Of a stretch of DNA of 64,000 nucleotides, positions 1-64,000 are shown in pieces. Each line of letters opens with the position of its first letter. Position 1 is the stretch's first letter. The notes beneath the pieces are model-generated. The model was given only the letters and a program-made list of their open reading frames with translations, was not told the origin of the DNA and did no database searches. Position numbers and translations under genes: made by a program. The stretch lies in NCBI GenBank assembly GCA_964512835.1, contig CAZELA010000001.1, forward strand, positions 489,372 to 553,371. The letters run 5' to 3'. This DNA comes from an uncultured Candidatus Saccharibacteria bacterium (GTDB taxonomy: Bacteria > Patescibacteriota > Minisyncoccia > Phycocordibacterales > UBA2100).

Positions 1-341
1 GGAACAAAAACGGTGTACTTTGAGGTCGACTTGGGGCTGATAGTAGCGGCCACACCGGTCGAGCGGAAATATGCATTGAACGTTGAGCCGGTCGAGAGAC
101 CGCGAACGATGGTTGCGACGTCCTGATTTTTCTTAGCGGTGTCCTTCTTAACGGTCACTGTTCCCTTTGTGGTCGTGGTAACGGTGGGAGCGGACGTAGT
201 AGCGGTAGCCTCCTCGGTGGTCGTGCTTCCCATTTGCGAGAGGCCGCCGAGCGGTCGGTTGGCGGCAAGCCACCACAACACGAGCGCGGCAACGACGATA
301 AGTGATACGACACCTACCCAAATGCCTTTATTTTGATTCAT
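1..341 (-). CDS. hypothetical membrane-anchored Thr-rich protein, 3' end beyond window start (partial)
   Basis: ATG at 339-341 (minus strand) opens a stop-free frame to the window edge (MNQNKGIWVGVVSLIVVAALVLWW...). It has an N-terminal hydrophobic helix followed by a Thr/Ser-rich linker. It is absent from the ORF track only because no stop lies in the window. Confidence 0.4.
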   Translation of the reverse strand, partial: MNQNKGIWVGVVSLIVVAALVLWWLAANRPLGGLSQMGSTTTEEATATTSAPTVTTTTKGTVTVKKDTAKKNQDVATIVRGLSTGSTFNAYFRSTGVAATISPKSTSKYTVFV

Positions 342-397
342 AATTTCGAGATTAATCGTAAAAGTCCGATCCTACATCGGACTGTCGTGAAGACGAT

Positions 398-1282
398 TTA
401 ATTGTAGCGCTCTTTCATAAACGTCGCTATCAAACCCGCAGCGCGCTTTTCACCACCGTGAAAGCTATGAACAACGTTCGGTATAACCGTTACTTCTCCG
501 GTGTAGATGTGTTCGATGAACCAGTCGTGCAGTTCCGCCGCCGGTCTATCTGCGTATTCGTCATGCTCTGCGAGCACGACAAGTATCGGCACCTGTACCG
601 ACTTCAGCGCCTTGGGGACTTTGGTGTCACTCCAGTACGGAAATAGTTCCTCGCTGCCGTTTTGTGAGTACAGGCTCACGAATCGTTGCGCATCAATCAC
701 CGACGGCCACACGGATTCCGGGAGCAGATTGTGTTTCTTCTTTGCGGCAACAAGCTTCTGCGCCACGGCGAGCGCTTTGTTGATGACCGCATCCCCCACT
801 TCCTTTTTCATACCGGCGTAGTCGCTGATCGGCGCGAGCAAGATGATGCCGTTTATACCTGCGCTTTTTCGTTTATGTGCCCAATACACGGACTTTTGGC
901 AACCCGTCGAATGGCCCGCGAGAAATATCTCCTTCGCCCCGTGTTTTCGCGCGAATTGCACAGCCCCGTCGATATCATCGACGCAGTCCTCGAACACTTC
1001 GTGTACGGAGCCTGCGGTAAATGTGGTGTAGCCCTTTTTGGTCTTCGGAGCGTCTTTATACATCTTGCTGATAAGACCGTGTCCGCGGTTATTGAATGAA
1101 AGCACCGCTGTTTCTTCGTTGGTGAGTACCGCCGCGAATTCACTGGCGACGGCGTTTAGCATGTTGCCGCCGAGGCCGTGAACGAGGATAACGACACGCT
1201 TTGCTTTTTTGGGGCCATACCAGACACCGTTGAGCTTAACGAGTTTTGGAGTAAGGATCTGTGCGAGATGTACGGGTTGCAT
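398..1282 (-). CDS. alpha/beta hydrolase fold protein
   Basis: 294 aa with a GHSTG nucleophile-elbow motif, an HGLGG oxyanion region and a C-terminal His, typical of esterases and lipases. Confidence 0.7.
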   Translation of the reverse strand: MQPVHLAQILTPKLVKLNGVWYGPKKAKRVVILVHGLGGNMLNAVASEFAAVLTNEETAVLSFNNRGHGLISKMYKDAPKTKKGYTTFTAGSVHEVFEDCVDDIDGAVQFARKHGAKEIFLAGHSTGCQKSVYWAHKRKSAGINGIILLAPISDYAGMKKEVGDAVINKALAVAQKLVAAKKKHNLLPESVWPSVIDAQRFVSLYSQNGSEELFPYWSDTKVPKALKSVQVPILVVLAEHDEYADRPAAELHDWFIEHIYTGEVTVIPNVVHSFHGGEKRAAGLIATFMKERYN

Positions 1283-1356
1283 AGCACCACTTTTGCACGG
1301 ACCGCGGGTAATGCAAAACGGCTCCCTGTAGGAGCCGTCGTAGGTATCAGTCGAAT

Positions 1357-1974
1357 TTATTTGTTGATCGCGAGATTGTCGTCGATCGCGATGTTACGAG
1401 TTTCGAGGGCGAGCTTGAGTTCGTCCTGTGTTTTCGGCATGTTTTTCGTATCAATCTTGCCGACGATCTTGATCGTGACGTTTTTGCACATACCGAGCGC
1501 TTTTGCAGGGTTTCGCTTTTTGCCGTTCACGGACACAAGCTCTTTGTGATCCATCAAAATATCGATCGTGTTCGTGATACGCGGGTTCATCGCGTCACCG
1601 ATGACACGCAAACCGATCTGATCGTGTACGAACTGGCGACCGCAATTAACGTCGCGAGGGGTCGAGGTGGAGACAGGCACAACTTCGATAACCGTGCCGT
1701 ACGGCAATTCGTCGGCGAGATCACGTGAACGAGCCGCGATGATATCGGGGTTCGTGTAGGCGCCGATCGAAGTTCGATCCGGCGTCGAGTCCGTCTGACC
1801 GGGGAGCGCGTTGTACGCTGTCATCTTTACGGTCAGGGTCGGATATGTAGGCTCAGACGGCACTCCTTCTGAAGGGTCTATCCCGAGAGCCGAAGCTACC
1901 GGAACAAAACTCGACAAAAGAAAAGCGCCCGTCACGGCCGCTGTAACTGCTGTTGTCATGCGCTGCCAGGTCAC
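1357..1974 (-). CDS. secreted 3D-domain (MltA-like) cell-wall protein
   Basis: 205 aa with an N-terminal signal/TM segment; the segment MTAYNALPGQTDSTPDRTSIGAY...YGTVIEV resembles the 3D domain of YocH/MltA-type proteins. Confidence 0.5.
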   Translation of the reverse strand: MTWQRMTTAVTAAVTGAFLLSSFVPVASALGIDPSEGVPSEPTYPTLTVKMTAYNALPGQTDSTPDRTSIGAYTNPDIIAARSRDLADELPYGTVIEVVPVSTSTPRDVNCGRQFVHDQIGLRVIGDAMNPRITNTIDILMDHKELVSVNGKKRNPAKALGMCKNVTIKIVGKIDTKNMPKTQDELKLALETRNIAIDDNLAINK

Positions 1975-2107
1975 CCCAGCTCCAAAACAGTAGCATTAAT
2001 CAATGGTCGAGTCAATAGCAAAATATGGCTCTGTTGAGCCATATTTATGCCATTTTATTTGACTTCATGCGAAATTTCTTGTGAAATTAACACTTTTTTG
2101 AGCAAAA

Positions 2108-2132
2108 AAAGTTGGCGCCATCCTGGTCGGAT
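2108..2132. terminator. intrinsic terminator hairpin between two minus-strand genes
   Basis: ggcgccatcc-tggtc-ggatggcgcc, a 10-bp stem with an A-run on one side and a T-run on the other. On the minus strand it follows the SPFH gene stop. Confidence 0.55.
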
Positions 2133-2167
2133 GGCGCCTGTTTTGAAGGATCGTTCGGAGTTTCGGC

Positions 2168-3160
2168 CTATTTGCCGTCGACTGATGCCCGAATGGTGCT
2201 TTTCGGCGCGGTCGACTGACCTGCCGAGACCGCAACGGGCGTATTGCCGCCAAACGAGAGGACGCACCCCGACAAATTGACGCCGCAGACGCTACGAATG
2301 GCCTCGATGCGCTTCAGGTCGACGAACTGGTCGCCCGAAAGCCCCATCGCATTCACGTACGCCATGTCGGCGCCCGCGGTTGCGATTTCTGCGGCCTTTC
2401 GCTGGTTGGCCGCCTTTTCGCGCTCAACCTGCGTCTTCTGCTCCTGCGCCTGCTCGGCGGTCCGTTCGATCGATTGCCGGACGCCCGGAGGCGGATTGGC
2501 ACGACCAAGCGCGATGTTGGTCACCTTGACCATGCCGGCACCCCGCTCTTCGAGGAACTTGTTGATGTAGTTCGTCGTCGCTTCCTCGACCTTCTTGGCG
2601 CCGTCGGACGCGAGACCGTTCTCGTCCTGCGCGTTGACGAAGACTGCGCTGTGATGGTGTCGGATCTGATCACGCAGAAACGACATGAATTCGCCGGCCG
2701 CACCGGTCTTCTTCTCGGAATTCTGCAGCACGAGGGTCTTGAACGTCTCGATGTGATTGCCGCCGAATTTGCGGTACATCTCGGGAGCCTTCGCAGTCTC
2801 GCCGAGCTGCAGTGTGATCGACACGTCGAAATCGAGCGGCACGCGATCCTTCGACATGAAGTCGTCGGCATGCACCACGATCGATTCCGGCGAGATCTTG
2901 AGCCGTTCGAGAGCGGTCGTCGGAGCCATGTAGGCGCGCGACGGTCCGATCACGATCTCATCGGGCACACCGCCCTTGCCGAAGATCATCGGTCGGACGG
3001 AATAGACCCCGATCTCACCCTTGTCGACGCTCGCCATGTTGAACAGTGCGAGCGCTCCGACGATCACGCCGAAGCATGCGGTGGCACCGATTGCGAATCC
3101 GGTCCCCCATGCAAACCCGCGGGCGGGCGATGCACGATAGCCTTCGTTTGCGTAGCTCAT
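2168..3160 (-). CDS. SPFH/band-7 (stomatin/prohibitin-like) domain membrane protein
   Basis: 330 aa with an N-terminal TM, a central SPFH-like segment and a coiled-coil EQAQEQKTQVEREKAANQRKAAEIA tail. Confidence 0.7.
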   Translation of the reverse strand: MSYANEGYRASPARGFAWGTGFAIGATACFGVIVGALALFNMASVDKGEIGVYSVRPMIFGKGGVPDEIVIGPSRAYMAPTTALERLKISPESIVVHADDFMSKDRVPLDFDVSITLQLGETAKAPEMYRKFGGNHIETFKTLVLQNSEKKTGAAGEFMSFLRDQIRHHHSAVFVNAQDENGLASDGAKKVEEATTNYINKFLEERGAGMVKVTNIALGRANPPPGVRQSIERTAEQAQEQKTQVEREKAANQRKAAEIATAGADMAYVNAMGLSGDQFVDLKRIEAIRSVCGVNLSGCVLSFGGNTPVAVSAGQSTAPKSTIRASVDGK

Positions 3161-3294
3161 GCGAGCTTCTCTCCTTATGCCGTAGGGCTATCCCCTACAG
3201 AACCGGTCAGACTATGACTCGTTTTTACCATCTCGTCAAACAAAAAACCGACCATTTCCGGTCGGTTTTTTGGGTACCGTGTAGAAGAGACTGT

Positions 3295-4599
<1,305 letters not shown>

Positions 4600-4635
4600 T
4601 TATTGTATTTTATTGAAAGCTTTGGAGGAGAAAAA

Positions 4636-5427
4636 ATGTTGTATGTGACCGCATCGATCCTGTGCATGTTGCTCGCCGTCGCCATCCATGAACTTGGCCA
4701 CTACGGAGCCATGCGCGAAGTCGGCATTCGGGTGAGGGATGTTTCCTTGATCGGATTTCCGATCCCTCGCCTCCCGAACCTACGACTTTCGTGGACCAGG
4801 GGTGAGACCGCGTGGCACATCCATCCGATTCCCATCGGTGGATTTGTCCGCGCGCACGATTTTGATCCCGGTCGCATGCGTGCCCGGGACACGATCTATG
4901 TGATCGCGGCAGGCCCGATTGCAAACCTTGCAGCGGCCGCGATTGCGTGGTTTCTGCGCTCCGCGTATCTCGCTACTGTCGACGGACTATTCGAGCGGAG
5001 CGTCATTACCATGGTGATCACGGGCGGCATCGTTGCTGCTCTCTGGGTTCTGCGAAAGCGGGTCGGGTTTGTCCTGCCTCTCTTGGGCCTCGTCGCATTG
5101 GTCATGATCATGCAGGCATTGTTCGGCACTCCGACACCGGAGAACGTGAACAGTCCGCGCAGCGTGGTGTACATGCCGGACGGCGTGTACGAAGTCATGC
5201 AGGTGTTCAAGCTTTTTCTCATCTGGAACATCGCGGTCGGCCTATTCAACTTGATGCCGCTGGGATTTCTGGACGGCGGAAAGATCATTCAGTACTCGCT
5301 CATATACGGCGGGTGGCAGAAGTCGGCAGCCTGGTTTGAGTGGGCGACGGTCCCGCTTGTCGTACTACTCATTCTCATTTTGATGGGCAACGACATCTAC
5401 AAGGCATTCATCTCGTTCTTCAGCTAG
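4636..5427 (+). CDS. M50 family site-2-protease-like metalloprotease (no PDZ)
   Basis: HELGH zinc motif in TM1 and LMPLGFLDGG near the C-terminus. Start chosen at 4636 because GGAGGAG lies 5 nt upstream; the track ORF begins at 4594. Confidence 0.7.
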   Translation: MLYVTASILCMLLAVAIHELGHYGAMREVGIRVRDVSLIGFPIPRLPNLRLSWTRGETAWHIHPIPIGGFVRAHDFDPGRMRARDTIYVIAAGPIANLAAAAIAWFLRSAYLATVDGLFERSVITMVITGGIVAALWVLRKRVGFVLPLLGLVALVMIMQALFGTPTPENVNSPRSVVYMPDGVYEVMQVFKLFLIWNIAVGLFNLMPLGFLDGGKIIQYSLIYGGWQKSAAWFEWATVPLVVLLILILMGNDIYKAFISFFS

Positions 5428-5478
5428 CACGCGCAAAAGTCGCCGCAGGGTTCCCCTGCGGCGTCTGTTTTTATGGAT

Positions 5479-5895
5479 TTAGCGTTCGCGAATCTTGAAT
5501 TTGGTGATGGTGTATCCCCTGCTGTCTGAACCAGAGTAGGCAAAATCAGCAACGTAGTTCATGTGGCCGTCGTCGTATCGCACGACGCCTTTGCCGCCCG
5601 AGAACTGCACATCGCGCACCTGGAACTTGCCGCCGAGCGTTTCCTGCACCGGCGAGAGTTCTGAAATATGAATATTCATATACGTAGGCAGGTCCATCAC
5701 GCGATTCTTGTAGGCTTCTTCCTGACGCGCTTCATCCTGCGAAATCTCGGGCTGGAGTCCGGGCCCCGCATACGAGCTGTCGTTGTACGTATACGTAAAG
5801 ATCGCGGCACACGACAATAGTACGAGCGCTATAAATACAACAGGTCCTCGTGTCATACGAATATTGTACACCCCGCGTGGCTGTTGGAATGACAA
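5479..5895 (-). CDS. hypothetical exported protein
   Basis: 138 aa with an N-terminal hydrophobic segment (VVFIALVLLSCAAIF). No recognisable domain; start uncertain (alternative Met about 5856). Confidence 0.4.
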   Translation of the reverse strand: MSFQQPRGVYNIRMTRGPVVFIALVLLSCAAIFTYTYNDSSYAGPGLQPEISQDEARQEEAYKNRVMDLPTYMNIHISELSPVQETLGGKFQVRDVQFSGGKGVVRYDDGHMNYVADFAYSGSDSRGYTITKFKIRER

Positions 5896-5949
5896 ATCCC
5901 GGTAAACGCGGCACTATGGCCGGGGTGCGACAACAGAAGGATCTGGGCA

Positions 5950-6435
5950 ATGGCGAAACGGCCGAAGGCAGTGAACGTGTCGAGTAACTCCGAGGACTGG
6001 CGCGAAGCCGCGCTCAGTACATTCGTGCTGTGCATTTTTTCGGTCGATGGCGTGATTGCGCACTCGGCCGAAGGCATGATCCAGGCGATCAAGCTCGAAG
6101 AAACCGATTCCAAGCGCGACATGGCACTGCGTGCGCACGGCTATATCGCGAAGACCTACGGAAAATTCGCAAAGAAAAAATATATCTGGTGGAAAGGCAA
6201 ACAATATCCGTTCAATTCGCCGTTCCACGCTGCGCTACTCGAACGGATCATTCGCGCGCGGTTCATCGCCGACGGCAAGGCACGCGAAGCGCTGCTCGCT
6301 ACCGGCAATGCGACGATCACGCACAATGTGGGCGACACGCCGAAGAAGGTTTCGATGCGGCGTCGTGCATTCTGCAGACTGCTGATGCGTATCCGCACCG
6401 AGCTCCGGCGTACGGGCACCGTGCATCCCGGTTGA
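5950..6435 (+). CDS. hypothetical protein
   Basis: 161-aa ORF on the opposite strand to its neighbours, with normal amino-acid composition and no recognised motif. Confidence 0.35.
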   Translation: MAKRPKAVNVSSNSEDWREAALSTFVLCIFSVDGVIAHSAEGMIQAIKLEETDSKRDMALRAHGYIAKTYGKFAKKKYIWWKGKQYPFNSPFHAALLERIIRARFIADGKAREALLATGNATITHNVGDTPKKVSMRRRAFCRLLMRIRTELRRTGTVHPG

Positions 6436-6510
6436 TGTACAACGCAATAGAAAAGGCCGCGAGCGATCGCGGCCTTTGTTGTTGGGAAGATCATTCGGTA
6501 GGTCGGGCGT

Positions 6511-7404
6511 CTAGCCTTTGCCGCCGATGCCGAGCATGAGGGCCATATCATCGACCTGGAGGCTCGAGATCATGTACGCCGGCACGCCGCTCACGATCGA
6601 GTCGGAGCTGTGACTTGCGTAGTCGGTGGTGTGCTGCTCGACGGAGCCATTGCCCTGCTGCGACCACTCATCGTGGATCGCGACCGAGCTTCCGCGTGAG
6701 ACGCCGTAGCCGCCGAACAGGTCGGCATAGACCGTCTGCGAACCGGTGCGCACATCGGTGTGCAGCGAATCGAACGCGTAGTTGCCGATCTGCACATGCG
6801 AGGAGTCGATGACGGCGTCGCGGAACGCGAAGCTGTCGAGATGTTCGAACACCGTTGCCACATGGACGCCGGCGCCTTCGTGGATCTCGATGTGCGAGTT
6901 GTCGATGCCGAGCGCACCGATCTGCACATGCGAGTTCTGGCTCTCGACATTGCGGAACGCGAACTGATCCGACGAACCCCAGATGGAATCCGTGTGGATG
7001 CCCGCCGACTCGCTCGACCAGTAGTGGCCGGACGAGACGTTGTAACCCGGTGCCGAAAACCACGAGCCGTATCCGGAGTTCGACGAGACATGATACATGC
7101 TCGTGTGTCCGAAGATCGAGTAGTAGTCGACGGTGTCGATCGAGAAGTTCGAGAAGGTGTAGTCGCCCCACGCAAACGGACCGTTCGCAGCGGAGTTGCC
7201 GGTGTAGTAGCTCACATCGTAGTGATGGTGCTGCTCCACGATCGGCCAGAAATACACGAACGACACGGGCGGCGAATTCGGAGCCGGCAGAACACTGCTC
7301 TGCATCGGACCCACATTGCCACCGTCGCTCAGGAACCCCATACCGGGGCCGTAGCCGAACATGTCGTCCACGGTCCACAGGCCGAACTTACTTCCGTAGT
7401 TCAT
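6511..7404 (-). CDS. orphan low-complexity repeat protein (H/S/Y/G/D-rich)
   Basis: Start MNYGSKFGLWTV at 7404 is preceded by AGGGAG 7 nt upstream. There are internal approximately 30-aa repeats FAFR(N/D)..SHVQIG mirrored in the DNA (about 6780-6960). Alternative frames on both strands here are Arg-rich high-GC artefacts. Confidence 0.5.
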   Translation of the reverse strand: MNYGSKFGLWTVDDMFGYGPGMGFLSDGGNVGPMQSSVLPAPNSPPVSFVYFWPIVEQHHHYDVSYYTGNSAANGPFAWGDYTFSNFSIDTVDYYSIFGHTSMYHVSSNSGYGSWFSAPGYNVSSGHYWSSESAGIHTDSIWGSSDQFAFRNVESQNSHVQIGALGIDNSHIEIHEGAGVHVATVFEHLDSFAFRDAVIDSSHVQIGNYAFDSLHTDVRTGSQTVYADLFGGYGVSRGSSVAIHDEWSQQGNGSVEQHTTDYASHSSDSIVSGVPAYMISSLQVDDMALMLGIGGKG

Positions 7405-7454
7405 TCCACACTCCCTGTTTCTGTATGAACGCCCCCAAATAGGCGCTACCGCAC

Positions 7455-7483
7455 ACGATATCACATTTCGACACACTTGTCAA
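7455..7483 (-). promoter_or_regulatory. sigma70-like promoter for the repeat-protein gene
   Basis: Minus strand reads TTGACA-17 nt-TATCGT, with a second TTGACA immediately upstream. This places the transcription start about 45 nt upstream of the 7404 start codon. Confidence 0.45.
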
Positions 7484-7635
7484 ATGTGTCAAGTCTCAAA
7501 TATGGCTCTGCTTGGCGCTCGAATTACGCTTTGCGCGGGCAACGCGACAGCGTTTCCGCCACTCTAAATGGGTGCTCATGCGGCGACTACAGCACCTCGC
7601 GTGTCGAGCGCGATTTTGAGCACAGAAAATGCTCG

Positions 7636-8466
7636 TCAGTCGTGATCAAGGCTGTCATTGTATCGTCGCGGTCGCGGATTCTTACGGTAATTCAATGGCT
7701 GCGCGACACTAAAGTATTCAGCGGATCCGGTAGAGTCCCCTGCGCCGGGCTCCCAGCGACTCGCCGCTTCGGCGCTTGTGCCGTACATTTTTTCGGTTTC
7801 CGCTCGAGCGTTTGCATAGAGCGCTCGCTGCACCGCGGGCATATTGGCCGCACGACGCGCACGCTCGAGCAGCTCTGCATTCACTTGTTTTGTAGCAGTC
7901 ATGATTTCCATGCCGCCTTTGTACAGCGCATATATCGCGTCGTTTTTTTCGGCTTCGTATATATCAGTCAGAACACGCTCGAGCTTCTTTTCTCTGTGGC
8001 GGCGGAGTTCTGCATCCTGCTCTTTTTCGGAGTAATACAACATATTCATCAGCCGTTCACTCAGTGCTTGGAGTTCTGCAATTTCTTTCCGTCGTCCTTC
8101 GCTCACAGGTAATAAGTACTTCGTGATTCCTGCAGCATTAATATCAGCCGACTCGCGCACTTTTTTCATCTCTTGCTGACGACGGACATTTCGTTCGGCA
8201 ATCTCGCGCAACTGAGCGGCTGTCATGCCTGCGCGTGCCGCGACCTCGTCGAGATGCTCGGGCGCAAGCTTGATGATCTGCTCCATCGGGATAGACGGGA
8301 GGAGTTGTTCACCCTTAGGAGATTTGCGGTGCGGGAGTTTTTCCACACTCAAAGTGTAACGCACATCACGAGCGTAGTTTGTGCACCCTGTTGATGCGGC
8401 ACCGCTAACCAAAGATATACAGCGCAATCGCGGCAGCCGAGAACCAGCTAAACACTGATATGGCAC
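7636..8466 (-). CDS. hypothetical alpha-helical protein
   Basis: 276-aa ORF rich in charged residues, suggesting a coiled-coil. Start uncertain (internal MEQIIKLAPEHL at about 8286 is possible). Confidence 0.4.
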   Translation of the reverse strand: MPYQCLAGSRLPRLRCISLVSGAASTGCTNYARDVRYTLSVEKLPHRKSPKGEQLLPSIPMEQIIKLAPEHLDEVAARAGMTAAQLREIAERNVRRQQEMKKVRESADINAAGITKYLLPVSEGRRKEIAELQALSERLMNMLYYSEKEQDAELRRHREKKLERVLTDIYEAEKNDAIYALYKGGMEIMTATKQVNAELLERARRAANMPAVQRALYANARAETEKMYGTSAEAASRWEPGAGDSTGSAEYFSVAQPLNYRKNPRPRRYNDSLDHD

Positions 8467-8818
8467 CGCTCACAAACAACGCCTGCTTTTCGCTCGTACC
8501 AAGTGCCGCATAGGGGCGCTCCATCGCATGATCCATGAGACGCCCGATGAGTAGCGCATTGAGCGCGAGAATCATAACGAACAGCATTTTGATATCGAAC
8601 AAAAGGTTCCCCAGCAAAAACGCGCGCTGCGGGTAAAACAAGATGAACCCGGTGATCACGAGCGACGCGAGGCCTGCCCAGATCATCAGGTGGTAGGTGC
8701 GCAGTGTTGTGTGATCGAGCGTGGTTTTGGTGCCGCGAAGCCACGAGAGCGCGTCTTTGTCGGCAATCGCCGATACGCCAAGCACAAACCCAAATGACAG
8801 TATGTGAAGCGGCACCAT
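8405..8818 (-). CDS. hypothetical integral membrane protein
   Basis: 137 aa with about 4 predicted TM helices. It overlaps the N-terminal extension of the preceding ORF, which argues for the internal start of 7636..8466. Confidence 0.45.
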   Translation of the reverse strand: MVPLHILSFGFVLGVSAIADKDALSWLRGTKTTLDHTTLRTYHLMIWAGLASLVITGFILFYPQRAFLLGNLLFDIKMLFVMILALNALLIGRLMDHAMERPYAALGTSEKQALFVSGAISVFSWFSAAAIALYIFG

Positions 8819-8822
8819 AGCA

Positions 8823-9446
8823 TTAATTACTGAGTACGCCGATCTTCAAACTCGCGAGCTCGTTGGCCGGCCGCCTGCTTGATCCGTGCTGACCCATGTA
8901 TGCGCTCGTACCGTCGACACCACAGAGCGATGTGATTGCTGCAGCCCCTCCGGGGTGACGCGAAACGAACGAGGTTAGATCGTACACATTGCCGTTGATC
9001 GCGGAGTAGCAGCTTGCCGCAGTATTGTGCGAAGCAATTTGAGCCATGGTGAATGTGCCGGCGGCTGGCGTAGGCGCGGTAGGCGTAGTGGGTGCCGGGT
9101 TTGTCGTGGCGGGCTTCGTCGTAACAGCTGCAGGTGCCCCGCGAGCATCATCGTCGTCGTCATCGTCGCCTTCGTCATCGTTGTCGCCATCGCTATCGCC
9201 CGAGTACGCGGCGCGCACCTTTGCGGCAGCCTGCGACACACCGGCTGAAACCGTGTTTTCCTGCGACACAGCGGTATCGAGCGACGTTGCGGGTGCACCG
9301 GAGACGCCTGCCACATCAGAAACCGCCGACTGCTCGCTTGCAGCCGCGTAATCACCCCCATGCGCCTGATATTTCACCTCGGCAAAACCCAAGCCGACGA
9401 TGGCAAGCATGAGTAATCCGATTGTTCCAAAAAGTATGTTGTTCAT
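8823..9446 (-). CDS. membrane-anchored cytochrome b5-like heme-binding domain protein
   Basis: TM anchor, acidic DDEGDDDDDDD stretch and Pro/Thr linker. The C-terminal FTMAQIASHNTAASCYSAINGNVYDLTSFVSRHPGG fits the cyt-b5 fold signature. Confidence 0.55.
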   Translation of the reverse strand: MNNILFGTIGLLMLAIVGLGFAEVKYQAHGGDYAAASEQSAVSDVAGVSGAPATSLDTAVSQENTVSAGVSQAAAKVRAAYSGDSDGDNDDEGDDDDDDDARGAPAAVTTKPATTNPAPTTPTAPTPAAGTFTMAQIASHNTAASCYSAINGNVYDLTSFVSRHPGGAAAITSLCGVDGTSAYMGQHGSSRRPANELASLKIGVLSN

Positions 9447-9543
9447 ATGAAGAGGACGCATCACGATGCCCCGCATTACCGCCCTTCGAGGGGCGAGATG
9501 GGAGTGCGTCGCTGACTACTGTAGTACACGCGCGAATCGCTAT

Positions 9544-10149
9544 TTATTTCATTGACCGGATTCGCTGGGCCCTGTTGATGTGGTAGCGCTTCCACCATCG
9601 AAACGGGTGCGGCAACCCGATCTGCATGCAGCTGCGGTTTATAAACATGATGATCGGAGACAATCGACGTGAAATCGCACCGGAACTGTATGGTGCTTCG
9701 CGGAGCATCTGCACCCACTCGGGCGACAAGTCGTGTTCGATCGCGCCGTCGATGAGCAGGTTCATATAGCGAAGCGACGGGTGCAGCCCGTGCGATACGT
9801 TTTTTGTGGCAAAGGTGTGTGCGAGAATCGGCCCGCTTACATCGGCTTCGACGTTTGAGGTAACGATATCGTACGCACCGTTACCCTCTGAAATATCGAG
9901 TAGTCGCATTTCTTCGCCGGTGATCTCGTAGACGACCCCTTCTATATAGTGACCGGGTGCCTCTTCGATATTGGCAAACGATGGTTCGAGCCACGGTATA
10001 CCGGGCTGATTAAATACCAGCTTGTAGTCCTTGAGCACAGCGCGCTCGATCTTTGTCGGGCGCATCTTGCGACGCCCCTGAAATACGGTCGAGTTCATAT
10101 TGCTCCCGTAGCCGAAATACCAGAGCTTTTCTGTCTTGGAAAATTCTCG
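9544..10149 (-). CDS. gamma-glutamylcyclotransferase (AIG2/GGCT-like) family protein
   Basis: N-terminal YFGYGSNM motif with a catalytic Glu context; about 200 aa. Confidence 0.65.
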   Translation of the reverse strand, partial: REFSKTEKLWYFGYGSNMNSTVFQGRRKMRPTKIERAVLKDYKLVFNQPGIPWLEPSFANIEEAPGHYIEGVVYEITGEEMRLLDISEGNGAYDIVTSNVEADVSGPILAHTFATKNVSHGLHPSLRYMNLLIDGAIEHDLSPEWVQMLREAPYSSGAISRRLSPIIMFINRSCMQIGLPHPFRWWKRYHINRAQRIRSMK

Positions 10150-10194
10150 TCTCATCGGTCTTTTATACCATCTGCACAAACGCAGGATGTGTGA

Positions 10195-10734
10195 CTAAGC
10201 GGTCTTCTTTTTCGGGTAGCCCTTTTTCTCCTTTTTGGGCTTTGCCGCAGCGACCGGCGTTTCTTCGGCAACGGCTGCATGCACCGCTGTAGCGAGTGCC
10301 GCCTTTTGCGCAGTCGCTTCAATAGCATTGATCAGACGATCAAGTTTGGTGTTGAGGATGTCGAGCTGCTTCAAGATCGGTGCGTTGTCACTCTTGGGGA
10401 ATTCGGCACGGGTAACCGGGGCGCTTCCGTATTCGCGCTTTTGGAAGCGATCGCCGGCGCGACCCTGTGAACGAGTGTCGTCGGTCTTTACGAAGCAGTT
10501 GCGGCAAAATACCGGCTTGCCGTTGACCGGACGAAACGGTACCTCGCATGCGTCTCCGCACTTGCTGCAGGTGGCTTTGTAGAACGTGGTGGAGCGTTCG
10601 CTGCTCTCAGATCTGCGATCCGACCAATTACCCTTGCCCTTATTGGCGTAGCCCGGCTTTCCGCCAAACGACGCCTTGTGACCCCCTCCGTTAAATCGCT
10701 TGGGCCCGCCCGAGCTTCGCTTGAAATCTGCCAT
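10195..10734 (-). CDS. zinc-ribbon protein with Gly/Lys-rich disordered N-terminus
   Basis: CSKCGDAC...19 residues...CRNC, a four-Cys ribbon, with a coiled-coil C-terminus. Start taken at MADFKRSSGG. Confidence 0.5.
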   Translation of the reverse strand: MADFKRSSGGPKRFNGGGHKASFGGKPGYANKGKGNWSDRRSESSERSTTFYKATCSKCGDACEVPFRPVNGKPVFCRNCFVKTDDTRSQGRAGDRFQKREYGSAPVTRAEFPKSDNAPILKQLDILNTKLDRLINAIEATAQKAALATAVHAAVAEETPVAAAKPKKEKKGYPKKKTA

Positions 10735-10885
10735 ATGCGGGGAGTCTGCCACACTATTGACAGAATAGCTAGTAAATTGCGAAATTGTCGCGTTTACCCT
10801 TTTGCGGACCGCCTGCGCCACACATTGCACGTCGCACTGCACCGTGTAGAGTTCCAGCGGAAAACCACAGCGAGGAGTCGGCCCG

Positions 10886-11530
10886 ATGGCCAGTCGTATC
10901 GTGCAATTGAACGGAAGCTTTGCCGATCGTCATGCAGCAACTACGGCGATCACGGAAGGATTGTTTCATTTGCAAAGCGGCAGCAACTACGGCTGCTACA
11001 CCAGGCGGCAGTGGTGGCCGAATATCGCCGACTGCGATGTGATCACGGTGCGCGGCAAGACGCGGGTGTTCGAACGAATGCCCGACGAGCCGCGCGACGA
11101 GTTCAGCACCGACGGCTACTGGTCGTCGGACTACGTGGTCGTGCTCGAAAAGCCCGACACGCAGCTGTTCCTGATACCGAATGCCGTACCCACGTATCCG
11201 GCAGAAGCAGCAATGGCCCGCGGATGCACCGTGATCATCGCGCTCATGATCGCATTCTGGGCACCGACGGCGGTGGCGTTCTTGTTTAAGCAGGGACCGT
11301 GGAGTGTCGTGTACGGGTGCGTAGTGCTCGGCGTAGTGATGCTGACATCGATGTACGAATATCGCATTCGCACGTTCTTCGCCGGGATCAAAGGCTGGTG
11401 GTACGTGTACAACGCGATCCGCGCGGGCAGAGGCACCCGCGAGCACTACAAGGAGCTCGTGGCACACCTATCCGAAGCGGACCACTACACGACCGCCTCC
11501 GTGAACAAACAAATTCTTCGATGGCTCTGA
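10886..11530 (+). CDS. hypothetical membrane protein
   Basis: 214 aa with a soluble N-terminal half and two or three TM helices in the C-terminal half. Confidence 0.45.
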   Translation: MASRIVQLNGSFADRHAATTAITEGLFHLQSGSNYGCYTRRQWWPNIADCDVITVRGKTRVFERMPDEPRDEFSTDGYWSSDYVVVLEKPDTQLFLIPNAVPTYPAEAAMARGCTVIIALMIAFWAPTAVAFLFKQGPWSVVYGCVVLGVVMLTSMYEYRIRTFFAGIKGWWYVYNAIRAGRGTREHYKELVAHLSEADHYTTASVNKQILRWL

Positions 11531-11553
11531 GCCTTGCGGCTCACCCATCCCCT

Positions 11554-11580
11554 AACAGCGCGGTTCCCCCGCGCTGTTTT
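11554..11580. terminator. bidirectional intrinsic terminator at the left edge of the low-GC island
   Basis: aacagcgcg-gttcccc-cgcgctgtt, a 9-bp GC stem followed by a T-run, between convergent genes. Confidence 0.55.
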
Positions 11581-11586
11581 CTCACG

Positions 11587-13827
11587 TTACGAGAAGGCAA
11601 CTGTCCCCTGTGCCTTGTTATAGATATCCAAGCGATTTCTAATCTCGACTCTTGAGACGAGCCAACCTCGCAGCTCACACTGTCTTACGAAATCGTCGAT
11701 TCTGTTCACCCCCTTTATTTCTTTTAATGTGATGACTAGACCAAATTTGAGCGCGGCGTCTCGCTTACTTAATCTTTCTTTGGCTTTAACGCTAATCCCC
11801 CACATACCCGCTCCATATACTTCGCGTGCACCAGGACGGTCGGCGAGTCTTTCGCAGATATGTTTTGTGTTATCCCACTTTCTAAATAGCGTTCTTGCGC
11901 GCCCCTCATATACGTAATGAATTTCTCCGTCGTTAGCGTTCTGGACATTTTTGTCTATGGATTTAATTCCATCACCTTTAACTCGCCCAAAATACACATC
12001 TAACTCAGAGTTGGTGTAATCCACGCCCTGATTACGTGAGCAGCTAGGAAAGTAGCAAAGAGTTGCTCTCGCGACGAAAGGATGCTTCTTATTGTGTATC
12101 GGAACCGGCAGCTGATAAGAGTAAGTTTCCCACTTTTCAGACACACCATTAATTACAAATTTAATTTCATCATCTTTTGACTGAATTACGTCCTCTATTC
12201 TTTGCGGAACAATACCGTGGCCCACGTAAGGCGCGCGTAATTCTTTAGGATCAACTCCATTCCACCCAGCGGCAGCGTCTACAATAAGCGCTTTTGCAAC
12301 CTCTCTTGTAAAGCCCATTATTTCGATTAGAAAAGCGACCTTTCTTGTTATCCAAGGTGCTGCGTAAGAAGTTCCAGACCTGTAAGACTCTCCCAACGGT
12401 GTGCAAACGCGCATGTAAGCGCCCTTGTCACCACCAAAAGTCGAGATGTCCGGTTTATTAAAGAATGAAAGAACCAGCCCCCTGCGCGAGTAAGAGGCTG
12501 GTTCTGCCATGGCGTTCACCGAGTTAACAATAATTCCATTGATGGAATCAGCGGGTGCGCCAATCATTTTTTCAACGTGACCGTCGCTCGCTTTCTTATT
12601 TGTGCCTGCGATAATAAAAATAACGTCGAGTTCGCTCTGGATACGGTCGAGGATAGCGGCTTCTGTAGATACAAAATTTGGGTTAATTTCGTTGTCTGAT
12701 CCAAGTGACACATTCCATACCTTAATGTCAGAATTCGACTCAACAATTTCGCGGATTCGTCGCATTATCGTAAACGCACTGTACCGTCCGTAAGTTGCAA
12801 CGCCAAAATGCCTGACACGGAACCGCCCGCAGCCGTCATCCAGCTCCGGATTGATGGAAGGGCCGTCGACAATAAGCGAAGTCACAGATGTCCCATGATC
12901 AAAATCACGGACGTCTTCGGGTATCTCTTTATCTGTCATTTTTTTGTAGTCGACCCACTCAGAGAAGTATGCGCCTTTATCAAAAAGCGTGTCTATCACA
13001 CCAATAATCGGCTCTCCGTTAGGTGAAGGGATTTTCTTCGTCTTCACTGTCTCCGATTTACTCTGCATCACGTCCTCATAACTTAGTTCAGAGAAATCTT
13101 CCGTTGCCATTGCAATTAGATACGGCGCTTTCGCTGCTAGCAGCGCAATTTCATCTGGATAAAGCAGGATCGTCGTATCGCTAATAATGTTGGTTTTGGC
13201 CACCTCAATACCGAGTGACTGCATCACCTTTGCTAAACTCGCTTCTGTACGATAAACAGTGATGATTGACTGCCCCTTCGTATTTGCACTGTTCTGCGGG
13301 ATCTTGAACCCCTCCACATAGTGCGAATCCACAATTACATTTGTGAAGCCAGTTTTTGAAGTTCCGTAATTCGAGAAATCTACATTTTTCTCTGCTATAT
13401 CAGATATCTCGTCATGCGTAATACGACCGCTGAACTCCGCATTCAATATTTTTATAGCGGTTTCAATTTTTGTAATTGTTTGCTGCAAACATACTTCCGT
13501 TACGTAATGTGTAATTACATGCTTAATCTCGCCCTCATTTCTAAATCGCGCCCCCACTATTGAGTTGTTAACCGGACCATTACCAGAAAAGAACCCTTGA
13601 ATTCTATTGCTCTTTGCGATTACGTCACGATAATACACATCTACTAAACACCCTTTTACAAGATCCCGTTTCGCCCAAAAATCCCTCAGTTTCTGAAGGT
13701 CGCCCTTCAGGGTGGAGAGCTTTTCGGCCGTTACTGGCTGCGCCGTCGCGGGAATATTCCGAGGCCCAGGCTTCGAGACACTCTGTCGCTGCTGAAGGAT
13801 GCCACGGAGCTGGAGTAAATCGTTCAT
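11587..13827 (-). CDS. S8 family subtilisin-like serine peptidase (IetS-like) with unknown N- and C-terminal regions
   Basis: 746 aa with an ordered Asp/His/Ser triad: GVIDTLFDK, DFDHGTSVTSLI (HGT motif) and GTSYAAPWITRKVAFL (GTSxAAP). Low GC (about 40-47%) versus about 60% in the flanks. Its ATG lies 4 nt after the upstream AAA gene stop. Confidence 0.8.
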   Translation of the reverse strand: MNDLLQLRGILQQRQSVSKPGPRNIPATAQPVTAEKLSTLKGDLQKLRDFWAKRDLVKGCLVDVYYRDVIAKSNRIQGFFSGNGPVNNSIVGARFRNEGEIKHVITHYVTEVCLQQTITKIETAIKILNAEFSGRITHDEISDIAEKNVDFSNYGTSKTGFTNVIVDSHYVEGFKIPQNSANTKGQSIITVYRTEASLAKVMQSLGIEVAKTNIISDTTILLYPDEIALLAAKAPYLIAMATEDFSELSYEDVMQSKSETVKTKKIPSPNGEPIIGVIDTLFDKGAYFSEWVDYKKMTDKEIPEDVRDFDHGTSVTSLIVDGPSINPELDDGCGRFRVRHFGVATYGRYSAFTIMRRIREIVESNSDIKVWNVSLGSDNEINPNFVSTEAAILDRIQSELDVIFIIAGTNKKASDGHVEKMIGAPADSINGIIVNSVNAMAEPASYSRRGLVLSFFNKPDISTFGGDKGAYMRVCTPLGESYRSGTSYAAPWITRKVAFLIEIMGFTREVAKALIVDAAAGWNGVDPKELRAPYVGHGIVPQRIEDVIQSKDDEIKFVINGVSEKWETYSYQLPVPIHNKKHPFVARATLCYFPSCSRNQGVDYTNSELDVYFGRVKGDGIKSIDKNVQNANDGEIHYVYEGRARTLFRKWDNTKHICERLADRPGAREVYGAGMWGISVKAKERLSKRDAALKFGLVITLKEIKGVNRIDDFVRQCELRGWLVSRVEIRNRLDIYNKAQGTVAFS

Positions 13828-13831
13828 ATAA

Positions 13832-14884
13832 CTATTCGCTCAGTTCTCGCGATACCTGACTTTTTGATACGCCGGTAAGCACCTCAATCTCTCTTACAGT
13901 GAATCCGCGACTTTGTAAGTGTTTCAAATCGTTTACGCTGTTACCCTCCTCCAGGGATTCATAGAACTTTCGCAAATAATCATATTCGCCATGTGGATCG
14001 CTAAATGCTAGAGACGTTTTAATCAAATTATTCATATCACCCGGAAAAGGTATGTGACTCATCGTTAGCAAAATCTTACGAAAGAGACGCATGTTTCGAC
14101 CTGCAAACTTAAACTTGTTTAGAAAGCGATCAAGTATGGACTCCGCTACTTCAACCAAATCATCTCGAGAGTAGCGATTGAAATTTATAACTGAATCAAA
14201 TCGGCGCAGCACTGCGCGATCAAACTGTTCAGCAAGGTTTGTCGTTGCTATGAGTACAATACTGTCACTCAAAGCATCCAGCCCCTTCAGCATCGAAGAA
14301 GTGACGCGTCCCATTTCCCGTAAATCATTCGCGTTAATTCGATCCAGTGCAATTGAATCGAGCTCATCAAAAAGAATTACGACCTTGTCGGGATGTGGAA
14401 GCTTGTTCAGCTCCTCAAAAACATGCGATAAGTTTTTTGATGTTTGCCCCAATTTACTATCAATAACTGCGTCAAAATCAATCGAAAAAAGGTCGCGATC
14501 TAGTATTCGTGCAATCTGCTTTACTGTCTCAGTTTTTCCGGTACCAGGCGCACCTACGAATAGAAATTTATTAACGCCAACCTTGTGGCCGATAGAGTTT
14601 ATAATCCCAACTATGTCGTTTTTTATCTGGGACGGTAGAGGTAACGACCTGTTTTCAGAGAGATCAATCTGCGTAAAAAAAGGCAAATCGTAATCATTGA
14701 CTTGCGGCACAAATGTGTTCGCGCCGGATAGTAGAGCCATAATGTACTGCGCTAGCTCAGAGTCCCCGCCAGCATCAAAATAACGCGCGATTTCATACGC
14801 CTCGCTCTTAAAGCCCGCATCATTTCTTTCCGCGTAGTATTTAATGAGGTTCAAAATATTTCGTTTTCGAATGTGATCCGACAT
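13832..14884 (-). CDS. classical AAA+ ATPase (IetA-like), possible degenerate C-terminal HTH
   Basis: Walker A GAPGTGKT, Walker B ILFDELD, sensor-1/SRH IATTNL..RAVLRRFD. The C-terminal FTVREIEVLTGVSKSQVSRELSE resembles sigma region-4/LuxR helix-turn-helix. Low GC. Confidence 0.8.
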   Translation of the reverse strand: MSDHIRKRNILNLIKYYAERNDAGFKSEAYEIARYFDAGGDSELAQYIMALLSGANTFVPQVNDYDLPFFTQIDLSENRSLPLPSQIKNDIVGIINSIGHKVGVNKFLFVGAPGTGKTETVKQIARILDRDLFSIDFDAVIDSKLGQTSKNLSHVFEELNKLPHPDKVVILFDELDSIALDRINANDLREMGRVTSSMLKGLDALSDSIVLIATTNLAEQFDRAVLRRFDSVINFNRYSRDDLVEVAESILDRFLNKFKFAGRNMRLFRKILLTMSHIPFPGDMNNLIKTSLAFSDPHGEYDYLRKFYESLEEGNSVNDLKHLQSRGFTVREIEVLTGVSKSQVSRELSE

Positions 14885-14985
14885 GCAGTGATTCTAGCAC
14901 ACCTGGGACAGATCACGGCCTATGTGGGACAAATTTTATCAACATGCACCTGCTCGAATATGTGAACAAGACCCCATAATGAGGC

Positions 14986-15213
14986 ATGCCCAAACAAAAA
15001 CTGATGGAGGAGCTGGTTAACAGGTACGAGGATTCGGCCATTGCCGGCAAGAGTGCCAAAGATGCAGGCGTGAGCTACAGCCCCGCCAGCAAATGCTTCA
15101 CCCTTAAATTCGATGTAGACGAGCACGAGCTAATCGCCAAGTTTCTCGCCGATCACCCGCAAGGCGGCGACGAACTCGAGCAAAACATCAAAAACTGGAT
15201 CAAGAACGGATAA
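14986..15213 (+). CDS. small hypothetical protein divergent from the AAA-S8 operon (possible regulator)
   Basis: 75-aa ORF in a 100-bp divergent intergenic region shared with the AAA gene. Intermediate GC; no recognised fold. Confidence 0.4.
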   Translation: MPKQKLMEELVNRYEDSAIAGKSAKDAGVSYSPASKCFTLKFDVDEHELIAKFLADHPQGGDELEQNIKNWIKNG

Positions 15214-15236
15214 GTTCGGATAGGTATAAAAAGCGT

Positions 15237-15270
15237 CTCCCTCGGCGTGATGCGCACACGCCGAGGGAGG
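15237..15270 (-). terminator. intrinsic terminator oriented for the minus strand
   Basis: ctccctcggcgtg-atgcgcac-acgccgagggag perfect palindrome. On the minus strand it is followed by CGCTTTTTATACC; on the plus strand it is followed by GATAGTCGC with no T-run. Confidence 0.55.
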
Positions 15271-15452
15271 ATAGTCGCTAGGAGCGATCTCCTGCGAGAC
15301 AAGAAGCTTCCCGGCCGCGGGAGGCGTGGCGCGGGCCTAAGGAACGGGCAGTACGTGGGTCCAAAAACCACGCGCGAGTTGGCCGCCCGTCGGGCGCGAC
15401 TCCTGAGCTTCGTCCGCCACCACTCTACCCTGTCGCATCCAAAAAATACATA

Positions 15453-15489
15453 TTCTCACATTCTTGCGAATATGAGAATGTTTTATACC
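15453..15489. promoter_or_regulatory. orphan copy of 37-bp quasi-palindromic operator (ArsR-type 13-2-13)
   Basis: acatattctcacattcttgcgaatatgagaatgtttt matches the site upstream of the ArsR gene at 31377..31413 at about 34 of 37 positions. Half-sites are ATTCTCAcATTCt / cGAATaTGAGAAT. Confidence 0.5.
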
Positions 15490-15490
15490 A

Positions 15491-15548
15491 ACAAAACAAA
15501 ACGGCCGCTCGTAATGAGCGGCCGGTCTGCCTAAAGGCGAAAGATCAG
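15491..15548. repeat. 58-bp direct repeat copy 1 (contains an intrinsic terminator for minus-strand genes)
   Basis: acaaaacaaaacggccgctcgtaatgagcggccggtctgcctaaaggcgaaagatcag is identical to 16294..16351. The hairpin cggccgctc-gtaat-gagcggccg is followed on the minus strand by TTTTGTTTTGT. Confidence 0.85.
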
Positions 15549-16210
15549 GTGTGCGCATACACGCCGAAGTAGCGCTTCGAGCACAGAGCCACGATCGTGA
15601 TCTGCAGCACGAAGAACGATCCCGGAATAATGGCCTCGGATGTCGACCAGTTCGGGACTGCCAGAACCCCAAACCCGCCGCCGATGAGGAACAGCATCCA
15701 CGGCCAAAACGGCTCACGATGCGGTTCATGCCACAGCGGGATCACAATCGCGACACCGCCGAGAACAACCGAGATTACCGAGAGGTAGATCGCGTAGTCG
15801 GGATCACTCTTGATCCCCCACGCCGCGACGGCAAGGGCAACGATGCCGATGCACGTCGAGTCGAGTTTGTTCCAGCCGGTAAACACATCCGACCAGTGAG
15901 ACTCTGCGCCGTTGAGACGAGCGATCTTGTAGTTCTTGCGGAATGCAAGCACCACCACAACAACGCCGCCGATCACATACGGGATCATCTGCCAGGCGAT
16001 GTTCTCGGCAGATCGCGTGTTGATGGCGTTTGCCACCATTGCCGCAAGGATCGCCATGTCGGACAAGACCCAACTGCCGATCCCCGAGATTGACGGGCGC
16101 GTGTCGTTTTTGCCGCTCACGCGCCACGCCGATACCCAGTACGGGATAAAGGCGATGGTCGAGAACACGACCGCAAGGGCCGCGTATACCTGCAGGCTAT
16201 TCAATTGCAT
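15545..16210 (-). CDS. hypothetical polytopic membrane protein (small transporter-like, about 6-7 TM)
   Basis: 221 aa, hydrophobic and Trp-rich, with GGAGG 9 nt upstream of the ATG. It has its own strong promoter and terminator module. Confidence 0.55.
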   Translation of the reverse strand: MQLNSLQVYAALAVVFSTIAFIPYWVSAWRVSGKNDTRPSISGIGSWVLSDMAILAAMVANAINTRSAENIAWQMIPYVIGGVVVVVLAFRKNYKIARLNGAESHWSDVFTGWNKLDSTCIGIVALAVAAWGIKSDPDYAIYLSVISVVLGGVAIVIPLWHEPHREPFWPWMLFLIGGGFGVLAVPNWSTSEAIIPGSFFVLQITIVALCSKRYFGVYAHT

Positions 16211-16257
16211 TGCCGAGGCCTCCGGTTACCGAATGGTATGGGAATTTGACTGTCATT

Positions 16258-16286
16258 ATTATACTACAATTTGTGCAATGCGTCAA
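16258..16286 (-). promoter_or_regulatory. sigma70-like promoter of the membrane-protein gene
   Basis: Minus strand reads TTGACG-17 nt-TATAAT. Confidence 0.5.
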
Positions 16287-16293
16287 TCAGCTA

Positions 16294-16351
16294 ACAAAAC
16301 AAAACGGCCGCTCGTAATGAGCGGCCGGTCTGCCTAAAGGCGAAAGATCAG
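16294..16351. repeat. 58-bp direct repeat copy 2 (terminator module after the dapD-like gene)
   Basis: Perfect identity with 15491..15548. Confidence 0.85.
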
Positions 16352-17487
16352 TTCTTGTGGACGGATGTGTTCAGCTCGACAGGTGCAGACGTCGGGCGCA
16401 TGAGCACTTGTCCCGTTTCGCTGTCGCGGATGAACGTCATCCCCGAGTCACCGGAAAGCGATGAGGCTTTTCGCACCGCACCATCGGGGCGCAAGACGCG
16501 CATGCCCGCGGTGATGTAGAGCCCGGCTTCGATACGACAATTGTCGCCGAGCGAAATTCCGGTGCCGCCGTTGGCGCCGATCAGGCAATTGCGTCCGATC
16601 GTGATCACCTCTTTGCCGCCGCCGGAGAGCGTGCCCATGATCGACGCACCGCCGCCGATGTCCGTGCCGCTGCCGACCCACACACCCTGCGAGATTCTGC
16701 CCTCGATCATGTTCGGACCTTCGGCGCCTGCGTTGTAGTTGCAGAATCCTTCGTGCATCACGGTCACGCCTTCGCCGAGATACGCACCGAGTCGCACGCG
16801 ACTCGCATCCGCGATCCGCACACCCGATGGCACCACATAGTCGAGCATCTGCGGTATCTTGTCGCGCGCATGCACCAAAAACGGCCGGCCCATCGTGAGC
16901 GCGTCCATGCGGCGCTCATGCAGATCCGCCTCGCTGATCGGTCCCTCGTTGGTCCACACGTTGTTGGGCAGGACCGCAAAGAGATTGTCGAGGTTGATAC
17001 CGTGCGGCCGCACCTTGCGGTGACTGAGCAAGTGCAGGCGCAGGTACGCATCCGGCACACTCGACGGTCCTTTGTCGCTCTCCTCTTCGGGAATCGCGCA
17101 CGCGACAACGCGCATACGCGTGTTGATCGAGTTTCTGAAAGCGGTATTCCGCAACAGCTTTGCCGCCCTGCGAAGCGCATCCACGTTTCCGTGGTGTTTG
17201 CCGTCGCCTTCTGTCCACTCGAAATATTCGAGCATCTCGCGCACGATATCGAGATTGAGCACGCCCATCGCCTGGTGGTCGCCGGTGTAGTTGAGCACCT
17301 TGGCAAACACGGCGGCGGTGCCATAGTTCTCGCGATGATTCGGCATCGGGTAGAGCGCATCGAGATACGCGCCGTTGCTGTCGACGGTCACGAATCCGAT
17401 ACCGAAAGCGCGCGGCCGCTTGTAGCCGGGCTGCTCCTCGAATTCGGTAACGAACTGTCTGAATGCGATTTGAGTCTGTATCCGCAC
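16348..17487 (-). CDS. dapD: tetrahydrodipicolinate N-succinyltransferase-like (long-form DapD) hexapeptide-repeat acyltransferase
   Basis: 379 aa. The C-terminal left-handed beta-helix (MHEGFCNYNAGAEGPNMIEGRISQGVWVGSGTDIGGGASIMGTLSGGG..IGANGGTGISLGDNCRIEAGLYITAG) and LRLHLLSHRKVRPHG resemble long-form DapD of proteobacteria. Assignment from memory. Confidence 0.55.
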   Translation of the reverse strand: MRIQTQIAFRQFVTEFEEQPGYKRPRAFGIGFVTVDSNGAYLDALYPMPNHRENYGTAAVFAKVLNYTGDHQAMGVLNLDIVREMLEYFEWTEGDGKHHGNVDALRRAAKLLRNTAFRNSINTRMRVVACAIPEEESDKGPSSVPDAYLRLHLLSHRKVRPHGINLDNLFAVLPNNVWTNEGPISEADLHERRMDALTMGRPFLVHARDKIPQMLDYVVPSGVRIADASRVRLGAYLGEGVTVMHEGFCNYNAGAEGPNMIEGRISQGVWVGSGTDIGGGASIMGTLSGGGKEVITIGRNCLIGANGGTGISLGDNCRIEAGLYITAGMRVLRPDGAVRKASSLSGDSGMTFIRDSETGQVLMRPTSAPVELNTSVHKN

Positions 17488-17556
17488 TTCGTTCTCCTCC
17501 TGTTTAACCGTTGTGCACCGTACCCGATTGAACCGAATTGTCGAGCGGTGCGTTGC

Positions 17557-18309
17557 TTAGTTCTCGCGAACCTTGTAGCCATCAAACCGCTCAGTGTGAA
17601 TCTGAGAACTGTGCACCTCGAGCGTGTGCAGCGCATCACGCATGGCTCCCACAAATGCATCGGTACCGACAATATAGAACTGACTGTCCGCCACATGCGG
17701 CGCGGATGTACGGATCAAGTCGGCGGTGATTCGACCGCGCAGGATGCCCGACGCGCCCTCGCGCGTAAGCGTAGGTATAAATGAGTATCCCGCTTGTTCA
17801 AGAGCAACTGATTCAAATTCCGCGCAAAACGGAATACTCGCACGCGACCGATCTGAATGAATATGTGTAACGGCGAGCGGCTCGCCTCCACGGATCAATT
17901 CGCGCAGAATGCTGCGGAACGGTGTGATGCCGATACCGCCCGATAGCCACACCTGCGGAGCGCCTGTACGTTCCCACAGTACACCGCCGGGATCGCGGAC
18001 CATGATCGCATCCCCTGCGGCAAGCGCATATGCAGTGTGTTTGAAATTTGAGTTGCGCACTCGCATCGCGATCATCAGATGTTCGTCGCACGGTGCGCTC
18101 GCGAGTGTAAATTCTTTGAGATGTTCCGCCTGAGCTCCGGGAATCGAGATCATGACGTTTTGCCCGGGAGTAAACGTAAAACCGCTCGGTCGCTCGATGG
18201 TGAGTGCAAGCGTGCTTTCCGCCACCATTGCACGCGATACAACGCGGGTACGATGAAAAGTGGTCGGCACATCACCGAATACAAACGCGAGTTCAGGGGG
18301 CAGTCCCAT
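17557..18309 (-). CDS. ferredoxin-NADP reductase-like FAD/NAD(P)-binding oxidoreductase
   Basis: The FAD-binding barrel includes FTLAS, and LSGGIGITPF is the NAD(P)-binding glycine motif. Start taken at MGLPPELAF. Confidence 0.6.
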   Translation of the reverse strand: MGLPPELAFVFGDVPTTFHRTRVVSRAMVAESTLALTIERPSGFTFTPGQNVMISIPGAQAEHLKEFTLASAPCDEHLMIAMRVRNSNFKHTAYALAAGDAIMVRDPGGVLWERTGAPQVWLSGGIGITPFRSILRELIRGGEPLAVTHIHSDRSRASIPFCAEFESVALEQAGYSFIPTLTREGASGILRGRITADLIRTSAPHVADSQFYIVGTDAFVGAMRDALHTLEVHSSQIHTERFDGYKVREN

Positions 18310-18310
18310 A

Positions 18311-18595
18311 TTACCGGTCCGGATCTCCGAGGTCTTTCCCCCACTGCCATCGCGGCTTTTCGCCGTAGGCATAACAAAAACGAATCAAACTGATTGTAAG
18401 GAGCGTGATCGGGAGAATGAATGTAAACAGCACTTCTGTAACGGTGGAGCGCTCGTCAATCGTGAGTGCGAACGCAACATCTGCGGCAATATACGCGACC
18501 ACGACAAGCCACCCCTGCCAGGTAACGGGCTCCCAGCCCCATCCAAATCTGCGGCGCTTGAACCAAATCTCTTTCATGACTCTACGATACACCAC
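18311..18595 (-). CDS. small hypothetical membrane protein
   Basis: 94 aa with two hydrophobic helices, lying between the VOC-family and FNR-like genes. Confidence 0.35.
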   Translation of the reverse strand: MVYRRVMKEIWFKRRRFGWGWEPVTWQGWLVVVAYIAADVAFALTIDERSTVTEVLFTFILPITLLTISLIRFCYAYGEKPRWQWGKDLGDPDR

Positions 18596-18602
18596 GAGCT
18601 CA

Positions 18603-18980
18603 TCACTGCTGTACTTTCGAGTAGTCGTACCAGACCGCTTCTATATTGTGACCGTCGAAGTCGAGGACAAATGCGGCATAGTACCCCGGCCAGTAATCGG
18701 TCCGATATCCGGGAGCACCATTGTCTTTTGCACCCGCAGCGAGTGCTGCTTTGTAGAATGCTTCGACCTCAGCTGCGCTCTGTGCCTCAAAGGCAATGTG
18801 ACCGGGCGTTACGCTCGCCGCCTTCGTGATCCACATATCGGTATTTTTTCCGTCGTTGAACCCGACAGCTTCGCCGTATTCCATGTTCTGCGTGTACCCC
18901 AGGGTTTGCAGTACATCTGTATAAAATTGTTTTGATTTTTCGTAATCAGAAACAGAAAGTCCAGTGTGAGCTATGACCAT
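18603..18980 (-). CDS. VOC (glyoxalase/bleomycin-resistance) family protein
   Basis: MVIAHTGLSVSDYEKSKQFY...GHIAFEA...HNIEAV matches paired beta-alpha-beta-beta-beta modules. The internal start is preferred. Confidence 0.6.
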   Translation of the reverse strand: MVIAHTGLSVSDYEKSKQFYTDVLQTLGYTQNMEYGEAVGFNDGKNTDMWITKAASVTPGHIAFEAQSAAEVEAFYKAALAAGAKDNGAPGYRTDYWPGYYAAFVLDFDGHNIEAVWYDYSKVQQ

Positions 18981-19094
18981 ACAGAGGCGAGCTATGAATA
19001 TTCGCCTCAGTATACCCGCGCGAATGCGTATGAAATATGAAAACGAAACGTCCGACATTTCTGCCGGACGCTGTACAACGTTGAAAAAGATCAC

Positions 19095-19322
19095 TTACCC
19101 CAAGATACCGCCCAAGATGGCTAGGCCGACCGCGATCCCGACCGCTCCGATTGTGGAGCTACTCGACGACTCGTCGGAGTGACGGCAATCGTAGCCGCTT
19201 TGCGCGGGCGGCGCGTCTGATTGACCGCGGTACACAGTGCGCGGCGCCGCCGGTCTTGTAATGCGCTTACTGGTGCCGTGCATTGTCGGGCGATACGAGC
19301 CTTCGCCTTTTTTCAGGGCCAT
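19095..19322 (-). CDS. small hypothetical protein with C-terminal TM anchor
   Basis: MALKKGEGSYRP...IGAVGIAVGLAILGGILG; the start is uncertain. Confidence 0.3.
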   Translation of the reverse strand: MALKKGEGSYRPTMHGTSKRITRPAAPRTVYRGQSDAPPAQSGYDCRHSDESSSSSTIGAVGIAVGLAILGGILG

Positions 19323-19357
19323 GTTCAGTCCTCCTTTTTGCGTGACCGTATACGATT

Positions 19358-19594
19358 TTAGGCCGCACTCATTTCCGAAAGCGAATACACGCCGATATCC
19401 GGCGAGTTCTTGTGCTGCACGTACCAAACTTCGGCACCGTGACACGGGACGACACCGCAAATTGACCCTTCGATGTTCGGCCGTCGCACCGATACGTGCT
19501 TTTGATGAATCTGCAGCGCCATCTCACTTTCGCTGTGGCGGAGTTGACCCACTTTGACGGGCATCCCGACGTGCACTTCGTTGCAATCCTTCAT
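19358..19594 (-). CDS. small hypothetical protein
   Basis: 78-aa ORF with normal composition. Confidence 0.3.
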   Translation of the reverse strand: MKDCNEVHVGMPVKVGQLRHSESEMALQIHQKHVSVRRPNIEGSICGVVPCHGAEVWYVQHKNSPDIGVYSLSEMSAA

Positions 19595-19690
19595 GTGGTC
19601 GACCTCGACGTTTGTTGAACGGTGGAGTGAATAGACTGATGCATAATATACAACACAATCTACCCTCGGTCAACAAATGCGAGCGTTACA

Positions 19691-19930
19691 TCATTCACTA
19701 TGATCCGTAGGTGTCGGATCATTCAGGTCGTCGTGATTGGAGTTCGCGTTTTCATTGTTGTCGACAGACTTCTGCGCCGCGGCAGATACCGACTCAACGT
19801 ATGCCGGCGTTGAACTACCGTCACTGCCGGTGTTCGGTACACTCGGGAGCCGCATTGCATATACAGCGAATGCAACGATTACCAAGAGCAGTGCAGCGCC
19901 AAGTGTTGTGAGTATGGTTTGCGTCGTCAT
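19691..19930 (-). CDS. small membrane-anchored hypothetical protein
   Basis: 79 aa with an N-terminal TM and an acidic tail. Confidence 0.35.
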   Translation of the reverse strand: MTTQTILTTLGAALLLVIVAFAVYAMRLPSVPNTGSDGSSTPAYVESVSAAAQKSVDNNENANSNHDDLNDPTPTDHSE

Positions 19931-20013
19931 ACCTATACCCTACTCGGCAGACATGTGCTGCGAGTGAAAACAAAACGACCGCGCTCGAGGCGCGGTCGCG
20001 ATCCGTCCACGGA

Positions 20014-20670
20014 TCAATCTATCGTGAGAACACCGAGCTGATAGAGCATGAGCACAAAATCTTTGTCTTGCTCATGATACTGCAGCATCTTCATCTTGAT
20101 CTCGCGGCCGGAGAGTTCCCCGTGACGAGCATTCGGCCGATGCAATGCATCGTACACGTCTGCCATCGCAAGGATGCGACCGTGCTTGTAGATCAGGTGC
20201 TTGGTCTGGTCGGAAAAGTTGTGCAGCGGCCGCGGCATACGCTGCGGATACCCGTTTGCCTGGAACCGATGGTGCCAGAGCATGATCGCGCCCGAAAAAT
20301 CGAATCGGCCGCGGATCATGCGGTAGCCATCGACCACATGCCTGCGCATGAGTCGACTATCCGCATTGGTCCAGTCATCTCGTTTGCCGAGCACTTCGAC
20401 AGGCACCATCACCTTGCCCACGTCATGCAGCGCTCCGGCGAGCAGCAGCGCCCGCCCGTCGAGATCACCGCACGCCGTGCCGATCGCTCGCGCAAGCAAT
20501 GCAACGCGAAGCGAGTGCATGTAGTGCGTGTGGTACACGGGTCCCTTGTCGCGAAGCGGCATCAGGAACATGACGACGTCGTCGATGTCTTCCTGACGAC
20601 ACTGTTCCGCCTTTGCTGCCTGAACCAACTCATACATCAGGCGTTCTTCGGTAGCTGTCTGGAGCTTCAT
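20014..20670 (-). CDS. HD-GYP domain phosphohydrolase
   Basis: HD motif LHDVGKV, second metal site ADVYDALH and a HHRFQANGYPQ (HHx5GYP) signature. Confidence 0.7.
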   Translation of the reverse strand: MKLQTATEERLMYELVQAAKAEQCRQEDIDDVVMFLMPLRDKGPVYHTHYMHSLRVALLARAIGTACGDLDGRALLLAGALHDVGKVMVPVEVLGKRDDWTNADSRLMRRHVVDGYRMIRGRFDFSGAIMLWHHRFQANGYPQRMPRPLHNFSDQTKHLIYKHGRILAMADVYDALHRPNARHGELSGREIKMKMLQYHEQDKDFVLMLYQLGVLTID

Positions 20671-20732
20671 TGCACTGTTCTCCTCTTACCCGCTTGCACA
20701 GTGCTACGAACGGTAGTGCCTGTCAACAAAAC

Positions 20733-20761
20733 AAAAACGCGCGGAGTGACCGCGCGTTTTT
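20733..20761. terminator. bidirectional intrinsic terminator
   Basis: aaaaacgcgcgg-agtga-ccgcgcgttttt. Confidence 0.6.
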
Positions 20762-20778
20762 AGATGCATGCAAAGAAC

Positions 20779-21891
20779 TCAGGCTGCCTGGGCGGCGAGC
20801 TTCGCCATGCCGTAATTGCTCCATTCCGGGCGACCGGTCACCTCTTCGAGGACCCATCCATCAGGCATACGGATCGTCTCGGAAAGGTCGTCCATCTCCA
20901 CCTCGAGCTTCACGATACCCATCAGCTTCCACGGCTGCGACTGATAGATGTCGACCTCGAACGTTCGGTCGGCAAACGGAAATCGGTACCGCGTCTTCAG
21001 AATCGTCCGACACGCGGGATCCGCGTCTTTCAAGAGCTCCTGATATTCGCCCTCGGTGAGCGGCGGATACTTGGGCTCGGTTACACTTCCCACGGTGCCG
21101 GTCGGCGACTTGTGGGTGTAGTGATAGGTCGTCACGCCCTCGAGCGTCTCCGAACGCACACGCCGCGCACCTGTGTGCACCGGATGCGGCTTCAGGTAAT
21201 CCTGCACGATATCGATCTTCGCGGCATCCGCCGGAATCATATCCATCGTGAAGTTCCGAATCAGGAACATGCGTTCATTTTCGAGCGGTGTCGGCATATG
21301 CAGTACCCTTTTCATTGCGCTGACTGCGCGGTGCATTTTCCTCTGAAAATTGGTGCGATTATCGATGACCGATAAGTGACGGTGACCGCGCCACGCGTGG
21401 CGCGATTTATGATCAAGCACTCGTGCCTGCTCGGGCGTTTCGATACGCGCCGCGTTGTTGCTGAGCGTGTAGAACTCCTCGGCTCCGTCAGCAGCGGTTA
21501 CCAGATGTATGACCATCAGATAGTCCTCCATCGCGAGCACGCGATTGAGATCAAGCTCGGATAGCAGTGATCGAAACATCTCTTCGCCGCAATAGGCCTC
21601 GCAGTCGAGCAATCCGCGATCGACAAACAGCACGACGTTTGTCTTGCCGCTGCGTTCGATTACCCGCTTGTATCTGCGAATGCGCCGGAGCGTCGCTCGT
21701 AATACGCGACGCTGAAACGCTTCAATGCCCAGGTCCCACGGTGTGATGCCGGCACTGATGAGTTTCGTGGCAGCCTCGGGTATGACAACTGCCGTGATGC
21801 CGTGTTGTGCAAGCCACGCTCCCGCCTCTTCGAGAAAGGATGACTTGCCGGCACACGGACCGCCGCTAATGGCGATCATGGGTATATACAT
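20779..21891 (-). CDS. P-loop NTPase (AAA_28/kinase-like) fused to CYTH (triphosphate tunnel metalloenzyme) domain
   Basis: N-terminal GGPCAGKSS Walker A. The C-terminal ENERMFLI...R.R...EVDIY...KLEVE pattern matches the CYTH/TTM fold. Start taken at MYIPMIAISGG. Confidence 0.55.
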   Translation of the reverse strand: MYIPMIAISGGPCAGKSSFLEEAGAWLAQHGITAVVIPEAATKLISAGITPWDLGIEAFQRRVLRATLRRIRRYKRVIERSGKTNVVLFVDRGLLDCEAYCGEEMFRSLLSELDLNRVLAMEDYLMVIHLVTAADGAEEFYTLSNNAARIETPEQARVLDHKSRHAWRGHRHLSVIDNRTNFQRKMHRAVSAMKRVLHMPTPLENERMFLIRNFTMDMIPADAAKIDIVQDYLKPHPVHTGARRVRSETLEGVTTYHYTHKSPTGTVGSVTEPKYPPLTEGEYQELLKDADPACRTILKTRYRFPFADRTFEVDIYQSQPWKLMGIVKLEVEMDDLSETIRMPDGWVLEEVTGRPEWSNYGMAKLAAQAA

Positions 21892-21957
21892 ACGCCCTCC
21901 GGGTTCTGTGGATCGTGCCTGCAGCGATACTACCAAACACCGCGGCCGAGGCCACCC

Positions 21958-22356
21958 CTAGCGACCCCAGTTCAAATACGTGATCGTGAGCTGCAATACC
22001 GTGGCAAAACAGACCCACAACAGGTACGGAATGTTCACATACGAAACCCACGGCATATGCGGATATATAGCGATCAGCGCCCACACAAGCGATGCAAGCA
22101 CGAGCAGAATGTCGATCGATGCCAGCATGTTATTTTTCAGCCCGAACTGCAGCGGAGTGAATGCAAGATTACAAATGATATTGATGACAAACGGAAGGAA
22201 CACATACAGCGGCAGCTGTCCCTCGTACGTCTTATAGGCAACGCTGCCGAACGAGACCGCGATGATCACGTACAGCACCGTCCACACCGGCCCGAACAGC
22301 CAACTCGGCGGAGCCCACGACGGTCGAATAAGAGTCTGGTACCACGCAGGTTCATT
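21958..22356 (-). CDS. TspO/MBR (tryptophan-rich sensory protein) family
   Basis: About 133 aa with 5 TM. LIRPSWAPPSWLFGPVWTVLY is the TspO signature. Start taken at MNEPAWYQ. Confidence 0.7.
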   Translation of the reverse strand, partial: NEPAWYQTLIRPSWAPPSWLFGPVWTVLYVIIAVSFGSVAYKTYEGQLPLYVFLPFVINIICNLAFTPLQFGLKNNMLASIDILLVLASLVWALIAIYPHMPWVSYVNIPYLLWVCFATVLQLTITYLNWGR

Positions 22357-22402
22357 CATATATATGTATATGACCAATCGTACCGTGAAGATACCGTGGT
22401 GC

Positions 22403-23185
22403 CTACGGCGAGATCAGTACCGGATGATCCGTTTCCGGATGCACGGAGTGGTCATCCGGGTCGGGCAACGGTCCGATCCATGTGCCGTAATAATAAATGT
22501 TGTCTTTGTCCTTCGCATCGATCGTTACCTGTCCCGAACCGTCCGGATCAGGAACGGTCGTATCATGGAACGTCTGGAATGAACCGGGGTCTGCGCCGGG
22601 AATGACCGTAACAGTACCTGTGCAATTACCCGTCGCGTCGCACGAGGTATTAATTACATAGACATTGTTCCCGTCTTTTGCGTATACGGGACTCAACACC
22701 TGGAACGAATTCGGGTCGGCTCCCTCGAGGACGCGCAAATCCGTCCCGCTAAAAAAGTACACGTGCTGCGAATCTATATAGAACGCGGGCATAGTGCCGC
22801 CGCCGACCGACTTTTGTTTGCCGGCCTCCAGATCGCCGGTCGCGGGGACTTTGTGAAAGGTTTTCTGATCAGCAATTACGTCGGCCTTGATGTAGCGATA
22901 GGTCGCCTTGCCGTCAAGATCATACCCGTCGGCTACACGGAAATAAAAGCTACCCTCCGACTGAAAGAAGTTGTCGTCGAACGAAACAAATGATTGCGCC
23001 TTTGCAGGCTGCGCCTCCTGCTCTGCCGCCGCTTGTTGCGACACCACAGGAGCCGGTTCGGTGAGATCCGGCGCGGCAAGCGAGCCGACAAATGAATAAC
23101 CTACATACAACACAACCACGCCGCCCACGAGCGCTATCACGACGGGAATGCCCACGCCGCCTTTTTGGAGAATGGATCTCCGCAT
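22403..23185 (-). CDS. exported hypothetical protein with DKNYY-like repeats
   Basis: Signal/TM anchor, then repeated D(K/G)NNVYV / DKDNIYYY motifs. Confidence 0.45.
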   Translation of the reverse strand: MRRSILQKGGVGIPVVIALVGGVVVLYVGYSFVGSLAAPDLTEPAPVVSQQAAAEQEAQPAKAQSFVSFDDNFFQSEGSFYFRVADGYDLDGKATYRYIKADVIADQKTFHKVPATGDLEAGKQKSVGGGTMPAFYIDSQHVYFFSGTDLRVLEGADPNSFQVLSPVYAKDGNNVYVINTSCDATGNCTGTVTVIPGADPGSFQTFHDTTVPDPDGSGQVTIDAKDKDNIYYYGTWIGPLPDPDDHSVHPETDHPVLISP

Positions 23186-23201
23186 GAGCAAAGTATAGCG
23201 C

Positions 23202-23834
23202 CTAGGTCGTGGGGCGCGCGTCGCTTTGCGGCAGACGTGTGCGTAACACATACTGCGCGACACCGCCGATTGCGCCCAGCAGGATCAGGACCAACAAACC
23301 TTTGAACAAAAAACCGGAATTGTTTCTCCACGCATCCCCCAGAAAGTACCCCGATAGACCGAACAGCAATACGTACGATGCCTCGCCCAAAAAATCGTAC
23401 AAAAGAAATGTGCGCGCGCGTACGCGCGAAATACCCGCAAGCAGATTCACCGTCGGTCCCGCTTCTGTCATGAGCCTCGTCGTGTAAATGATCGCCTGCG
23501 GGAACGCGGTCAGATACTCATCGAGCCAGATGTATACTCGGGTCCGCAACAGAAATCCGAGTCCGACATTCTCAAAAAACGATCGCCCGTAGGCACGTGC
23601 GATCGAAAAACCCATCAAATCGCCGAGTACGTTTGCCGCAAGGGCGGTACCCAGCACATACCACAGGTTCAGATACCCTTGAGCTGCAAGCGCGCCCGAA
23701 ACTGCAAGCGCTATCGAAGACGGAATGGGTAGCGCAAACGCGGCAATGAAGCTCACGCCGAATAGGCCCGCATAGCCGTATCCTGCAAAATATTCGGCTG
23801 CGGTATCGAGAAATGCGCTCAGAGACTCAAACAT
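23202..23834 (-). CDS. DedA/SNARE-associated family membrane protein
   Basis: About 210 aa; the YAGLFGVSFIAAFALPIPSS...LGDLMGFSIARAYGR pattern is typical of DedA. Confidence 0.65.
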   Translation of the reverse strand: MFESLSAFLDTAAEYFAGYGYAGLFGVSFIAAFALPIPSSIALAVSGALAAQGYLNLWYVLGTALAANVLGDLMGFSIARAYGRSFFENVGLGFLLRTRVYIWLDEYLTAFPQAIIYTTRLMTEAGPTVNLLAGISRVRARTFLLYDFLGEASYVLLFGLSGYFLGDAWRNNSGFLFKGLLVLILLGAIGGVAQYVLRTRLPQSDARPTT

Positions 23835-24173
23835 CGCGCAATAGTACTACAGCACCTTTACTGAGTGCTTGTTGCTTCCTGCGGCGCAGGCGGTACTGCG
23901 CCCTGATCGGGTGCAGGCGGTCGACTTGTCGGGTGCGGCTCCCGTGAGCCAGGTTTCGGCGGTCGACGCAAGACGCCTTCGGAGTGAAGCTGGCGGGCAC
24001 TCGTAACAAAAAAGAAAAGGGACGCGAAAAACATCCCGAGCAAAATAAGCAGCACAGCGTAGAGCGCGAGAAGCTTCTTTTCGCCGTTCATGCGCTCAGT
24101 ATTGCTACAAAACGATCTCGGCGCAACACCGGCAACAGTATGACCCCGGCGCACGAATGCGCCGAGGTCGGTT

Positions 24174-25010
24174 TTATGCCGCGCGATCTTTGCGCGGAAC
24201 GAAGAGCTTGTCGAACTCGCTAAACGGCATATCGGCGAGCGCGCCGGGAGCAAAATCCTGCATCCGAATGCCGCTGAACTTATTGAAGATGTGCGAGTGG
24301 TAGAAATCGATGAATGCGACCATCGATTGCCGACCGGTACGAATCGTCTCCTCGGTGGCGACCACACGATGGCAGAGACCTTTGAGCAGGCACTGCGATC
24401 GATGCTGCATCGTCATGCTCGGGAAGATGATCGTGTGATCATGATCGACGGGCCAGTCGTGCCACGCTCGGTCGGTCCCGTAGTACTGACCGCCCTGCGC
24501 GCTTTCGTACAGGTGCAGCGTGAAGCCGCCCCGGTCCACGTGTTCGGCCGCCATGATGGGCTTACCGGGACGGTAGTTGAGAAAACGAAACGTCCAATCC
24601 CGACTCGACTCGGCAACGTCACGTTCAAAACCACTGATGCCGTACACACGTTCGACATCGCGGCCGAAGCGCACAACGTGCGGCATGACCGCATCGATGA
24701 GCACATCAACCGCATGCACGAACCGCACGGCAGCGCGATCAGCAACCGAATCAGCCTGAGCCAGCAGCGCCGGCATGTTGCGCTTGATCAGGTGGAACAG
24801 CTCCTTGTCGTCACTTTTCGGGCCGTCGTCTTTGCGCAGCATGTAGCCATGATCGAGCACTCGGTCACCGCCCGAGAGCTTTGCCTTTTCTTCGTACGGA
24901 AGCGCGCAGAAGCGAGTCCAAGCGGCCATCGCCTCTTCGACGAGTACGCGCAGCTCTTTGGGATATCGCAGACTCACGTATCCGTCGGTTATCAGACTTG
25001 CGACGTGCAT
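24174..25010 (-). CDS. 2-oxoglutarate/Fe(II)-dependent oxygenase-like protein
   Basis: HVD...H facial-triad-like motif (AEHVDRGGFTLHL ... HRV). AGGAG lies 6 nt upstream of the chosen start MHVASLITDG. Confidence 0.5.
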   Translation of the reverse strand: MHVASLITDGYVSLRYPKELRVLVEEAMAAWTRFCALPYEEKAKLSGGDRVLDHGYMLRKDDGPKSDDKELFHLIKRNMPALLAQADSVADRAAVRFVHAVDVLIDAVMPHVVRFGRDVERVYGISGFERDVAESSRDWTFRFLNYRPGKPIMAAEHVDRGGFTLHLYESAQGGQYYGTDRAWHDWPVDHDHTIIFPSMTMQHRSQCLLKGLCHRVVATEETIRTGRQSMVAFIDFYHSHIFNKFSGIRMQDFAPGALADMPFSEFDKLFVPRKDRAA

Positions 25011-25112
25011 CGCACACTCCTTTGTTGCAACGTTCAGATTCCTGCCGAAATGGTACAGGTGCAAAAAACAGTTATCCCCACGTTGCAGACGGGTAAAATC
25101 GTGTCCTAGTGA

Positions 25113-27161
25113 CTATGGATTGAGGATTGCGAGCACCTCATTGATGCTGACGGGTTTCGTGAGGTGATGATTGAATCCCGAGACGAGTGCTTCCGACTTA
25201 TCTTCTTCTTGTCCGTAGCCGGTCAGTGCAATCAGTATAGGCTGCACCCCGCCGTGCGCCCTAATTTTGCGCGCAACATCATGACCGGACATATCCGGCA
25301 ATCCGATGTCGAGCAATATCACTTCGGGAATCAGATCGTGCAGCGCAGCCAGCGCCGACTTGCCGTCGTGGACCGCAGTTACCATGTGTCCGTGATGTTC
25401 AAGGAGTCGTTGCATGCCGAGCGCAGCCGCTTCGTTATCGTCGACTACTAATATCCGTTTAGCGGCGTGAGAACGAGCCGGAAGAATACTCGAGGTCGGA
25501 GTATCCTCGTCACGCGCATGTATCAAGGGCAACAAAATCGTGAATGTACTGCCGGTTCCCTCTCCCCACGAGTGCGCTGTGATTGTGCCCCCGTGCATCT
25601 CTACGATCTGACGAGCGAGAAACAATCCGATACCGATGCCCGCAGACCGATGCGGCGCCGGCGCCAACTGCTGGAACGGAGAAAATATTTCCTCGAGACG
25701 ATCCGGTGGTATGCCGTCACCGTTATCCTTGATCGCAATCCGCAACTGACGATCCTCGGTTGTACAGAGGATCTCGATTGCACTGCCCGGCCGCGAATAT
25801 TTTGCCGCGTTATTAAGAATGTTCGTTATTACTTGCTCGAGGCGCACCGGATCGAGCATGAGACGAACGGGTCGCTCCGGGAGCCACATGGTGAGCGTAT
25901 GGTTCTTTGCCTTGCGGTGCGGCTCGGTGGTCTCTACCGAGACCCGTATGAGTTCGGCGAGGTCCGTCGGCTCGGGGATGACCTCGATCTTTTTTTCATT
26001 GATACGTGCAACATCCAGCAGGTCATCAAGCAGGCGCCTCATGGCGAATGTTTGCTGCTCGGCGCGCGAGATTATCTGTGCATTCGCGCCGCTTTCGAGC
26101 TTCAAAAGCTCGAGCGTACTCACCACGGTGGAGAGCGGGTTTCGCAATTCGTGCGCAAGCATTGCGATGAACTCATTTTTTGCGGCGTCATTGGCGGCGA
26201 GCTGTGTCGTAATCCGCTCCAGCTCCGAGATCTGCGCAGTGAGTCGATTGGCCGCCTGACGACGCTCTTCGGCGAGCACAAAGAACTGAAAAAAGATCGG
26301 GGCAATGAGGAGCAAGAACAGCTCGTCGGCGAACAACTGTGACGAAAGCGGGACACTACTCGGATGAGCAACGATACTGCCCATGATGCCGAGTGCAGTC
26401 AAAAGCAGGATCGCCGTCGTATTGACCCGTGAGCCGAATCGAAACGATATCCAAAACAACACGACACAAAGCAGAAAGATGAGGAGGAATACGATCGATG
26501 GGAATGACACCCAGAACAGGAGGTATATGGAAAGAATAAGAAGCCCGAATGCGCTTACCGCCTCCGCGCGTTGCTCCCGCGTGATAGGCCAGCTCCACGA
26601 GTAATACCATCCGGTGATAAACGGCGTTACAACGAGAATGCCGAGTACCCCGCCTGCCCATGCGCGACTGAATGTAATGAATACCGTCTCTGCCAGCACG
26701 CCGAGCATGATCTGTCCGACCGTGTTGAATAACGGCCCTATCGCAGCCGTGAATGCAGCTCCCCCGAGCAAAACCAGAACATCGCGACTGCGATGCAGCG
26801 TTCCGTTTGAACCCATTTTTCTGAAAAGCCACGCTCCGATAAGCGGCTGTAACGTAAATCCTGCGGTTGCAATCGCGATATTCCACGGCGGCAAGTAGTT
26901 GGGAAGTGTCACGAGTGCGACAACATACGCCGCACACACCGGAACCCACATTTTGTTTCCTTTCAAAAGGACCGCTGCAAGTGCTATGCCTGTCGGCGCC
27001 CAAATAAGAGCAGGAGACGTCTGCAGAGTAAACAATATGTACTGCGCCAGCTTTGCGGTCGCGAGATAGGACGAGAACACCAAAAGGTCGGGTATGAGCT
27101 CGCGGCCAAAGATCGTGCGGAGCACGCGCGAAATCAAACCCTGTTCGGCCGACCGCACCAT
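25113..27161 (-). CDS. hybrid sensor histidine kinase with C-terminal receiver domain
   Basis: About 10 N-terminal TM helices, the HisKA H-box AHELRNPL, HATPase N/G boxes, and a receiver ILVVDDNEAA...ILLDIGLPDMSG with a conserved Asp. Confidence 0.8.
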   Translation of the reverse strand: MVRSAEQGLISRVLRTIFGRELIPDLLVFSSYLATAKLAQYILFTLQTSPALIWAPTGIALAAVLLKGNKMWVPVCAAYVVALVTLPNYLPPWNIAIATAGFTLQPLIGAWLFRKMGSNGTLHRSRDVLVLLGGAAFTAAIGPLFNTVGQIMLGVLAETVFITFSRAWAGGVLGILVVTPFITGWYYSWSWPITREQRAEAVSAFGLLILSIYLLFWVSFPSIVFLLIFLLCVVLFWISFRFGSRVNTTAILLLTALGIMGSIVAHPSSVPLSSQLFADELFLLLIAPIFFQFFVLAEERRQAANRLTAQISELERITTQLAANDAAKNEFIAMLAHELRNPLSTVVSTLELLKLESGANAQIISRAEQQTFAMRRLLDDLLDVARINEKKIEVIPEPTDLAELIRVSVETTEPHRKAKNHTLTMWLPERPVRLMLDPVRLEQVITNILNNAAKYSRPGSAIEILCTTEDRQLRIAIKDNGDGIPPDRLEEIFSPFQQLAPAPHRSAGIGIGLFLARQIVEMHGGTITAHSWGEGTGSTFTILLPLIHARDEDTPTSSILPARSHAAKRILVVDDNEAAALGMQRLLEHHGHMVTAVHDGKSALAALHDLIPEVILLDIGLPDMSGHDVARKIRAHGGVQPILIALTGYGQEEDKSEALVSGFNHHLTKPVSINEVLAILNP

Positions 27162-27362
27162 ATAAATGAGAGGTATGCATAATACATGTTTGCACCCGAG
27201 TTTCTAGATGAAAGATGAAGAACGGATGCCACTAGAAATACGCAAAAAAATACGTATAATCCTGTTCACAGCATTGCTGGGCCCTAGCATCAAGCAAACC
27301 AAGCGAAGAGAACTGTGGTTCTCTTCCGAGCGAGAGCAGATGCCGGGGTCGTGAGGATACAC

Positions 27363-27434
27363 GGCCCTATCGTCTATCGGCTAGGACACGCCCCTCTCAC
27401 GGGCGAAAGCGGGGTTCGATTCCCCGTAGGGTCA
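27363..27434 (+). tRNA. tRNA-Glu (CTC)
   Basis: Manual cloverleaf: 7-bp acceptor stem (one G-U), 5-bp anticodon stem CGCCC/GGGCG, loop CTCTCAC, T-loop TTCGATT; no encoded CCA. Confidence 0.8.
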
Positions 27435-27447
27435 CAAAAACACCAAG

Positions 27448-27480
27448 AAACCTGCACTGCTGCAGGTTTCTGCGGTTTTT
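27448..27480 (+). terminator. tRNA-Glu intrinsic terminator
   Basis: aaacctgca-ctgc-tgcaggttt then ctgcggttttt. The flanking CAAAAAC/GTTTTTG segments can extend the stem toward the tRNA 3' end. Confidence 0.5.
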
Positions 27481-27689
27481 GGGAAGACGGAGGCATGTTT
27501 TGCCAGCAGGCAAAACGGCCGAGTCCGGGGCTGGAAAATTTTCGAGCGACGGCGAGAAAATTATTGTGGCCCACAAGACGCTTCACGCCGATTCTCGTTC
27601 ATAAATCCGATTCTCCGTAGAAGGGCTGGAAAATTTTCGAGCGACGGCGAGAAAATTATTGTGGCCCACAAGACGCTTCACGCCGATTC
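27481..27689. repeat. tRNA-trailer structured repeat element, 1.6 tandem copies (Glu locus)
   Basis: Unit contains hairpin gttttgcc-agca-ggcaaaac and hairpin aattttc-gagcgacggcga-gaaaatt, then gtggcccacaag. A second partial copy lies at 27623..27689. Confidence 0.7.
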
Positions 27690-27875
27690 CCTTTCAAGCA
27701 TCCGAAGCCGAGGCGGGCCGGATGACTTTTCAGCAGAAAAGTACCGCTGGCCGCTTCCCCATTGGCTTACAAATCAGTCAGTGAGTCACGTCGATTCTCC
27801 TTTTAACGAATCCGCTATCAGCACAAAAGAAAACACGGCCCTAGTAGGGCCGTGCATTGTTCTTTGGAGTCCAAA

Positions 27876-28346
27876 TCAGGGCGGCAAAAGGACGCCACTC
27901 GTTTTCGCGGACTCGACGGATGCAATTGAGGGGATCCAGAGCTCCCTCGCCGGAACTTCCTCGAACTGGATGTCTCCGCATACGTCTGCAAGGGCCTGAC
28001 GCATTTTTGGGATAATGTGCGGCGCCTCGGCCGCCATGTGCGCTTCGCCTTTCGCGACGAAACCCGTAGGCAAAATGTAGAGCCAATAGAGCCCCCTGGT
28101 ATGTTGCAGGGCGTGCGCCAGACGATACACATCATCTCCCTCAGATCTGGCCCTACGTTCCCAGTCGCCGCTCAATTCATACCCATCAGTGCCATACCTG
28201 AAAACCAGGTATGCACTGCTTTTCATGCGCACCAATTCTCCCGGCACGATGCAATTGAAAACGATAAAGTGACGCGTCGCGTCATGATCCACCGGAGAGG
28301 GCTTGAGTCCGTAGACGACCAAGGGACGGTCGCTTAGAATGTCACG
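27876..28346 (-). CDS. hypothetical protein
   Basis: About 156 aa, no recognised motif. Confidence 0.4.
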   Translation of the reverse strand, partial: RDILSDRPLVVYGLKPSPVDHDATRHFIVFNCIVPGELVRMKSSAYLVFRYGTDGYELSGDWERRARSEGDDVYRLAHALQHTRGLYWLYILPTGFVAKGEAHMAAEAPHIIPKMRQALADVCGDIQFEEVPARELWIPSIASVESAKTSGVLLPP

Positions 28347-28481
28347 CATTGCTAGTCCTCCAAGTTCACCCGACGCCACTATGCCGCATATACATTGTTT
28401 TGAACAGAATTCGCGGATGTGTGTCGCTGAAATCGTTCGCCTATCAGTTGTTTCCGGTTCGCTCCCTAAAGAGTCAGCGGT

Positions 28482-28850
28482 ATGAAAATAACGTCCGATT
28501 GGCGTTCAAAGCAAATGGCACGCGTGCGCACTCTCATAAAACAGGCCGCACCGAAAGTGACCGAGGAAATAAAGTACCGCACAAAAACCAATCCCGGCGG
28601 CGTTCCCTGCTGGTACCTCGACGGCATGATCTGCACCGGCGAAACCTACAAAGAGCACCTGCGCTTTACGTTCTCGAAAGGCCGTGCACTTAAGAAAGAC
28701 CACGATCCTAAAAACGTGTTGAATCGATTTACGGCGATCACACTGACCGAGACGGACAAACTGAACGAGACAGCTTTCAAACAGTTGATAAAAGCAGCGG
28801 TCGCACTCAACCGTGTACCGAAGGCAGCAAAGCCCACAAAGCGTTCATAA
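28482..28850 (+). CDS. DUF1801 (YdhG-like) domain protein
   Basis: 122 aa. The segment AAPKVTEEIKYRTKTNPGGVPCWYLDGMICTGETYKEHLRFTF is typical of DUF1801. Confidence 0.45.
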   Translation: MKITSDWRSKQMARVRTLIKQAAPKVTEEIKYRTKTNPGGVPCWYLDGMICTGETYKEHLRFTFSKGRALKKDHDPKNVLNRFTAITLTETDKLNETAFKQLIKAAVALNRVPKAAKPTKRS

Positions 28851-28886
28851 AAAAATCGCTCCGGAATTGCTTCCGGAGCGAGCGGG

Positions 28887-29117
28887 CTAACCCGCGTTAA
28901 AGGAACCGATGATGCGTCCCTCGACGACCGACGAGCAAGCCCGTCCGATCATCTCGCACGACACCATGTTCGCATCCGCCCAAATCTTACCCTCGTCTCC
29001 CGTTTCCTCGTTGGCGAGTTGTCTCGCTCGTTTTGCCGAGGACGCGGCGATGACCATGGCATCGTAGGTATCGTAACCTTGATACCCAGCGAAATTTACA
29101 AGTTTGTAGATTTTCAT
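28887..29117 (-). CDS. small hypothetical protein
   Basis: 76 aa; GGAGA lies 5 nt upstream of MKIYKLV. Confidence 0.4.
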   Translation of the reverse strand: MKIYKLVNFAGYQGYDTYDAMVIAASSAKRARQLANEETGDEGKIWADANMVSCEMIGRACSSVVEGRIIGSFNAG

Positions 29118-29282
29118 TGATCTCTCCGTGACTTGAGTGTGGACTCCCGGTCCTTCAAGCGCGGATGCAAACAACGAAATCTGCGGCGGATACGTACCGG
29201 CGTATTATTCATTGAATAACGTATTTGTCAATATGAAAACGCGGCAGAGCAATTGCCCTACCGCGTGTCAGCTATTGAAGGA

Positions 29283-29789
29283 TCATGAGCTCCCTACGAA
29301 CGGTAGCTTGCTGCGAATCGCTTTGAGGCCTTCGACCGAGTCGAAGAACACGTCGACGACCGTGTCGGCCGAGACCTTGAGGAACGATGTGCTCGTGACC
29401 ACGATCACGCACTCCTCAGCGGCCACTTCGATGTACCAGGCGTCTTCCTTGTACGTGGCACGAGCCATACGGCGCACTTCGGACTGTAGCTCGTTGACGA
29501 GATCCTCGACCTCGTTCGGCACGAACCACCGCGCGATGCGATGCAAGAGCCCCCGTTTCACTTCATCGGTCAGTTCGCCGTGAGACGTTATGCGCAGCCG
29601 GCCACCGACCTCCTGCGTGGCAGCGAGCGCTCGCAGCGACATCGGTATCACGACAGCGAGCGCCTTCGACATCAACGACTCCTTGAACGGCACCAACTTG
29701 AAAGCGGTGCCGACCAAAAACGGAAGCGGGGCCGCAATCGCGGCGAGAACCGCCTTGGTCAGATTTTCACTCGGTTCATAGACTTCCAC
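29283..29789 (-). CDS. hypothetical protein
   Basis: 168 aa, helical, no recognised motif. Confidence 0.4.
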   Translation of the reverse strand: MEVYEPSENLTKAVLAAIAAPLPFLVGTAFKLVPFKESLMSKALAVVIPMSLRALAATQEVGGRLRITSHGELTDEVKRGLLHRIARWFVPNEVEDLVNELQSEVRRMARATYKEDAWYIEVAAEECVIVVTSTSFLKVSADTVVDVFFDSVEGLKAIRSKLPFVGSS

Positions 29790-29822
29790 GGTGATTCTCC
29801 CTGCGGTGAGCTGTATTCGGCC

Positions 29823-30128
29823 TCAGTACGTTTTGTATTCAGGATCGCGGTTCCAGTGGCAGGACTGCGCGGCATATTCGATGACGCCCGCCTGCGAATA
29901 GAACGTCTCTTCCCCGAAATCATGCTCAAAATGCGTGATGATGCTGCGTGCAGCATCAACCACCACTTCGGGTGAAAAGTCCGCAGTCATTTTTCCGACC
30001 ATCAGCCTACCCTTCGGCAGCGAGAGCACCGATGCCGCCATGGACTTCTCGGTGAGCTTTACGGCAGTCGTCGGGTTCAATTGTGCCTCGGCTTTCACGA
30101 ACGCCTCCCTCTTGTGAGCCGGGCGCAT
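29823..30128 (-). CDS. hypothetical protein
   Basis: 101-aa ORF. Confidence 0.35.
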   Translation of the reverse strand: MRPAHKREAFVKAEAQLNPTTAVKLTEKSMAASVLSLPKGRLMVGKMTADFSPEVVVDAARSIITHFEHDFGEETFYSQAGVIEYAAQSCHWNRDPEYKTY

Positions 30129-30202
30129 AGTGCGATATCAACCTAAGAGTGTCAAACAACAGAGTTCCGCGACGCGGAGCTCTTTGATGCACATAGGCAG
30201 GA

Positions 30203-30994
30203 TCAGTACTGCTTCAAAAGATCGATGAGGATGGCAGCTTTGCGCAATTCCACGCCGATCAGTTCGTCCTCTGCGGCGCCGGCATTCGGCTTGTAGATTT
30301 CTTGGCCGAAATTCGGCACGAACATCTCGTGATGCGCATACTCGGCCTCGCGGAGCGCCGTAACAAAGTTCCCGAGACCGAACTCGACGTGCGCGATCAT
30401 TGCCCGGATCACGTGCTGTGGCGAATTCCTGTTCACGTGATCACTGAAGCGCTCTGTAGCCCGAGCGCGCACTTCCTGATCATCGTCCGTCCCGAAGAAT
30501 CCGCGCGGATCCGACAGGATACGCATGGTGTCGCCGGCGTACGGAAGCGCTTCCTCCAAAATCGGGCGTATCTCGATCATGTACGCCTCGACGAGCCTCT
30601 TGAAGATACCGTCGTAACCCATGATTTCGAGATACCGCGCAAGTACTTCGACGCCGGTCGCACCATAGACCGCCTCGGTGCTAAAGACCGTTTCGCGCAC
30701 GATATCCTCCGCAGAGAGATCAGGCTTCGCCGGCAGATCGACCCAGCGTGTACGCTCGACCCCTTCGGCCCATTCGATGTACATACCATCGAGACGCATC
30801 TTGAGCGCGGTCGCGTGCTTGATCTGAAAGTCGTACACGCTACCCAAGTCTTCGAAGTTCCTTTCGAGCAGCGTATTCCACTGCTCGATGCGCTCCTTGT
30901 GCTCGCGGAGTTTGAGCGGCGGCGTGAGCGTTTTGTCGCGACTCATCTCCATGAGGCGGAGCGTTGTTTCTCGGCTTGCGAGCTGTATCGGCAT
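30203..30994 (-). CDS. hypothetical helical protein, probably co-transcribed with the ArsR-family gene
   Basis: 263 aa. Only a 71-bp gap separates it from the regulator gene, with no strong terminator between. Confidence 0.45.
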   Translation of the reverse strand: MPIQLASRETTLRLMEMSRDKTLTPPLKLREHKERIEQWNTLLERNFEDLGSVYDFQIKHATALKMRLDGMYIEWAEGVERTRWVDLPAKPDLSAEDIVRETVFSTEAVYGATGVEVLARYLEIMGYDGIFKRLVEAYMIEIRPILEEALPYAGDTMRILSDPRGFFGTDDDQEVRARATERFSDHVNRNSPQHVIRAMIAHVEFGLGNFVTALREAEYAHHEMFVPNFGQEIYKPNAGAAEDELIGVELRKAAILIDLLKQY

Positions 30995-31065
30995 GGGGGC
31001 CCTCCGGTTTGCTATGAATCCGCAGACACTTTTTCACAGATCCCGCATTCGGGAAAGGGCAGCAC

Positions 31066-31371
31066 CTACTCATCCTTGGCCGGCTTCAGAGCCGAAAATT
31101 CGTCGATGAATTTCATGAATATCTTACCGTAGCGAGACAGTTTGTGGCGTACATCCCTCCCCTCGTGAACCTTTTCTATAAGCCCGGCGATCGCGAGTCG
31201 ACGGGTGTGTTCGGAGACGGTCTTGAGATTCGCGTTCAGGCCATCTGTTATCGCAATAAGCGAAGCGCCCGGGTTCGAGCGGAGGTAGAACAAAATCCTG
31301 ATCCGCGTGTGATTCGCGACACCCTTGAAGTGACGTTCGAGCTTTTTTGGTCCTTTGGTAGACAGTGCCAT
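31066..31371 (-). CDS. ArsR/SmtB family winged-helix transcriptional repressor
   Basis: MALSTKGPKK...HTRIRILFYLRSNPGASLIAITDGLNANLKTVSEHTRRLAIAGLIEK matches the HTH_20/ArsR fold. Start at 31371 (the track ORF extends upstream artifactually). Confidence 0.7.
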   Translation of the reverse strand: MALSTKGPKKLERHFKGVANHTRIRILFYLRSNPGASLIAITDGLNANLKTVSEHTRRLAIAGLIEKVHEGRDVRHKLSRYGKIFMKFIDEFSALKPAKDE

Positions 31372-31376
31372 ACGCA

Positions 31377-31413
31377 CATATTCCCACATTCTTGAGAATA
31401 TGAGAATGTCTTG
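31377..31413. promoter_or_regulatory. 37-bp quasi-palindromic operator immediately upstream of the ArsR-family gene (autoregulatory site)
   Basis: acatattcccacattcttgagaatatgagaatgtctt begins 6 bp from the start codon; 13-2-13 inverted repeat. Confidence 0.55.
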
Positions 31414-31430
31414 CAACGAAAACGACCGCA

Positions 31431-31976
31431 TCACGGGGATGCGGTCGGTTGGTGCCTTGCAAAGAGCGCGTCGCACGCATCACGAGCAATTTTCTCTGAC
31501 AGGGCCGCGGTCGTTGCGATATTCCTCCAGTGATCGGCGTCGAGCACGACGTGTCGCTTCGCCGCCGGATGGCGAGTGCCCCACAAGACGACGCGATCGT
31601 GACTACTTTGAAACGTGACGATCGGTGCGGGCAGATCGCCGCGCGCACCGAGTACCCGCGTATATCCCACATAGTTATGCGGCGAATTTATGGTCACAAT
31701 GCCGACTACCGGCGTATTGCGCAGCCGCTGAGCGATCGCACAGGCGATCACCCCACCTAGACTGTGTCCCACGATGAGCGATTCCATCCCATCGTCATAG
31801 CGCTGCACCAGTGCATCGCGGTAGCGAATCATGCGCGGTATATCGATGGGCAGCATGCCTCGCTCTTCGGTATTTTGAATGTCCGCGATCGGTGCACGGT
31901 ATGCGATCGCGCGCGCAACGACAGGCACAACCGGGTTGTCGAAGCACCATACGCCGTTGACTCCCAATAACCTCAT
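31431..31976 (-). CDS. alpha/beta hydrolase (lipase/esterase-like)
   Basis: 181 aa with a GHSLGG nucleophile elbow. Confidence 0.6.
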   Translation of the reverse strand: MRLLGVNGVWCFDNPVVPVVARAIAYRAPIADIQNTEERGMLPIDIPRMIRYRDALVQRYDDGMESLIVGHSLGGVIACAIAQRLRNTPVVGIVTINSPHNYVGYTRVLGARGDLPAPIVTFQSSHDRVVLWGTRHPAAKRHVVLDADHWRNIATTAALSEKIARDACDALFARHQPTASP

Positions 31977-32056
31977 TCGCTCCTCCCCTCTTAGCTCGCG
32001 CTGTTATCCCATGTTACAGGGTACGCGTCAAAGCGTGCGTGCCGTATCATACGTGC

Positions 32057-32920
32057 ATGCGTGACACGCTCCGCGAGATCGCCCTCCCTTTTGTTTTGGG
32101 TGTGATCGTCGCTGCAGGCGTATCCGTTTACGATCGTGTAGCAACACCGGTCGAGGCGTACGAACGTCGAGTGCCGTCGTTCGACGAAATGGTATCGACC
32201 GAAGTCGCCATGAGCGACCCTCATCAACTACTGCCTGATCTCGTGCCGCTACCGGCCCGCGACCTCACCTTGAGTATCGGTGCAAACGGTCATTTACAGC
32301 TTCTGTTCAGTACGACCTATTACAACCAGGGCGCAGGGCCGCTCGAATTGCGCGCTGATCCTGCAACAACCGGCATCTTCGATGACATCGACCGCGTTGT
32401 ATCGCAGCGCGTTTTTGCGAGAGACGGCTCCTTCGTGGACAGAAAAGTGGGCGTGTTCCGATGGCATCAAACGCATCTGCATTACCATTTCTCAGATTTT
32501 GTTTCTTATATACTCACCTCCGAAACTGCGCACGATGATCCGATCAGACTGGAAAAAGCGACATTTTGTATCCGCGACGTGAGCAGATTGAAACAGGAGG
32601 TGCCCGACAAAAAGAATGCCGCCACCTATACGATCTGCGGCAAAGAGCGCCAGGGTGTATCTGTCGGTTGGGGCGACACCTATTATTACAACTATCCGGA
32701 CCAATCGATCGATCTCAATGACATACCGACAGGCACGTACCGCTTGTCGTTCGTGGTAAACCCCGCGGGCGCACTCCGCGAGCAGGCATATCTCAACAAT
32801 CGAAGTTATGTCGTGTTCGCTTTCAATAAGGAGGACCACACCGTAACGATCCAAAAAGAATTTCCCGATCACCCGCCCGAGGTCGAACACGTACATTTGG
32901 ACGACCCGTTCGGCATGTAG
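32057..32920 (+). CDS. lysyl oxidase (LOX)-like copper amine oxidase homolog
   Basis: FRWHQTHLHYHF (compare LOX WEWHSCHQHYH), KATFC (LTQ lysine), GDTYYY (LTQ tyrosine), QSIDLNDIPTGTYRL...VNP...YLNN (compare [21 protein letters not shown]...YTNN). N-terminal TM anchor. Confidence 0.6.
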   Translation: MRDTLREIALPFVLGVIVAAGVSVYDRVATPVEAYERRVPSFDEMVSTEVAMSDPHQLLPDLVPLPARDLTLSIGANGHLQLLFSTTYYNQGAGPLELRADPATTGIFDDIDRVVSQRVFARDGSFVDRKVGVFRWHQTHLHYHFSDFVSYILTSETAHDDPIRLEKATFCIRDVSRLKQEVPDKKNAATYTICGKERQGVSVGWGDTYYYNYPDQSIDLNDIPTGTYRLSFVVNPAGALREQAYLNNRSYVVFAFNKEDHTVTIQKEFPDHPPEVEHVHLDDPFGM

Positions 32921-32932
32921 CATACTCAGGCC

Positions 32933-34051
32933 ATGACCCGTTTGCTCATCGGCTTACTTGCGATCCCCGTCGTTCTGTATCTGGCACTGGTCGCTATTTC
33001 TCCTCGCGAGGCGTCTCCGCTCGTACCCGTAGAGACCGCAACTTCGACGGATCGCGTGCAATCAGAGCCGGACCGAGTGATTGCCGATACACTCAGTATC
33101 CCGTGGGACATCGCATTTCTACCCGACGGATCCATGCTCGTAACCGAACGGACCGGTGATGTACTTCATATAACCGATAACGGAAGCTCAACCCGCCTCT
33201 CGGTCACGCGTTCAGTGAGCGGCGAGGCCGGCCTTTTGGGAATCGTGTTGCACCCGAACTTTGCGACCAACAACTACGTATACCTCTATCTATCCACTGC
33301 AGAGGGCGACGGCACGAAGAATGCCGTTATTCGGTATACCTATGCAAACGAAACCCTTACGAAAGACAAAGACATCATCGCGAACATTCCGGGCGCTCTG
33401 TATCACGACGGCGGCCGATTGGAGTTCGGTCCGGACGGTAAGCTGTACATAACGACCGGTGATGCGACGCGAGGTACGCTCGCCCAGAACAAAAATTCGC
33501 TCGCCGGAAAAATTCTTCGATTGAACGACGACGGCACCGTGCCGTCTGACAATCCGTTCGGTACCGCCGTGTGGTCATACGGGCACCGCAATCCGCAGGG
33601 ACTCGCATGGGATTCCAGCGGTCAGCTGTGGGAATCAGAGCACGGGCCGACCGGTGAAGACGGTCGCTGCTGCCATGACGAGATCAATAAAATCGAGGCC
33701 GGGGGTAACTACGGATGGCCGGACGTGATCGGAGATGAAACAAAGGCGGGAACAATCGGGCCGGTCCTGCAGTCAGGCGATGATACCTGGGCGCCCGCAA
33801 GTCTCATGTATTGGAACGGGTCACTGTACTTTGGTGCACTGAAAGGCACGGCACTGATGCGCGCACCATTCTCCGGCGGAACCGTCGTTCGTACCGAACG
33901 TACACTCAGTGATACGTACGGCAGAATTCGAACCGTCCGTGTCGGGCCCGACCGCATGTTCTATATAACGACGAGCAATACGGACGGCCGCGGACGAGCA
34001 CTCCCGATCGACGACCGCATCGTGCGCGTCGATCCGTCATCGCTGCGGTAG
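32933..34051 (+). CDS. PQQ-dependent soluble sugar (glucose/sorbosone) dehydrogenase, YliI-like
   Basis: Beta-propeller motifs PWDIAFLPDGSMLVTER, GRLEFGPDGKLYITTGD, GHRNPQGLAWD and NYGWP. Confidence 0.75.
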   Translation: MTRLLIGLLAIPVVLYLALVAISPREASPLVPVETATSTDRVQSEPDRVIADTLSIPWDIAFLPDGSMLVTERTGDVLHITDNGSSTRLSVTRSVSGEAGLLGIVLHPNFATNNYVYLYLSTAEGDGTKNAVIRYTYANETLTKDKDIIANIPGALYHDGGRLEFGPDGKLYITTGDATRGTLAQNKNSLAGKILRLNDDGTVPSDNPFGTAVWSYGHRNPQGLAWDSSGQLWESEHGPTGEDGRCCHDEINKIEAGGNYGWPDVIGDETKAGTIGPVLQSGDDTWAPASLMYWNGSLYFGALKGTALMRAPFSGGTVVRTERTLSDTYGRIRTVRVGPDRMFYITTSNTDGRGRALPIDDRIVRVDPSSLR

Positions 34052-35362
34052 TCAGCGCTCTTTCCACTCCGGATCCATACGGACGAGCAGCTCATCGGCT
34101 CGCAACGGCTCCGCCATAATGGCGAGCACTGTTTTTTCCATACGCATACTTTGCGACCCCTTTACCAGCACTACGTCACCCGCCTTCAAATCTCCGGCGA
34201 GCTCGATGCCCGCGCGCTCAGCCTCGTTCATTTCGTATTGCATGATCGATGACTCCTTCATTCCCGCGTCAAGCGCACTCTCTGCGATTAGGCGTGCGCG
34301 GAATCCGACCGTTTTCAACAGATGCGCCGTTTCCGAAACACGCTGCCCTACATGTTTATGTGCCTCGGCTGAGTACCGACCGAGTTCGAGCATATCGCCC
34401 AACACGGCGATTCGGCGCTTTGCCTTGACCGATTTCAGTGTATCCAGAGCAGCCAAAACCGCTGCAGGCGACGAATTGTACGTGTCGTCGATAATAACCG
34501 AGCCTTTCAACCCCGGCAGTATGCGCACGCGACCCGGCGGCGGGTCCCAGGTGAGCAGGCCCGCGGCAGCGGTTTCGGCCGACACACCAATCGTTTCCGC
34601 TACAGCAAGTGCTGCAGTGGCTGCATATACCCTCGGGCGTCCGAGCGCGTGATACACAGCGATCGGTACCGAGGTTCCCTTTCGCATTACCTTGAACTGC
34701 ATGCCCGCCGGTACGTTGTTCTCGTACAAAATCGAGTCATCAAATGCGGCGTACGAATTATGCTGATCAAACCCGTAGGTCAAAGACGTGCCCTTGAACG
34801 AGTTCTGCAGCATTCGCATGCGCGCCTCATCACCATTGAGTATCAGCGTACCGCCCGGTTTCAAATAATCGGCAAGCGCCCGCTTTTCTTTTAAGACCTC
34901 GCCGGGCGAATTGAAATACTCCACGTGGACGGGAATATCCGGAACACCCGTTATGATCGAGATGTCGGGACGAAGCCAGGCCGCGATTTTGCGTATATCG
35001 CCAGGCCGATCCGCGCCCACCTCGAGCACGAGCCATTTGGGATACGTTGCGGAAAAGATGACCGTGAATCCGTGCAGAATATTGCCCGCCCACTTCCACG
35101 GATCGTTCCACCCGCTCTCGAGCCCCAGGATCGTAAGCGGTACGCCGAGTTCGCTGTTAAAGCTTTTGGCACTTTTTCGCACATGCAAACTACCCGAGAG
35201 TGCCGCATAGATTGCGTCCTTTGTGGTGGTTTTACCGACGGAGCCGGTCACCGCGACGACGTGCGGCTTATGACGCGCAAGCACGGCACGCGCTTCGACG
35301 GTCAGAATAAATACGACAAGAGAACGCAGAAACTTCACCATAGGTATGTATCGTATCATCAC
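34052..35362 (-). CDS. murF: UDP-N-acetylmuramoyl-tripeptide--D-alanyl-D-alanine ligase
   Basis: VVAVTGSVGKTTTKD P-loop (MurF-type TGSxGKT) and IIDDTYNSSPAAVLAAL (MurF DDSYNAN-like); 436 aa. Not MurE: it lacks the TGTNGKTT / DYAHTP signatures. Confidence 0.8.
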   Translation of the reverse strand: MMIRYIPMVKFLRSLVVFILTVEARAVLARHKPHVVAVTGSVGKTTTKDAIYAALSGSLHVRKSAKSFNSELGVPLTILGLESGWNDPWKWAGNILHGFTVIFSATYPKWLVLEVGADRPGDIRKIAAWLRPDISIITGVPDIPVHVEYFNSPGEVLKEKRALADYLKPGGTLILNGDEARMRMLQNSFKGTSLTYGFDQHNSYAAFDDSILYENNVPAGMQFKVMRKGTSVPIAVYHALGRPRVYAATAALAVAETIGVSAETAAAGLLTWDPPPGRVRILPGLKGSVIIDDTYNSSPAAVLAALDTLKSVKAKRRIAVLGDMLELGRYSAEAHKHVGQRVSETAHLLKTVGFRARLIAESALDAGMKESSIMQYEMNEAERAGIELAGDLKAGDVVLVKGSQSMRMEKTVLAIMAEPLRADELLVRMDPEWKER

Positions 35363-37083
35363 CGATCAGGCGGGATGTTGTAATAATTTATCAGGAATTT
35401 TGCCAGATCATCGAAGGGCTGTGCAAGTGTAGCCGATGCAAATTCGGCACCGTGCGGTTCAACAGTGAACAGGAATACGATGAGCTTCGGATCCTGCGCA
35501 GGAAAATATCCGAAAAACGAGTGTAGATAGCGATCTTCGTAGTACCCCTGTCCGGGGACCGCGATCTGAGCGGTACCCGTTTTTGCGGCGATCGAGTAGT
35601 GCTCCATCTTGTACTTGCCTTTTACGAGCGCATCGTCAAAGACTTCGGTAAGCATGACGCTGACTGTGCGCGCGGTCTCGGGCTTGAGCACGGCAACAGA
35701 TGACGATGCTTCGATCTCACGCGTGAGTCCGCTTGCGTAGCGAACGGCCGTTACCACATGAGGATTCGGCAACATACCGCCGTTTGCAAGCGCTGACAGC
35801 GCACGGGTCATTTCTATCGGCGAAACCGACACTCCCTGTCCGAACGACGCCGCTGCATAGTTCACATCCGGACCGTGCCCTTCGCCGAGTGTCGATATAT
35901 CGCCGGTTACTTCATTCGGCAGATCAATGCCGGTTTTATCGCCGAACCCGTACGCGCGCATGTACTGCGTGAACGTCGGATGTGTCATTTTGTCCGCGAT
36001 GAACGTGACTCCCAGGTTGAGTGATTGATTGAGAATCTCCTGCATCGGCACCGTATTACGAGCTTTGTGGTCAAAGTTACAAATCGTTTTCGTGCTTCGC
36101 TCTATACAGCCGGCGTCGTGGTAGGTGGTCGCGGTCGTGATAGCTCCTGAATCTATGCCGGCCGCGACCGTGAGCGGCTTCATGATGGAACCCAGCTCGT
36201 AGCGACCCTCGATGAGCGGATTGCCGAACACGGCCGGGTCCTCGACGGTGTTATACGAATTCGGATTAAACCCGGGGCGCATCCCGATCGCTCGGATTTC
36301 TCCGGTGTGCGGATCCATAACAATCCCGCCCGCGATCTTCGGTGTATAGGTCTTCATGACGCCATCGAGCACTTTTTCGAGCTCTGCTTGAGCCGACGGC
36401 TCGATCGATGTGATGATGTCGCCCTGGCGACCCGAAACATCGTGACTCAATAACGCACCCACGTTTGCAAAGATCTCCGCAAACGGATTCACGTAGAGCC
36501 CTGTCGCTCGCTCGATCAGTGTCGTCTCGTACGCGCGCTCAAGTCCGTAGACGCCCACCTTCTTATCTCCCTTGTAGCCCACGAATCCGATCGCCTGCGC
36601 GGCAAGCTCTCCTCCCGGATAGGTGCGCCACTGATCCTGTACCAGCAGCACACCTTTGAGCTTCAGTGCGCGTATCTTTTTTGCCGCCTCATCAGTCACA
36701 CGGAACGCGACCTCTTCGTACGGATCATCTGTCTTTTTAACACTTGCGTCATACCGCTCCCGGTCAATTTTTGTGATCCCGTTCATCGCGTTGTACGCGG
36801 CAACGGGATGCTCGATGTCGGCCGGCGTAATAGCAATACGGTAGCCCGACTGCATTACGGCAGCTGCAACGTATGCCCCGTCCTTCGTCGTAAAATAAAT
36901 ATTTCCGCGGTTCACCGTGTCGGGACTCTGCTCCACATATTGTGAGGTCGCACTGCGGCGATACGCCTCCCCGCGAGCAATCTGCAACACGTAGAGACGC
37001 GCAATTAAAAAAACCGCAACTACCATGAAAAAAACGCCGATCAGGCGTGTGCGAAATGCGATGTTATTTTTCATAGCGCGCAC
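35359..37083 (-). CDS. ftsI: penicillin-binding protein (FtsI-like transpeptidase)
   Basis: N-terminal TM, a dimerisation domain and a transpeptidase domain with SxxK (GSIMKP), SxN and KTG (AKTGTAQ) motifs. Confidence 0.8.
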   Translation of the reverse strand: MRAMKNNIAFRTRLIGVFFMVVAVFLIARLYVLQIARGEAYRRSATSQYVEQSPDTVNRGNIYFTTKDGAYVAAAVMQSGYRIAITPADIEHPVAAYNAMNGITKIDRERYDASVKKTDDPYEEVAFRVTDEAAKKIRALKLKGVLLVQDQWRTYPGGELAAQAIGFVGYKGDKKVGVYGLERAYETTLIERATGLYVNPFAEIFANVGALLSHDVSGRQGDIITSIEPSAQAELEKVLDGVMKTYTPKIAGGIVMDPHTGEIRAIGMRPGFNPNSYNTVEDPAVFGNPLIEGRYELGSIMKPLTVAAGIDSGAITTATTYHDAGCIERSTKTICNFDHKARNTVPMQEILNQSLNLGVTFIADKMTHPTFTQYMRAYGFGDKTGIDLPNEVTGDISTLGEGHGPDVNYAAASFGQGVSVSPIEMTRALSALANGGMLPNPHVVTAVRYASGLTREIEASSSVAVLKPETARTVSVMLTEVFDDALVKGKYKMEHYSIAAKTGTAQIAVPGQGYYEDRYLHSFFGYFPAQDPKLIVFLFTVEPHGAEFASATLAQPFDDLAKFLINYYNIPPDR

Positions 37084-37085
37084 TG

Positions 37086-37430
37086 CTAAATAGCATTGCG
37101 CTCTATTGTATCAGCCGTTTCAGCCGCCGCAGTCGCGCCCGGTCGATACACATAGTCGGTCCCGCCCACCTGCGAGAGTCCGAGGGACTCGCCGGTCTGA
37201 GGTGTCACGGCTGCAGAGAGGTCGAAATACTGCTTTTCCAACATGGCTATCGAGCTCTGCAAAGCGACACTGGAGCGAGACGCTTCTTTACGGGCAATGA
37301 TGTTCAGGACGGATGCGCCGACAAAGTACAGGTAGCCGCACAAAATTATACCTAGCAGCGCAAACAAAACACGGAATGCGACCCGCTCAAACGAATATTC
37401 AACTGACAATGCTGCTATGTGTTTGTTCAT
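37086..37430 (-). CDS. ftsL: cell-division protein FtsL-like (single-pass membrane, coiled coil)
   Basis: 114 aa with one TM helix, in the conserved position between rsmH and ftsI. Confidence 0.45.
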   Translation of the reverse strand: MNKHIAALSVEYSFERVAFRVLFALLGIILCGYLYFVGASVLNIIARKEASRSSVALQSSIAMLEKQYFDLSAAVTPQTGESLGLSQVGGTDYVYRPGATAAAETADTIERNAI

Positions 37431-38383
37431 ATTTTTTCTATCACGCGCAGCTTAGCGCTGCGTGAACGGGGGTTGTCTGTTACCTCCCGCTCGCTTGGCG
37501 TGACGGGCCGACGAGTGACAAGTGTTCCCTGTCCTTCGCGAGCCCATTCTGCAAAGCGATGCTTTACGATCCTGTCTTCTGAGCTGTGAAATGAAATAAT
37601 CGCAATACGACCTTTCGGGCTGAGCAACGACCACGCGGCGTCCATACCAGCTCGAAGTGCCCCAAATTCATCATTGACCGCAATGCGGAGCGCCTGAAAC
37701 GACTTTGTAGCCGGATGAATCTTCCCGTGCCGATATGCAGCCGGTACCGCCGACTTGATGATGTCGGCGAGCTGCCGCGCCGTCTCGATACGCTTTTCTG
37801 CACGCTCACGAACGATACGCTCTGCGATGCGTCGCGAGTACCGCTCTTCGCCGAATCCGTACAAGACGTCGGCGATCGATTCCTCGGACCAGTCGTTGAC
37901 GATAGTCCCCGCCGTGAGCGACTGCTCTTTGGCATAGCTCATCGTGAGCGGTTCATCGGATTGAAACGAAAAACCGCGTCCTGCGCTCAGCTGGAATTGC
38001 GACCAGCCGAGATCAAGCAGCACCTTATCAACGGACCGCACCTGCACACTTGCAAGCGCATTCTTCAGATTTCGGAAGTTGTCGTTGATAAGAAGCACGG
38101 TCGGCCCGTCGCCGGTAAGGGGGACGGGCGAACCGAACTCTCTGGGAGCGTGAGCATCCGCCAACATATCGCGAGCGCGGCTGACAGCATCTATATCGGC
38201 GTCGACCCCGATTAGGGTGCCGCCCTCGCCTAGCTGCTTCGCGATTGCGAGCGCATGTCCCGCGCCCCCCAGCGTGCCGTCTACGACGACATCGTTTCTT
38301 TTGAGCGACAGATATTCCACTGCCTCATGTAAAAGAACCGTTCGATGCCCATCGGAGGTTCGAGCTCCTGATGATGACGGCAT
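37427..38383 (-). CDS. rsmH: 16S rRNA (cytosine1402-N4)-methyltransferase
   Basis: HRTVLLHEAVEYL..VVDGTLGGAGHA..GVDAD..FHSSEDRIVK motifs. The track ORF (to 38494) over-extends into mraZ; start taken at about 38383. Confidence 0.8.
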   Translation of the reverse strand: MPSSSGARTSDGHRTVLLHEAVEYLSLKRNDVVVDGTLGGAGHALAIAKQLGEGGTLIGVDADIDAVSRARDMLADAHAPREFGSPVPLTGDGPTVLLINDNFRNLKNALASVQVRSVDKVLLDLGWSQFQLSAGRGFSFQSDEPLTMSYAKEQSLTAGTIVNDWSEESIADVLYGFGEERYSRRIAERIVRERAEKRIETARQLADIIKSAVPAAYRHGKIHPATKSFQALRIAVNDEFGALRAGMDAAWSLLSPKGRIAIISFHSSEDRIVKHRFAEWAREGQGTLVTRRPVTPSEREVTDNPRSRSAKLRVIEKI

Positions 38384-38459
38384 CGGGTTGCTGGAGGATT
38401 GTGAGCGTCGCGTGCGCATGACTATCAAAATTCCTCCAGCAGCCCGAAGCCACCGTTGT

Positions 38460-38894
38460 CTAGAGAGCGCCGATCTCACCGAGTTTTTCGGCAAGAGCGT
38501 CGGCCTGCTTCTCTATACGGGCTTTGTAGGTGTTCCAGCGTTCCGCATCCCAGATCTCGACTCGATCTGAAACTCCAGCAAAGACGACGTTCTTTTTCAA
38601 ACCTGCAAACTGTGTCTGATGTGCAGGTATGAGAACGCGTCCGGCAGCGTCGACCTCGACCTCTGCGGCACCGGAAAGAATGAAGCGGTTGAATCCTCGT
38701 GTATCAGCTTGCGCGAACGAGAGGTCCTGCAGTTTTGCCGCCACCTTCTCCCAGTCCTTGCGTGAGTACACGAACAAACAGTTATCGAGTCCGCGCGTCA
38801 TCACGACCTTTTTGCCGAGACCTGTGCGAAAGGACTTCGGAAGCGAAATGCGCTTCTTTTCATCCAGACTGTGTTCGTACTCGCCGATATACAT
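38460..38894 (-). CDS. mraZ: transcriptional regulator MraZ
   Basis: 144 aa with tandem SpoVT/AbrB-like repeats, beginning MYIGEYEHSLDEKKRISLPKSFR. Confidence 0.85.
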   Translation of the reverse strand: MYIGEYEHSLDEKKRISLPKSFRTGLGKKVVMTRGLDNCLFVYSRKDWEKVAAKLQDLSFAQADTRGFNRFILSGAAEVEVDAAGRVLIPAHQTQFAGLKKNVVFAGVSDRVEIWDAERWNTYKARIEKQADALAEKLGEIGAL

Positions 38895-39034
38895 AGGGTT
38901 TCAATCACTCATTCCGTGGATCGGACCGAAATGTCCTTTTCCCACTTTTTCCCACTGAATAAGAGTATATACCACTATACCCCACCCCATCACAGTTATC
39001 CACACGAACAAAAACTGCTCGCGCGTAATCAAAA

Positions 39035-39059
39035 AGCCCCGGAATCCGGGGCTTTTATC
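39035..39059. terminator. bidirectional intrinsic terminator
   Basis: aaaaagccccgg-aat-ccggggcttttt. Confidence 0.55.
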
Positions 39060-39073
39060 AGTGAACAGAAGGA

Positions 39074-39637
39074 TCACGATTCGACGAACAAATCGGTCTT
39101 GAGCATGAACTTTACACCGCTCTCGACGGCCAGTCCCTCGTGCGGAACTGTGTGTCGGAAGAGGTACGCGTCGCCCGGCGCAAGCTGATCACTCAGATGA
39201 ATGCCGCGAAACAATGTTTCGCCGCCGGCGTAACCGCTGTTCAGACATACGAGCACGCTGTACCTCGCGACCGAGCCGTTCGGGCCGTCGAAATCATCGT
39301 CGGTGTGCTCGGGCACGGCGCCTGTTCCGCCGGCAAGACGGTAGACGCGCATCATCTCGTCGATTGCGATCGGACGATCCGGAGCAATGGCTACGGCGTC
39401 GACCTTGCCGAGAATCTTGAGCGCGACAAGCGGCAATCGGACGTCTTTGCGGGCCTTGATTCCGTGCCCTTCATCGTCGTGATGCGTTCGCGCACCACTG
39501 TGTGCACACAGCATCGCGCACTCATTCGGCGACAGCACGGAACGCAGCACATGTACGCTACTCATGACGGATACGGCAGCCTTGCGACGGATCGGCAGAA
39601 TAACAACACCCATTGCAACCTCCCTATGAATCAGCAC
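39074..39637 (-). CDS. 2OG-Fe(II) oxygenase (prolyl-hydroxylase/PKHD-like)
   Basis: HTDDD...H triad (VPEHTDDDFDG ... TVPHEG) in a jelly-roll context. Confidence 0.5.
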   Translation of the reverse strand: MLIHREVAMGVVILPIRRKAAVSVMSSVHVLRSVLSPNECAMLCAHSGARTHHDDEGHGIKARKDVRLPLVALKILGKVDAVAIAPDRPIAIDEMMRVYRLAGGTGAVPEHTDDDFDGPNGSVARYSVLVCLNSGYAGGETLFRGIHLSDQLAPGDAYLFRHTVPHEGLAVESGVKFMLKTDLFVES

Positions 39638-39672
39638 CTACCATGCCACAGCTTGGATATGTGAGCAAAACG

Positions 39673-40296
39673 TTACTTGAGTTCAAACCCGAACAGGCGC
39701 TCGAGCGCATTGAGCGATCCGGGCACCACATTGAAAATGATCGGCAGCGCAAAGAGAACGTACGCTGTGTGAATGGATACGAACGCGACCCCGATTCCGA
39801 TAAGCGTAAAGAGCGGCGTGATCATCTGACGGATCTTTGCCTGCTTGATGAGTCGAGACGATACCTCGGTGGTATCGATTTCGTCGGAGGAGAGCGCGTA
39901 ATTGAAGATAACCACATTCAGGACGCCGATCAGGAACACATTGACCCCGTACACCGCAACCGCAAGCGGAATGTCCCGATAGATGTCGAGCACTCGTGCG
40001 GAAAACGGAATAAGCGAGATGAGCGCGAGATACGTGAGGTTCAGGATCACGAGTACGCGGTTAATATTTTTTGCAAAAACAGAATACAAAAAATTGTGAC
40101 CGATCCAGAACATGGTAAGCACGACGAAACTCAGAAAGAATTCCTCAAGCGTCGGGACGAGCTCTATCAGCGCTCGCGCAAGTGATGCCGATGTCTTGAT
40201 CGCTTCGGTATCCGGGATCTTTACATCAAACACGAGCAGCGTGAGCACGATTGCAAAAAGGCCGTCGGATAGATTTTCGAGCCGGGTTTTGTTCAT
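39673..40296 (-). CDS. DUF1211/TMEM175-family membrane protein (putative K+ channel-like)
   Basis: The N-terminal RLENLSDGLFAIVLTLLVFD signature is duplicated in the second half of the protein. Confidence 0.6.
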   Translation of the reverse strand: MNKTRLENLSDGLFAIVLTLLVFDVKIPDTEAIKTSASLARALIELVPTLEEFFLSFVVLTMFWIGHNFLYSVFAKNINRVLVILNLTYLALISLIPFSARVLDIYRDIPLAVAVYGVNVFLIGVLNVVIFNYALSSDEIDTTEVSSRLIKQAKIRQMITPLFTLIGIGVAFVSIHTAYVLFALPIIFNVVPGSLNALERLFGFELK

Positions 40297-40340
40297 AGCG
40301 GATATACTAGCAAATTTTCATGTATGTGGGTCATATGCAG

Positions 40341-40606
40341 TTTATTTGTGGGTCACCGATAATTTCCTCGCCGCCGCTCGGAAATTTCTCTGACCACGGC
40401 TCGCCCGTTTTGCGTGCTCGCAAAACATGGCTCCGCCCGTCCACAAACCGAAAAAGTCTGCCGCAGGGCAGTTTTTATTTGTGGGTCACAGATAATTTCC
40501 TCGCCGCCGCTCGGAAATTTCTCTGACCACGGCTCGCCCGTTTTGCGTGCTCGCAAAACATGGCTCCGCCCGTCCACAAACCGAAAAAGTCTGCCGCAGG
40601 GCAGAC
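40341..40606. repeat. tRNA-trailer structured repeat element, 2 tandem copies (Ala-GGC locus)
   Basis: Units at 40341..40471 and 40472..40606 are about 97% identical. Each ends with the terminator hairpin gtctgccgcagggcagac plus a T-run. Confidence 0.8.
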
Positions 40607-40619
40607 TTCTTCGTGTTTG

Positions 40620-40692
40620 TGGACCATACCGGAATCGAACCGGTCACCTCTTCCATGCCATGGAAGCGCTCTACCAAATGAGCTAATGGCCC
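40620..40692 (-). tRNA. tRNA-Ala (GGC)
   Basis: Manual fold: G3:U70 identity pair, anticodon loop ATGGCAT, T-loop TTCGATT. Confidence 0.85.
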
Positions 40693-40729
40693 GTAACGCG
40701 GACCATCGTATCAAAAAGTATCGCGAATG

Positions 40730-41230
40730 CTAAATCGCCTGGGGGTCTGTTATCGCCGGCGGATGTGAAAGGCACTGTTTCAGAGCGTCGGATTCGGTCC
40801 AGCCGCACTTTCCGCTCGCCTGAATTTCGCACGTCGCCTCGCGATAGCATGCATACTCCGGTCGAAACTCGCAGGTAGAAACACCGCCGCCGTTCGCGGC
40901 CTCTTCGGCCGAAATACAGAGCTGCATCGAACAGCCGGACACGGCACAGCCGTTCGCCACACTACCCGTTTGCGGCGGCGGCATGTGCGATACCGTTTGT
41001 GCATCATTGGTGAATGTGCGGCCGTCAGGGGTTGCGCACTGTTCCGGAGACGATTCCATGATGGGATAGCCGGCACTCTTACATTCCTCAAACGTGGAGA
41101 TGGCGTACATCTTTTGCTGCTTGGCAATGTTTGAAAGCGAGAGCATAAGCCCCGCGATAAGCGCGAGCACGACCGCGAGACCTAGGAGCATGGGAATACT
41201 TGTCTGCTTGCGCGGAGTATCGTTATCCAT
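40730..41230 (-). CDS. Cys-rich secreted hypothetical protein
   Basis: Signal/TM anchor followed by 14 Cys residues in about 120 aa. Confidence 0.45.
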   Translation of the reverse strand: MDNDTPRKQTSIPMLLGLAVVLALIAGLMLSLSNIAKQQKMYAISTFEECKSAGYPIMESSPEQCATPDGRTFTNDAQTVSHMPPPQTGSVANGCAVSGCSMQLCISAEEAANGGGVSTCEFRPEYACYREATCEIQASGKCGWTESDALKQCLSHPPAITDPQAI

Positions 41231-41352
41231 ATACGTATTGTATCAGACGTAGTTTTTTGGAGCTTCTTTCCGAAGCCGCTATAATCCCGCGTACGCACCA
41301 TGACTTCCCCCGTCGGAGGACACGGCGCGACCCATCTCCGGATGGAGAGTAC

Positions 41353-41426
41353 GCACCTTTAGCTCAGTTGGTTAGAGCGTTCGATTCACATTCGAAAGGC
41401 CTCAGGTTCGAATCCTGAAAGGTGCA
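41353..41426 (+). tRNA. tRNA-Val (CAC)
   Basis: Acceptor GCACCTT/AAGGTGC, anticodon loop TTCACAT. Confidence 0.85.
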
Positions 41427-41570
41427 CAGAAAACCTGCCCTGCGGCATGCTTTCCGGCCGGCGCAGGCAGGAGCGCTGTGAGCCCGGCAGGGCGAACCGC
41501 GTGGCGGGGTCGCGAACATTATTGAGCGGCGGCAAGATAATTATTCGTGACCACTCGATGTTTTCCTGCT
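41427..41570. repeat. degenerate copy of the tRNA-trailer element (Val locus, inverted relative to the tRNA)
   Basis: A degenerate terminator cctgccctgcggcat is followed by attattgagcggcggcaagataattatt-cgtgaccactcg-atgttttcc, matching the hairpin2 / tgaccacgg / gttttgc order of the plus-orientation Ala copies. Confidence 0.4.
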
Positions 41571-41683
41571 AGGATACGTGGCGATGAGATTTTTTGTCGG
41601 GCTCGTCGAGCCGGCAAGCTTCTCTGGAATCTTTTTGCCGGGCTGTCCGGCTTGCACATTGCAGATCAGTAAAGTCTTTTAGC

Positions 41684-41757
41684 CGGGCTGTAGTATACCG
41701 GTAGTACGCACGCTTCGGGTGCGTGTAGACTGGGTTCGATTCCCAGCAGCCCGACCA
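41684..41757 (+). tRNA. tRNA-Pro (CGG)
   Basis: Acceptor CGGGCTG/CAGCCCG, anticodon loop TTCGGGT; CCA is encoded. Confidence 0.85.
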
Positions 41758-41894
41758 AAAGACTGTACTGTAGTGCGTGTAGACGGGTCGTGCGGCGCTA
41801 CGCGCGCTCGCGCCTCACCCTGCAACTCGACACGAAAGATTCCTGAGGCCCGACAAAAGATCTCATCGATAATGCGGGCTGTAGTATACCGGTA

Positions 41895-41968
41895 GTACGC
41901 ATGGCTGGGGGTCATGTAGACCGGGTTCGATCCCCGGCAGCCCGACCATAATCCTCCGAAACGTACGC
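41895..41968 (+). tRNA. tRNA-Pro (GGG)
   Basis: Near-duplicate of the upstream tRNA-Pro with anticodon stem-loop CATGG-CTGGGGG-TCATG; CCA is encoded. Confidence 0.85.
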
Positions 41969-42132
41969 CGGGAATCTCCGGGTTCGAGTCACGCATCATT
42001 CGCTGCTGCGAATGTGCGCGACCCCGACTCGCGCCGCCGCGCTCCGTCTCTTGCGCCCTTCCCGAGCCAGGGCGCAAGCCCGGCAGCCCGACAATTTGAC
42101 TAACCGCCAATAGTGTGGCTATATAGCGCTCT

Positions 42133-42615
42133 ATGGTTATCGTACCCATATGGATGCGCGTGATTCTCGCCGCCGGCATCTGCTTCGCCTCCGGCGCTAT
42201 TGCCGCGCTGTATATGACCAGTCAGTCGCTTGGCTACTTTGGATCGCTTGATCGTCCCCTCCTGTTTGCAATGCCGATACCGGTCATCTTTTTTGCACTG
42301 GTTGTTACCTACGCAATCATTTCGATCGCATCGGCACTCATGTGGATCCACGATCCGCGCCCGTGGGATTTTCGCGGCTGGGTTCCGTTGTTTTTTACAC
42401 ACCTGCTTGTACAGGTGGGATGGCTCATACTCCTATTCGCATACAACGTCGTATTTGTCGCGATGCTGATGGCCTTCGTACTCGCGACCTATGTTTTTAT
42501 ATTGACGGCAGCGGCGTGGGAGCGCAGCAAGATCGCGTTTTGGCTTTTGCTCGTATATCTCGCATGGACGCTCTACGCGCTCGGCATGAACATCGCCGTC
42601 TGGGGAGTTAACTAG
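42133..42615 (+). CDS. TspO/MBR family membrane protein (second paralog)
   Basis: 160 aa with 5 TM helices; Trp-rich motifs (LMWIHDPRPWDFRGWVPLFF, AWTLYA). Confidence 0.55.
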   Translation: MVIVPIWMRVILAAGICFASGAIAALYMTSQSLGYFGSLDRPLLFAMPIPVIFFALVVTYAIISIASALMWIHDPRPWDFRGWVPLFFTHLLVQVGWLILLFAYNVVFVAMLMAFVLATYVFILTAAAWERSKIAFWLLLVYLAWTLYALGMNIAVWGVN

Positions 42616-42616
42616 C

Positions 42617-42846
42617 ATTGTGGGCCACAAATATTTTAGTCGCCGTCGCGACTAAAATTTTCTGACCACGGCGCGCCCGTCCACAAACCGAAACAGTCTG
42701 CCGCAGGGCAGGTTTTTATTTGTGGGTCACCGATAATTTCCTCGCCGCCGCTCGGAAATTTCTCTGACCACGGCTCGCCCGTTTTGCGTGCTCGCAAAAC
42801 ATGGCTCCGCCCGTCCACAAACCGAAAAAGTCTGCCGCAGGGCAGA
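42617..42846. repeat. tRNA-trailer structured repeat element, 1 degenerate + 1 full copy (Ala-CGC locus)
   Basis: The 42712..42846 copy is about 98% identical to 40472..40606. The 42617..42711 copy keeps the outer motifs but replaces the central hairpin with ttttagtcgc-cgtc-gcgactaaaa. Confidence 0.8.
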
Positions 42847-42860
42847 CTTTTTCGTGTTTG

Positions 42861-42931
42861 TGGACCTATCGAGAATCGAACTCGAGACTGTGCAATGCGA
42901 ATGCACCGGTATACCACTTACCTATAGGCCC
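42861..42931 (-). tRNA. tRNA-Ala (CGC)
   Basis: G3:U70 identity pair, anticodon loop TTCGCAT. Confidence 0.85.
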
Positions 42932-43010
42932 ATCGACGTGAAAATATACCACTCTCCGATCGAAACAAAAAGCGTAACAACAAAAACCTCCGCTTTCGCG
43001 GAGGTGTTTG

Positions 43011-43478
43011 TTATTTAATGTTGACAATCTTGTACTTCTGCTGACCTTTCGGGGTCTCGAACGAGAACGTGTCTCCCTTTTTCTTTTCCATCAGTGCGCT
43101 GCCAAGCGGTGAGAGGTGCGAGATCTTTCGCTCCTGCATGTTTGCTTCTGCGGAACCGACGATCTCATAGGTGTGTTCGTCTTTCTCTCCCTGCTTCTGG
43201 ATCGTAACGAACGATCCGAGGGAAACGGTATTGCCCTTCGTGTGCTCGATAATCCGTGCGTGAGAGAGCTGTTCCTCGATAACGCGGATGCGGTCTTCGG
43301 TCGCAGCCTGAAGGTTGCGCGCCTCTTCATACTCCGCATTTTCAGACAGATCCCCGAGTGAACGCGCGTATTCCAACTGCTCCGCAATCTCCCGACGGCG
43401 GATGGTCTTCAAGTGCTCCAACTCTCCGGTCAATTCGTCGAACTTCTCCTTGCTCAAGTAGTTTGTTTCTTCTGCCAT
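43011..43478 (-). CDS. greA: transcription elongation factor GreA
   Basis: 155 aa with an N-terminal coiled coil and a C-terminal FKBP-like domain (GDTFSFETPKG). Confidence 0.85.
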   Translation of the reverse strand: MAEETNYLSKEKFDELTGELEHLKTIRRREIAEQLEYARSLGDLSENAEYEEARNLQAATEDRIRVIEEQLSHARIIEHTKGNTVSLGSFVTIQKQGEKDEHTYEIVGSAEANMQERKISHLSPLGSALMEKKKGDTFSFETPKGQQKYKIVNIK

Positions 43479-43540
43479 ATTTGGGTTGCGCGCATTATAC
43501 AGGAGAACCTCAGGGCGACAATGTGGGAAACTTTTGCCGT

Positions 43541-45316
43541 CTACCGCACGTATTCGGGATGATGCTCCATTAGCCAGTAAAAGAACGGCTGCAGGCCCGG
43601 GGCGGCGCCCGAGGCAGTGTGCGCCGGCGCTTTTTCGAGCACCACTGCGTAGGCATATTTCGGGTCATCAGCAGGCCAGAAACCGACCGACCACGAATTC
43701 ATGTATTCGTTATGCGAGCCAAGTTGTGCGGTACCTGTTTTTGCAGAGATCTGTATGCCGGCAATATTCAGCGCTTTGACGGTGGCGTCGGGCCGGTCAG
43801 ATATAACAGCCATACGCATACCTTCGCGGGCCACTTTGAAATACGACTGCGCAATATCGAGCTCTCGGAACTCGGGCGTTGATGACGCTATGAGCTGCGG
43901 CTTCAGTAACTTTCCGCCGTTGGCTATCGCGGCCGTAAACCGCACAGCCTGCAACGGTGTGATCTGGAATCCGAACTGACCGATGGACGTATGGTACGTG
44001 TTGCCGAGTCGCCACGGATCATTCGCACCGAATACTTTTTCTTTCCATTCGGGCGTCGGAATGATGCCCTCTACCTCCCCCTTCAGATCAATGCCCGTCT
44101 TTTCCGCCATACCGAAGAGCCGTGCATACTGATCGATCTTTGATATCCCGAGACCTTTTTGTCCCCCGAATCCGCCCCCGATCGTGTAAAAGTATTCGTC
44201 CGAGGATACGGCGATCGCCGTGCGCATATCGACCCAGCCGTGCACCGTCCAGTCGCGATAGATCGACGGCTGATCCGGATTGTACGGATTCGGAATCACG
44301 ATCTTGCCGGTCGAGAGGATGCCTTTGTCCGGAGAAATGATCCCTTCCTGCAGCGCGGCGATGGCAAATACAGGCTTCACGATCGAACCGGGAGTATAGA
44401 GGCCGCCGACCGCGCGATTGAGCATGGGGGCACGCGCGCTTTGCGACGCAATGCGCACGGTATCTTTATCTCCGTCAGTGAATGCTTGGTTGTCGTACTC
44501 CGGAAAACTGGTAATCGCCAGCAGCTCTCCCGTTCTGACGTCCATAATGACCGCCGCGCCGCCTTTAAAACCCATCGTCTCTGCATGCTTCGAGAGTATC
44601 TGATTCAGCTGACTCGTTACGTCAGCATCGACGGACAGGTGCATGTCCTCGCCGTGGAGAGCCGGAGAAACAATGTTTTCGCGCTCGATGGTCCCGAGCG
44701 CATCGGCTTCGATCATGCGGCTGCCGTTCACGCCGGCGAGTCGCGAATCGTATGCAAGTTCGATACCGGAAACACCGGAATATTCCTCGCGCCACCACTC
44801 TCCCTTGGCGTCCGCTTTCGGATACTGCACAAATCCCAGCAGGTGCGACATTCCCGGACGCGACGTGTATTTTCGGAACGCGTAGGTCGCACCCTCTTCC
44901 ACATCGGTAATCGGACTCGTCGAGGCATTGGTTGCGGATATGCCGTCGCGGATCGACTCGGTCGTGGTTGAAACGTCGAGCGAGGCTTCATTCCACGCGA
45001 GTTCGCGGCCCGCGCGATCGTATACGATGCCGCGGGTTGCAAAAATGACCGAGCGCGACAGCGTGTTGTTGACTGAAATATTTTCGTAGGTCGCGCCCTG
45101 TGCGATCTGCAATGAGAACGCACGGTATCCGAATACAAGGGACACGAGCATGAATACCGCGCCGACCGCGAAGATTGCCCGGTTTGCCACCGGTCGTTCT
45201 ACCCTGCCCTCAAAGGAGGCTGCATTGAAATCCGGAAGGTTCGTCGAATCCAAAAATATCTCTTCGGGCGCTATCTCATGGATCTCGCGCAGTTTCTTTC
45301 GTCGTCGGCCGAACAT
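43541..45316 (-). CDS. mrdA: penicillin-binding protein 2 (elongasome transpeptidase)
   Basis: Class B PBP with SxxK (GSIVKP) and KTG (AKTGTAQ) motifs, lying upstream of mreDCB. Confidence 0.75.
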   Translation of the reverse strand: MFGRRRKKLREIHEIAPEEIFLDSTNLPDFNAASFEGRVERPVANRAIFAVGAVFMLVSLVFGYRAFSLQIAQGATYENISVNNTLSRSVIFATRGIVYDRAGRELAWNEASLDVSTTTESIRDGISATNASTSPITDVEEGATYAFRKYTSRPGMSHLLGFVQYPKADAKGEWWREEYSGVSGIELAYDSRLAGVNGSRMIEADALGTIERENIVSPALHGEDMHLSVDADVTSQLNQILSKHAETMGFKGGAAVIMDVRTGELLAITSFPEYDNQAFTDGDKDTVRIASQSARAPMLNRAVGGLYTPGSIVKPVFAIAALQEGIISPDKGILSTGKIVIPNPYNPDQPSIYRDWTVHGWVDMRTAIAVSSDEYFYTIGGGFGGQKGLGISKIDQYARLFGMAEKTGIDLKGEVEGIIPTPEWKEKVFGANDPWRLGNTYHTSIGQFGFQITPLQAVRFTAAIANGGKLLKPQLIASSTPEFRELDIAQSYFKVAREGMRMAVISDRPDATVKALNIAGIQISAKTGTAQLGSHNEYMNSWSVGFWPADDPKYAYAVVLEKAPAHTASGAAPGLQPFFYWLMEHHPEYVR

Positions 45317-45351
45317 GTACCTACTATACGCGCAAAATGAGCGGCTTCAAT

Positions 45352-45606
45352 TCATGAAAGAAATTCCATGCGAAGCGGTTCAAAACCCCAGACGATAACA
45401 AGCGATACGATGGTGCAGAGCGGGAACATCGTCCACAACGTGTCGTGCGGTAGCCACAGGAGATCAAGCATTGCTCCCAGCACAACCGCTTCGATCGCGC
45501 GGTATCTGATTGAAAGCACGACGATACACACGGCAGTCACCCAGGGAGACAAAAAAACCGCCCCGATAAGGCCGATGACCGAGACGAGCGAGCGGAACAG
45601 GATCAT
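45352..45606 (-). CDS. mreD: rod shape-determining protein MreD (short)
   Basis: 84-aa polytopic membrane protein in the canonical position after mreC. Confidence 0.5.
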   Translation of the reverse strand: MILFRSLVSVIGLIGAVFLSPWVTAVCIVVLSIRYRAIEAVVLGAMLDLLWLPHDTLWTMFPLCTIVSLVIVWGFEPLRMEFLS

Positions 45607-46400
45607 GGTGACGGTATGATGTATACGAAACGCATCGTTGAAAGATTTACCGGCAGGACGATGTACACCTTTTGCTCCGCGGTCGTCGATATCTCTTCGA
45701 CCCTGCCGACCATACCGACGGGATGCCCGCCGAGTACCGGCGATGTGACCGTGTCACCGACTTTGATATCGATACCGCGGGGCACGGACACGCGCGCATT
45801 GCCCCCTCCTTCGCCTACCGCTGATGCCGCGGCATTTCCGACGACGATATCGACGGTTGCGCCTGCCTGAAATGCGGCCTTTACCAGCGTGCGCGACTGT
45901 CCAACATCGGCAACACGTCCGACAACGTATCCGGTTTCGCTGAGCACCAGATCGCCCGGCGCAATCGCGTCATTGACGCTCGCGGCGACGGCAAAAGTTC
46001 CGTACGGCGACGCATGATAGGAAGAAACGACCGGCGCAGTCACACCCGGAGCTGATTCGGTAAAGTGCACCATTGAACGGAGTGTTTCGTTCTCTTGCCG
46101 GAGCGCATCGTACGCTGCCGCGCGCTCACGAACACTCGTGAGTTCCTGCGTGAGTCGTACATTCTCGGCTGCAAGCGTACTGTTGCGCGCAAATACACCG
46201 CTTCCCGTGACGGAGGCACCCGCACGGTGAACACCAGTCCAGATCTGCGATGCGACGCTTCGCACAAAATTACGGAACGGACCGCCAAGCAATGCATCAA
46301 GTCCGAATATAAGAACGATGAGTATCGAGGCGAACAGCAGTCGGCTGCGCTCGCGCGGTGCACCGTACAATCTGCGATGCGAAAGATCCTGCCGCACCAT
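45603..46400 (-). CDS. mreC: rod shape-determining protein MreC
   Basis: N-terminal TM, coiled coil and two beta-barrel domains (GDLVLSETGYVVGRV...GDTVTSPVLGGHPVGMVGRV). Confidence 0.75.
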   Translation of the reverse strand: MVRQDLSHRRLYGAPRERSRLLFASILIVLIFGLDALLGGPFRNFVRSVASQIWTGVHRAGASVTGSGVFARNSTLAAENVRLTQELTSVRERAAAYDALRQENETLRSMVHFTESAPGVTAPVVSSYHASPYGTFAVAASVNDAIAPGDLVLSETGYVVGRVADVGQSRTLVKAAFQAGATVDIVVGNAAASAVGEGGGNARVSVPRGIDIKVGDTVTSPVLGGHPVGMVGRVEEISTTAEQKVYIVLPVNLSTMRFVYIIPSP

Positions 46401-46403
46401 AGG

Positions 46404-47483
46404 CTAAAAGCTGCTGTCCGTCGGAAGCAGTTCGTCGTCGGAGCGAAGAAGCGCCTCTCCGTAGAGATCCATATCATTGAGAATGATCGAGGTTCCCCGC
46501 ACGACTGCCGTGAGCGGATCAGATGCGACAGTAACGGGAACACCGAGATTGCGCGAGAAATATTCAGGCAGTCCCCTGATCAGGGCGCCGCCGCCCGCCA
46601 GATAAATGCCCCGCTGCATGATGTCTCCGACAATCTCCGGCGGCGTAGATTCGATGACCTCTTTAATCGAATCGACGAGTTCTTCAATTGAGTGTCCGAT
46701 CGCATTTCGGATGTCCTGATCCGAAATCATAATCTCGCGCGGAAGCCCGGTCACAAGGTCGCGGCCGCGAATGATTGCTTCGATACGATCCCGATTCAGC
46801 GCAACGGACGCGATCGCGATCTTGATCTCCTCGGCAGTCTTGTCTCCGATGAGCATTTTAAATTCGTTTCTGATGTGCGAGACGATATCCGCATTAAAGC
46901 GGTCGCCCGCAACGCGGACATTGCGTGCTGTTACGAGACCGCCGAGCGAAACGATACCGATATCTGTCGTGCCGCCGCCGATATCAACGATCATGCTGCC
47001 CGTGGGTTCATGGATCGGCAGCTCAATGCCTATCGCGGCCGCGAGCGGCTCTTCAATAATATGCACTTCACGGGCACCGGCCGCGCGAGCAGCATCACGC
47101 ACCGCGCGCACCTCGACGGAGGTGATGCCGGAGGGTACCCCGACCGCGACGCGCGGACCGAGAATCTTTGTCTTTCCCCCTTGCGCTTTATCAATGAGAT
47201 ACGACAGCATTTCCGACGTGACCTCGAAGTCCGAAATGACTCCGTCCACGACCGGCTGGACTGCCTGGATGTGCGACGGAGTGCGGCCGAGCATGTCCTT
47301 TGCGACCTGTCCGACGGCAACCACCTGCCCCGTCTTGGTGTTCACCGCAACAATGGACGGTTCATTTATGACGATGCCGCGGCCTCGCACATACACGAGC
47401 GTATTTGCAGTACCGAGGTCGATACCGATGTCATGCGAAAAATACCCGAGTACTTTATTTTTGAATTGCCGAAACGGTTCCAT
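46404..47483 (-). CDS. mreB: rod shape-determining protein MreB
   Basis: Actin-fold ATPase with the DIGIDLGTANTLVYV phosphate-1 motif; full-length match. Confidence 0.9.
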   Translation of the reverse strand: MEPFRQFKNKVLGYFSHDIGIDLGTANTLVYVRGRGIVINEPSIVAVNTKTGQVVAVGQVAKDMLGRTPSHIQAVQPVVDGVISDFEVTSEMLSYLIDKAQGGKTKILGPRVAVGVPSGITSVEVRAVRDAARAAGAREVHIIEEPLAAAIGIELPIHEPTGSMIVDIGGGTTDIGIVSLGGLVTARNVRVAGDRFNADIVSHIRNEFKMLIGDKTAEEIKIAIASVALNRDRIEAIIRGRDLVTGLPREIMISDQDIRNAIGHSIEELVDSIKEVIESTPPEIVGDIMQRGIYLAGGGALIRGLPEYFSRNLGVPVTVASDPLTAVVRGTSIILNDMDLYGEALLRSDDELLPTDSSF

Positions 47484-47502
47484 GGTGTCTCATTCGCGTC
47501 TG

Positions 47503-48756
47503 TTATTCGGTAAGATGCTCGATCACTTTGCTGTCTGCGAGGAAGGACGACGTGCCGGTCTTTCGGTCGGTCACTTCGACGCCGCCCTGTGCCATTGTCT
47601 TTTCGGACACGACGAGGCGCGTCGGAATCCCGATCAACTCCGCGTCAGCGAACTTCTCGCCTGCACGCAGGTCACGATCGTCAAATAACACTTCGATGCC
47701 GTGCTCTACCAACTCGTCGTAGAGGCGATTCGCCTCAATAGCAACGTCCTCGTTGCCGCCGGAGATCATCACGAGATGAACAGCAAACGGAGCGACGGCT
47801 TTGGGCCACACGATTCCCTTCTCGTCGGAGAATTTCTCAACGAGCACGCCCATGAGTCTCGTGATACCGATTCCGTACGAACCGATCCAAATCGGCGTGT
47901 CGTTTCCTTCGGCGTCCTTTGCTGAAAGTCCGAGATCGGTCGCTTTCTGCTGTCCGAAGTTAAAGATATTACCGACCTCCGCCGTGTTCACTTTTTCAAG
48001 CTCATCGCGCGACACACCGAGATCCTTGAGCGTCTCATCGTTCAGGACCTCTTCATTGATTGCAATACCCTTGGCACGATTAATGTATGTGATGTCCTCG
48101 CCCGCCTCACAGACGGTCTGGAATTCATGGCTGAACTTCGTGAATGCGCCGCCCGCCGCAAAGGTGATGTACGTATCGTCTCCGATACCCAATCGCTTGA
48201 ACACATTCATATATGCCGGCTTCGTCGCTTCGTAGTACGCGAGGTGCGTTTTCTCGTCGGCATTGAACGAGTACATATCTTTCATGACGAATTCGCGACC
48301 GCGCATGATGCCCGACTTCGCACGTTTTTCGTTGCGAAGCTTTGTCTGGAACTGATAGACCGAAATCGGCATATCCTTGTAGCTCGATATGTAGTTCTTC
48401 ATCATGTCTCCGATCGGCTCTTCGTGAGACCAACCGAACCCGACCTCGCCCCCGTCTTTCAGTTTTGATTTGAACCACACATCAACCGTTTCGTCGTCCC
48501 AGCGATGTGTGCGCTCCCACAAATCCTTACGCTGCAGCGCAGTCATAATTATTTCTTGCGAACCGATTGCATTCATTTCTTCCCGCGCAATCTGTTTTAT
48601 TTTTTCTAGCACACGCAGCCCGAGCGGCAAGTACGCATACACACCGGCCATCTCCTTATGAATATACCCGGCACGAATGAGCAGCTGTGCGTTTTTTGCG
48701 ACCTCGTCCTTGGGCGCCTCTTTGCGGGTTTTGGTGAAGAGCTGAGATTGGCGCAT
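47503..48756 (-). CDS. proS: prolyl-tRNA synthetase, short form lacking the INS editing domain
   Basis: Class II motifs and an anticodon-binding domain; about 417 aa. Confidence 0.85.
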   Translation of the reverse strand: MRQSQLFTKTRKEAPKDEVAKNAQLLIRAGYIHKEMAGVYAYLPLGLRVLEKIKQIAREEMNAIGSQEIIMTALQRKDLWERTHRWDDETVDVWFKSKLKDGGEVGFGWSHEEPIGDMMKNYISSYKDMPISVYQFQTKLRNEKRAKSGIMRGREFVMKDMYSFNADEKTHLAYYEATKPAYMNVFKRLGIGDDTYITFAAGGAFTKFSHEFQTVCEAGEDITYINRAKGIAINEEVLNDETLKDLGVSRDELEKVNTAEVGNIFNFGQQKATDLGLSAKDAEGNDTPIWIGSYGIGITRLMGVLVEKFSDEKGIVWPKAVAPFAVHLVMISGGNEDVAIEANRLYDELVEHGIEVLFDDRDLRAGEKFADAELIGIPTRLVVSEKTMAQGGVEVTDRKTGTSSFLADSKVIEHLTE

Positions 48757-48978
48757 AGAAAAGCAGTAGCGCACATAGTATCAGACACGGGCGCGCGGGC
48801 AAAAATAGCGAGGAATTTCGTGATGATTGCGACATGAAGGCGCATCTTGCCGCAAGCGGTAAATGTTGGTACAGTTTCCCCGACTTGCAGCTCTCGTGTG
48901 CAGATAGGTATCGCCCCGGCGACGAGCACACGGGCTGCAAATACGTTCATTTCGTTTTCCGGAAATCACAGAGATGAT

Positions 48979-49176
48979 CACATGACCAGTTGGAGAGATG
49001 ACGCCCACATGCAAACCATGCAGCAAGGCGGTACACGCAGTGTGTCGAAAGACGAAGCCGGCGTTATCCGTCGCTCGCAGCAGGAACAGCAGGAGCAACT
49101 GCAGCAGCAACAGCAGTCGCAGCATCGCAGCCCCGCTCACGAAGAGCAGCAGCGCAGCCAACAGGTACAAATGTGA
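48979..49176 (+). CDS. small Gln-rich hypothetical protein (CAG-repeat encoded)
   Basis: 66-aa ORF ending in QQEQQEQLQQQQQSQ...EEQQRSQQVQM, followed by a strong intrinsic terminator. The antisense Leu-rich ORF is an artefact. Confidence 0.3.
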   Translation, partial: HMTSWRDDAHMQTMQQGGTRSVSKDEAGVIRRSQQEQQEQLQQQQQSQHRSPAHEEQQRSQQVQM

Positions 49177-49229
49177 CGACGCTACTCGTTCGGGTAGCTG
49201 AATCGTCTCTCTGAGAGGAAGACAGTCAC

Positions 49230-49260
49230 AGCGGTCGGCTTCGGTCGACCGCTTTTTTTT
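49230..49260 (+). terminator. strong rho-independent terminator (plus strand)
   Basis: agcggtcg-gcttcggt-cgaccgct, an 8-bp stem followed by T8. Confidence 0.65.
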
Positions 49261-50332
49261 ATGCAATCAATCGTGCGATGTCGTGATACGTCACGGTGAC
49301 CATAAGCATGATCACGAGTGCGAGCCCGATCGCATTCACCAACTGCACCGCAATCTTCGGCGCGCGCTTTCGCAGGACCGCTTCAATGCCGACAATAAGC
49401 AACCGGCCACCGTCGAGCGCAGGAACCGGAATGAGGTTGATGATCGTGAGATTCACTGAAATGAACGCAGCGAGCGACAGGACGTAGCCCCACCCGTTGC
49501 TTGCAGCTTCACCGACGGCTGAGACAAGGCCGACAGGTCCGACGACGTCGGTGAGATCCGGCTTGCCATGAATCGCCTGAGAAACAATCGTGGTGAGACC
49601 CTGCCACACAACGACGAATGTATCCGCCGTTCGGGAAAGACCCGCCTGCATCGATCGGGAGAATCCCATTGATTCCGTTTCCGCGAGTAACAGACCCATG
49701 CCGACTGCCGGCCGACCTTCGCTACCCGGTATGATCGCGTGCGCGGGCCGCATGATCCCCGTCTTCAACTGCCCCTCATGAATAAATGAGACTTCGATTT
49801 CCTTGCCGGCACGAGAGCTCACGAAATCCGACACCGCCTCCGGAGTGAGGTCAAAGACAACAGCCTCACCTTCTCGAACGTTGGCGATTTCGTCGCCGAT
49901 CTTGAGACCTGCGGCATCGGCCGGGGAGGCCGGCACAACCTGAGAAACGATCAATTGCGTGTTCTCCCCCCGCACATCCACCGGATGCAGCACCCCTACC
50001 ATATATGCACCGCTAAACAGTACCCACGCAGCGAGTGCGTTCATCGTCACTCCGGCCACAAGAATAACCGCTTGTTTCCATCGGGGCGCGTCAGAGAAGC
50101 TGCCGTGACCATGCTCTTCCTCTTCGCCGAAGAGACGGACGAATCCGCCGAACGGTATCCAATTAAGCGTGTATTCGGTACCGCCGAACCGACCGAACAA
50201 AAAAGCGCGCGGCGGGTATCCGACGCCGAATTCCTCTACCTTTACACCGAATAGTTTAGCGGCGATGAAATGCCCGAACTCATGCACCACTATGAGAAAT
50301 ACGAGTATCGCAATGACCAGGAGTGCGGTCAT
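49259..50332 (-). CDS. rseP: RseP-like M50 site-2 protease with PDZ domain
   Basis: HEFGH in TM1, a PDZ segment GLKIGDEI, and NLIPVPALDGG. Confidence 0.8.
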   Translation of the reverse strand: MTALLVIAILVFLIVVHEFGHFIAAKLFGVKVEEFGVGYPPRAFLFGRFGGTEYTLNWIPFGGFVRLFGEEEEHGHGSFSDAPRWKQAVILVAGVTMNALAAWVLFSGAYMVGVLHPVDVRGENTQLIVSQVVPASPADAAGLKIGDEIANVREGEAVVFDLTPEAVSDFVSSRAGKEIEVSFIHEGQLKTGIMRPAHAIIPGSEGRPAVGMGLLLAETESMGFSRSMQAGLSRTADTFVVVWQGLTTIVSQAIHGKPDLTDVVGPVGLVSAVGEAASNGWGYVLSLAAFISVNLTIINLIPVPALDGGRLLIVGIEAVLRKRAPKIAVQLVNAIGLALVIMLMVTVTYHDIARLIA

Positions 50333-50334
50333 AG

Positions 50335-50886
50335 TTAGGACGTCATTTCAGTCTCTTTTGCATCGAATGCTTCCTCAAGCGCCTTATTGGTCTTGTCTAC
50401 TCGCTCCTGCAGATCTTCTTTGAGCGCAAATTTATCGTCTTCGGTGAGCGTTCCCTCCCGTTCCCGCTCTTGGATCACCTTCCACGATTCATCACGTGCG
50501 AGTCGAACCGACGTCCGGGCCTCTTCGAGCTTCTGTTTTGCAAATTTAACGAGTTCTGTGCGTCGCTCGCCGGTCAATTCCGGGAATGTGACACGAACCG
50601 ACGAGCCGTCGGATGCGGTGCCGACACCGAGATTAGCCGCGGTGATCGCTCGCTCTATGTCTTTGATGAGCGACGGATCATACGCACCGATCCTGATAGA
50701 TCGGGCGTCTTCGACGGAAATATTCCCGACCTGTTTCAGGGGTGTCATGGACCCGTATGCCGAGACTTGAACGTTGTCCAAAATCGCCGGCGTCGCGCGA
50801 CCGGTACGCAGCCCGCGATATTCCTTTTGCAACCACTCGATTGCAGCTTTCAATTTTTCGTCAACCGGTTTGAAATCGTAGTCCAT
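50335..50886 (-). CDS. frr: ribosome recycling factor
   Basis: 183 aa; full-length match including VRLARDESWKVIQER.... Confidence 0.9.
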   Translation of the reverse strand: MDYDFKPVDEKLKAAIEWLQKEYRGLRTGRATPAILDNVQVSAYGSMTPLKQVGNISVEDARSIRIGAYDPSLIKDIERAITAANLGVGTASDGSSVRVTFPELTGERRTELVKFAKQKLEEARTSVRLARDESWKVIQEREREGTLTEDDKFALKEDLQERVDKTNKALEEAFDAKETEMTS

Positions 50887-50934
50887 AGAATATTTGATTA
50901 ATTGGGATTATATCATCGGGTCAATAAATAAGTA

Positions 50935-51597
50935 CTAACACAAAAGAGCCACCTGCTCTAAGAGCGGTTTTAACAACGAGCCCTTATCTCCCGCATATGC
51001 GCGCGCACGATACACCGCATCGATGCCCTGTCGCGCATTGTTCATGGGTTTCAGCATGCGCTCCAGCGATGAAAGGAATGTGATGACGGCGGCAATATCG
51101 CGTTTATCGTCTTCGTCTTTCTCGAGCAGGGGCTTCAGCATCTCAATGCGCTCCCGGGGGGACGCTTTGAGGAATGCGGATGCGGATACAACGGACTGCT
51201 CCTGGTTCGGCAGTTCGATCATCTGCGCGCGGGAACGGAGCGTCGGCAAAAGCGCCGTCGGAGCTCCGGTCACCAGAAAGAAAAACGCACCTGCGGGCGG
51301 CTCTTCGAGAGTCTTTAGAAGCGCATTTTGTGCCTCTCCTGTTATGGCCGGAAATACGGCAATGAAAATGCGCTTGCCCTCACCGAGCGCGCGACCGTAT
51401 GCACGAGCAGACAATTCCCGCGCCTCGTCGATACCGAAGTGACGATAGATGCGAACGTACGCGTCGGGATTGCCCTCAACCGATATGCCTTCAGCCAAAA
51501 GAAGGCGGTAGAGTTCCGGGAGACTCGCTTCTCCACCTCGTACCACGTATGTATTGCCAGCGAGCATAATGCGGATAGTATACTCCCCGTATGGCAC
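50935..51597 (-). CDS. holB: DNA polymerase III subunit delta' (clamp-loader, degenerate P-loop)
   Basis: The sensor motif NALLKTLEEPP is characteristic of delta'/gamma-tau; about 210 aa. Confidence 0.6.
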   Translation of the reverse strand: MPYGEYTIRIMLAGNTYVVRGGEASLPELYRLLLAEGISVEGNPDAYVRIYRHFGIDEARELSARAYGRALGEGKRIFIAVFPAITGEAQNALLKTLEEPPAGAFFFLVTGAPTALLPTLRSRAQMIELPNQEQSVVSASAFLKASPRERIEMLKPLLEKDEDDKRDIAAVITFLSSLERMLKPMNNARQGIDAVYRARAYAGDKGSLLKPLLEQVALLC

Positions 51598-52160
51598 AGC
51601 CCAACGACGTTGAAAAATTCGCGCTCAAGGTGACCCGCGGTGTCGGCTCGCCGGTCTCTATCGTTGTTCACTCGATCCTGTTCGTCGTGAGCTTTGTCGT
51701 TTCTGCGGCCGGGTGGATATCTCTGGATCGAATGCTTCTCATATTGACGACCATCGTGTCACTCGAAGCGATCTATCTCGCGATATTCATTCAGATGACG
51801 ATCAACATCCAGAGCAAATCACTCGAGGCGGTTGAAAAAGACATCGACGAGATTCAAAAGGACGTCGAGGAGATCTCCGAAGACGTGGAGGAAATTCAAG
51901 AGGACGTGGAAGAAATTTCCGAGGACGTCGGAGAAATTTCCGAAGATGTTGATGAGATTCAGAAAGATGTCGATGAACTCCAGGAGGATGTGGAAGAAAT
52001 TTCCGAGGACGTGGAAGAACTCTCCGAAGAGGATGCCGCGGCCATTCACGAGGAAGCGCAAGAAGATGCCCGAAAGGCCGAACAGAAGCGCACGCTCGAG
52101 ACAATCCAAACCGACCTACGGAAACTCATGGAAGATATCGCAAAGCTCCAAAACAAATAA
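51591..52160 (+). CDS. DUF1003 membrane protein with acidic heptad-repeat coiled-coil tail
   Basis: Two N-terminal TM helices (SIVVHSILFVVSFVV...TIVSLEAIYLAIFIQM) are followed by nine EDVEEIS-type heptads. Confidence 0.55.
   Translation: MAQPNDVEKFALKVTRGVGSPVSIVVHSILFVVSFVVSAAGWISLDRMLLILTTIVSLEAIYLAIFIQMTINIQSKSLEAVEKDIDEIQKDVEEISEDVEEIQEDVEEISEDVGEISEDVDEIQKDVDELQEDVEEISEDVEELSEEDAAAIHEEAQEDARKAEQKRTLETIQTDLRKLMEDIAKLQNK
51840..52028 (+). repeat. intragenic tandem repeat, 9 x 21 bp
   Basis: Units gacgtggaagaaatttccgag and variants encode DVEEISE heptads. Confidence 0.8.
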
Positions 52161-52163
52161 AAA

Positions 52164-52187
52164 AAGCCGGGCTCGCGCCCGGCTTTT
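52164..52187. terminator. bidirectional intrinsic terminator
   Basis: aaaaagccgggc-tcgc-gcccggctttt, between convergent genes. Confidence 0.6.
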
Positions 52188-52204
52188 GAGTTGCAAAGGA
52201 TCGA

Positions 52205-52942
52205 TCACGACTTCTCGTCGAAGAAGTCGGTGCCCATGCGTTGCCACATCTGGACGAGCGCCATGCCGCCTTCGCGATAGCGCCGATTCAGGAACGACAA
52301 GATCCACGCGGAATCCCCCGTCGGCTCCAGGCCATAGGTCTCCTTGAATCGCTTGGGAAACCACTCGAGCTTCGCACACTTCTCCTTCGAGTCGTCATCG
52401 CTGAATTCAGGGTCGTAGCAGAAATTCTCGTACCACTCCTGTGCGCCGGACGAAACGGGCGTCGCAAACGGTGTCGTGAAGAGGTAGATGTTTGCACTCA
52501 GCGTGTCGCGAACGAAGCCGTAAATCGCGAAGCGCTTGATGCTTTCTCGAATGACAGGTTTCGCGAGCGTGTAGAACGACGAAAGCGTTGCCGGATCGGA
52601 CAGTGCCGATCTGATCAGCGGAAAGCGCTCTTCGTCGTCTTCGTTGCGGTCGACTCCAAGACGCTCAGCGAGCGTCTCGTACAAACGCGTGAACTTCGGA
52701 CCGACGCCGTCCTTTTTGCGGACGACCTCGAGATTGAGCCCGCGAATGACGGAAAGCAGATCGCGGGAAAAATCAACAGCGCCGGCGAACTTCTTCTCCA
52801 GGCGACCGATCAGCGTCTTTTGTGCGTCGATGCAGTCCTGTGCGGAATACGACGACAGTTCACATTGGCGCGGCTCGGCAGCGTACGTTGCTCCCGAAAA
52901 AAGACACGCGCCGAACAGACCGATGATAGCGATGCGAATCAT
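52205..52942 (-). CDS. secreted hypothetical protein
   Basis: Signal peptide MIRIAIIGLFGACLFSGATYAAEP; no recognised domain. Confidence 0.45.
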   Translation of the reverse strand: MIRIAIIGLFGACLFSGATYAAEPRQCELSSYSAQDCIDAQKTLIGRLEKKFAGAVDFSRDLLSVIRGLNLEVVRKKDGVGPKFTRLYETLAERLGVDRNEDDEERFPLIRSALSDPATLSSFYTLAKPVIRESIKRFAIYGFVRDTLSANIYLFTTPFATPVSSGAQEWYENFCYDPEFSDDDSKEKCAKLEWFPKRFKETYGLEPTGDSAWILSFLNRRYREGGMALVQMWQRMGTDFFDEKS

Positions 52943-53116
52943 GACGATTCTCCTTGCTGCACACATCTACGATGTGTTTCCGGGCAATTTATGTCATGAT
53001 TTTGCTCAACCGTCAATGTGTATGAAAAGCGGCTCAGTAGAGCCATTTATTGACTTTTTTAATATATATGGTACTATCCCGAATAGTTCAATCTCAGTCC
53101 ATCAGGGAGACGGACA

Positions 53117-53539
53117 ATGCTCGACTCGTCGTTTGTGGCGTCACAAGATCCGGAATCGCGTCATCAGGAGATCAAGATCGGCTGGATGTTGTTCATCCCG
53201 TCGTTCCTGCTGATCAGCGTTCCGTTCGCCTTCGTATTCGTCTATTCGCTCTACACCGGCCGCGACGAAAGTCAGCTGGTGATGCGGTTTTTGAACGAGT
53301 ACCACGTGGCACTCTTCATTCCGCTCATCGCTGTGCTCGCGACGCTCGCCGCCTCGATCTATCTGGTCATCGTGAAGGACGTCATCCGCATCCTGAAGTA
53401 CCGCCGCGAGCTCACTATCGCACGTCGCTACGACTTTGACGGCGCCCCGCTCTCGGACTCGAACACGACGGCCGCAATCCTCGTCGTCGGCACGCTTCTC
53501 GTCTTGAGCGCGATGATGTTCTTCCGAATCGGCGCCTAG
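53117..53539 (+). CDS. hypothetical membrane protein (4 TM)
   Basis: 140-aa hydrophobic ORF. Confidence 0.4.
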   Translation: MLDSSFVASQDPESRHQEIKIGWMLFIPSFLLISVPFAFVFVYSLYTGRDESQLVMRFLNEYHVALFIPLIAVLATLAASIYLVIVKDVIRILKYRRELTIARRYDFDGAPLSDSNTTAAILVVGTLLVLSAMMFFRIGA

Positions 53540-53594
53540 CCGACCAACAACGGACCTTCCGCATACTCGCGGAAGGTCCGAAACACTTCTACAC

Positions 53595-54611
53595 TTACCG
53601 CTTTGAAATGATCGCCTTCTTGTAGGTTTCCAAATGCTTCAGCGCCTCGCCCGTACCTTTAACCACACAAAACGGCGCATCCTTTGCCAAGCGCGCCTTT
53701 ACACCGGTGCGGCGAAAAATCAACTCCGGCAGATTGCGTAGCTGAGACGAACCGCCGGTCATTGTAATGCCGTTATCGATGATGTCAGCCGCGAGTTCCG
53801 GCGGTGTTTCCTGCAGCACATCCTTGATCGCATTCACCATCGTGCGAAGTTCCTTGCCGATGGCCCGCACAACTTCGTTGGTACCGACTTCGATCGATCG
53901 AGGAAGGCCCGTGAGGTGATCGCGCCCTTTGACGAGCATGGTGAGCTCTTCCTCAACCGGGACAGCCGAGCCGATATGAATTTTCAGCTCCTCGGCCATC
54001 TTGTCGCCGATCGCGAGATTGGATGATTTTTTTATATAGTCGGCGATCGCTCGGTCGATGCGGTTGCCGGCGCACTTTACCGACGTCGAGGCGACGATGC
54101 CGCCGAGCGAAATAACGGCGACGTCGGTCGTCCCGCCTCCGATGTCGACGATCATGTGGCCACGCGCTTCGTAGATCGGAATGCCTGCACCGATCGCTGC
54201 GAGGATCGGCTCTTTCACGACGTATGCTTCACGCGCGCCTGCTTTCGTCGCCGCCTCAACGACGGCGCGGCGCTCTGTGGATGTAACACCCGCAGGCACC
54301 GAGACCATGACTTCGGGTCGGAAAAAGTTGTATTTACCGAGCGCACGGCGGATGAAGTATCGCAGCATTGCTTCGGTCACACGATAATCCGCAATGACAC
54401 CGTCTTTCATCGGTCGATACGCAATGATCTCGTCGGGTGTTCGACCGATCATTTCTTTTGCTTCGTTCCCGATCGCGAGGATCTTATTGTCTCCCTGGGA
54501 GACGGCGACGACCGACGGCTCGTTGAGCACAATCCCCTTTCCCGGCACGAATACAAGCACCGTTGTGGTGCCGAGGTCGATGCCGAGTTTGGGAGCAAAT
54601 GTGAACGCCAT
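53595..54611 (-). CDS. MreB/Mbl-family actin-like protein (second paralog)
   Basis: KLGIDLGTTTVLVFV phosphate-1, DIGGGTTD phosphate-2 and an adenosine motif; about 46% identity to the mreB at 46404..47483 by eye. Start taken at MAFTFAPK. Confidence 0.75.
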   Translation of the reverse strand: MAFTFAPKLGIDLGTTTVLVFVPGKGIVLNEPSVVAVSQGDNKILAIGNEAKEMIGRTPDEIIAYRPMKDGVIADYRVTEAMLRYFIRRALGKYNFFRPEVMVSVPAGVTSTERRAVVEAATKAGAREAYVVKEPILAAIGAGIPIYEARGHMIVDIGGGTTDVAVISLGGIVASTSVKCAGNRIDRAIADYIKKSSNLAIGDKMAEELKIHIGSAVPVEEELTMLVKGRDHLTGLPRSIEVGTNEVVRAIGKELRTMVNAIKDVLQETPPELAADIIDNGITMTGGSSQLRNLPELIFRRTGVKARLAKDAPFCVVKGTGEALKHLETYKKAIISKR

Positions 54612-54650
54612 AGGTGGGGCGCATTGTACCCTACGCCGCTGAGCTTCCAA

Positions 54651-54750
54651 ATTATTCCCCGCGAACACGCTTCTGTCGGTTCATCTCGTCAAACTTCTTC
54701 TTTGACGCAGCCTTTGCTGCAGGCGTATGATTCTCGGGTTTAATTTCCCA
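54651..54750 (-). pseudogene. duplicated 3' fragment of the gene at 54817..55155
   Basis: About 85 bp at 54665..54748 are about 93% identical to 54830..54915. The fragment translates to WEIKPENHTPAAKAASKKKFDEMNRQKRVRGE* but lacks the upstream ORF. Confidence 0.5.
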
Positions 54751-54816
54751 TACCCCTCCGGGGCACGAGCGGAGGTAGACCCGAGCGTATATGCTCGGCA
54801 ATCTCAGTTGCACGCT

Positions 54817-55155
54817 CTATTCACTTCGCAAACGTTTCTGTCTGTTCATCTCGTCAAACTTCTTTTTTGATGCAGCCTTTGCTGCAGGCGTATGATTCTC
54901 GGGTTTAATTTCCCACCAAAACTTCTTCCCGAAGTTTGCAGAGTCGTCGCAGACCTTCTTTAAATAGTAGAGATCTTTGGTCGGAATCTGCTGCAAAAGC
55001 TTTCCCATGCGACCCATCGAGATCGGCGGTAGGCCGTCGGGCACCCGCGTTTTGTTGAGCTCCTGACAGAAATAACGCATCAGTTCACCTCGCTCCGTCT
55101 CATTGGTCTTTCGCTCCTGAAAATTGAGCTGAATGCCGATATGCTTCATGCGCAC
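54817..55155 (-). CDS. hypothetical basic protein
   Basis: 112 aa; the C-terminal FWWEIKPENHTPAAKAASKKKFDEMNRQKRLRSE is Lys-rich. Confidence 0.45.
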   Translation of the reverse strand: MRMKHIGIQLNFQERKTNETERGELMRYFCQELNKTRVPDGLPPISMGRMGKLLQQIPTKDLYYLKKVCDDSANFGKKFWWEIKPENHTPAAKAASKKKFDEMNRQKRLRSE

Positions 55156-55233
55156 ATTGTACGCGAGTTGCGGGTATTTCGTATTGCCAAGTACACCAAA
55201 AAACGTAATAGTGACGCTACATTACGTGCGTCT

Positions 55234-55764
55234 ATGCGAACAATCATCCCCGAGCACGATAACCCGGTCCTTCGATCGGTCGCAAAGGAAATTCCGGTCG
55301 ATGAGATCGGAACGCCTCAGCTACGCGCGCTCATAAACGACATGAAAAAACTCCTTTCAAAGGAGGAGTACGGTGTTGCACTTGCTGCCCCACAAATCGG
55401 AGAGTCGGTACGGCTTTTCATAGTGTCGGGCCGGGCCCTTGCCCGAGCCGCTCAGGACGAGGACGACGAGAGCGAACCGGTTCCGCTCCCCGACCAGGTG
55501 TATATCAATCCCGAAATCGTCTCTGTCTCGCGAAAAAAACTTGATAAACATGAAGGGTGTCTTTCGGTACGCGGGCAGTGGGGAATGGTACCCCGATCAG
55601 AAAAAGCGACCGTGCGCGCGTATGACGAGAACGGCAAACGCATCATGAGGGGTGCCTCCGGATTCCTTGCGCACATATTTCAGCACGAGATGGACCATCT
55701 CGAAGGAATCCTCTACACGGACAAAGCGGTTGAACTGTACGATGATGAACATGAGCGCTCCTAA
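55234..55764 (+). CDS. def: peptide deformylase
   Basis: GVALAAPQIG, EGCLS and QHEMDHLEG motifs. Confidence 0.85.
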   Translation: MRTIIPEHDNPVLRSVAKEIPVDEIGTPQLRALINDMKKLLSKEEYGVALAAPQIGESVRLFIVSGRALARAAQDEDDESEPVPLPDQVYINPEIVSVSRKKLDKHEGCLSVRGQWGMVPRSEKATVRAYDENGKRIMRGASGFLAHIFQHEMDHLEGILYTDKAVELYDDEHERS

Positions 55765-56620
55765 ATTCGTCTTTTTCGGGACCGGACAAATCGCACAGTA
55801 CGTCCTCGAGGAACTCATCAATTCAAAACTGTACCCGTCGCTCATCGTGACCGCGCCGGATAAACCGCAGGGACGCGGGCTATCGCTCGCCCCCTCGCCG
55901 GTCGGCATCCTTGCTGAAAATTTGGCCATTCCCACATTGAAGCCTGCAAAACTTGATGATGGCGCGATCGAATCACTGTCACGCGCGAACGGTGAACTCT
56001 TTGTCGTTGCGGATTACGGAGCACTGCTTCGCAAAGCGGTTCTCGATATACCGCCCAAAGGAACGCTCAATATGCACCCTTCACTGTTGCCGCGACTGCG
56101 AGGGCCTTCGCCTATCCGGTCTGCCATCCTCACCGACGAATCAAACACCGGTGTATCCATCATGCTGCTTGATGAACAGATGGACCACGGACCGGTACTT
56201 GCGCAGCGCAAGATCGCCGTCGAACCGTGGCCGCCGCGCGCCCTCTACTTAGAGGAACGTTTGGCCCGCGAAGGCGGGCGGTTATTGTCGGACATAATAC
56301 CGCTGTGGTTGAGTGACTCGATTGAGGCCCGCGAACAGAATCACGATATTGCCACCTACACAAAAAAATTCGACAAACAGGACGGACACGTCAATTTCAT
56401 GGACGATGCCCGGACAAATTTACTGAAGATCCGCGCCTACGAAGGTTGGCCGACCGCGTACGCATTTTTTGAACGCGGAGGTAAACGACTACGGGTGCAA
56501 CTGCTCGATGCACATATCGATCGCGACATCCTGGTGCTTGATGTTGTTAAGCCCGAGGGAAAACAGGCTATGCCCTATTCTGAGTTTGTGCGCTCCGGCG
56601 CAACGCCGGTAATGGAGTAA
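55742..56620 (+). CDS. fmt: methionyl-tRNA formyltransferase
   Basis: N-terminal formyltransferase fold (FVFFGTGQIA, NMHPSLLPRLRG) and a C-terminal domain; overlaps the def stop. Confidence 0.85.
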   Translation: MMNMSAPKFVFFGTGQIAQYVLEELINSKLYPSLIVTAPDKPQGRGLSLAPSPVGILAENLAIPTLKPAKLDDGAIESLSRANGELFVVADYGALLRKAVLDIPPKGTLNMHPSLLPRLRGPSPIRSAILTDESNTGVSIMLLDEQMDHGPVLAQRKIAVEPWPPRALYLEERLAREGGRLLSDIIPLWLSDSIEAREQNHDIATYTKKFDKQDGHVNFMDDARTNLLKIRAYEGWPTAYAFFERGGKRLRVQLLDAHIDRDILVLDVVKPEGKQAMPYSEFVRSGATPVME

Positions 56621-56989
56621 CTAGCGACCGGCCTTCAGTGCACGCTTTACTAAAGCGCCGTCTTTTTTAGCGCTCGATCGCATGACGGTCTTTTGCTTTC
56701 GGAGCTGTTTTGCAGCCTCGGCTTTCGCGTTATCGATTGCGGCATTGATCGTTGCCTCGTTGTTGACCGCGCGTACCAGTTTTCGGCGCGGCGCACGAAT
56801 CGTAAACTCTGCAAAATAGAGATGATCTCCATGACGAGGGCGTCCGGCCGCGCGCCCGAGCTCCACTTCACACTGAGAGACTGCCGCATCGGAGCCCAGC
56901 AGCTTTTCAAGTGCGGCTATACGCACATTCAGGTACTTTTTGACTGCAGCGGAGAGTTCGAAGTCCTTGGTTTTGATTCGAACGTTCAT
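56621..56989 (-). CDS. hpf: ribosome hibernation promoting factor / RaiA (YfiA) family
   Basis: MNVRIKTKDFELSAAVKKYLNVRIAALEKL is the sigma-54 modulation protein fold signature. Confidence 0.75.
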   Translation of the reverse strand: MNVRIKTKDFELSAAVKKYLNVRIAALEKLLGSDAAVSQCEVELGRAAGRPRHGDHLYFAEFTIRAPRRKLVRAVNNEATINAAIDNAKAEAAKQLRKQKTVMRSSAKKDGALVKRALKAGR

Positions 56990-57075
56990 ATATTGATTGT
57001 ACACCCCACCGGGGTGTACGCCACATGAACGGCCCGTCGGATAACTCCGACGGGCCTCGAATGAACATACGACTG

Positions 57076-57513
57076 CTATGTGAACCAGAGTCCGCTGAGC
57101 CGGTACCGCTCTCCGCGGTACTCATCGCTATAGACCGGCGTCAGAAACCCTTCCGTATCGATAAGCGGAATCGTCCATTTGCTGAACGTCCCGTCATCAA
57201 CAACCTCGATCACCCCTTTCGCTTCCTTGATAGGAATGACCGGTACGACAAAAAGCCGCTCCGGAGACAAGAGCTTTTTGCTCGGGTGCAGAATGGCGCC
57301 GTAGACGGCAAAGTGCTTGTCGGTTTTGCCGAGCTGATAAACACCGGGCGGAACAAACATCGCTATCTCGAGTCGCGCGGCGTGTGCATCGTGCCTTCGC
57401 CGCTCGACCCGAGCTTTGTGGTATGCGCGGACGAGTTCGGTACAATCCTTCAGTCGTTTGACGAGTTCGTCGATCGACTTGTCCGGCTGTTTCCGGATCG
57501 GACGGATTTTCAT
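57076..57513 (-). CDS. hypothetical protein
   Basis: 145-aa ORF. Confidence 0.4.
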   Translation of the reverse strand: MKIRPIRKQPDKSIDELVKRLKDCTELVRAYHKARVERRRHDAHAARLEIAMFVPPGVYQLGKTDKHFAVYGAILHPSKKLLSPERLFVVPVIPIKEAKGVIEVVDDGTFSKWTIPLIDTEGFLTPVYSDEYRGERYRLSGLWFT

Positions 57514-57584
57514 TTCGCTTCGTTTCCTTTCGTTGCAGTCCTCTCTGTATATACGACACGAAGCCGCGACTGTCGAACTGTGGA

Positions 57585-58226
57585 TTACTGTGCACTACGC
57601 TCGTACGTTGCCATGAGCGTCGCATGCGAGAGCTCGTGGCCCTGCATCGCACGCCTGATCTCGGACACCGACGCCCCTTCGGGCAAATCGAGTGTCGCAT
57701 CGAGTGCGTAGACATCGAAGTAGTAGTGGTGCAGCGACGGCTCACGGCCTCGCGGCGGGCATGGTCCGATATATCCCGCTACACCGTTGCCGGTCGATCC
57801 TTGCACACCGATAACCTCTCCGGTCTCAATCGCTTTTGTTGTCGGCGGGATATCAAATACGGTCCAGTGAAGGAACGTGCCGTCTGCTTTCAGATCCGTC
57901 GGAATGTCGCGATCTTCCATAATCAGCACAAGGGAATGTGCGTCGTCCGGCACTCCCGAAAACGTAAGCGGCGGTGAGACCTGCTTTGCATCACAGGTAT
58001 ACATGACCGGGATCATGTCACCGCTCCCAAAGGCACTGCTTGATACGGTGAAGCCGCGCGCGACTGTCGATGTCGCATCATCCGCGGCAGGCTGAGTATC
58101 GAGATACAGCGTGAACCGGTGCGACACATACAAATATCCGACGATACTTATGGCGAGCACCCATAAAACAGCGAGTAAAATATAGATATGTTTCGGTTGC
58201 TGTACTGGTGCTGGTCCTCCGGCCAT
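57585..58226 (-). CDS. YbhB/YbcL (PEBP/Raf-kinase-inhibitor-like) family protein, membrane-anchored
   Basis: HHYYFDVYALD and GPCPP motifs. Confidence 0.65.
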   Translation of the reverse strand: MAGGPAPVQQPKHIYILLAVLWVLAISIVGYLYVSHRFTLYLDTQPAADDATSTVARGFTVSSSAFGSGDMIPVMYTCDAKQVSPPLTFSGVPDDAHSLVLIMEDRDIPTDLKADGTFLHWTVFDIPPTTKAIETGEVIGVQGSTGNGVAGYIGPCPPRGREPSLHHYYFDVYALDATLDLPEGASVSEIRRAMQGHELSHATLMATYERSAQ

Positions 58227-58229
58227 ACG

Positions 58230-59669
58230 TTAGTGCGTTACCGCAGAGCGTTTGGGCGCGTTTGATGATGCCCTAAAGAACAATGCGCACAGTGCGGCAA
58301 GGAGCGACGATCCTGCGCCAATGAGAAATGCGATCTGGTAGCCGCTATTGAGTGCCGCGAGCGGATCAATACCCGCGGCGGTCATGCCCGCCGTACGTGC
58401 GGCGGCAATCGAGGCCAAGATCGCAAGTCCGAGCGCGCCGCCCATCATGAACGACGTATTGAGCACACCGGATGCGAGCCCCGATTCATGTTCAGGAACC
58501 TCGCTCGTCGCGGCAAGCAAGAGCGGATTGAACGCCATCCCCGCACCGACACCGAGGCAGAGCATGCCTGGAAACACATTGATCCAGTACGCGCCGTTTA
58601 CCGGTGCGAATCCGAATGACAATAGTCCGGCGCCGACGAGCAGCATCCCTATGGCAAGCGGTCCGCGATTACCGAATCGCATAACAATCATTGCGGAGAG
58701 CCCGAGCGAGAACGCGGCCATGATTACATTCGCCGGCAGAAATGCGAGTCCCACCTGGAGCGGATCGTATTTGAGAATAAGTTGCAGGTACAAGGCTGAT
58801 ATAAAAAAGGATGCAAACATTGCCGCCGACCACAGAATCCCGACCGCGCTTGCGATCACGATATTTCTGTCGCGGAAGATATGCATCGGTACAAGCGGCG
58901 CACGCACGCGACCTTCTACGACGAGGAATGAGACCAGCAGGGCAACCGCGCCCGCAAAAAGCCCGAGCGTTCGCGGCGAAAGCCATCCTGCCGCATTGCC
59001 GCCCACAATGCCGTAGACTGCGAGCATAAGCGAAGACGTAATAAGTATCGCTCCCGTCACGTCGAGCGCATTGTGCTCCTGTTCGGCATGGTGATGCGGA
59101 AGGTACGCTCGACTGAGCAGAAATACCCCGATGCCGATCGGCAGATTCACGAGAAAGTTCCAGTGCCAATCGAATGAGTTCGTCAGAAATCCGCCGACGA
59201 GGACCCCGATTGCTCCCCCGCCGGCCGCGACGAATCCGAACAGTCCCATCGCGCGGGCTCGCTCAGCGGGCTCCGTAAAAATAGTAATGATGAGAGAAAA
59301 CGCGACAGCGGACACGATCGCACCGCCGAAACCCTGCAGCGCACGCGCAACGACCAATAACCACTGCGTCTGAGCGATGCCGCACAACAGCGAGGCGAGC
59401 GTGAACACGACAATCCCCGCGAGGAATATGCGGCGGTGTCCGAAGAGATCGCCGAGGCGTCCGCCGAGCAAGAGAAATCCGCTGAACGTCAGGAGATATG
59501 CATTCACCACCCATACGAGCGATGTTTCGGTAAAGCCAAGGTCGGTACGGATAGAGGGCAACGCAACATTCACGATCGTCGTATCAAGAACGATCATAAG
59601 ATCTCCCAAACACAGTACTATGAGCGCAATCCAGCGTGCGCGACCTTCCAACGACGTCATAGGATGCAA
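58230..59669 (-). CDS. MFS transporter, 14-TM DHA2 (EmrB/QacA-like)
   Basis: 479 aa with the LGGRLGDLFGHRR motif A and 14 hydrophobic segments. Confidence 0.8.
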   Translation of the reverse strand: MHPMTSLEGRARWIALIVLCLGDLMIVLDTTIVNVALPSIRTDLGFTETSLVWVVNAYLLTFSGFLLLGGRLGDLFGHRRIFLAGIVVFTLASLLCGIAQTQWLLVVARALQGFGGAIVSAVAFSLIITIFTEPAERARAMGLFGFVAAGGGAIGVLVGGFLTNSFDWHWNFLVNLPIGIGVFLLSRAYLPHHHAEQEHNALDVTGAILITSSLMLAVYGIVGGNAAGWLSPRTLGLFAGAVALLVSFLVVEGRVRAPLVPMHIFRDRNIVIASAVGILWSAAMFASFFISALYLQLILKYDPLQVGLAFLPANVIMAAFSLGLSAMIVMRFGNRGPLAIGMLLVGAGLLSFGFAPVNGAYWINVFPGMLCLGVGAGMAFNPLLLAATSEVPEHESGLASGVLNTSFMMGGALGLAILASIAAARTAGMTAAGIDPLAALNSGYQIAFLIGAGSSLLAALCALFFRASSNAPKRSAVTH

Positions 59670-59744
59670 GGATACCGAATGATGGGTACGAAAGATAGAT
59701 GGGTTCTGTATATAGCATGAGACGCATGATGGTAGGATGGGCCG

Positions 59745-60314
59745 ATGTTTACCAGAGGGTTCTTTATCTCAATCGCGATCGAGTTCGGTCCCGTGCTGAT
59801 ATTTTTTGCGATAGCGCGCACCTACGGCATTCTTGCGGGCACCGCATCACTCGTGATCACAACGATCGGAGCGCTTATCTGGTCCTTGAAGCGCGACAAC
59901 AGAATTCCGTTATTCTCGGTTATTTCGAGCACCTTTGTACTGGTGTGCGGCGGTGCCACGCTCATATCGCGTGATCCGTACTGGGTCGTCCTCGAGTACA
60001 CCGTATACAACGGATCATTCGGCGCAGTACTTCTGTTCGGATATATCTATGGTCACGGTTTGTTAAAACAATTGTTCGGCACGATGTTCCATATCAGCGA
60101 CCGCGGCTGGAAGATACTATCGCTGCGGTGGTCATTCTTTTTCCTCGCGGTCGCATTCGGCAATGAGTATGTGTGGCGTGCGTACGGCGAAGACCCGTGG
60201 GTACACTACCGTTTGCTTGCCGCCGCATTCCTGTGTCTGTTCGGTTTTTCCCAGTTCTTCTTGGCGCGTCGACATCGTCTGCCGGATGCTTCGCGCTGGG
60301 GTTTGCGCATATAA
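59745..60314 (+). CDS. YciB/IspZ-like intracellular septation membrane protein (tentative)
   Basis: 189 aa with 5 TM; loose similarity to the YciB family. Confidence 0.4.
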   Translation: MFTRGFFISIAIEFGPVLIFFAIARTYGILAGTASLVITTIGALIWSLKRDNRIPLFSVISSTFVLVCGGATLISRDPYWVVLEYTVYNGSFGAVLLFGYIYGHGLLKQLFGTMFHISDRGWKILSLRWSFFFLAVAFGNEYVWRAYGEDPWVHYRLLAAAFLCLFGFSQFFLARRHRLPDASRWGLRI

Positions 60315-60360
60315 AATAGCAGGGCTGCTCGCCCTGCTCTTTCAAGAATACGGGAAACGT

Positions 60361-60681
60361 TTATTTACCTTCAATGCGACCTTCCATACCCATTCGAGCC
60401 ATCATGTGATTGAGCGGGAGTACTACAAAGAAGTACACCGACGCCGCGATTACCACGAACGAAATCAGTGCATTCAGGAAGCTGCCGTACATGATCTGAC
60501 TACCGTTAATGGTGAATGCGAGCGCGCCGAAATCCGGCTGCTTGAAGAGCGCGGCGATCAGCGGTGTAATGATGTCTTTCACGAGCGATGTGACGACCGT
60601 ACCAAACGCGGCACCGATCACGACGCCGACCGCGAGGTCCACGACATTGCCGCGCATAACAAACGTTTTAAATCCGTTCAT
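60361..60681 (-). CDS. mscL: large-conductance mechanosensitive channel
   Basis: MNGFKTFVMRGNVVDLAVGVVIGAAFG TM1 signature; 106 aa. Confidence 0.85.
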   Translation of the reverse strand: MNGFKTFVMRGNVVDLAVGVVIGAAFGTVVTSLVKDIITPLIAALFKQPDFGALAFTINGSQIMYGSFLNALISFVVIAASVYFFVVLPLNHMMARMGMEGRIEGK

Positions 60682-60730
60682 ACAGAATAAGCGTTACCTT
60701 TTATATGATGAAGTGTACACCCACCCCGAA

Positions 60731-61966
60731 CTATTCGGACATGCTGCGTACTGCAAATCGCGCACTCTCGAGCGCCCCCTCAACAGTTGCCGCCGCATCG
60801 TGTGTGAGTGCCTCCCCCGCAAAATAGAGCCTGCCGTTCTCCGGCGTCATCAGCTCATCAACCGCAGCTTCACTTTCGGGAGTCGGGTAGCTGTAGCCCC
60901 CGCGCGCATACGGGTCGCTCTCCCAGACGAAGGCTTTCCCCGTCACGAGCATTGCTCGCAGTCTCGCTACGTCGACGGCAAAAATATTCGCGAGCGACTC
61001 GATCGCGAGCGATACGAGATCGTCTTCACTCTTGTGCGCGTAGGAATGCGCTTTCGGGCCGGCAAGCCAGCCGGTCAGCACGGGATACTCATCGGGATAC
61101 TGCGTCCACCATGTCGGGATGATTTCTTTTGAGAACATGAAAAACAGACGCTCAAACTGTTTTTCGCGGATGCTCACCCACCACTTATGGTCAAACCGCA
61201 AAAGGATTTTGATCACATTGCCGAAGCCCAACTGTGTCGCAGCTGCAATCTTGCGCGGGACTGCCGGGATGTATTCGATCGTCGAAATGAGAGGGACCGG
61301 AACCGTCACGAGCACCCTATCAGCCTCGTATGTTCCAACGGACGTGCGAACGTGTACTGATTCCCCCGAAAAATTGATCTGATGTACGACTTCGTTTAAT
61401 CGAATGTCCGCGTTCAGCGCCGCAGTGAGATGTCGCAAAAAAGCGCCGTACCCCTCCTTAATGGAGTACTGCGAATATTCTTCGTCGTGGATCATTTCGT
61501 CGCGCATGTATATCGCACTCGCGCGATGCACTTCTCCCGCATCGTACGATTCTGTCCACCGCGTTGCGAACTCCCGAACAGACGCGTTATCGGGAAAATA
61601 CGCATCGAGAAATGCGGCGACTGTCATATCGCTCTCCAATGAACGTAACGCATCAAGCAGCATCGGCGCGGAACCTTCCCAAATATTCCGGCGAGACGGT
61701 TCGCCGTCAAATACATTCCACCACTCGGTACCTTGCTGGAGTGTGAGACCGGCTTCTTCTATAAGAGACTTAGATATCGGCGCAGCGCCGTGCACGAATT
61801 CTGCTCCTCCCATCGCTTCATATCCGAAAACATCCGGCGACTGAGGGTAAATGCGACCGCCGATACGATCACGGGCTTCGAGAACGGTGACCTCGTGCCT
61901 CGCTCGCGAGAGATCTCTCGCCGCCATGAGACCCGCAGCACCCGCCCCTACCACAATGACTTTCAT
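60731..61966 (-). CDS. FAD-dependent amine oxidase family oxidoreductase
   Basis: KVIVVGAGAAGLMAARDL...VLEARDRIGGRI dinucleotide-binding motif, with a C-terminal YFAGEAL flavin-amine-oxidase signature. Confidence 0.7.
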   Translation of the reverse strand: MKVIVVGAGAAGLMAARDLSRARHEVTVLEARDRIGGRIYPQSPDVFGYEAMGGAEFVHGAAPISKSLIEEAGLTLQQGTEWWNVFDGEPSRRNIWEGSAPMLLDALRSLESDMTVAAFLDAYFPDNASVREFATRWTESYDAGEVHRASAIYMRDEMIHDEEYSQYSIKEGYGAFLRHLTAALNADIRLNEVVHQINFSGESVHVRTSVGTYEADRVLVTVPVPLISTIEYIPAVPRKIAAATQLGFGNVIKILLRFDHKWWVSIREKQFERLFFMFSKEIIPTWWTQYPDEYPVLTGWLAGPKAHSYAHKSEDDLVSLAIESLANIFAVDVARLRAMLVTGKAFVWESDPYARGGYSYPTPESEAAVDELMTPENGRLYFAGEALTHDAAATVEGALESARFAVRSMSE

Positions 61967-62031
61967 CGCAGGATTATACCTGTTTATATAGAAACAGCCC
62001 CGTCGAAACGGGGCTGCAAGAGTATGAATGA

Positions 62032-62580
62032 TCACGAAGACGTCTCGGTTTGGACGCGTTTACGGTAGCGCGTCATCATGGCGCTTCGACCGCTGTCGCT
62101 TTTCGGCTTCTCGTCCTCCTGCCGTTTGACCTCGGCTTCGAAGCTCGCGCGCGTGACCACATCTTTGTACCGCTCTTCGAGCAGGCTTGCTTTCGCCGAA
62201 CCCGCCGCGGTAACGAAAAACGCCATGTCGCGAAGCATGCGCTCGCGATTCAGATCGCGTGCGAGATCGCAGCGAAGCACAAAGAGCTTCGGCGAGCTTT
62301 CGAGCAGTGCATCGATGCGGAAGTCGCCCGTACCGACCTTATCGCAATGCATGAGCACAAGACTCTGCGTTCTTCGGTCCTTATAGAGGACCTTGCGTTG
62401 CTTGTCGGTGAGTATGTTGAGTCCGTGCAGGATCCTGACGATCTTATCGACCGTCGTGAATCCGGAGATGATCGGAGACGCGTGGTTCTCCCGCATCTTC
62501 TCGATCGCACGCTGCCACTGCCAGTGGAGAGCGAGCAGCATCAGATCTTCGAACACGTTCGGTGTGATGACGATCGACAT
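62032..62580 (-). CDS. hypothetical protein
   Basis: 182-aa ORF, probably in an operon with the amine oxidase (4-bp overlap). Confidence 0.4.
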   Translation of the reverse strand: MSIVITPNVFEDLMLLALHWQWQRAIEKMRENHASPIISGFTTVDKIVRILHGLNILTDKQRKVLYKDRRTQSLVLMHCDKVGTGDFRIDALLESSPKLFVLRCDLARDLNRERMLRDMAFFVTAAGSAKASLLEERYKDVVTRASFEAEVKRQEDEKPKSDSGRSAMMTRYRKRVQTETSS

Positions 62581-62674
62581 GGTTCCCCCAAAGTTGTCGG
62601 TTGAAGTTCTGCACAGATTATATAATTATTTTGCATTTCGTCAACTATCCGCGGGAACACGCTATAGTTGCATT

Positions 62675-63895
62675 ATGAACACGATTGAGGCGAAGTGTGT
62701 TATCGCAGGAGGAGGTCCTGCAGGCATGATGCTCGGGTACATGCTGGCGCGCGCCGGCATCGAAGTGCATGTGTTGGAAAAATGGCCGGATTTTTTCCGA
62801 GACTTCCGCGGGGACACGATCCATCCCTCGACGATGGAAATTCTGCACGAACTGGGCCTGCTCCAAGATTTTCTCAAGCTCCCCCACAACAAAACGCACA
62901 AGATGACAGGCTATTTCGCTGGATCACCGTATACCATCGCCGATATCACCCGCTTGAACGTGCGAGTGCCATACATCGCCTTTTTGCCGCAGTGGGACTT
63001 TTTGAATTTTCTAGCGAATGCTTCGCGGCATTTTCCGTCATTCCACCTCCATATGGAAACGGACGCAGTCGATCTGGTACGAGAGAACGGCCGCGTCGTC
63101 GGCGTCAAAGTGCAACATAAAGAAAAACAATTCGATATTCGTGCGGAACTCGTAATCGGAGCGGACGGTCGACATTCGATCGTCCGTGAAAAGCTCGGTC
63201 TTGAGATCGAGAACCTTGCCGTGCCGTTCGACGTACTGTGGTTCAAACTTGTGGCGATCGAAAAGGATCCGGAGCAGTCATTCGGCTATCTCAATCGAGG
63301 CAAAGCACTTGTAACCCTCGATCGCGGCGACTATTGGCAGTGCGGATTTCTGATACCGAAGGGTGCGTTCGACACGATACGGCAGGACGGGATCGACAAG
63401 TTCCGCGAGGAGATCGTTTTTTTGGCTCCACGTTTTGCGCAGTCCGTCGCGAAGCTTTCGTCATTCGACGAGGTAAAACTATTGAGCGTAACGCTCGATC
63501 ACGCGAAACAGTGGTACAAAAGCGGCGCACTCTGTATCGGGGATAGCGCGCATGCCATGTCGCCGCTCGGCGGGGTCGGTATAAACGTGGCGATCCATGA
63601 CGCGGTCGCGGCAGGCAATGTGCTGATTCGCGCGTTCCGTCGCGGCGTTCCGAACGATTCAGATCTTGCGGAAGTGCAGCGTCGTCGCGAACCCGCGGTA
63701 CGAAAGATGCAGCGTGTTCAGGCATTTCTACAAAACAACATTATGATCCCCTTCTTCCGCTCGAACAGCACCACGCATGTGCCGCTACCTATGCGAATTC
63801 TGAAGTGGTTTCCGTTTCTCCAGGCAGTACCAGCCCGATTTGTCGCGATCGGATTCGATCCGCAGCACGTGGAGAAGGACCTGTTCACTTCGTAA
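62675..63895 (+). CDS. FAD-dependent aromatic-ring monooxygenase (UbiH/PheA-like)
   Basis: CVIAGGGPAGMMLGYMLARAGIEVHVLEK GxGxxG motif, GADGRHSIVR and GDSAHAMSPLGGVGIN motifs. The true ATG is at 62675; the track ORF starts upstream in a non-coding region. Confidence 0.7.
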   Translation: MNTIEAKCVIAGGGPAGMMLGYMLARAGIEVHVLEKWPDFFRDFRGDTIHPSTMEILHELGLLQDFLKLPHNKTHKMTGYFAGSPYTIADITRLNVRVPYIAFLPQWDFLNFLANASRHFPSFHLHMETDAVDLVRENGRVVGVKVQHKEKQFDIRAELVIGADGRHSIVREKLGLEIENLAVPFDVLWFKLVAIEKDPEQSFGYLNRGKALVTLDRGDYWQCGFLIPKGAFDTIRQDGIDKFREEIVFLAPRFAQSVAKLSSFDEVKLLSVTLDHAKQWYKSGALCIGDSAHAMSPLGGVGINVAIHDAVAAGNVLIRAFRRGVPNDSDLAEVQRRREPAVRKMQRVQAFLQNNIMIPFFRSNSTTHVPLPMRILKWFPFLQAVPARFVAIGFDPQHVEKDLFTS

Positions 63896-64000
63896 GCGCT
63901 TCGCCGTTGGCGACCATCGGACTCACGACCGGCGGTTCGATCTGCGCGAGCCATTGCTCGGCCTGCTCACGGGTCTTAAAGAATGCGAGGTTGTCCCGCC
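63886..64000 (-). CDS. hypothetical protein, C-terminal 37 codons only (5' end beyond window)
   Basis: A stop-free frame from the window edge ends ...NLAFFKTREQAEQWLAQIEPPVVSPMVANGEALTK*, overlapping the monooxygenase stop. Confidence 0.3.

Follow-up and report, generated by a model that had tools for sequence, protein, structure and literature searches.

The window, by which we mean the whole 64-kb stretch of DNA analysed here, contains eight copies of one structured element. Five of the six tRNA genes carry them, always in the 3′ flank. In the direction of the tRNA, a unit consists of a CUGC-loop hairpin, an inverted copy of the tRNA 3′ end (A′), a core of about 100 nt and a direct copy of the tRNA 3′ end (A). 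Copies were scored with R1, a covariance model built in this analysis from the element seed alignment, and those of the window reached 35–112 bits. CCA is encoded by none of the tRNA genes in the window. The features are listed by window coordinates and strand.

27363–27435, plus: tRNA-Glu(CTC), host gene (ARAGORN)
27435–27481, plus: CUGC-loop hairpin of the Glu trailer (−27.4 kcal/mol); outer stem of CAAAAAC (trailer) with GTTTTTG (A′)
27476–27575, plus: core of the Glu-type unit (R1 90 bits; alignments)
27623–27667, plus: partial Glu unit, hairpin II only (R1 35 bits, model positions 52–96)
40347–40447, minus: core of the distal Ala(GGC) unit (R1 107 bits)
40448–40479, minus: junction of the two Ala(GGC) units, with a direct copy of the tRNA end and trailer (GACCCACAAAT), then a second CUGC hairpin (40458–40471)
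40480–40580, minus: core of the tRNA-proximal Ala(GGC) unit (R1 112 bits, E 1e-25)
40572–40624, minus: long hairpin at the tRNA-Ala(GGC) end (RNAfold −39.4 kcal/mol, 6 tRNA nt paired; terminator scan)
40619–40692, minus: tRNA-Ala(GGC), host gene with no encoded CCA (ARAGORN; Rfam tRNA 61 bits)
41353–41427, plus: tRNA-Val(CAC), host gene (ARAGORN)
41433–41556, plus: CUGC hairpin (about 41433–41451) and Val-type core (41457–41556; R1 80 bits), same sense as the tRNA
41768–41861, plus: trailer of tRNA-Pro(CGG) (gene 41684–41757; local alignment, inverted repeat)
41875–41948, plus: tRNA-Pro(GGG), host gene (ARAGORN)
41983–42059, minus: core without hairpin I, inverted with respect to tRNA-Pro(GGG) (R1 35 bits, E 1e-6)
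42079–42093, plus: direct copy of the tRNA-Pro(GGG) 3′ end, 14 exact nt (CCCGGCAGCCCGAC) within a 15-nt stretch
42619–42714, minus: second CUGC hairpin (42695–42714) and distal Ala(CGC) unit without hairpin I (R1 60 bits; alignment; terminator scan)
42721–42821, minus: core of the tRNA-proximal Ala(CGC) unit (R1 107 bits)
42813–42865, minus: long hairpin with CUGC loop joining the tRNA-Ala(CGC) 3′ end to A′ (−40.7 kcal/mol, 6 tRNA nt paired; terminator scan)
42860–42931, minus: tRNA-Ala(CGC), host gene (ARAGORN)

Anatomy of the units and the tRNA-end copies

Two tandem units with a period of 133 nt follow tRNA-Ala(GGC), at 40341–40471 and 40472–40606, and the tRNA-Ala(CGC) locus holds a full unit (42712–42846) and a shortened one (42617–42711). 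The first-pass annotation had placed repeats at these coordinates and at the Glu and Val loci, and R1 recovered all of them. It had counted four of the six tRNA genes, which is correct for the four that it named, but had missed the fifth locus, the core at 41983–42059 next to tRNA-Pro(GGG). The open reading frames over the repeats, already regarded as spurious, also overlap tRNA genes. In the hairpin at 40572–40624, the inverted copy A′ (GTTTGTGGAC) is the pairing partner of the trailer and of the last six nucleotides of the tRNA (A). Its tip, GTCTGCC-CTGC-GGCAGAC, is followed by a T-run and is terminator-like on both strands. The proximal Ala(GGC) core is a three-way junction of P1 (GUUUGUGG/CCACAAAU), hairpin I (GGA/GA internal loop, AGCA loop) and hairpin II (bulged A, tandem G·A, GGCG loop). 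This unit has a minimum free energy of −51.4 kcal/mol (z −5.6), and its single-sequence fold is the consensus fold. What had been described as a 12-nt loop in hairpin II is itself paired, as tandem G·A/A·G, then G-C and C-G, then a GRCG tetraloop; in the distal Ala(CGC) unit the tip of this hairpin is a perfect 11-bp stem, ATTTTAGTCGC-GACG-GCGACTAAAAT. The unit at 40341–40471 shares 99% identity with the proximal Ala(GGC) unit and 100% with the proximal unit of Ala(CGC). Full Ala units therefore share 99–100% identity instead of the 97–98% given previously, and the figure of 60–70% against the Glu units is replaced by a measured 77–81% against Glu and Val.

The stems of the Glu-type core carry compensatory differences relative to the Ala units. 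Both the 1.6 units at the Glu locus and the degenerate Ala(CGC) unit of the earlier description are present; the Glu partial unit is reduced to hairpin II, and hairpin I is missing from the distal Ala(CGC) unit. A possible decayed unit in the Glu trailer (27694–27756) had an R1 E of about 1 and is not reliable. Candidate decayed copies of the tRNA-Glu end in this trailer (18 nt, up to 6 mismatches) were no better than chance across the window, and an apparent extra copy at 31488–31586 was set aside as chance matches inside a coding ORF, with no R1 match. The Val copy, previously called inverted, is so in window coordinates only; with respect to the tRNA that it follows, it is placed and oriented like the others. 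Orthologs of this Val-type unit were found in the relatives L001, L004, L014 and L016.

The inverted Pro core begins 35 nt past tRNA-Pro(GGG) and interrupts a partial tRNA-Pro 3′-half copy within its T loop, in the order CCGGGTTCGA, core, hairpin, CCCGGCAGCCCGACA; its ortholog lies at 722–798 of L001. In the tRNA-Pro(CGG) trailer, part of the tRNA 3′ half is likewise copied, but the insert (about 50 nt) is a different one; this trailer terminates in GATTCC..GCCCGACAAAAGA, and R1 detected no core in it. Since a core was found at tRNA-Pro(GGG) and the tRNA-Pro(CGG) trailer ends in a tRNA-end copy, all six trailers of the window are of one general type.

Exact direct copies of a tRNA end of at least 12 nt were found downstream of 11 of 37 tRNAs and upstream of none, and for inverted copies of 10 nt or more the figures were 11 of 37 downstream and 1 of 37 upstream. 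In the predicted folds, A′ pairs with 4–6 or 17–19 nt of the tRNA end, and the pairing of A′ with A closes the junction through an arm of 5–20 nt that differs with each host tRNA. Relatives carry exact copies of 19–22 nt, at tRNA-Arg of L004, at tRNA-Ala(GGC) of L004, L015 and L016, and at tRNA-Ser and tRNA-Glu of L010. The copies in the window have 7–14 exact nt (CCACAAA for Ala, CCCGGCAGCCCGAC for Pro), shorter than the 18–19 bp by which the TLRs of E. coli are defined. The tRNA-3′-end mimic of the first-pass annotation is present, but the A copy of the window units spans just 7–10 nt around the tRNA end, and P1 there is not acceptor-like.

The CUGC hairpin resembles a two-way intrinsic terminator, G+C-rich and with a T-run, and is the only part of the unit to do so; this identity does not account for the 100-nt core. 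It could be argued that the whole unit is a purely cis-acting module of the tRNA gene end that releases no functional RNA, namely an unusually long terminator or insulator combined with an exonuclease block or 3′-processing guide for CCA-less pre-tRNAs. The scoring of the CUGC hairpins as terminators on both strands fits such a module, as do the lack of CCA in the tRNA genes and the hairpin stem, which always takes in the last 4–6 tRNA nt and covaries with them (GTCCA/TGGAC for Ala, TGCAC/GTGCA for Val). We nevertheless consider it decidedly improbable: the core lies past the terminator-like hairpin, and a terminator would need none of its conserved loops, bulges and tandem G·A; the units are repeated in tandem, and some stand between co-transcribed tRNAs, a position in which termination would do harm; and many tRNAs of relatives manage without the element.

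The repeated tRNA segment begins in the T loop, a classic integrase crossover site. The units may be miniature non-autonomous integrative elements, or relics of them, that insert into the segment from the T loop to the 3′ end of tRNA genes, an explanation that we judge unlikely. The element's own copy of the tRNA 3′ end would restore the gene, the original end would be displaced downstream, and the hairpins would be ssDNA or recombinase recognition structures, with A′/A possibly serving as a folded attachment site, as in CTX phage or integron attC. The order A – X – A′ – core – A is the exact outcome expected of a single strand exchange between a folded A′/A hairpin and a tRNA gene. In L004 and L016, a unit with a long copy lies between the tRNA and a segment of A plus CUGC hairpin (plus, in part, a window-type unit) that resembles an ancestral trailer, and the one inverted copy, the tandem arrays and the perfect 19–22-nt copies point in the same direction. 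A′ drifts, whereas the second A copy keeps its identity with the tRNA, and a DNA-level origin would fit this equally well.

Occurrence in relatives and sequence collections

Across 241 kb of sequence belonging to about 15 CPR/Patescibacteria genomes, R1 matched 33 copies, all 33 of them in tRNA 3′ flanks, and 30 of the 33 on the strand of the adjoining tRNA. The location that characterizes the TLR class, directly downstream of a tRNA or rRNA gene, therefore holds for every R1 match. Most copies lie 18–282 nt downstream on the tRNA strand; the first units of arrays begin 18–79 nt past the tRNA gene, and at loci of the window type, with a short tRNA-end copy, this distance is a constant 36–41 nt. 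Motif or R1 matches with an adjoining tRNA on the same sequence were all within 360 nt of it. No copy was found away from tRNA flanks on either strand of the 241 kb, and no further copy in the 64-kb window at E < 0.1, also with filters off, which bears out the earlier claim that copies occur only downstream of tRNA genes. Diagnostic 20–21-mers occurred 6–8 times against an expected 0.02–0.03. A motif scan of 185,579 species genomes gave 11 matches, all adjoining tRNA-Ala or tRNA-Glu in CPR MAGs, and a scan of a metagenome collection gave one locus. Three scans of viral collections returned no matches, or chance matches without R1 support.

Loci in the window have 1–2 units, with about 2.5 at tRNA-Glu, and two units per locus were seen in the relatives L004, L005, L006 and L010; these numbers are within the 1–5 tandem units per locus of the TLR class. 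The element is missing from the orthologous tRNAs of some relatives (L013; tRNA-Val of L015) and so is dispensable, a point that weighs against the trailer RNA reading discussed below. Unit content also differs between close relatives, as would be expected of insertion into tRNA genes, but no copy was found that carries a large cargo or lies next to a recombinase, and the viral contigs gave nothing.

The first-pass annotation had also proposed a REP/BIME- or MITE-like element. A selfish repeat of this type, with a preference for terminators and spread by a RAYT or another transposase, could be recognized in the multi-copy palindromic units and in the 99–100% identity between copies at loci 2.2 kb apart. 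The confinement to tRNA flanks is not the dispersal of REP/BIME sequences, and in place of the terminal inverted repeats and short fixed target site duplication of a MITE there are only copies of the host-tRNA end, with no terminal inverted repeats common to the family. In addition, orientation is fixed with respect to the tRNA in 30/33 copies, the units cluster by tRNA type and not by genome, and Pfam searches of the window's 30 largest ORFs revealed no transposase, integrase or reverse transcriptase domains. We regard this origin as highly improbable.

Conserved structure, strand and constraint

In the core alignment, 93% of cells were paired, compared to 69% in shuffles, and 30 of the 35 pairs showed changes on both sides, compared to at most 14 when partners were slid. 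A three-way junction of two irregular hairpins, upheld by compensatory changes, is strongly supported. A kissing interaction between the CUGC and AGCA loops was considered and rejected, as no covariation was found between the loops.

Several measures favour the tRNA-sense strand. Counted on this strand, there were 36 G-U against 10 A-C combinations; the sense fold was 11.7 kcal/mol more stable than the antisense fold, and R1 scored 107–112 bits on the sense strand and 24 bits on the antisense strand. A small RNA from the opposite strand, convergent on the tRNA gene and ending at the shared two-way terminator, would draw on two facts: read on the opposite strand, each unit closes with a hairpin followed by a good T-run (e.g., 40458–40471 followed by TTTTTATTTG), and the antisense strand also folds well (z −4.1). 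Beyond the strand bias in G-U pairs and folding energy, this reading faces the lack of a promoter-like site, the last unit of each array, which has no upstream promoter context of its own, and an orientation tied to the tRNA strand; we give it very little credence.

The units are more conserved than the flanking genes: one is 99% identical to the unit of a relative whose flanks are 86–88% identical. Units cluster by host tRNA type across genomes and not by genome, and orthologous units are kept between genomes whose neighbouring genes share 60–70% protein identity, with divergence by compensatory changes. This looks like constrained vertical descent and, together with sub-families that follow tRNA type, argues against repeated insertion into tRNA genes. 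Furthermore, the "loop" is conserved and the "stem" variable, the opposite of attC. The other suggestion of the first-pass annotation, a conserved trailer RNA, is upheld by a position that is always on the tRNA 3′ side, by strand, by compensatory changes, by the excess of G-U and by conservation above that of the neighbours.

Two contexts in relatives concern expression. In L004, a unit lies 38 nt past tRNA-Val and 37 nt ahead of tRNA-Pro, with no T-run, and in L015 the start codon of TMEM175 lies 6 nt past the second A copy. Such contexts are only suggestive of co-transcription, or of release by precursor processing.

Known systems and the trailer RNA reading

Direct repeats of the tRNA 3′ segment bound the elements, as in integrase islands and CIMEs. 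The attL/attR duplications that tyrosine-integrase elements leave in tRNA genes, and the cis-mobilisable relics (CIMEs), likewise repeat the tRNA segment between T loop and 3′ end; the gene is completed by the proximal copy, and arrays can accumulate. The CPR elements differ in their length of 100–190 nt, their covarying conserved interior and their inverted copy of the site. No integrase, remnant or kilobase-scale cargo was found between the repeats (matches within 360 nt of the tRNA; no integrase domain in the 30 largest ORFs of the window). Integron attC sites and CTX phage attP have inverted arms around a loop of about 60–140 nt, a preference for one strand, and arrays. In attC the stems are conserved and the loops vary, the reverse of the CPR elements, at which neither an integron integrase context nor a Xer site was seen. 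REP, BIME and MITE sequences are similarly short, palindromic, multi-copy and extragenic, and often lie near terminators, but they are scattered over whole genomes, keep constant ends and are not tied to any gene class, whereas the CPR elements are restricted to tRNA 3′ ends and have host-matched ends. The E. coli 3′ETS-leuZ and the plant dicistronic tRNA-snoRNA, which is cut by RNase Z, are non-tRNA RNAs that use a tRNA promoter and are freed by tRNA-processing enzymes. Unlike the CPR units, they have no direct or inverted tRNA-end copy and no tandem repeats, and do not form a multi-locus family. Small RNAs derived from tRNA precursors are also mentioned in passages of PMC8144298 and in the reference list of PMC12045711.

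Searches of Rfam 15 at gathering thresholds, and at E ≤ 10 on four sub-regions, returned only tRNAs and noise. No Rfam family matched. The first interpretation was to fail if the element belonged to an already annotated repeat class of this taxon, and it does not; its architecture does, however, define the TLR/RtT class of E. coli. A permuted two-piece tmRNA was rejected (matches of 13–23 bits over the T arm and hairpin, gathering 47; no tmRNA by ARAGORN), as was a riboswitch or 5′-UTR element (no consistent downstream gene; core after, not before, the terminator-like hairpin). The tRNA group I introns of Patescibacteria (PMC13011429), which lie in the anticodon loop, and TIGR arrays (PMC12045711), which are 36-nt guide arrays, are unrelated. 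In a mobilome paper that mentions rttR, the signal is ascribed by its authors to RNA/DNA hybrids, not circles (10.1101/2024.07.17.603846).

We favour, with about even confidence, the reading that the elements are TLR/RtT-like in a CPR (Paceibacteria-type) bacterium, i.e., co-transcribed trailer RNAs cut at the tRNA-end copies. To the anatomy, structure, strand, exclusive tRNA linkage and conservation described above, and to the architecture that the units have in common with E. coli TLRs, this reading adds transcription, processing at the A copies and an action of the released RNA in trans, all of which we infer. Each unit would be transcribed together with its tRNA, A′ would pair with the downstream A to close the junction, and the machinery that processes tRNA ends would cut every A copy as it does on a tRNA, leaving one stable structured RNA per unit. 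In relatives, the predicted A′/A helix is 15–17 bp, with the tRNA T-stem and acceptor strand as its 3′ strand and the discriminator unpaired, and would resemble the top half of a tRNA. Recombination between A segments could alter copy number and so produce both the tandem arrays and the presence/absence differences. Against this reading stands the first hairpin, a good terminator by its score and followed by a T-run, so that transcription might seldom reach the core.

More speculatively, TLR-type elements in general could be ancient or repeatedly evolved mimics of the tRNA top half, or A′/A a self-programming attachment site; we consider this proposal a long shot. A structured RNA clamped by a helix that copies the T-stem and acceptor strand of its host tRNA might be matured by RNase P, RNase Z and the CCA-adding enzyme and then work in trans on enzymes or toxins that recognize tRNA 3′ ends, as their decoy, sensor or competitor, with A′ as a tRNA-specific guide. 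In the attachment-site version, the A′/A hairpin would let a unit copy itself into a matching tRNA gene. The comparison with a tRNA top half rests on the relatives, given the short A copies and the P1 of the window units. Returning to the trailer RNA reading, it makes a concrete and testable prediction on unit processing, and the natural presence/absence contrasts among relatives could be used to find partner proteins. R1 could also serve to annotate regions that now spawn spurious ORFs in CPR MAGs.

Following Egan & Landy 1978 and Rudd 1999, PMC8144298 defines the TLR class as comprising 1–5 elements per locus that share 18–19 bp with the 3′ end of the upstream gene. Some E. coli TLRs are transcribed by read-through and then processed, and they have no established function (PMC8144298). 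The rrA/rrB/rrF RNAs, a TLR sub-group between T1 and T2 of E. coli rRNA operons, lie past the first terminator like the CPR units, are reached by read-through and are bounded by a repeat of the upstream stable-RNA 3′ end (PMC8144298). They differ from the CPR units in following 5S rRNA, in binding Hfq and CsrA, and in sequence. To our knowledge, no Hfq/CsrA-type partners have been reported for CPR.

The closest likeness is to RtT (RF00391; rttR downstream of tyrT/tyrV). Like the CPR units, RtT directly follows the 3′ end of a tRNA (or rRNA) gene, whose strand it shares, in 1–5 tandem units of about 130–180 nt, each ending in a copy of the upstream gene's 3′ end that begins in the T loop, and its A′ pairs with A to close a multi-helix junction (Rfam consensus GGGGAAGGAU...AUCCUUCCCC). 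The annotated RttR extends from just past tRNA-Tyr to the CCA of the next A copy, and both families have a similar small hairpin with tandem G·A (CUCGAGCGCCAGCGAGAG vs. CCGAGCGRCGGCGAGG). RF00391, which detected three E. coli units at 134–138 bits as a positive control, did not match the CPR units at gathering in the window, nor at E ≤ 10 on 40300–42900, 27340–27900 and L004 5500–6000, and R1 did not match the E. coli units beyond the 18-nt tandem-G·A hairpin. The CPR units differ in showing no detectable homology, in a different core fold and a very distant host phylum, in the extra conserved CUGC-loop hairpin whose stem engulfs the tRNA end and, in the window, in an end copy of just 7–10 nt with no CCA.

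TLRs were described in E. coli in 1978 and, with no accepted function, have been treated as an enterobacterial curiosity. The same layout of tRNA end, inverted copy, structured core and direct copy is now seen in genome-reduced CPR bacteria, with far stronger evidence of selection: the core covaries, the units are better conserved than the genes around them, and the sub-families correspond to tRNA types. The CPR family represents a so far undescribed, non-homologous counterpart of the E. coli TLRs; since a non-homologous family has the same layout, this layout is either functional or the product of a general mechanism at tRNA 3′ ends.

Repeat units in the tRNA trailers of the window

ARAGORN identified six tRNA genes in the window (Glu-CTC, Ala-GGC, Val-CAC, Pro-CGG, Pro-GGG, and Ala-CGC). 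None of them encodes its 3' CCA (e.g., Ala ...GGTCCA followed by CAAAC), so 3' maturation must use an endonucleolytic cut or trimming together with the CCA-adding enzyme. The first-pass annotation had placed structured repeats in the Ala-GGC, Ala-CGC, Glu, and Val trailers, and they were found at those positions. The repeats are real and better supported than could be known at that stage, with diagnostic 20–21-mers occurring 6–8 times versus 0.02–0.03 expected. Full Ala units were 99–100% identical to one another and 77–81% identical to Glu and Val units. The Ala, Glu, and Val copies start directly at the tRNA 3' end and have the same sense as their own tRNA; the Val copy, earlier described as inverted, is so in window coordinates only. 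Full units carry a folded core with two hairpins (I and II).

Trailer features of the six tRNA genes in the window
Downstream of tRNA-Ala(GGC), tRNA sense: two tandem units with a period of 133 nt
Downstream of tRNA-Ala(CGC), tRNA sense: a full unit and a shortened unit
Downstream of tRNA-Glu, tRNA sense: a full unit and a partial unit
Downstream of tRNA-Val, tRNA sense: a single unit
41768–41861, tRNA-Pro(CGG) trailer: partial 3' half with a different insert
41959–42110, tRNA-Pro(GGG) trailer: partial copy of the tRNA's own 3' half
41983–42059, inverted: core without hairpin I, inside the T loop of the partial Pro(GGG) copy, between CCGGGTTCGA and CCCGGCAGCCCGACA

Since both proline trailers hold partial 3' halves, all six tRNA genes in the window have a trailer of this general kind. 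The partial Pro(GGG) copy terminates in CCCGGCAGCCCGACA; at the same site, two loci from relatives (L013 and L014) carry an uninterrupted 23–24-nt copy of the T arm and acceptor strand. The Pro(CGG) trailer holds a copy of the anticodon-stem/variable region and, at its end, a copy of the tRNA 3' end, and the ~50-nt insert between them is not a core of the type modeled below (R1). A sigma-70-like promoter (TTGACT, 18 nt, TATATA; 42096–42135), conserved in L013, follows right after the end of the pseudo-tRNA-Pro. Just 8 nt separate it from the ATG of the downstream TspO/MBR-family gene (42133–42615), a distance which suggests that this mRNA is leaderless. The window has the gene content of an ordinary chromosomal segment, including a MASE1-domain hybrid histidine kinase immediately upstream of tRNA-Glu, as well as lysyl-oxidase-like and glucose/sorbosone dehydrogenase genes (25113–27161, 32039–34051). 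No mobile-element genes were present among its 30 largest ORFs.

Unit anatomy and copies of the tRNA 3' end

Read in tRNA sense, a unit consists of a CUGC hairpin, an inverted copy of the host tRNA 3' end (A'), the core, and a direct copy of that end (A), at which the next unit begins in arrays. The first hairpin has a conserved CUGC tetraloop between an A-run and a T-run and scores as an intrinsic terminator on both strands. Its stem extends outward, with A' (e.g., GTTTGTGGAC) pairing with the last 4–6 nt of the tRNA and the first trailer bases (GTCCACAAAC). The extended hairpin of 24–27 bp (−25 to −45 kcal/mol) covaries with the host tRNA (Ala GTCCA/TGGAC, Val TGCAC/GTGCA). The tetraloop and covarying stems are conserved at ~15 loci (e.g., window 40587–40608 and 27446–27470, and L007 and L011 from relatives), whereas ordinary window terminators (near 27836; 42986–43005) have other loops, which indicates that the hairpin belongs to the element and is not a generic terminator.

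The core (~100 nt) folds as a three-way junction closed by helix P1. Hairpin I combines a GGA/GA internal loop with an 8-bp tip and ends in an AGCA loop. The base of hairpin II is GGTCA/TGACC, above which come an A/U-rich helix containing a bulged A, tandem G.A/A.G pairs, and finally a GRCG tetraloop. Copy A supplies the 3' strand of P1, repeating the sequence around the tRNA 3' end (GACCCACAAAT vs. GGTCCACAAAC). RNAalifold recovered both hairpins unguided from 20 copies, and a single window unit took this shape as well (−51.4 kcal/mol, z −5.6). The terminal loop of hairpin II tolerates large insertions, given the ~50-nt insertion there in a Glu-type unit of a relative (L002, 3008–3157).

Across 28 distinct copies, 93.0% of core cells were paired, compared to 68.8% in shuffles, and changes on both sides were seen in 30 of 35 pairs, compared to at most 14 when partners were slid by 1–3 columns. 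A MAFFT seed alignment gave the same pairing picture. The structure belongs to the tRNA-sense strand, on which G-U pairs outnumber A-C pairs by 36 to 10, the antisense fold being weaker by 11.7 kcal/mol. A purely cis-acting terminator or processing platform would leave the conserved irregularities of the core beyond the hairpin unaccounted for, and we regard it as improbable.

Comparison of all trailers showed that the short tRNA-end mimic of the window is a weak form of a general feature. At many loci in relatives, A' precedes the core and A follows it, both spanning the T loop to the discriminator, with exact copies of up to 19–22 nt (tRNA-Arg in L004; tRNA-Ala(GGC) in L004, L015, and L016; tRNA-Ser and tRNA-Glu in L010). 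With paralogous neighboring tRNA genes left out, a direct copy of at least 12 nt lay downstream (≤400 nt) of 11 of 37 tRNAs and upstream of 0 of 37; inverted copies of at least 10 nt lay downstream of 11 and upstream of one. Units with long copies have the same two-hairpin junction in their predicted fold (z −6 to −7), closed by a helix of 15–17 bp whose 3' strand is the tRNA T-stem and acceptor strand, with the discriminator unpaired. In a close relative (L001, 150–175), 7 nt of the tRNA-Val end recur in tandem after the gene (GTGCACC GTGCAC), a small-scale case of instability at tRNA 3' ends.

Distribution, and proposed origin and processing

A 26-nt degenerate motif was scanned against one genome per species (185,579 species). 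The 11 matches were all in CPR/Patescibacteria MAGs (labeled Kaiserbacteria, Paceibacterota, Nomurabacteria, and "Saccharibacteria"), each on the strand of a tRNA-Ala or tRNA-Glu gene that lies 110–360 nt upstream. The same scan gave one further locus in a metagenome collection and none in viral contigs. A covariance model of the core (R1), built from 14 diverse copies, was searched against both strands of 241 kb, comprising the window, the motif loci, and four syntenic loci reached via TspO-gene homologs, and returned 33 copies at E<1e-4. Thirty were on the tRNA's strand, 29 of them 18–282 nt after the gene and one at a contig edge where upstream sequence is missing; first units at window-type loci kept a fixed distance of 36–41 nt. 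The remaining three were inverted: one in the window and one in its ortholog, each 35 nt after tRNA-Pro(GGG), and a third, which passed only in a smaller R1 search and is the ortholog of one of these Pro(GGG) copies. With filters off, R1 found nothing in the window beyond the known copies at E<0.1.

In the 241 kb, the 33 copies are linked exclusively to tRNA genes, an association that the first-pass annotation had raised for the window. Together with the strand evidence, this distribution largely excludes an antisense small RNA and the REP/BIME/MITE-like element that had been offered earlier beside a conserved trailer RNA. In the Ala-GGC trailer of a close relative (L008, ~7140–7270), a different ~130-nt core with similar ends (AGAC...GAGTCAC), undetected by R1, occupies the place of the second identical unit of the window. 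Judging from this core, further families besides the R1 type probably exist.

Units of the window and a relative were 99% identical, compared to 86–88% for the flanking DNA of the same pair, and units across genomes grouped by the amino-acid type of the host tRNA, not by genome. The element is dispensable, being absent at three of three orthologous tRNAs in L013 and at tRNA-Val in L015. The conserved tRNA-sense structure, exclusive tRNA-gene linkage, conservation above the flanks, and A–A'–A layout are shown by these comparisons.

A combined explanation, to which we give about an even chance, is a co-transcribed trailer that is cut at the A copies and recombines between them. The unit would be transcribed with its tRNA, as suggested by two contexts. 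In L004, a unit lacking a T-run fits between tRNA-Val and tRNA-Pro, leaving gaps of 38 and 37 nt. In L015 (5850–6028), only 6 nt separate the second copy of the tRNA-Ala 3' end from the downstream ATG of a TMEM175-family gene. A promoter of its own would not fit in this gap, which suggests that tRNA, unit, and mRNA are co-transcribed. A' would pair with the downstream A, closing the junction and also keeping A' from invading the tRNA acceptor stem. Enzymes that trim tRNA 3' ends may then cut at every A copy, freeing one structured RNA per unit; the RttR ends described below suggest likewise for E. coli. Recombination between A copies would account for the tandem arrays, for the 100% identity between units of the two Ala loci, and for ways in which close relatives differ (e.g., the different second unit in L008). 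Inverted copies that are perfectly Watson-Crick, with A-U where tRNA-Ala has G3.U70, point to a DNA-level origin, possibly by template switching across hairpins or a recombination event, with pairing maintained afterwards.

A DNA-level miniature integrative element appears rather unlikely. A circle of A' – core – A – X, with one strand exchanged within A, would give exactly tRNA(A) – X – A' – core – A, and the repeat starts in the T loop, a classic crossover site of integrases. However, tRNA-type-specific sub-families persist and covary across genomes, and no cargo or recombinase was found with any copy.

Comparison with the tRNA-linked repeats of E. coli

No family in Rfam 15 matched the units, whether at the gathering score or, on small regions, at E≤10. 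The tRNA-linked repeats (TLRs) of E. coli, first observed by Egan and Landy in 1978, comprise 22 units at ten loci, with 1–5 per locus, and have no known function (PMC8144298). Three of them (rrA, rrB, and rrF) are transcribed via read-through of a first terminator and then processed (PMC8144298). Their Rfam family, RtT (RF00391), identified three units in the tyrV trailer of MG1655 (L020) at 134–138 bits and did not match the CPR units; homology between the two is undetectable. The curated RF00391 consensus has a closing helix, GGGGAAGGAU / AUCCUUCCCC, followed by single-stranded CACCACCA. Inverted and direct copies of the tRNA-Tyr T-stem and acceptor strand pair to form this helix; the annotated RttR RNA begins just past the tRNA and extends to the CCA of the next copy. 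The CPR units therefore share the layout: tRNA end, spacer, inverted copy, structured core, and direct copy. Applied to the E. coli units, R1 found only an 18-nt hairpin, CUCGAGCGCCAGCGAGAG, at a weak score (8 bits, E 0.1–0.4), which is present in each of these TLR units.

Positions of the hairpin CUCGAGCGCCAGCGAGAG in L020, one per unit
979–996
1157–1174
1335–1352

Its tandem-G.A and tetraloop shape is like the tip of CPR hairpin II, a resemblance only, which may reflect chance or convergence. The repeats are best described as a new, CPR-specific form of tRNA-linked repeat, with a core supported by covariation and outside Rfam, and with a function that we infer. As such, the CPR family is a second, independent, and more constrained case of a layout first seen in 1978 and still unexplained.
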